NCBI GenBank assembly: GCA_027345565.1
Contig: DAHWIF010000010.1
Coordinates: 1 to 23,066, forward strand
DNA: 23,066 nucleotides
From: Candidatus Micrarchaeota archaeon
Lineage (GTDB): Archaea; Micrarchaeota; Micrarchaeia; Micrarchaeales; Micrarchaeaceae
Reading direction: 5' to 3'
The translations under genes and the position numbers were made by a program. Below are positions 1-23,066 of the stretch, piece after piece (the stretch's first letter is position 1; the number at the start of each line of letters is the position of its first letter). The notes beneath the pieces were generated by a model that was not told where the DNA came from, ran no database searches, and saw nothing but the letters and a program-made list of their open reading frames with translations.

Positions 1-225
1 GGCAAGCAAACCAACATATATGGGATAGCAAGCATAGCGGTGTTGAACTCGTCTTACATACCCGCTGTGAATCAGTACCCGATATACGAATACACGTCCG
101 TCTTCTTCTACAACAATTACGTTGGATTTGTGTCGACCAGCGGCTACGAGAACATGTCACAGGTATACTCAACCAGCATAGCTAAACTGCTCTTCCAAAA
201 GCTGGTCAACTCCGGCGCAGTGTAG
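1..225 (+). CDS. 3' end of a hypothetical protein (partial, open at window start)
   Basis: Frame 1 is open from base 1 (GKQTNIYGIASIAVLNSSYIP...) to TAG at 223-225. The N/S/T/Y-rich composition resembles an exported protein; no family recognised. Confidence 0.6.
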   Translation, partial: GKQTNIYGIASIAVLNSSYIPAVNQYPIYEYTSVFFYNNYVGFVSTSGYENMSQVYSTSIAKLLFQKLVNSGAV

Positions 226-323
226 TGGCGGTGCCGATATCAGTAATCGTACTGACCGAACAGCATACGATTTCCCCATTTACATCAACAATCCAGCAGG
301 GTGCTGCCGCGCCGCGCATGAGG

Positions 324-2324
324 TTAGCCGCACAGGCTCCTGAATACGCTTATGTTGCTGTACGGCGCGGTGAAGACCTTCAGTTCGCTGAAGTCCTTCG
401 AGCTCTTGAACGCGGTGTAGTTCGCAGGGGTGCACCACTGCGGAGCGAAGTTCGATATGTTCATGAGTACCACGTAGCTGACGTTGTACTGCTTTGCGAA
501 GGAGCACGATGGCGCCGACATGAATCCCTCTATTTCGCCGCTGAGCAGATACGGGTTCCTGCTCTCGTTGTAAAGGCCGACGCTTGCGGGATACGGCATA
601 TCCTCAAGGACCACTCTCCTCCGCCCTACAGAGGAGATCAGGCCGAATACCGTATTGTAGCAGTTGTCCGCGATGACGGCGCCGCTAGGCGTGTTATTGA
701 TAATCCACGAGGTCGCATTCAGCTCAGTCCCAGAGACCAGCAGCGACGAGCCCGAAAGGGCGTAATACTCGCCGACGAACCCGCTAAGTGTCACTGCAAA
801 GAAGAGCGCCACAGCGATGGCCTTGAACGCAAGGCCGCGTTTCCACATCACCGCAAGCAGCTCTGCCGCAGCAATGGCCATGAAGAGCAGGAAGTAGATC
901 ACTATCTTGTTAGAGTCTCCGAAGTTCGGCTGCAGCCTTATCACGTTGACAAGCGCAAGCGCTATGAACGCCGGTAGGAAGATTATGAGCCTCTTCCTGA
1001 AGAACCACATGCCTACAAGCCCAAGCACGAGCAGCGCGCCTATGGTCTCGAACCAGAAGGCCACGTGCAGCGCTATGCTATTCACGATTCCCTTGCCGTA
1101 TTGGTACCAGATGCTGTTATTCAGCATCGAGCCGAAGAAGCCTGGGGCAAGAGACGCGCTGTGTATGTAAAGTATGAGCGGCGTAGCTGCGGCTATGGCA
1201 ACGAGGCCGAATGGCAGCCAGCACCTCAGGAACACGGCGGCCCGCCTGCTTTTTGACTTGTACAGGGAATAGAAGAGCGCCACCAGCGCGAATATGAATA
1301 TGAAGACCATCGAGAACGGGTGGACCAGCGGCATAAGCCCTACGAGCAGCCCGGCAAACAGGAACTCCCTGCTCATCCCGCGCTTCAGGACCTTGAGCTT
1401 CCTGCTGAAGAAGGCCAGGTATATCAGGATAAGCAAGGTGAGTGCATACGGGAAGCCGAGCAGGTAGTCGTGCTGGGGCGCGAAGTTGCTGACCAGCGGG
1501 TCTGAGAAATTGAAGATTGGCTGCGTAAAAAGGCTGATCCAGCCATGCTGTACGTCGCTTTGCAGTATGGATACAGGGAGATAAGGCAGGCTCACCCCAG
1601 CGGCATAGAGAATTACGGCGTTAAGCCACAGCGAGCACAGCAGGAAGAGCAGGAAACCCACTATCGCAGCGTACCTCCTCTTTATTATGATTGAGATGAA
1701 GTAGATTGACAGGAGCACCAGGGAGTACCAGAGCGGATAGTTGGTCATGTACCAGCTATTGACGATGTTTATGCCTGTGTAAGAGAGTATCGATGTGTAG
1801 AAGTCTGCGATGAACGGGAAGGCGTTAGTCTGGTTCGCTATGTACAGAAGCTTTGGCGGGAATCCTGTGTAGACTACTGAATTGCCTATCGATACATGGA
1901 ACAGGAAGTCCGTGCCGTAGTTATCCGCCCCGTGTATGCCATTAGCCGCATTGTGCACCCCGTAAGTCATTAGGACAAGCAGCGCGGCCAGCACAATGAA
2001 TATCGATATGTAAAAACATTTCTGCTTCAGGAACTGTCTCCTTATTACCTTGAGCCTGAACATGTCCCTGCCTGATGACTTCCTGTAAAGGACGTATGAA
2101 ATGGCAAGCATTACAAGCGACGACGCCAGGACTATCCACTGGCTGAACGCGGTCGCTGCGGCCTCCATCGAGAGCGCAAGGAACGCCGCTATCACAAACC
2201 CTATTGGAAATGCAACCGCATACTTGATAAGCGCCTCGTCTGTCAGATTGCCTAAGAAGTAGTTGACGAGAGCTACGCCTATTATTATGCTTGAGAGGTA
2301 GAAGAGCACCCCTAGAAGGAACAC
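324..2324 (-). CDS. Polytopic membrane protein, probable GT-C superfamily glycosyltransferase
   Basis: 666 aa with many hydrophobic segments, an acidic loop motif (YGTDFLFH) after the N-terminal helices and a soluble C-terminal domain. Divergent from a GT2 gene. Confidence 0.65.
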   Translation of the reverse strand: MFLLGVLFYLSSIIIGVALVNYFLGNLTDEALIKYAVAFPIGFVIAAFLALSMEAAATAFSQWIVLASSLVMLAISYVLYRKSSGRDMFRLKVIRRQFLKQKCFYISIFIVLAALLVLMTYGVHNAANGIHGADNYGTDFLFHVSIGNSVVYTGFPPKLLYIANQTNAFPFIADFYTSILSYTGINIVNSWYMTNYPLWYSLVLLSIYFISIIIKRRYAAIVGFLLFLLCSLWLNAVILYAAGVSLPYLPVSILQSDVQHGWISLFTQPIFNFSDPLVSNFAPQHDYLLGFPYALTLLILIYLAFFSRKLKVLKRGMSREFLFAGLLVGLMPLVHPFSMVFIFIFALVALFYSLYKSKSRRAAVFLRCWLPFGLVAIAAATPLILYIHSASLAPGFFGSMLNNSIWYQYGKGIVNSIALHVAFWFETIGALLVLGLVGMWFFRKRLIIFLPAFIALALVNVIRLQPNFGDSNKIVIYFLLFMAIAAAELLAVMWKRGLAFKAIAVALFFAVTLSGFVGEYYALSGSSLLVSGTELNATSWIINNTPSGAVIADNCYNTVFGLISSVGRRRVVLEDMPYPASVGLYNESRNPYLLSGEIEGFMSAPSCSFAKQYNVSYVVLMNISNFAPQWCTPANYTAFKSSKDFSELKVFTAPYSNISVFRSLCG

Positions 2325-2366
2325 AATATCTTATTAGTTTGCTGCGACAAGAATAAAAATGATTCT

Positions 2367-3077
2367 ATGGTAGCGGCAAGAGCGACGGTAAGCCTCATAC
2401 TGCCCATATACAACGAAGCAGCTAACCTAAGGCGCAACTTCGACGACATCTACAGGGCGATGCGCAACCTGGGAGGGTTTGAGATAATAATAACGGAGGA
2501 TGGCTCTACTGACGGCTCCAAGGATATAGCGAAAGAGCTGGCCTCCGGTAAAAGGAATGTAAAGCTGCTCTCGTTCAGGGAGAGGAGCGGCAGGGGCGCG
2601 GCGCTCAAAAGGGCCATAAGGGTCGCTAAGGGTGATGTGATAGGATACATGGACATAGACCTGGCAGTGCCGCTGCGCTATGTCAAGGACGCGATTAGCA
2701 TGATCGATCATGGCTGCGAGGTAGTCGCAGGCTCGAGATACAGGGGAACGAGGATAGAGAGGAGCGCCAGCAGGCTCATCGCCAGCAAGGCCTACAACCT
2801 CATAGTGAATATTGTCACAGGCTCAAGGCTCGATGACCACCAGTGCGGCTTCAAGTTCTGGAAAAGGGGGTTTATAAAAAAGGAAGCCAGTGCAGCGAGG
2901 GACAACCACTGGTTCTTCGACACCGAGGTGCTGCTCGATGCGCAGAGGCAGGGGCTGCGTGTGTGTTCAATCCCAGTATCGTGGCAGGAGCACAGGGAGA
3001 GCAAGGTGAAAGCTGACGATCCCGTGTATTTTATCGCAGCAGTGATAAGGTATAGGATGAGCAAGGGGCGTGTGTAG
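2367..3077 (+). CDS. GT2 glycosyltransferase, dolichyl-phosphate sugar synthase type (DPM1/ALG5-like)
   Basis: Motifs LPIYNE, EDGSTDGS, GRGAALK, YMDIDLA (DxD), DHQCGFK and WFFDTE. Confidence 0.9.
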   Translation: MVAARATVSLILPIYNEAANLRRNFDDIYRAMRNLGGFEIIITEDGSTDGSKDIAKELASGKRNVKLLSFRERSGRGAALKRAIRVAKGDVIGYMDIDLAVPLRYVKDAISMIDHGCEVVAGSRYRGTRIERSASRLIASKAYNLIVNIVTGSRLDDHQCGFKFWKRGFIKKEASAARDNHWFFDTEVLLDAQRQGLRVCSIPVSWQEHRESKVKADDPVYFIAAVIRYRMSKGRV

Positions 3078-3145
3078 AGCAAAGGATATTAAGCTGTAGC
3101 GCGCATTACTGGCGTTGCAGTTATGCAAAAAAGCCGGCGATACGG

Positions 3146-4825
3146 GTGAGGAAGCTTGACAGGAGGTTGAAAAGCAGGCTGCTCTGCACGGCCCTGGCGG
3201 CAGTGCTCGTGTTCGATTTATTGTATGCTGTAATTACGGTGAGCGGCCCTACAAACCTGAGCGAGGAGTATGCGTATGCTGGGCTGGCGCTTAATGCGAT
3301 ACACGGCCAGGTGAACCTACAGCAGATCGATGCAAGCAGGCTGCTCCAGTATCTCCCGATAGCTGCGTTCTACGAAGCGTTTGGAGTAGGCATATACACG
3401 AGCTCAGCCTGGAACATGGTATGCTTCCTTGGCACTGTGCTCGTCGCCTTCCTGATAGGCAGGGAGCTATACGGCCCTATCACGGGGCTTACATCAGCGC
3501 TGCTGGCCAGCTTCTTCACCCCAATAGTCAAGGTCTCGTCGACGCTCGACATAGTCATGTCGATGGCGTTCTTCATCTCTTTGGTAATGCTTGCATTGCT
3601 CTACGGGCGCAACCGGGGCTCAAAGGCGTGGATGTTTGCGGCCGGGGTGTTCGTGGTTGCTGCGCAGCTGACGATACCTATCGCGCTTATAGCCGCAGCT
3701 GCGCTTGCCCTCTATCTTGTACTGGAGCTGGCAAGGAAGAAGATCGAGCTCAAGCTCGTGCTGTATGTGCTTGCAGGCGCGGCTGTTGCAGCTGCCGTCG
3801 TGCTGGCGTTCAGCTACTCCGTGTCTGGGAATCCCATCTCGATTGCGACGTTGAACGGCGCGTATTACTCCAATCTAACCATGACGGACACCGCGTATGG
3901 CATAATAGGCGCCCCGATTGTCTATGCAAACGGATCCAAAAACGACCTATTCGGATGGTATATGCATTATTACCCCGGACAGATGTTCGAGTACTCTGCG
4001 ATGCAGGCGATTGTAGGAGGGATTTTGCACGGCAACATAACGCTGTGGTCCGTATGGCAGCAGCTTTATAGTCAAGCAATGATTGCAGGCTTCTACTTCT
4101 ACGCTGCACTTGCAGCGGCAATATACCTGACGATAAGATGGGATAGGCGCCTATACTACCCGCTCATGTGGCTAGCGGTAGGCTTCCTGTTCCTGCAGTT
4201 CGCCCCGCAGGGCGGGACGCTCTCGCCCTTCAGGTACATACTGATTTTCAGGGATGTAAGGTACCTGACCGCGCTCGCGGTGCCGACCAGCGTTTTGATA
4301 GCGGTAGCCCTCTCCCGTTTTGTAAGCGGAAAGGGGCACGGCGCGAAGGGCCTAACCAAGCGGAAAATAAGGATATCGCTGGCCATCGCGGCTGTAGCAT
4401 TCCTAATCATCACTTCAATACCGGCCAACATAGAGTGGCACAGTTACATATACACAGAGTATTACTCCCTGCATGCACTGGCAGGGATAATACAGCACAC
4501 TGGAGGGATAACAACTGTGTATTACCCGTCTGTGGACTGGCCTGACATGATAGTATACCTGCATGACAGCAGCCAGCTGAACCTCCAGATGCTTGACTGG
4601 ATATCGAACTGTACGTATTTTGCTGCTGGCAGCTACGTGGTGCTCCCGAACGTCACCAAAGGATATGCACCGCAGTGGCCGTACATAAATGACACAAGCG
4701 CGTACTGCCCAGACATGCACCTTGTTGCCGAACCTGTAGTGCAACCCCCATATGGCACTGCAGGGTTCAACCAGATGTACATAGCACTCAAGAATCAGCA
4801 GAGGCTCTATTACGTGGTGCCATGA
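3146..4825 (+). CDS. GT-C fold glycosyltransferase (PMT/ArnT-like)
   Basis: N-terminal TM followed by the acidic motif EEYAY, the segment LVAFLIGRELYG..GL.SALL typical of PMT_2/ArnT proteins, a DVRYL motif, many TM segments and an extracytoplasmic C-terminus. Confidence 0.75.
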   Translation: MRKLDRRLKSRLLCTALAAVLVFDLLYAVITVSGPTNLSEEYAYAGLALNAIHGQVNLQQIDASRLLQYLPIAAFYEAFGVGIYTSSAWNMVCFLGTVLVAFLIGRELYGPITGLTSALLASFFTPIVKVSSTLDIVMSMAFFISLVMLALLYGRNRGSKAWMFAAGVFVVAAQLTIPIALIAAAALALYLVLELARKKIELKLVLYVLAGAAVAAAVVLAFSYSVSGNPISIATLNGAYYSNLTMTDTAYGIIGAPIVYANGSKNDLFGWYMHYYPGQMFEYSAMQAIVGGILHGNITLWSVWQQLYSQAMIAGFYFYAALAAAIYLTIRWDRRLYYPLMWLAVGFLFLQFAPQGGTLSPFRYILIFRDVRYLTALAVPTSVLIAVALSRFVSGKGHGAKGLTKRKIRISLAIAAVAFLIITSIPANIEWHSYIYTEYYSLHALAGIIQHTGGITTVYYPSVDWPDMIVYLHDSSQLNLQMLDWISNCTYFAAGSYVVLPNVTKGYAPQWPYINDTSAYCPDMHLVAEPVVQPPYGTAGFNQMYIALKNQQRLYYVVP

Positions 4826-4884
4826 TGCCCCACAGCAGGCAAGCTTTAAGTATGTTAGCAGAGCGTCATTATAGGTGGTTTGCC

Positions 4885-5361
4885 TTGCAGCCGCGGACAA
4901 GGTCGCAGACGGCTCTCGAATACCTGATAACCTACGGCTGGGTTGTACTGGTAATTGCGATAGCGTTGGCGGCGCTGTACACGCTCGGTGTTTTCAACAC
5001 GAGCTCCATCACCCCAAACACATGCATAATGACAGGCTCATTCTCATGCATGAGCGCGACGCTGGCATCGAACGGCAGCATGCATGTGCGCATATCCCAG
5101 GATACGCCTGACCCGATAAACATAACTAAGGTAGCGTGCGATGGCAACCAATCGCTGATACATGCAACGACATTGACTCCACAGGTTTACGTGGCGTCAG
5201 GCCAGAACGCTACATTCAGCATAACGTGCTGGCGGAACGGCGCGGTGTTCTCTGCGGCAAGCGGTACGCTATACAATGGCTACTTGCTTGTTAGCTACAC
5301 GGACCTCGCCACAGGGTTCAATTACACAACGGTCGGCACGCTTGCGCTCAAAGTCGGATGA
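4885..5361 (+). CDS. Archaeal type IV pilin-like protein with class III signal peptide
   Basis: RS/QTALEYLITYGW with Glu at +5, then a hydrophobic stretch; 4 Cys. Start placed at TTG 4885 after a GGTGG RBS-like motif (the ORF track extends to 4822). Confidence 0.8.
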   Translation: MQPRTRSQTALEYLITYGWVVLVIAIALAALYTLGVFNTSSITPNTCIMTGSFSCMSATLASNGSMHVRISQDTPDPINITKVACDGNQSLIHATTLTPQVYVASGQNATFSITCWRNGAVFSAASGTLYNGYLLVSYTDLATGFNYTTVGTLALKVG

Positions 5362-5370
5362 ATGAAACTT

Positions 5371-5972
5371 TGAAATCCCTGCCTTCAGGCAGGTCGGGTA
5401 AAAAAGCTCGTAGTTTTCTGGTCCTTCTTATTGATATGCAATCAATGCTGCCGTCGGACCGCAGAAACGTGAGTATACGGAGAGGAACGAATGGAAAAAT
5501 ATAAACCCGCCGGCCAAGGGCTCTGCCCATCAGCACAACTGGCAGCATGTGATTTTCGTAACGGAATACCGTTGCAAAATGTTAAGAAACTCAAAGACGG
5601 CAGAAATAATACCGCGTGCGATATCCGAAGAGACGGAGAACTGCAGGATGGACACAAAAGAACTTGCATTTGGTGAGGACTATTGCGCATGTGCATATGA
5701 AGAGTCGATATTCCAAACACACTCTCAATCGCACAGGTTATACAGTTGCTGAAAGGATATTCATCATGCATTGTCTTCAAAGAAACGCCTTGACATCGTT
5801 GTAATATTCCAAAGGAAACTTCTAGCCTGTAGGATACAGCAACGGCGGTGTTGGCCCTGCAAATGAGGAAACGATAAAGAACTGCATCAGGAGGCAGGGA
5901 TCTCAGGCGTCCAGATGCAACTTGCAATGTAACTACAAGGGTACCACGGCCTTTAGGTCACGGATAGGTCAT
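5371..5972 (+). mobile_element. Degenerate IS200/IS605-family element (IS200-like, tnpA only)
   Basis: Left-end-like hairpin CCTGCC-TTCA-GGCAGG (5378-5393), a tnpA pseudogene, and right-end-like CCACGGCC-TTTA-GGTCACGG-ATAGGTCA (5944-5971). Exact boundaries are uncertain. Confidence 0.75.
5491..5932 (+). pseudogene. tnpA: IS200/IS605 HUH (Y1) transposase pseudogene
   Basis: Joining frames by hand gives ...NWQHVIFVTEYRCKMLRNSKTAEII...KELAFGEDY / AHVHMK / VDIPNTLSIAQVIQLLKGYSSCIVFKETP* / YSKGNF*PVGYSNGGVGPANEETIKNCIRRQ. HUH motif HVH is at 5688-5696; the conserved FW Trp is TAG at 5823-5825; the catalytic Tyr position is TGC (Cys) at 5883-5885. Confidence 0.85.
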
Positions 5973-6057
5973 CACTACTTGCGCATTTCAGAATAAACTT
6001 CTTTGCTCAAAGTCGCTGTTAGCTTCGCCAATTATCTATTTTTCAACTTCCCGCTCT

Positions 6058-6102
6058 TAATATACAGATATATTTATATATGTTTTGATATGTATATATT
6101 AT
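6058..6102 (+). promoter_or_regulatory. AT-rich region with TATA-box candidates upstream of the MNT gene
   Basis: TTTATATA at about 6073-6080, roughly 25 nt before ATG 6103, consistent with a leaderless archaeal promoter. Confidence 0.5.
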
Positions 6103-6687
6103 ATGCCGTACAAGACAATTCTGCTGAACACCGATGCATACAACAGGGTCAGCTCTGCAAAAAGAAGGCTGTCTGAAAAGCTCCATCAAAAGCTGAGTTT
6201 CGGTGACCTTTTCAACGAGGTTTTCAGCAAGAACATAGATTTGATGGAGATGGATGACGCTATTAGAGACTACATAAAATCCTTCTGCGGCATTCTTGAA
6301 GGCAAAGAATATGTACTCGGGATACTACTTTTCGGATCTGTTGCAAAGGGCGCGGACTATAACAGGTACAGCGATATAGACCTACTTGTGGTGGTATCCT
6401 CCAGGAAATACGCAGGGAAAGTGATGGACGAGGTACATGACGCAAAGAAAAAACTGCGTGATAAGGAGCGCACGCTGATTTCCAGACAGCTGCCCACGTT
6501 CATAAGTCCCATTGTCCTGGAGAGCGAGGATCTCAAGAAGTTCAGGCCAATATACCTTGACTTCCTAGATTACGGCATAGCGCTCTTCGAGCGCGACAAT
6601 GTCCTTACCGATTTCCTCAACGACATGCGCAAGATAAAGCACAGCAGGGAGTTCAAGCCATATGAGGTGCTCAGATGGCAGATATAA
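6103..6687 (+). CDS. Minimal nucleotidyltransferase (MNT) antitoxin with an N-terminal RHH/VapB-antitoxin-like extension
   Basis: Pol-beta NTase motif ILLFGSVAKG...SDIDLLVV; N-terminus KTILLNTDAYNRV...LSFGDL. ATG 6103 preferred over TTG 6085. Confidence 0.85.
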   Translation: MPYKTILLNTDAYNRVSSAKRRLSEKLHQKLSFGDLFNEVFSKNIDLMEMDDAIRDYIKSFCGILEGKEYVLGILLFGSVAKGADYNRYSDIDLLVVVSSRKYAGKVMDEVHDAKKKLRDKERTLISRQLPTFISPIVLESEDLKKFRPIYLDFLDYGIALFERDNVLTDFLNDMRKIKHSREFKPYEVLRWQI

Positions 6688-7091
6688 CCGCGATAGATAA
6701 CGCAAAGGTCTGGCTTAATACTGCAGATGTTACAATGAAGGGCAGAATATACACAACTGCATTGTACAGCATGGAGATGGCTGTTGAAATCGCGCTCAAG
6801 GCGCTGCTGATGGAATTCGGGATAAACGTCCCCAAGCTCCACAACGTGATGAACAGCCTGAAGGCAGTGTTCGAGGAAAGGAGGAGCGCTTTGCCTAAGG
6901 AATTTAGGGACAAAGAGGCATTCGTACTTGATACCTATAACGATTTGTTGGAGATCAGGCCTCTTGTAGGATACATATTCGAGATGAATGCAAGCATAGA
7001 CGTAGAGGAAAAAGCGAAGAAGTACATCAAGGCATCGAAAGAGGTTGTTGACCTCTGCGATCTTGCAATAAGACACATAAGCAAGAAATAG
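6675..7091 (+). CDS. HEPN domain protein (putative toxin of an MNT-HEPN pair)
   Basis: AVEIALKALL...PKLHN HEPN signature and Rx4Y (RPLVGY). Overlaps the MNT 3' end by 13 nt; GAGGTG RBS at 6664-6669. Confidence 0.85.
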   Translation: MADITAIDNAKVWLNTADVTMKGRIYTTALYSMEMAVEIALKALLMEFGINVPKLHNVMNSLKAVFEERRSALPKEFRDKEAFVLDTYNDLLEIRPLVGYIFEMNASIDVEEKAKKYIKASKEVVDLCDLAIRHISKK

Positions 7092-7094
7092 CGC

Positions 7095-7202
7095 ACCTCA
7101 TTCAAGACCGAACCTGATCAGAGTCCTCTTCCTGCATGGCAGACCTGTACAACAGAAAAAGGAACTTGAAAGTCCACGACTTCAGTCGTGAGAGGATGTC
7201 AC
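7095..7202 (+). mobile_element. IS200/IS605 right-end remnant (possible decayed TnpB reRNA/omegaRNA-like segment)
   Basis: Perfect hairpin CACGAC-TTCA-GTCGTG (7175-7190) followed by AGAGGATGTCAC, the usual shape of IS605/IS1341-type right ends. The upstream portion is only loosely similar. Confidence 0.65.
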
Positions 7203-7765
7203 ACCCTTCCTTTAGACTCCCCTTTCGATACGCCGCTAGCAATGATGTGTGACAGCCTAAGTAAGCTCATGGTTGTTTTCAAGATACGTCTTGTTTCTAA
7301 CTTATCCATATGGCTTTGCACGTAAAAACCGTCTATGGCTGCACTCTTCTTCTGCGATTCAAGCAGCGCCGCCCTCTCCTTTATCTCTGCGCCTGTGTCC
7401 CTCTCAAGCGCCTTTAGCGCCTTCATGAGCAGCGAAGGCCTTGGCCTGTGCCTTGTTATGACCAACACACCGACATCAAGCTCTTTGCCAAGCCTCCTAA
7501 TGTTGAGTATGTTCAGCCCTGCCAGCGCTATTCCGTTGAATGCCAGGACTCTCACCTGTTCTCTGAATCTTGACCTCTTTATCATGCCTATTATCCTGCT
7601 CGTCGCGTCGCTGCCGTCCACCGTCACGCGCGTGGAGAGCACCCCCTCAATTCCGTTCAGGGTGCCGATTACGCATACCAACAACGCCCTTTTGCCGCTT
7701 CCCCTCCCATGGCCTTTTCCTATCGGCCCTGTTGCGATAGCGGCTACCCTAACGCCACCCTTCAA
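7199..7765 (-). CDS. DUF99 family protein (endonuclease V-like)
   Basis: Motifs IEGV...VTVDGSDAT, NGIALAGLNI and LRLSHIIASG. TTG start, 7 nt after the rpoL stop. Confidence 0.8.
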   Translation of the reverse strand: MKGGVRVAAIATGPIGKGHGRGSGKRALLVCVIGTLNGIEGVLSTRVTVDGSDATSRIIGMIKRSRFREQVRVLAFNGIALAGLNILNIRRLGKELDVGVLVITRHRPRPSLLMKALKALERDTGAEIKERAALLESQKKSAAIDGFYVQSHMDKLETRRILKTTMSLLRLSHIIASGVSKGESKGRV

Positions 7766-7772
7766 CGAATCC

Positions 7773-8045
7773 CTACTTCTTCTTTGATACGCTCGCTTTC
7801 AGCTCCTTCACGTTGCCCTCTACCCTCTCTATGGCGCTTTCTAGAGCAGCTGATGCGCCCTTCTTTCCTGTCTTTATCACAAGCACTGGTTTCCCGACCT
7901 CTGGATGGTCCTTTGTAACACCTGCGAAAGTGACATCTGAATCTCCCATCAGTTCGTGCGCCAGCAGGTCGGGGAAAGTCAGGTCCCCGTCACCGAACTC
8001 TATCATCAGCTCCTTGCTCTCGTTCTTCAGCACCTTCATATCCAT
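7773..8045 (-). CDS. rpoL: DNA-directed RNA polymerase subunit L (Rpo11)
   Basis: Pattern ELMIEF..GDLTF..LL...L....VTFAG...DHP. Start at ATG 8045. Confidence 0.9.
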   Translation of the reverse strand: MDMKVLKNESKELMIEFGDGDLTFPDLLAHELMGDSDVTFAGVTKDHPEVGKPVLVIKTGKKGASAALESAIERVEGNVKELKASVSKKK

Positions 8046-8049
8046 GGAA

Positions 8050-8679
8050 TCACTTAACATTGTTGAAGTAATTTTTTATCTCTTCTGGTTTGTCGTAATA
8101 GCTGCTAAGCTTTTTATGCTCCGACATCCTGCATGCGTTGCAGTAAAGCGTATCCGGCCTCTCTCCGGTCCGCAGCGGCCCGCCGCAGCTGCTGCAGGTC
8201 GAATGCACGACGCCGGCCTCTGGGCTGTTCAGGCTCAATACGTATGTATCGTTCTCCTCGGCTATGACCTTGGCCATCACGATGTCCCCCGCCCTGCACG
8301 GCCTCTCCTCCTGCTCAGGCCTCATCTCCCTCCTGTCGCCATACCTGCCACCAGGGCCCCTGCCGAACTGGCGCTGCTGCCTCAGTATTATCTTCCCGTC
8401 TTTCAGCGGCAGGTACTCCTTCTTGCCTGTCGAAATCCTGTTTATCTCTACGAATATCACGCTCTTCATCGCATCGGTCACCCTTCCGAGCACCAGCATG
8501 CCGCGCTTCAGCCCCATTATCTCCTTGAGCGGCATGACCCCTATAGCTCCATCCTTCACGAGGCGCACACCGGCAGCTGCGGCGTACACCGCGCCATCCT
8601 CCACATACGTGTTGCTTGACGGGGCGTACTCCTCCTCCATCGCGAGCTTCTCCCCAGGGCTTACGAACTGATTGTCCAT
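8050..8679 (-). CDS. csl4: Exosome complex RNA-binding protein Csl4
   Basis: FVSPGEKL..EEEY N-terminal domain, S1 domain (GDIVMAKV), and C-terminal Zn ribbon CSSCG...CNAC...KKLS. Confidence 0.9.
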   Translation of the reverse strand: MDNQFVSPGEKLAMEEEYAPSSNTYVEDGAVYAAAAGVRLVKDGAIGVMPLKEIMGLKRGMLVLGRVTDAMKSVIFVEINRISTGKKEYLPLKDGKIILRQQRQFGRGPGGRYGDRREMRPEQEERPCRAGDIVMAKVIAEENDTYVLSLNSPEAGVVHSTCSSCGGPLRTGERPDTLYCNACRMSEHKKLSSYYDKPEEIKNYFNNVK

Positions 8680-8683
8680 GATA

Positions 8684-9349
8684 TCACCTGTTCTTTGCCT
8701 CTATGAGCGCTGCGTTCTTGATAAGCCCTTCGCTCCTCAGCGCCCTGTATACGGCTATGAGCGTGTTGTACTTCGCCCTCGTCCTTCCCCTAGAGAATGT
8801 CCATATATCCTTCACGCCTGCGAGCTCCAGCATCTTCCTCACCGGGGCGCTCGCCACGACCCCGAGCCCACGCGGCGCAGGCTTGAGTATCACCTCGACG
8901 CTTCCGCACTTGCCCTTCACTATGACAGGTATGCTGTGCGCCGTGCCGCACGCGCACTGCCACGATCCGCATCCGAATATGACTGGTATTATGCTCGCTT
9001 TCGCGTTCCTCACCGCCCTGTCTATCGCCGCCTTGACCTCGCTCTCCTTTCCGCTGCCTACGCCCACATGGCCCTTTCCGTCGCCGACTATCGCGGTGAC
9101 CCTGAACTTCATCTTCCTGTTGTTCTTCGTCATTCGCTGCACGCTGGCTATCTCTATCACGTCGTTCTTCAGGTCCGGTATCAGTGCGTCAACTATCTCT
9201 GTCTCTTCTATGTGCTTGCCCTCGTGGAATATCTGCTCTATAGAGGTTATCTCGTGGCTCTTCACGCGCTTGCCCACCTCTGTCCTTGGCTCCCACGTGT
9301 TTATGTCGAACTTCGTAGCCTCCGGTTCGTAATTCCTCCTCCTATTCAA
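8684..9349 (-). CDS. rps5: 30S ribosomal protein uS5
   Basis: WEPRTEVG, VQRMTKNNR, GCGSWQC.CG..HSIP, LKPAPRGLG. Confidence 0.97.
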   Translation of the reverse strand: MNRRRNYEPEATKFDINTWEPRTEVGKRVKSHEITSIEQIFHEGKHIEETEIVDALIPDLKNDVIEIASVQRMTKNNRKMKFRVTAIVGDGKGHVGVGSGKESEVKAAIDRAVRNAKASIIPVIFGCGSWQCACGTAHSIPVIVKGKCGSVEVILKPAPRGLGVVASAPVRKMLELAGVKDIWTFSRGRTRAKYNTLIAVYRALRSEGLIKNAALIEAKNR

Positions 9350-9895
9350 TCAATCACTCAATATCCTCTTCTTCACGCTCTCGAACAGCGCGCCGATGTT
9401 CGCCACGTCAACCTTCTCCTTGGCGTATTTCGAGAACTGCGGCGCAGCCGCTTTTCCAGATGATGCGTAATCCGCTATATGCGATCCGGATAGCCTCTTC
9501 TCGTCTATCTCGATGCTGTTGATGAGCTTTATTCCCCCGTCTGCTGCCCCTTTCGCGCCGGCGAATACTACCGAGGACTTCACCGGCTTGTAGAGCCCGA
9601 TGTCCAGCACGGCCTCTCCCTTTACAGCGCCCTTGCCTTTCTTCGCGAGCAGCAGCCCAGTGAGGTATGCAGTTGGCACGTTTGCCCGCGCAGGCCATCC
9701 CATCTTGTTTAGCTCCCTAGACTGCGCGGACGCTATAACCGAGTCCCCAGCTGGCGTATACTCTACAGCCTGCACTATCACTCCCCTGTTGCTCTTCCTC
9801 ACCACTATGCGCGTGAGGCCTCCCTTAAGCAGTGATATCCTGCGCTTGTAGTTCGTGCGCGCGTTCCTCCTCCTCGCTCTTATGTGCCTGTACAT
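9350..9895 (-). CDS. rpl18: 50S ribosomal protein uL18
   Basis: RRR..RTNYKRR..LL, RIVVRKSN, NVPTAYLTG, AVLDIG. Confidence 0.97.
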   Translation of the reverse strand: MYRHIRARRRNARTNYKRRISLLKGGLTRIVVRKSNRGVIVQAVEYTPAGDSVIASAQSRELNKMGWPARANVPTAYLTGLLLAKKGKGAVKGEAVLDIGLYKPVKSSVVFAGAKGAADGGIKLINSIEIDEKRLSGSHIADYASSGKAAAPQFSKYAKEKVDVANIGALFESVKKRILSD

Positions 9896-9899
9896 AGCA

Positions 9900-10373
9900 T
9901 CACAAATGCCTCAGCTGTTTGGCCCTTTCCTCGTTTATCTCTATGCCGGTGCTCCTTATGTGGCTTATTAGAGAGCCCTTGCTTGCAAAGCTGCCTCCCT
10001 TCACAAGCCGATAAAACCTCTTGAACGTCTTATTGTCTATGCTACTGTCGCTTTTGAGCGCGCTCAGCACCCTCCTCTGGCCCCTTACCCTTTTCTTGTA
10101 GTCGACGCTCAGCCTTGCCTTTATGGTGCCTCTTCTGCTGCCAGGTCCCCTCCTCCTGCCCATCATCTTTTTAGCCCTCACGGCTCTCGCCCTGAAGCTT
10201 ATGTTGCTCTTCTCCTGTATCGCATAGATCTTGCCGCTGCTTATCATCGCCCTGACATCATCCGCTGTAAGCGCCTTCTTCGCATCCGCTACCGCGTCCG
10301 GCTTTATCCTCACCTTGCTCTCGCCCCTGCCGAGCTCACGTGCCGCTATCCTCTTCGTAAGGCTTATGCTCAT
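9900..10373 (-). CDS. rpl19e: 50S ribosomal protein eL19
   Basis: KRIAA..LG.G..KV, GRRRGPGSRRG, YRLVKGG.F. Confidence 0.95.
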   Translation of the reverse strand: MSISLTKRIAARELGRGESKVRIKPDAVADAKKALTADDVRAMISSGKIYAIQEKSNISFRARAVRAKKMMGRRRGPGSRRGTIKARLSVDYKKRVRGQRRVLSALKSDSSIDNKTFKRFYRLVKGGSFASKGSLISHIRSTGIEINEERAKQLRHL

Positions 10374-10735
10374 TTCATACCACTGTTTACTATCCTTATA
10401 TCGTTGCCTGCGGCTTTGACTATCTGTGCGCGTTTCCTCTTCGACACGCCATGCGCTATCGCCACTTCGTAGTTCTGCGCGCCTCTCGCAAGCGTAAGCT
10501 CATCCACGTTGTGCACAACGATAAGCCTCTTCCCAGACGCGCGCACGCCCCTTATGCCTTCCGGGTTCCTGTAGCCTATGTTCGGCTCCGCGCCCATGAA
10601 GCTCTTCTTTATGCGCTTCTTGTTGTCGATGCCGCGCTGCTTGCGCCATCTCTCAGGCACGCGCTTCCTGCTCCTTGCGCCAAAGTTCGGCACGTTGAAT
10701 TTCGGATGCCTCCTCTTCATCGTCATGACAATCAT
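10370..10735 (-). CDS. rpl32e: 50S ribosomal protein eL32
   Basis: WRKQRGIDNKKR, PNIGY, SG...VVHN; ATGA overlaps on both sides. Confidence 0.95.
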   Translation of the reverse strand: MIVMTMKRRHPKFNVPNFGARSRKRVPERWRKQRGIDNKKRIKKSFMGAEPNIGYRNPEGIRGVRASGKRLIVVHNVDELTLARGAQNYEVAIAHGVSKRKRAQIVKAAGNDIRIVNSGMK

Positions 10736-11256
10736 TCCTCTATCGCGTAGTATATCCCGTCCTGGAAGACGCGCTCGTCCCGGTGCCTTATCTTGCAGGC
10801 CTTCCTTATGTTCGCCGCGGTCTGCGTCACGTCATCGAGCATCGTGCCGTATATCCGTAGCTCCTGCCCCTTAATCTCTGTTTTCGTGTTGCCGGCTATC
10901 TTCGCCGTTCTCGGGGACCTCTCACCAGCAACATTCTTTATCAGCACCACGCCGTCCTTGACCTCTGATGTGAGGGGGAAGTGCGCGTGCAGCGCCTGCA
11001 TGCGGATCTCGAAGTACTTCGCAACGCCCGCCATATCGTTGGATATCTCCTTTGCGAGCGATTGCACTGAGACCTCGGCCTTCTTCTTGAGCCCCTTGGA
11101 TTCCGTAGCCTTTATCGTTATCTCCCCCTGGCCTGAAGAGACGTTGAGCAGCGAGCCGTTGAATCTCCTCCTGTTCTCCCCCAGGCTGCCCTTGACGGAT
11201 ATCACATCCCCGTCTACGTTCACAGTTATGCCATCCGGTATCTTGAGCGTTATCAT
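10732..11256 (-). CDS. rpl6: 50S ribosomal protein uL6
   Basis: IPDGITV, HAHFP, QTAANI, RDERVFQDGIY. Start at ATG 11256. Confidence 0.96.
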   Translation of the reverse strand: MITLKIPDGITVNVDGDVISVKGSLGENRRRFNGSLLNVSSGQGEITIKATESKGLKKKAEVSVQSLAKEISNDMAGVAKYFEIRMQALHAHFPLTSEVKDGVVLIKNVAGERSPRTAKIAGNTKTEIKGQELRIYGTMLDDVTQTAANIRKACKIRHRDERVFQDGIYYAIEE

Positions 11257-11263
11257 GCGATCA

Positions 11264-11644
11264 CTAATACACATATGCGAGCAGACGGCCGCCAACGCCA
11301 TCCGCCTTTGCCTCCCTGTTCGTCATCACGCCTTTTGGCGTCGAGATTATCAGTATGCCGAAATCCCTGCTAGGTATGTACCTCGCTTCGTATTTCTGTA
11401 TGTCGTTCTTGCCTATCGAGTATCTTGGCTTCACTACGCCTATGCTGTTTATCTTGTTTGCAAGCGAGATCCTGAGCCTGCGCGCGTGCCTCTCCTTGAA
11501 CTCCTCGAAGCCGTTTATGTATGACTCCTTTTTCATCACTTCCATGACCGCCTTGACCAGCCTGGTCGAGTCCACCACACACTCGGCGCGCCCGATCCGC
11601 TCGTTCGTTTTTATCGTGTTTATAGCGTCAGAGAATCTGTCCAT
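11264..11644 (-). CDS. rps8: 30S ribosomal protein uS8
   Basis: DRFSDAI..IK..E, INSIGVVKPRY, IISTPKGVMT..EA....VGGRLLAYVY. Start at ATG 11644. Confidence 0.97.
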   Translation of the reverse strand: MDRFSDAINTIKTNERIGRAECVVDSTRLVKAVMEVMKKESYINGFEEFKERHARRLRISLANKINSIGVVKPRYSIGKNDIQKYEARYIPSRDFGILIISTPKGVMTNREAKADGVGGRLLAYVY

Positions 11645-11648
11645 GATA

Positions 11649-11813
11649 TCACCCGTATTTCTTGAAACCAAGGCCCGGCGCGCTCTCGCGGAAGCACCTC
11701 CTGCATATGTATAGGTTGTGCGACCTTATCAGCGCCCTGGCGCCGCCGCAGACCCTGCACTTCCTCGCGCCCTTGCCCCTGTATTTTTCCTCATTCCTTA
11801 CCTGCATGATCAT
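11649..11813 (-). CDS. rps14: 30S ribosomal protein uS14 (Zn-finger type; absent from ORF track, 54 aa)
   Basis: Manual translation [54 protein letters not shown], with CxxC...CRRCFRE; lies between uL5 and uS8. Confidence 0.95.
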
Positions 11814-12334
11814 GACACCTCTACTCCGAACTCCCTCTTCACGTACTCCTTTATGAGATCCCTGTCAACCGCGCCGTGCTTTGCCGGAAGCCTCGACGCC
11901 ATGCGCTTCCTGAGGCGTACCCTGGCGCCCCTCCTGTTGAATGCAACGTTCACGTTCATCCCCAGCATGCCTATTGCCGGGTCGTACTTGATTCCGCGTA
12001 TGTCTATGTACTCCTTTATGCCGAAGCTCAGCGAGTTCTGCGTGACCGATGACTCTTTTATGCGGTTGTCCACTGCGTCAAAAAGCCTCTTGAGTAAATC
12101 CGTAGATTTCTTGCCTCGTATCGTCACGAAAGCGCCGATAACCTGGCCTTTTGTTATCTTGAATGCCGGGGCCCTCCTCTTTGATATCTCCTCCGAAGGC
12201 TTCATGCCAGTCATCAGCTCAAGCAGCCGCTTTGCGGCTTCCGCGTGCCTCTCCTCGCTGCCGGTCCCTATGTTAACCACTACCTTGTTTATCCTTATCG
12301 ACTGCATAGGGTTCACGGTTGTTTGCTGGGCCAT
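11810..12334 (-). CDS. rpl5: 50S ribosomal protein uL5
   Basis: [32 protein letters not shown]. Confidence 0.97.
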
Positions 12335-12335
12335 C

Positions 12336-13016
12336 CTACTCAACTACCATTATGTTTCTTACGAGGGTGTCGAAGCTGCTCCCCCCTTCCTCTACGGTCA
12401 CGTACGCTTTTGACGTGGCTGTGCCCTTGTGGATCTCCTTCACCCTGCCCTTTGCGCCTACGTGCACCCCGTCTATGACCATGCAGCTGCAGCCCTCCCC
12501 AAGCTTGAGCACCTTCTTCACCGAGTTGTCGTCGCCCAGCAGCACGGAATCGTTGGCATTTATCTCTTTGCTCTCTTTAACAACGGTGCCGTCATGAAGC
12601 CTAATCATCGCCGAGCCCCCTCCTGCCTTGTACTTCTGCACCACCTTGCACAGCCTGTCTGCCGTGCCCTTGGATTCCTTTATAGATACCTTGCCCAGCT
12701 CGTTTATGCCTATGCTGTAGCTGGTTTTCGACGGTAAAACGAGTATGGTATCGCTCAAGCCTACTGGATAGGCAGGGTCCCTCACAGGCTTCCCGTTCAC
12801 ATGGATCTCCTTTCTCTTTATCATTCTTGATGCGTCGTGGCTGCTTGCCGATATCCCCGCTTTTGTAGCGAATGCAACAAGCGGTATGCTCCTGCTGAGC
12901 GAATGCCTGCCAGGCGAAGGCTTTGCGGCGTATGCGCTCTCCTTCCTGTGGACTCCGTAGTATTTTGGAGCGGTGAGGCTTTTCATGTGCCTGCTGTTTC
13001 CTTTGTTAGCCATCAT
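12336..13016 (-). CDS. rps4e: 30S ribosomal protein eS4
   Basis: HMKSLTAP, PSPGRH, VNGK.VRD..YPVGL.D, IRLHDG. Confidence 0.95.
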   Translation of the reverse strand: MMANKGNSRHMKSLTAPKYYGVHRKESAYAAKPSPGRHSLSRSIPLVAFATKAGISASSHDASRMIKRKEIHVNGKPVRDPAYPVGLSDTILVLPSKTSYSIGINELGKVSIKESKGTADRLCKVVQKYKAGGGSAMIRLHDGTVVKESKEINANDSVLLGDDNSVKKVLKLGEGCSCMVIDGVHVGAKGRVKEIHKGTATSKAYVTVEEGGSSFDTLVRNIMVVE

Positions 13017-13444
13017 ACCGCCTCGTTCGTCACGTTGGCAGTTTCCTGCCGCTTCTCCTCTGCAGGCTTCTCTTTCGGCGCCTGCTTCATCTTCAGTGCC
13101 GCCGCCCTGCGCTTGTCAGAGAGGTTCAGGTCTGTTATGTAGACGTTGCTGCTGCTGACCCCGACGTTGAACTCCTTGCCCTTCGAATTCTTCTTCTTAA
13201 GCGAATCTATGAATATCCTGCCGCTCCTCAGGCTCACCGCGACCACCTTTCCCGTAGCGCCGCGCTTTGCGCCGCTCATCACTTTAACGGTATCGCCTTT
13301 TGCTACCTGGATCGCCCGCCTCTTGACCCCCATCTTGTTCCACAGCGACTTGTCTATGTGCACGTGCAGGAAGTGCTGCCGCACATGCATAGGCGCGTTG
13401 AAGCGCGCGTACCTCTGGTATCTTGGCTTGCTGCCGGTCATCAT
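13013..13444 (-). CDS. rpl24: 50S ribosomal protein uL24
   Basis: KPRYQR...NAP.H.R, KOW motif KGDTVKVMSG..RG..GKV, SNVYITDL. Confidence 0.96.
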   Translation of the reverse strand: MMTGSKPRYQRYARFNAPMHVRQHFLHVHIDKSLWNKMGVKRRAIQVAKGDTVKVMSGAKRGATGKVVAVSLRSGRIFIDSLKKKNSKGKEFNVGVSSSNVYITDLNLSDKRRAAALKMKQAPKEKPAEEKRQETANVTNEAV

Positions 13445-13839
13445 ACCACCCTGGATGCTATGCCGGCAAGCTTTATGTAGCGCTCGACGACCTCGCGCGC
13501 CATCGCGCCCTTGACCTCTGTGCCCACCGGCAGGTCCGATTCGGTTATAAGTATGCCGGCGTTGTCCTCAAACCTCACCCTCATGCCGTTGGACCTCCGC
13601 ATCGGCTGCTTCTGCCGTATTATCACTACCCTGACCTTCTTCTTTATGTACTGCGGCGAGCCGCTCTTTACGCTGCACATCACTATGTCGCCTATGCCCG
13701 ATGCAGCAAGCCTGCCTTTCCTGCCCGCCTTGCCCACCTTGTTTATTATCATCAGGGTCTTCGCTCCGCTGTTGTCTGCGCAGGTCAGCACGGAGCTCGG
13801 TATGAGACTCTTCGATACTTTTGAGGATATGCCCTTCAT
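13441..13839 (-). CDS. rpl14: 50S ribosomal protein uL14
   Basis: CADNSGAK, GDIV..SVK.G.P, IIRQK...RR..G.RVRFEDNA. Start at ATG 13839. Confidence 0.97.
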   Translation of the reverse strand: MKGISSKVSKSLIPSSVLTCADNSGAKTLMIINKVGKAGRKGRLAASGIGDIVMCSVKSGSPQYIKKKVRVVIIRQKQPMRRSNGMRVRFEDNAGILITESDLPVGTEVKGAMAREVVERYIKLAGIASRVV

Positions 13840-14147
13840 GACTTCGCCTTGCTTATTATTTTTGTGACCACAAACGACTTGGTCTTGCTCAGTCTCCTGG
13901 TCCCTGCGATCTGCACCGTGTCTCCGATACCGGCGTTTATGCACTCCGGGTTGTACGCCGGTATCCTCGAGGTGTTCCTGAGGGACCTCTCGTATTTCTT
14001 AAGGAACGTTGTGTAGGTATTCTCTATTATCACGGTCTTGTGGGCGCGGTCGCTGACCACTACCCCCTCCATCTGGTAGCCGTGCGTCTTCAGCCTGCCA
14101 TGCACAGGGCATTTTGGGTCTTTGCATTCCAAACGATCACTTTTCAC
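13836..14147 (-). CDS. rps17: 30S ribosomal protein uS17
   Basis: C.D.KCP.HG.L, GVVVSD, KYER, GD.V.I..TR.LSKTKSFVV. Confidence 0.97.
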   Translation of the reverse strand: MKSDRLECKDPKCPVHGRLKTHGYQMEGVVVSDRAHKTVIIENTYTTFLKKYERSLRNTSRIPAYNPECINAGIGDTVQIAGTRRLSKTKSFVVTKIISKAKS

Positions 14148-14446
14148 ATGCGCCTCCGCTTGTAGAATCGGTAGCTTTTCTCTAGGCGCTCGTGGGGCCG
14201 GAAGTTTATCTCCCTGCCGTCCACGATGAACCTACTTTTGCCGTAAACAAATTTAAAGGTTGATGCCAGCTTCGGCACCACCCTTCTTCCAGAAGGAGTA
14301 TCGATGACAAGAGTATTCTTCGTCTCGTTTACCACAATTCCTTTTATTCCTTTTCTGGACTTGTCCCGGCTTCTTGCCACCTCAACCTTGAGGCCGATTA
14401 GCTCATGTAGGACTATATTCCTATTATTGTAATTGTAATTCGGCAT
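14144..14446 (-). CDS. rnp1: Ribonuclease P protein component 1 (Rpp29/POP4)
   Basis: NIVLHELIGL.VEV, GIKG.VVNETKNTL, VDG..I..RPHERL; canonical position before uS17. Confidence 0.93.
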   Translation of the reverse strand: MPNYNYNNRNIVLHELIGLKVEVARSRDKSRKGIKGIVVNETKNTLVIDTPSGRRVVPKLASTFKFVYGKSRFIVDGREINFRPHERLEKSYRFYKRRRM

Positions 14447-14477
14447 ATAAAAACCTTGCCATCCGTCCCAGAAGCAG

Positions 14478-15698
14478 CTACTTTACGATGATCCTATCAG
14501 AGACGCTGGTTATCCTGTCTATCTCGTAGCGTATCACGTTGCCGTAGTCTGTCTTGACCATCATAAGGCCCCTCTTCGCGTCAACTGCGGACACCTTGCC
14601 GACATACGCCCCGATGTCGTTGATCACCTGCTTGTCCTTCATCCGCGTCCTCCTTATCGCATGGCTCCTCAGCGCAAGGCTCAGCCTGGATACGAGGTAG
14701 CCGAAGATTATCGCTATGGTGCTGAAGAGCAGGAACTGCCAGAAGTATACCTGGCCGACTATCCACGCGGCCATGAGGTAGACTATCGCGATCGTCACTA
14801 TGCCGTAGCCCATGTACGTACCCTGCGTTATCGCCCTATATCTCATCCTCCTGTTCTCAGAGTCGAGCACCTTGCCTATTATGTACAGCACCAAGCCGAC
14901 CGGGAAGAGGATCAGGAAGCCCTGCACCGCAGATGCTACTATCGTGAGGGGGTTGTGGGTCGTTGCGAGCGCTCCAGTGTACGCACCATACCCCACTATG
15001 AGGCTGAGCACGAAGAAGACTATTGAGCTGGCGAAGAAAACGAAGCTCAGGCGCTCTATGCTGAAGCCCAGTCCTTTGAAGGAGCTGACCAACGAGTCTT
15101 CAACGCCGAAGCCCTTCGCGAGCAGGTATATGCCTATAAGCGCTGCGGGGAGCTGCCAGCCGAAGTTGAAGTAATAGCTTATTGCGAAAAGGAGTATGAG
15201 CACGGCGGGTATGCCGAAGACTATCCTGGCGTAGTGCGGCTCCTTGAGCTTCTCGAAAACCGTGAAATATGCGCCCTCGACATCCTCGGCCTGCTTCATC
15301 CTGACAAGGTCCACGCTATTGACGTTAAGCCTTGTCTTGAGCATAGGAAGAACTCTCATGTCGCTCATTCCGTCTGTCACAAGCACACATGAATCTGGCT
15401 TGAACCTGTCTATGACCATGTCGAGCTGCCTCGCGACCGCGCTGTCTGCGATGTACCCCTCCTTCTCGGCGCCGGTCACCGTTGCCACAGATACGGAGTG
15501 CCCCTTTTTCTTCAGCTCCTCGTACTTCCTGACGGCCTCGAACATCGTGTTCGCGTCAGGGTCCTGCGGGTCGGCCATCGCCAGCTTAGCCGCTGCGCTC
15601 AGGTTCGCCTCCTTGCCTATCACCGGCCCAGCTATCCTCGCCTTCCTGTAGAGGTCATTGTCTATGTCAACAGCGAGCACGAGCAGGCGTTCGGCCAC
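14478..15698 (-). CDS. DUF373 family membrane protein with a C-terminal PRC-barrel-like domain
   Basis: LVLAVDIDNDL..K....GPVIG..AN..AA..L...DP.D.DAN, LVTDG..D and multiple TMs. GTG start at 15698 inferred. Confidence 0.8.
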   Translation of the reverse strand: MAERLLVLAVDIDNDLYRKARIAGPVIGKEANLSAAAKLAMADPQDPDANTMFEAVRKYEELKKKGHSVSVATVTGAEKEGYIADSAVARQLDMVIDRFKPDSCVLVTDGMSDMRVLPMLKTRLNVNSVDLVRMKQAEDVEGAYFTVFEKLKEPHYARIVFGIPAVLILLFAISYYFNFGWQLPAALIGIYLLAKGFGVEDSLVSSFKGLGFSIERLSFVFFASSIVFFVLSLIVGYGAYTGALATTHNPLTIVASAVQGFLILFPVGLVLYIIGKVLDSENRRMRYRAITQGTYMGYGIVTIAIVYLMAAWIVGQVYFWQFLLFSTIAIIFGYLVSRLSLALRSHAIRRTRMKDKQVINDIGAYVGKVSAVDAKRGLMMVKTDYGNVIRYEIDRITSVSDRIIVK

Positions 15699-15834
15699 GT
15701 TTCCCCTATAGGATTGCGACGGAATAGCATAAAAACCTTTATATACCTGTGGGTATTGCGGAATACAACATTTGCAGCAGCCATCACAACCCATTTATTC
15801 TTTGGTTTAGAACAATTCGTACCCGGTAGTTATT

Positions 15835-17421
15835 ATGGCGCAGCAGCGCGGCAAGCAAAAGAGCATAAACCCTGAGGTCAGGCGCCTGGGCGCAGGCGCA
15901 GCCCGCACGGCCAGCTTCGTAATGATAGGCAAGTTCTCGTCCATAATCTTCCTCGGCCTCGCTTTTATAGTCATAGCCAGGCTGCTGGGCCCGAGCGAGT
16001 ACGGGATATACACGCTAGCTCTGGCGGTCGCAGGCTTCACCGGGGCGATAGGCAACCTCGGCGTCGGCACAGCGCTGAACAAGTTCATACCGCAGCACCT
16101 GTATAGGAAGGATACCGTGGCCATAGAGGACATACTCGCCAATTCGTTCTTCATAACCCTCGTAATGGGGGTCGTGATAGCGGTCATAACCGCAGCGCTA
16201 AGCGGTGTCATAGCTGCAGACGTGTTCCATAACCCATCATATGCGCTGGTGATAGAGATAGCCGCGATATCAATAATAGCATCGATGCTCTTCAGCACGT
16301 CGTATTCCGCCTTGCTAGGTTTCAACAAGGGAATATACATAGCGGCTATAAACACCACGCAGGCTGTGCTGCAGTCTACGCTTGGGGTGGCGCTGGTGCT
16401 CCTAGGGTTCGGCCCTGCCGGGCCGATAATCGGTATGATAGTCGGTTATACAGCTGCGTTCCTCTACTCCCTCTACCTGATATACCGGAAGCACGGCCTG
16501 CGCATGCTGGTGAGGCCCTCAGGGCGGTCCATAAAAAGGCTCTTCAGCTTCTCCGTACCTATAGGGGTTTCTGGCGCGACACTGAGCATATCATCCAACC
16601 TTGCCTTCATAGCGGTGGGGGCGTTCGCTACAGCCGCAGTGGTCGGGAACCTGGGAGTGGCGTCAAAGGTCAACTCGCTGATAGACATCGTGTCAGGCTC
16701 GATAAGCGTGTCGCTGCTGACGATGTACTCCGCGACGCTGGTAAGCGGGGTAAAGTCGAAGATAAGCAAGCTCTACAACCACACAATATACTATTCGTTC
16801 GTATTCCTCGCGCCGATGCTGCTCTTCGTCTTCGTGCTGGCCACGCCGTTCTCGTACGTCGCATTCAGCGCCAAATACTCGCTCGCCCCACTGTTCATAG
16901 CTGTAATGGCGATAGGCGCCCTGATAGCGCTAGCCGGGCAGTACGCCAATACGCTGCTCACCAGCGCGAACAGGGTGCGCGACGTGCTGAAGTACAGCGT
17001 GATAGTGTCAGCCGTCACCCTGGTGCTTATACCAGTGCTCATCCCGACGTTCAAGGGCATAGGCCTTGTGCTACTGCTGTACATAATAGCTCCGATCCTC
17101 ACCAATGTGCTTTTCATAAGGAGGAGCTCACAGCTCTTCAAGCTCAACTTCAAGGCAGGGAAGCTTTACAGGATACTTGCCGCCAATGTCATCACGATGC
17201 TGCTCGTCGTGCCGCTCATATTCCTGTGGGGCGGCAATTACATACCATTGCTGATAACCGCAGCTATAGAGATAATCGCGGTATACCCTGTGATACTAGG
17301 GGTGATCAAAGGCGTGGACCGCAGGGACGTAATCGTCATGGCGGCGATGACCGAGGGCATACCAGTTGTAAGCAGGATAATAGGCTGGCTGCTCTCGTAT
17401 GCCGGCAGGTTCGTTAGCTAG
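15835..17421 (+). CDS. MOP-superfamily oligosaccharide flippase (Wzx/polysaccharide biosynthesis type)
   Basis: IARLLGPSEYGIY, GNLGVGTALNKFI, LFSFSVP; many TM segments over 528 aa. Confidence 0.88.
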   Translation: MAQQRGKQKSINPEVRRLGAGAARTASFVMIGKFSSIIFLGLAFIVIARLLGPSEYGIYTLALAVAGFTGAIGNLGVGTALNKFIPQHLYRKDTVAIEDILANSFFITLVMGVVIAVITAALSGVIAADVFHNPSYALVIEIAAISIIASMLFSTSYSALLGFNKGIYIAAINTTQAVLQSTLGVALVLLGFGPAGPIIGMIVGYTAAFLYSLYLIYRKHGLRMLVRPSGRSIKRLFSFSVPIGVSGATLSISSNLAFIAVGAFATAAVVGNLGVASKVNSLIDIVSGSISVSLLTMYSATLVSGVKSKISKLYNHTIYYSFVFLAPMLLFVFVLATPFSYVAFSAKYSLAPLFIAVMAIGALIALAGQYANTLLTSANRVRDVLKYSVIVSAVTLVLIPVLIPTFKGIGLVLLLYIIAPILTNVLFIRRSSQLFKLNFKAGKLYRILAANVITMLLVVPLIFLWGGNYIPLLITAAIEIIAVYPVILGVIKGVDRRDVIVMAAMTEGIPVVSRIIGWLLSYAGRFVS

Positions 17422-19015
17422 GCGCTCTCTCCGCCGCGCGCTTTACGAACTCCATGAACAGCGGGGCCGGCCTTTCCAGCCTGGATTTGAGCTCAGGGTG
17501 CGCCTGGGTACCGATGCCGAAGCCGTCGCCCCATTCCACTATCTCCACAATGTGGTTGTCCGGGGTCGTGCCGCTTATCACCATCCCTTTCCTCTCAAGT
17601 AGATTCCTGTACCTGTTGTTGACCTCGTAGCGGTGCCTATGCCTTTCGCTTATCGTTGCCTTCCGGTATGCGGAATACGCATGCGTCCCTCTCCTGAGCT
17701 TCGCTGTCCACGCGCCCAGCCTCATGCTGCCTCCCTTCTCCTTCAGGTCGCGCTGCGTCTCCATCATATCTATGACCTTGTATCTGGCTTTGCTGTCGAA
17801 TTCGGAAGAGTTGGCGCCGCTCAGGCCGCACACATCTCTCGCATACTCTATGACCATCACCTGCATGCCGAGGCATATGCCAAGGTATGGGATGCCGCGC
17901 TCGCGCGCGAACCTCGCAGCGTTGACCATGCCCTCTACGCCCCTCGAGCCGAAGCCTCCAGGTACGAGTATCCCGTCTGCGCCTTCAAGGGCGCCTGTGC
18001 CACCATTCTCCAACGCGGTAGATTCAACCCAATCTATCTTGAGGGCAACCCCGTTCTTCGCAGCAGAGTGGATCAGCGCCTCCTTTACGCTAACGTATGA
18101 GTCCCTAAGGTCGGTGTACTTCCCGACGATAGCTATGTTCACCGGCCTTTTCGGCGATGATATGCTGTCGACTAATCCTTTCCATTTCGCAAGCTTGCGC
18201 CTGTCGAGCCTCCTGCCACCCAGCCCAAGGTCCCCGATAAGCAGTCTGTCAAAGCCCTGCTTTATCAGGTGCGCCGGCAAGTGGTAAACGGTGCCCCTGT
18301 CGGAATCGTCTATCACGCGCTCCTTCCTTATGCTGCTGTACAGCGCTATCTTCTCCCTCGCCTTCCCGCTGAGCGGCTCCTCGCTCCTGCATAGTATGAA
18401 GTCCGGGCGTATCCCGAGCTGCATAAGCGACCTCACCCCTATCTGCGCTGGCTTCGTCTTCTGCTCTCCGACAGCGTCTATCTTCGGCACGTATGTCAAG
18501 TTTATGAACACCACGTCGTTGTTCAGCGATAGCTGCCTCATCGCCTCTATGAAGTAGCTGTTCTCTATATCCCCGACCGTGCCGCCAACCTCTATTACAA
18601 GGACATCTGGCCGCTCGCTCCTCGCAATCCCCTTTATTGTGTCAAGTATCTCGTTTGTCAGGTGCGGTATTATCTGCACGTCCTCTCCGAGGTAGTCACC
18701 CCTGCGCTCCTTCGCTATCACCCTGCTGAAGAGCTTTCCGCCAGTTATTGAGAGCTTCTTGGTCAGGTCTGTATTGGAGAACCTCTCATACATCCCGAAA
18801 TCCATGTCCACCTCGCCCTTGTCATCGAGTACGAAGACCTCCCCGTGCCTGTATGGGTTCATGGTCCCGCAGTCGTAGTTCAGGTAGCCATCGAACTTTA
18901 TCGGGAGAGCCCTGCAATTGTAGAAACTTAGTATCTTCAGTATTGAGGAGGTGACTCCGCCCTTGCCCAGGCCGCTCAGCAGGGAACCGAGGATAACGAT
19001 GTATTTCGTCTGCAC
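17414..19015 (-). CDS. pyrG: CTP synthase
   Basis: SGLGKG, GTMNPYRHGEVFV, EVGGTVGDIE, KTKP.Q; glutaminase motifs VPGGFG, GICLG and HPE. GTG start at 19015 inferred. Confidence 0.98.
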   Translation of the reverse strand: MQTKYIVILGSLLSGLGKGGVTSSILKILSFYNCRALPIKFDGYLNYDCGTMNPYRHGEVFVLDDKGEVDMDFGMYERFSNTDLTKKLSITGGKLFSRVIAKERRGDYLGEDVQIIPHLTNEILDTIKGIARSERPDVLVIEVGGTVGDIENSYFIEAMRQLSLNNDVVFINLTYVPKIDAVGEQKTKPAQIGVRSLMQLGIRPDFILCRSEEPLSGKAREKIALYSSIRKERVIDDSDRGTVYHLPAHLIKQGFDRLLIGDLGLGGRRLDRRKLAKWKGLVDSISSPKRPVNIAIVGKYTDLRDSYVSVKEALIHSAAKNGVALKIDWVESTALENGGTGALEGADGILVPGGFGSRGVEGMVNAARFARERGIPYLGICLGMQVMVIEYARDVCGLSGANSSEFDSKARYKVIDMMETQRDLKEKGGSMRLGAWTAKLRRGTHAYSAYRKATISERHRHRYEVNNRYRNLLERKGMVISGTTPDNHIVEIVEWGDGFGIGTQAHPELKSRLERPAPLFMEFVKRAAERAPS

Positions 19016-19084
19016 ATAACCTTTATGCACAACAGATTAAAAAGCCTTTTTGCAAATCCGATATCGTTGCGCATGAATGATTCG

Positions 19085-19648
19085 ATGGCAGGTTCGGTGA
19101 GGGCTTTTGTCGCTGTCGACATAGACCCGGAGGTAAGGAAAAGGGCATCCGCGCTCATTTCCGGGATGGATTGCAGCGCCATAAGGCCGGTGAGCGAGGA
19201 CCAGATTCATGTGACGCTCCTGTTTATGGGGCGGATCCGCGGCGCGGCTACAAAGGCTATCTCGGATGCGATGTCGCAGCTTGATGAGAAGCCGTTCGGC
19301 GTATCCATGCACGGCATAGGCGCGTTCCGCGGCGGCGAGATACGCGTAATATATGCAAAGATAACCGACGGTTATGATGAGCTGATGCGCATCCACTCGT
19401 GCCTCAAGGAGAGCGCGGACCGCATCGGCATAAAGACCGATGGGAGGGAATTCGCCGCGCATGCGACTATAGCGAGGGTCAAAAACCCCAGCGACGACGA
19501 CATCGACTACATCAGGGGCTTCATAGCCAGCCACTCGGAGGACGCGCTGGGCGATTTTACGTGCAGCGAGATAAGGCTTAAGGAGAGCACGCTCAAGGAG
19601 AAAGGTCCGGCATATACGGACATCTTCGTCAAGAGGCTAGGGCCGTAA
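19085..19648 (+). CDS. thpR: RNA 2',3'-cyclic phosphodiesterase (2H phosphoesterase, LigT/ThpR)
   Basis: RAFVAVD, two HxT motifs (HVTL, HATIAR), C-terminal ES.L...GP.Y. Start uncertain (19073 or 19085). Confidence 0.92.
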   Translation: MAGSVRAFVAVDIDPEVRKRASALISGMDCSAIRPVSEDQIHVTLLFMGRIRGAATKAISDAMSQLDEKPFGVSMHGIGAFRGGEIRVIYAKITDGYDELMRIHSCLKESADRIGIKTDGREFAAHATIARVKNPSDDDIDYIRGFIASHSEDALGDFTCSEIRLKESTLKEKGPAYTDIFVKRLGP

Positions 19649-20239
19649 CTATTTGCCGGATAGGGATCTCTCGAACTGCTCGATCGTCGTGCTATTGGAG
19701 AGCTCGCCAGGCCTGTATATCCTGTCGAGGAGGAGCACGTTGTAGCTCATGCCGCTGCTTATGTCGATGGCTATGTGCCTGAGCTGCTTGCCGAACAGGT
19801 CTATCTCGAAGAGAGGGAGCCTGCTCTTTTCTATGAATTCCGATACAGTGTAAACAGAGTCGCGGTTCTGCCCGTCCTGCATGCCTATAATCCTGGCTTC
19901 GAAGTTTGCCCGCTTCACCGATTTCACAAATCTTTCGAACCTGACGCGCAGATCGTCAGTGAAGTAGAGGAAGCGAGCGGCGGCCATGCTCCTGGTGTTG
20001 ACATCGTATACGCTCATCAGCATATCGTAGCTCAGCTGCGTTGCGGCCGCATACCTCCTGTCTGTCTGCTTGTAGCGGCCGATGGAGAAGAAGTCCCCAA
20101 CCTTGAGGTATGTGCAGTTTGAATACTTGTCGATCTTCGACTTTGAGATGTGAGGCCTAGCCTTGAAGCTCCTCAAGTACTCCCCGGCACCGAACCCGCT
20201 GCCGTGCATCTCCTCAAACAAGGCGTTTTCGAAGCTCAA
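19649..20239 (-). CDS. Hypothetical protein, possible CheD/YfiH-like fold lacking catalytic residues
   Basis: 196 aa ORF filling the gap between thpR and rpoD, with an RBS-like GGTGTGTGA at the TTG start. Motif spacing resembles CheD. Confidence 0.6.
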   Translation of the reverse strand: MSFENALFEEMHGSGFGAGEYLRSFKARPHISKSKIDKYSNCTYLKVGDFFSIGRYKQTDRRYAAATQLSYDMLMSVYDVNTRSMAAARFLYFTDDLRVRFERFVKSVKRANFEARIIGMQDGQNRDSVYTVSEFIEKSRLPLFEIDLFGKQLRHIAIDISSGMSYNVLLLDRIYRPGELSNSTTIEQFERSLSGK

Positions 20240-20323
20240 TCACACACCGAGTGCTATCTTTTTATATATTCCCGTGGTAATTTAATAGCTATTTGTGACA
20301 GCCACGACGCTCAGGCGGTTTTT

Positions 20324-20899
20324 ATGAAAATAGAAGTTATAGAAGACAAAGGCAACGCCTTCAGATTTGTGCTGAAAGAATCAACCAGTGCATACGCGAA
20401 TGCGTTGAAGAGGACGGCTACCGGCAGCGTGCCGACCTTTGCGATAGACAAAGTCACCTTCTATGAGAACTCGAGCGCCATATTCGATGAATATATAGCT
20501 CACAGGATGGGGCTGGTCCCCCTCGCCACTCCGCTGAAGGGCTACAAGGCAGACGACGAGATCCTTTTCACGATGGACGAGACAGGCCCGAAGACTGTGT
20601 ATTCAAGGGATATCGAGTCGTCGGACAAGGAGGTGAGGGTGGCGAATGAGAGTATCCCGATAATAAAGCTCGGGGAGAACCAGCGCGTAAGGGCGGAGGC
20701 GAAGGCGAGGCTTGGCATAGGGATGGAGCACGCAAAGTTCCAGCCTGGGCTAGTGGCGTACGAGCAGAAGGACGACAGCACGTTCGAGTTTTACGTTGAA
20801 TCGTTTGGCCAGATGCCGCCGAGGCAAATTATTAATAAGGCTTTCGACGTGATAGAAGAGCGCCTTCATGAGCTCTCATCCGGCGTAAAGAAGCTTTAG
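20324..20899 (+). CDS. rpoD: DNA-directed RNA polymerase subunit D (Rpo3), short form
   Basis: ANALKR....VPT.AID.V...ENSS..FDEYIAHR.GLVPL, GPKTVYS.D, HAKFQP, FYVES.G. Start at ATG 20324. Confidence 0.96.
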   Translation: MKIEVIEDKGNAFRFVLKESTSAYANALKRTATGSVPTFAIDKVTFYENSSAIFDEYIAHRMGLVPLATPLKGYKADDEILFTMDETGPKTVYSRDIESSDKEVRVANESIPIIKLGENQRVRAEAKARLGIGMEHAKFQPGLVAYEQKDDSTFEFYVESFGQMPPRQIINKAFDVIEERLHELSSGVKKL

Positions 20900-20986
20900 G
20901 CGGAGGTGGCAGAGCTTGGCCAAATGCGCAGGACTGAGGCTCCTGTGTCTTCAGTGACTGCTAGGGTTCAAATCCCTACCTCCGCA
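20900..20986 (+). tRNA. tRNA-Leu(GAG)
   Basis: Acceptor GCGGAGG/CCTCCGC, anticodon arm CAGGA-CT GAG GC-TCCTG (anticodon 20936-20938), long variable arm, T arm TAGGG-TTCAAAT-CCCTA. CCA not encoded. Confidence 0.95.
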
Positions 20987-20997
20987 AATGTGGTACG

Positions 20998-21348
20998 ATG
21001 AAAACGAATGCCGAAAGAAGCGATGTAAAGGAGTGGCTCGATGTCCTTAGCAGGGCGGCTGGGCAGGACAGATCCCCGAAGCTCTGGAAGCGGGTGCACC
21101 ATCTGGTTAGCGTTCCTGCAAGGCGGAGGGCGAGCGTCAACATATACAAGATAAACAAACACACGAAGGACGGCGATAATGTGGTGGTGCCGGGCAAGGT
21201 GCTCTCTGTCGGAATGATGGACCATAAGGTGAACATTGCCGCTCTCGAATACTCAAAGAAGGCAGAGGCGCTCCTTTCCGGAGCTAGCTGCAGAATGGTG
21301 AAGATAAGCGAGATGATAGGCCAAAAGAGGGTAAGTGTAATCATATAA
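20998..21348 (+). CDS. rpl18e: 50S ribosomal protein eL18
   Basis: W.RV...L..P.RRR..VNI.KI, VVVPGKVLS.G. Confidence 0.95.
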   Translation: MKTNAERSDVKEWLDVLSRAAGQDRSPKLWKRVHHLVSVPARRRASVNIYKINKHTKDGDNVVVPGKVLSVGMMDHKVNIAALEYSKKAEALLSGASCRMVKISEMIGQKRVSVII

Positions 21349-21360
21349 CGCGGCGATAGA

Positions 21361-21804
21361 ATGACAGAGAAGCAGGTAAAGGTATACGATGCAAACGGCA
21401 AGGTGCTCGGAAGGCTCGCCAGCGCCGTCGCAAAGGGCCTGCTCAACGGCGAGAGCGCAGTGGTGATAAACTCGGAGGGCGCCATAATAAGCGGAAGCAA
21501 GCAGGCGATACTCGCGAAGTACAGGAGAAGGGTCAATCTGAAGGAGAAGGCCAATCCAGAGCATTCGCCATACTGGCCCAGAAGGCCAGACCTGCTGGTC
21601 AAGCGGATAATACGCGGGATGCTGCCTTACAGGATGCCGCGGGGCAAAGAGGCGTACAGGAGGCTCAGGGTCTATATCGGAGTACCGGACGAGTTCTCAA
21701 AGGCAAAGCCGATAGAGATAGAGACAAGGAAGCCAAGTGATTTATATGTTGGATACGTTACGATATCTGAGCTTTCAAGGCTTTTAGGATACGAGAAGAG
21801 ATAA
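21361..21804 (+). CDS. rpl13: 50S ribosomal protein uL13
   Basis: DA.G.VLGRLAS.VAK.LL.GE, PRRPD.LVKR.IRGMLP, LRVYIGVP. Confidence 0.97.
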   Translation: MTEKQVKVYDANGKVLGRLASAVAKGLLNGESAVVINSEGAIISGSKQAILAKYRRRVNLKEKANPEHSPYWPRRPDLLVKRIIRGMLPYRMPRGKEAYRRLRVYIGVPDEFSKAKPIEIETRKPSDLYVGYVTISELSRLLGYEKR

Positions 21805-21805
21805 G

Positions 21806-22339
21806 ATGGCAGAGCAAGAGCAAGCTGTGCAGGCGCTAGGCGGCAATCCTCTCCAGCAGATGGAGCAGGAGCAGCAGGCTGCGCCCAAGGCGAGAAGGGA
21901 CGCTCCGAGGAGGAAGAGCGCTAAGAAGGCGGTGAAGATAGTGCTCGTGAAGAGCAAGCGCAAAGAGGCGATAGCCAGGGCATCAGCGAAGGCCGGAAAA
22001 GGCAGGATATCGATAAACGGGCGCAGCATAGACTCTATGGAAAACGACGCCTATAGAAGTGCAATAACCGAGCCGATAAACCTGTCTAGCATAACGAAGG
22101 AGTTGGCAGGCAGGATGGAGATGAAGATAAATGCAAAGGGCGGCGGCTCGTCGGGCCAAGCGCAGGCGATAAGGAGCGCAGTGGCAAAAGCGATCTCAAA
22201 GTTCGCAGACACCGACACGGTGAGGAAGGAGTACATGAGATACGACAGGTCGCTGCTTGTTGACGATTACAGGAGGGTCGAACCCAAGAAGTTCAACGGA
22301 CCGAAAGCGAGGGCGAGGAACCAGACCTCGTACAGGTGA
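21806..22339 (+). CDS. rps9: 30S ribosomal protein uS9 with N-terminal extension
   Basis: [45 protein letters not shown]. Confidence 0.96.
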
Positions 22340-22343
22340 TACC

Positions 22344-22544
22344 ATGATGATGCCAGTCAGATGTTTCAGTTGCGGCGCTGTTGTAGCCGACAGGTGGGAA
22401 GAGTACGATAGGAGGGTCAACAAGGAGCATGAGGACCCTGGCAGGGTGCTCGATGAGCTAGGGGTTAAGAGGTACTGCTGCAGGAGGATGTTCATAAGCA
22501 ATGTCGACCTGATCGATGAGTTCATTAAGATTGGAAAGAAATGA
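22344..22544 (+). CDS. rpoN: DNA-directed RNA polymerase subunit N (Rpo10)
   Basis: [11 protein letters not shown]...LD.LG..RYCCRRM; GGTGA RBS upstream. Confidence 0.96.
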
Positions 22545-22581
22545 TGGCAAGGAATAAAAGGGCGAAGAGACAAACCTGAAG

Positions 22582-22667
22582 GGGGCCGTCTGCTAGCTTG
22601 GTAGGCTTCTACCTTGGGGTGGTAGCGACCCGAGTTCAAAAGGTTTCTGAAAATCTCGGCGGCCCCA
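22582..22667 (+). tRNA. tRNA-Pro(GGG) with a 13-nt intron in the T loop (22641-22653, position 59/60)
   Basis: Acceptor GGGGCCG/CGGCCCC, anticodon arm CTACC-TT GGG GT-GGTAG. T stem CCGAG/CTCGG encloses 20 nt that fold as a BHB motif; splicing restores TTCAAAT. Confidence 0.9.
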
Positions 22668-22678
22668 CCTGTGATAAA

Positions 22679-23066
22679 ATGGAAGAGGAACAGCAACTGT
22701 TGGCAAACCAGAACGATTACCTTGAGGCAGGGATACACATCGCCACGAAGATGAGAAGCCCGGGAATGAAAAAGTTCGTATACAAGGTAAGGGACGACGG
22801 GCTATACCTGCTAGACCTTAAGACCATAGACACGAGAGTCAGGGTCGCCGCATCGATGATTGCGAGGTATTCGCCTAAAGACGTGGTCGTAACAGCATCA
22901 AGGATTTACGCTATAGCCGCTGCCGAGAAATTCGCAGAGCTTATCGGCGCAAAGTTCATGAAGGGGAGGGTAACGCCAGGCGTGTTTACCAACCCGAACA
23001 GAGCTGACTTCACAGAGCCGAAGCTCATAGTGATAAGCGACTCCAGGAACGAGAAGCAGGCGGTGA
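22679..23066 (+). CDS. rps2: 30S ribosomal protein uS2 (partial, runs off window end)
   Basis: Manual translation MEEEQQLLANQNDYLEAGIHIATK...MKKFVYKVRDDGLYLLDL...GRVTPGVFTNP...EPKLIVISD; no stop before the window end. Confidence 0.95.
   Translation, partial: MEEEQQLLANQNDYLEAGIHIATKMRSPGMKKFVYKVRDDGLYLLDLKTIDTRVRVAASMIARYSPKDVVVTASRIYAIAAAEKFAELIGAKFMKGRVTPGVFTNPNRADFTEPKLIVISDSRNEKQAV

Follow-up and report, generated by a model that had tools for sequence, protein, structure and literature searches.

A very small archaeal genome has three neighbours between a pilin-like gene and a DUF99 gene: an IS200-type insertion sequence (IS) that is dead, an MNT-HEPN gene pair that is intact, and a right end that strayed from another IS. 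The question raised by this arrangement is whether the intact pair is carried by a transposable unit or whether the neighbours arrived separately. The window (the whole stretch of DNA that was analysed, 23,066 nt) was followed up from an original prediction, in which three hairpins, a dead tnpA and an intact MNT-HEPN pair had been read as one composite IS200/IS605-like unit. All of these parts are present, about where they had been placed. The reading as a composite, cargo-carrying transposon was not supported, and the pieces look like separate arrivals. Positions 5355-7202 are very probably a patchwork, in which three pieces of mobile-element DNA of separate origin were gathered at the junction of the pilin-like gene and the DUF99 gene by independent insertions and have partly decayed. 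The following features were recognised.

4822..5361, plus strand: pilin-like gene with a class III signal-peptide-like N-terminus; 84% protein identity to the gene of genome G003
5355..5972, plus strand: decayed member of the IS200/IS605 family, of IS200 type (tnpA-only); left boundary uncertain by about 10 nt; aligned end to end with the elements of genomes G005 and G035
5366..5393, plus strand: H1, left-end subterminal hairpin (stem 5378-5383/5388-5393, loop TTCA, 5' flank AACTTTGAAATCC); matches the left end of the intact G005 element
5486..5897, plus strand: tnpA pseudogene (Y1 HUH transposase) with at least two frameshifts and three in-frame stops
5940..5972, plus strand: H2, decayed right-end hairpin of the same tnpA element (arms 5944-5951/5956-5963, loop TTTA, terminal ATAGGTCAT)
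5973..6055, no strand: spacer; an 11-nt direct repeat has its second copy here (6005-6015)
6056..6102, plus strand: AT-rich, TATA-like leader of the toxin-antitoxin (TA) cassette; 24-nt match at the same position upstream of the homologue in genome G027
6103..6687, plus strand: MNT, minimal nucleotidyltransferase (antitoxin-type; PF01909, E 1.7e-7; PF18765, E 4e-7) with an N-terminal extension of about 60 aa
6675..7091, plus strand: HEPN-domain protein (toxin-type; PF05168, E 8e-11)
7098..7134, no strand: host DNA of non-IS origin that separates the TA pair from H3; a remnant similar to the 3'-terminal part of a V-ATPase subunit-I-like gene
7157..7202, plus strand: H3, solo right end, derived from a tnpB-only element of the IS605 family; stem 7175-7180/7185-7190, with GGATGTCAC at its terminus; the last 4 nt overlap the DUF99 stop codon
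7199..7765, minus strand: DUF99 / Endonuclease dU gene, right flank (PF01949, E 1.4e-26)

The first piece is an IS200-type, tnpA-only member of the IS200/IS605 family, composed of H1, the dead tnpA and the decayed H2, and has lost its mobility. The second is an MNT-HEPN cassette, self-contained and preceded by an AT-rich leader of its own. The third, H3, is a solo right end of about 45 nt, left after loss of the remaining tnpB-only IS605-family element. We infer the order of these events, and likewise the deletion that gave the solo end.

IS200/IS605 elements are transposed as single strands by a 'peel and paste' mechanism, which is carried out by the Y1 HUH transposase TnpA. In the window, the Y1 transposase of an IS200-type element is present as a relic only. 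In a tblastn comparison, the TnpA of G035 was matched by three segments, each in a different frame (E 2e-19 and 9e-11), and the match to the Pfam family Y1_Tnp (PF01797, E 0.012), short of the cut-off, was the only Y1_Tnp signal of the genome. The tnpA stretch was matched at six places in G035. Intact tnpA-only elements were available for comparison from G005 (L032) and G035 (L009), with PF01797 E-values of 2.4e-30 and 1.9e-27 for the respective TnpAs; in both elements the right end lies immediately behind tnpA, like H2. The window sequence 5361-5472 is 75% identical to the left end of G005, and H1 reads CCTGCC-TTCA-GGCAGG with its flank just before. The arms of H2 contain two mismatches and one G-T pair, and its fold had no advantage over shuffled sequences (z +0.38; 123 of 200 shuffles equal). 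H2 was aligned column for column with the right ends of G005 and G035, which finish with ...GGAGATCAT and ...GGAGGTCAT, and the alignment included the terminal GGTCAT, which ends at 5972 in the window. H2 is therefore a decayed end and not noise.

Subterminal hairpins are thus found at both ends of the element (H1 intact, H2 decayed but homologous), and terminal inverted repeats are lacking. In these respects the element resembles IS200, IS608 and ISDra2, which have a small Y1_Tnp-type tnpA and imperfect subterminal hairpins, alike at both ends, without terminal inverted repeats, and which have a tnpA-only form of approximately 0.6-0.7 kb. It differs from them as a relic with a dead tnpA and a decayed right-end stem, and it is present as a single dead copy in the genome, not in the several copies of a mobile element. 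As the genome is 84% complete, the lack of an intact TnpA is to be read as 'not found'. An 11-nt direct repeat, the first copy of which (5346-5356) spans the left junction, brackets the IS relic plus 32 nt; such a repeat is unexpected for IS200/IS605 elements, which insert 3' of a short specific target and do not duplicate it, and the target can be judged from one copy only. In the same sample, a contig (X1) matched positions 5432-5511, and related IS200-type sequence is present there.

H3 reads CACGAC-TTCA-GTCGTG, with AACTTGAAAGTCC before and AGAGGATGTCAC after it. Of the 35 bases at 7168-7202, 32 agree with the right-end consensus of a tnpB-only element that is multi-copy in relatives. Conservation of this right end stops at GTCAC, and the element homology of H3 extends back to about 7156 only. 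H3 is the only site of this right-end subtype in the genome; neither a tnpB relic nor a tnpB match was found in the window or on its contig, and the upstream left end of the H3 element is missing as well. Among 40 relatives, 9 have H3-like places, 23 in total; 17 of these places were fetched, and 16 right-end sites were located. Five of these are accompanied by a full tnpB, eight by none or a fragment, and three are cut by contig ends; half of the sampled ends in relatives are truncated, like the solo H3. The tnpB-only element of genome G009 comprises a left end, a 411-aa TnpB (PF01385, PF07282, PF12323) and a right end inside 1.3 kb. At two relatives' loci (L017, L022) the element has a miniature form, in which about 200 nt separate the left end from the right end. 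The hairpin structure of the right end is conserved (87.5% of cells paired; 0 of 500 shuffles equal), with compensatory changes in three pairs. H3 compares with tnpB-only (IS1341-type) and miniature PATE/MITE-like elements, of which miniature and truncated forms occur, in matching the right end of the relatives' element. Unlike a tnpB-only element, the window keeps the last ~45 nt and is without tnpB, left end and guide-RNA scaffold region. A CRISPR repeat was considered for H3 and rejected: the copies in relatives are dispersed, and the full tnpB lies directly upstream at 5 of the 16 located sites.

The claim that the hairpins are IS200/IS605 ends was confirmed. The assignment of the outer two to one unit did not hold, since H1 is the left end of a tnpA-only subtype and H3 the right end of a tnpB-only subtype. 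The subtypes are told apart by a TTCA loop and the terminal ...GGATGTCAC in H3 and a TTTA loop and ...GGTCAT in the ends of the tnpA element. H1 and H3 are not the two ends of one unit, and their common layout is not due to chance: GAAA.TCC followed by a stem of at least 5 bp and a TTCA loop occurs at only five sites in the whole 600-kb genome. Two of these are H1 and H3, and the other three are left ends of tnpB relics. H1 and H3 resemble each other because left and right ends across the local IS family have one build, consisting of GAAA/GGAA..CC, a G+C-rich stem and a TTNA loop, with GGA..TCAY in addition at right ends. Folding alone was not clearly better than that of shuffled sequences (plus strand, z -1.2 for H1 and -0.2 for H3). 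Compensatory stem differences had prompted the idea that H1 and H3 might represent one structured RNA unrelated to IS elements; it was discarded, as both match IS ends. A search of Rfam at H1 and H3 gave no match.

The interval from tnpA to the tnpB-type right end is filled by the TA pair, which had been placed 'where tnpB normally sits' in the original prediction. The locus could then be a former IS605-type tnpA-tnpB element in which the TA pair replaced tnpB and addiction-type retention took the place of TnpB-guided homing. Such a replacement is extremely improbable. The TA pair is not in the place of tnpB, because the element is tnpA-only and, like those of G005 and G035, finishes with a right end of its own just behind tnpA. 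The lack of a tnpB remnant in the window and the non-IS DNA that separates HEPN from H3 argue in the same direction. In addition, no tnpA-tnpB element was present among the examined loci of relatives, the tnpB elements of which are tnpB-only, and TA homologues are not linked to IS elements (see below).

The segment 7098-7134 is host DNA. Homology was detected with the spacer between pilin and DUF99 in G003, a genome without a TA pair at this place (0 of 500 shuffles with equal score), and with C11:23868-23904 of the window's own genome, a paralogous pilin locus (0 of 500 shuffles). As this segment is shared, not everything between H1 and H3 came with an element. The name 'V-ATPase subunit I' for the probable source gene of the remnant is a putative reading of the C-terminal peptide, as 'pilin' is of the N-terminal motif; no Pfam family was assigned to the pilin-like gene. 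On the left side, DNA homology with G003 ends after ...GCGCTCAAAGT at 5354, and the final codons and the stop codon of the pilin-like gene are supplied by inserted DNA. For the spacer 5973-6055, neither the rest of the genome nor the fetched loci contained a match.

The MNT and HEPN reading frames are open, co-oriented and adjacent, with an overlap of 13 nt. G78-S79 and D91-x-D93 of MNT were invariant in 6/6 aligned homologues, as were R95-x4-Y100 and K54-x-H56 of HEPN in 13/13 homologues. The catalytic motif Rx4-6H of HEPN was absent in all 13 sequences; Y100 stands where His would be expected. MntA-HepT, an MNT-HEPN pair, represents the type VII TA systems. The window pair resembles MntA-HepT in its small overlapping genes with the nucleotidyltransferase followed by HEPN, in the nucleotidyltransferase motif G-S...D-x-D and in its Pfam matches. 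It differs in the HEPN protein, which has R-x4-Y and K-x-H instead of the canonical RNase motif, and in the N-terminal extension of MNT. By analogy, the pair most likely works as a toxin-antitoxin pair, in which the nucleotidyltransferase would neutralise HEPN. The leader at 6056-6102 presumably acts as a promoter; comparable AT-rich leaders were seen in G027 and in genome G008.

Within the order, the distribution of the cassette is patchy, with a homologue in 15 of 201 genomes. Comparison was performed on 22 TA homologue loci, 17 of them from the order outside this genome and five from metagenome relatives. Pairing of MNT and HEPN is retained at 16 of the 17 loci (L039 showed MNT only). None of the 22 loci lay between IS ends, and a single one (G035) had an IS200 copy close by, on the opposite strand and about 300 nt downstream; in the five metagenome relatives neither a tnpA/tnpB match nor such a hairpin was detected. 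The proposed recurrence of the pair with IS200/IS605 ends or tnpA was therefore not borne out by these loci, and the same counts speak against the two roles suggested for it, cargo and tnpB-replacing addiction module. The closest homologues (G027 and G170; 60-63% protein identity) are situated in unrelated contexts, between VIT1 and M48-peptidase genes in G027 and beside a FAD-binding gene in G170. The MNT-HEPN cassette has evidently moved horizontally, by a route other than IS200/IS605 ends.

Some further comparisons were made with these loci. The presence of an IS200 copy beside one of the 17 TA loci (G035) is above a rough, informal chance estimate and to that extent speaks against separate arrivals. 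Homology of the DNA behind HEPN with the G027 cassette was rejected as not significant (18 of 500 shuffles with equal score). Flanking direct repeats were dismissed as a general feature of TA cassettes, being present at one of 20 testable loci (G008). A contig scan using the MNT protein alone as query yielded no confirmed relative.

A TnpA acting in trans might skip the decayed H2, excise the single-stranded DNA from H1 to H3 and thereby move MNT-HEPN as cargo. H1 and H3 are ordered and oriented correctly for this, with the TA pair in between, H2 is decayed, and related IS200-type sequence exists in the same sample (X1). The ends of tnpA-only and tnpB-only elements are, moreover, alike in architecture, and one TnpA may serve both; as far as the sequence goes, H3 could therefore be used by a TnpA in trans. 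Transfer by this mechanism is nevertheless very unlikely. A further copy of the unit turned up neither in 40 relatives or 201 genomes of the order nor in 47 metagenome loci or four runs, and the supposed unit contains host DNA common to the TA-less junction of G003. H3 departs from the consensus at 3 of 35 positions and has a C-A mismatch in its stem, TnpA was not found in the genome (84% complete), and none of the 22 TA homologue loci is enclosed by ends. It is equally doubtful, to the same high degree, that pairing of H1 with H3 by such a TnpA would make the 1.85-kb segment, including the intact MNT-HEPN, a nascent cargo-carrying IS200/IS605 unit. A literature search revealed no cargo-carrying unit of this kind for IS200/IS605. 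If it were real, a route would be given by which IS200/IS605 elements, normally equipped with tnpA and tnpB only, could acquire and spread a TA module. The geometry of H1 and H3 (left end to right end, same orientation, TA pair between) is what TnpA would require. A precedent for a TA pair riding in a transposon is the Tn3 family, the members of which carry TA pairs within the transposition module (PMC7157771). Tn3-family transposons differ from the window in family and mechanism, and their TA pairs are found again and again together with the transposon, in many copies, which is not so for the TA pair of the window.

The patchwork of independent insertions is supported by the same junction in genomes of the same genus. 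In G011 it is empty, with the stops of the pilin gene and DUF99 1 nt apart; an empty junction of this kind was what the original prediction had suggested looking for in relatives. G003 has a long pilin gene and a spacer of about 95 nt, and neither IS nor TA. The junction of G008 contains a divergent TA pair with 33-38% protein identity to the window pair, and hairpins are absent; its flanks are closer to those of the window than its TA pair (DUF99 70%, pilin 65% identical). DUF99 protein identity to the window is 77% in G003 and 56% in G011. In G008 the 3' end of DUF99 has a copy ahead of the TA pair; no such copy was found in the window. The TA pair of G008, being hairpin-free at this place, counts against the composite unit, as does the origin of the outer hairpins from different elements, and independent insertions at one variable spot, which the original prediction had held equally possible, are favoured by the junction comparisons. 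On the other side of the balance, an MNT-HEPN cassette occupies this junction in 2 of 4 same-genus genomes sharing the pilin-DUF99 neighbourhood, which suggests that some factor targets such cassettes to it. The junction is an ordinary variable site; it is flagged by the landing of two different MNT-HEPN cassettes in two species of one genus.

Alternatively, the IS relic and the TA pair may already have been neighbours in a donor and have arrived jointly by recombination, with H3 as a separate event. This may have been, for example, an exchange between paralogous pilin loci, in which the pilin 3' end and the V-ATPase-like remnant served as homology arms. Positions 5355 to about 7092 form a single extra interval relative to G003 and G011, the exact 11-nt repeat (5346-5356, 6005-6015) lies across the left junction, and the paralogous pilin gene on C11 abuts the apparent source gene of the 7098-7134 remnant. 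In a run from another study, a TA pair with about 93% identity passes into different DNA at 7133 and continues past the end of the window homology with 24 of 29 positions matching that gene; upstream of this TA pair the contigs of that run come to an end. The 11-nt repeat, however, encloses the IS relic plus 32 nt and excludes the TA pair, which is more in keeping with two events. Chance evidently accounts for another 11-nt repeat within the same 2.2 kb. Joint arrival is thus regarded as unlikely, and the separate arrivals of the patchwork are preferred. The whole stretch was present in the probable source run only (four runs compared at the level of contigs, at which rare circle junctions do not show), and none of the contigs joined across it.

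Of practical value are the clean left-end and right-end signatures obtained for the local IS200/IS605 subtypes, and the observation that these genomes often contain solo ends and miniature derivatives.

Elements of known kinds make up the stretch between the pilin-like gene and the DUF99 gene (5355-7202), an ordinary patchwork. Three hairpins of IS200/IS605 end layout (H1, H2 and H3, in order), a dead tnpA and an intact MNT-HEPN pair of toxin-antitoxin (TA) type had been noticed there and were confirmed. Their reading as one cargo-carrying unit from H1 to H3 was not supported, because H2 already completes the tnpA element as its right end, non-IS DNA that also occurs at the junction of relative G003 separates HEPN from H3 (7098-7134), the junction varies among genomes of the same genus, and the TA family shows no linkage to IS ends. 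Independent insertions at one spot, offered as the alternative in the original prediction, were supported by the junction and TA comparisons. The genes concerned are as follows.

4822-5361, plus strand, pilin-like gene, left flank
6103-6687, plus strand, MNT gene
6675-7091, plus strand, HEPN gene
7199-7765, minus strand, DUF99/Endonuclease-dU gene (PF01949, E 1.4e-26), right flank

The genome comprises 600 kb in 16 contigs (estimated 84% complete), the window being contig C7.

H1, the tnpA relic and H2 form a single complete, dead IS200-type element, since tnpA-only elements of two relatives (G005 and G035) align with all three. No Y1_Tnp signal other than that of the relic (E 0.012) was found genome-wide; its matches to the intact TnpA of G035 (E 2e-19 and 9e-11) fall in three different frames and are interrupted by in-frame stops. 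In a DNA search of 40 relatives, window 5361-5472 was 75% identical to the left end of an intact tnpA-only element in G005 (TnpA of 160 aa, PF01797 E 2.4e-30), in which the right end lies directly behind tnpA; six places in G035 matched the tnpA stretch of the window. In the alignment, H2 is homologous to the right ends of these elements as far as the closing GGTCAT at 5972, and no longer folds because of two mismatches now present in its stem. A 2026 survey ranks IS200/IS605 first in abundance among archaeal IS families (PMC13343696).

At 80-96% identity, H3 matched at least 23 places, spread over 9 of the 40 relatives (a lower bound; seven candidates were scored per genome). Seventeen of these places were fetched, and the end was located in 16. 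Right ends of this type are conserved through ...GGGAGGATGTCAC, where conservation ends. Since TnpB (411 aa in G009, with PF01385, PF07282 and PF12323) and a left-end hairpin, 1.28 kb before the right end, lie upstream of them, H3 is a right end that belongs to a tnpB-only element. The right-end hairpin is maintained by compensatory changes: 87.5% of cells were paired, which none of 500 shuffles reached, and three pairs were changed on both sides. H3 agrees with the consensus at 32 of 35 positions and is the only end of its subtype in the genome; it is a solo end, no tnpB being found next to it. Such truncation is common among the right-end sites of relatives, as a full tnpB was present at 5 of the 16 located sites and missing or fragmentary at 8 (3 were cut by contig ends). 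Two of the eight (L017 in G006 and L022 in G031) are PATE/MITE-like miniature derivatives without tnpB, their left-end hairpins lying only about 200 nt before the right end. The window's genome also carries an apparently intact tnpB-only element (L101, C3:about 22850-24190), complete with left and right ends built in the same way. Its TnpB is 44% identical over about 390 residues to that of G009, and no cognate TnpA was found in the assembly (84% complete).

H1 and H3 have 6-bp stems, a TTCA loop and near-identical 13-nt flanks 5' of each; singly, neither folded clearly better than shuffles. Genome-wide, this layout was found at five sites only, namely H1, H3 and three solo left ends of tnpB-type elements.

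C3:19037, solo left end
C4:33384, minus strand, solo left end
C11:about 1447, solo left end

The three have about 130 nt in common, comprising the hairpin, a TATA-like stretch and a start codon, and then break off; one leads into a truncated TnpB N-terminus. Their TnpB-type context identifies the H1/H3 layout as an IS200/IS605 end. The C11 copy is followed by the gene pair seen in window 3146-5361, here a PMT_2-type glycosyltransferase gene with a pilin paralogue.

MNT (PF01909, PF18765) and HEPN (PF05168) are both intact and overlap by 13 nt; the NTase motif of MNT is intact. In the window's HEPN and 12 homologues the Rx4-6H motif was absent; R95-x4-Y100 and K54-x-H56 were invariant in 13/13, as were W13 and the block E34-M35...E38. 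RNase activity is an assumption for a subfamily lacking Rx4-6H; family analogy predicts that HEPN is neutralised by the nucleotidyltransferase. TA homologues were present in 15 of 201 genomes of the order, the closest (60-63% protein identity) in another family of that order and in unrelated contexts. They did not recur with IS ends: none of 17 TA loci outside the window's genome lay between such ends, and none of five metagenome relatives was linked to them. One of the 17, in G035, has an IS200 copy about 300 nt downstream on the opposite strand (L046, G035:C1:353405-356983). This copy, one of the tnpA matches in G035, turns its right end towards HEPN; outside the window no other TA-IS neighbourhood was found. 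For the Tn3 family, TA pairs have been described as integral parts of the transposon (PMC7157771); a limited literature search, which does not prove them unreported, found no TA-carrying IS200/IS605 element.

The pilin-DUF99 junction is variable among genomes of the same genus, and of the empty junctions to be sought in relatives one was found in G011; that of G003 has neither TA nor IS.

G011, pilin and DUF99 stop codons 1 nt apart
G003, 417-aa pilin gene and spacer of about 95 nt, neither TA nor IS
G008, MNT-HEPN pair without hairpins and without tnpA
G005 and G002, DUF99 with other neighbours

Protein identity between G008 and the window was only 33-38% for the MNT-HEPN pair, versus 70% for DUF99 and 65% for pilin. 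Segment 7098-7134 was homologous to the G003 spacer (L006, about 1409-1455) and to C11:23868-23904, the 3' end of a V-ATPase-subunit-I-like gene that adjoins a paralogous pilin gene (0/500 shuffles in each case); it is not IS DNA. The remnant of this gene behind the pilin gene in both genomes, together with a pilin paralogue beside the real gene on C11 (23361-23904), suggests that the pilin gene was long ago duplicated along with its downstream flank. The orthologous pilin-like gene of G003 (L006, 152-1405) has a Ser/Thr-rich C-terminal extension of about 240 aa, absent from those of the window, G008 and G011.

An exact 11-nt direct repeat, GCTCAAAGTCG, lies on both sides of a segment made up of the IS200 relic and a further 32 nt; its copies are at 5346-5356, spanning the point where G003 homology ends, and at 6005-6015. 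IS200/IS605 elements make no target duplications, so that this repeat is unexpected at the relic. Since the same 2.2 kb contains a second exact 11-nt repeat, chance explains one somewhere within it; chance accounts less easily for placement exactly on the junction.

Runs were compared as assembled contigs, in which rare excision products would be invisible; all runs containing the stretch were labelled mine drainage metagenome. In the probable source run, it was covered by two overlapping contigs with no sign of a different joint. In a run from a different study, the same TA pair showed 49 differences in 732 nt (about 93% identity); the sequence departed at 7133, with a 24/29 match (hand count) to the C11 gene beyond the end of the window's homology. 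In three runs the H3 end formed short contigs of high depth, the pattern that a repeat should give.

The stretch was most likely built up by three arrivals, given here in no particular order. A TA cassette with its own AT-rich leader would have reached the pilin 3' end by horizontal transfer. Between pilin and cassette, an IS200-type element (or a fragment that included one) would have inserted, bringing the stop codon that the pilin gene now uses. At the DUF99 stop, a tnpB-only element would have inserted and later been deleted to its last ~45 nt, H3.

Before the G008 cassette, about 70 nt of the DUF99 3' end recur as a degenerate copy (0/500 shuffles), so that direct repeats of the target gene's end bracket the cassette.

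L008 (G008:C8), about 3130-3212 versus 1990-2069, DUF99-end repeat pair

No recombinase gene was seen at this cassette. Among 20 testable TA loci, direct repeats of this kind were present only at the G008 locus.
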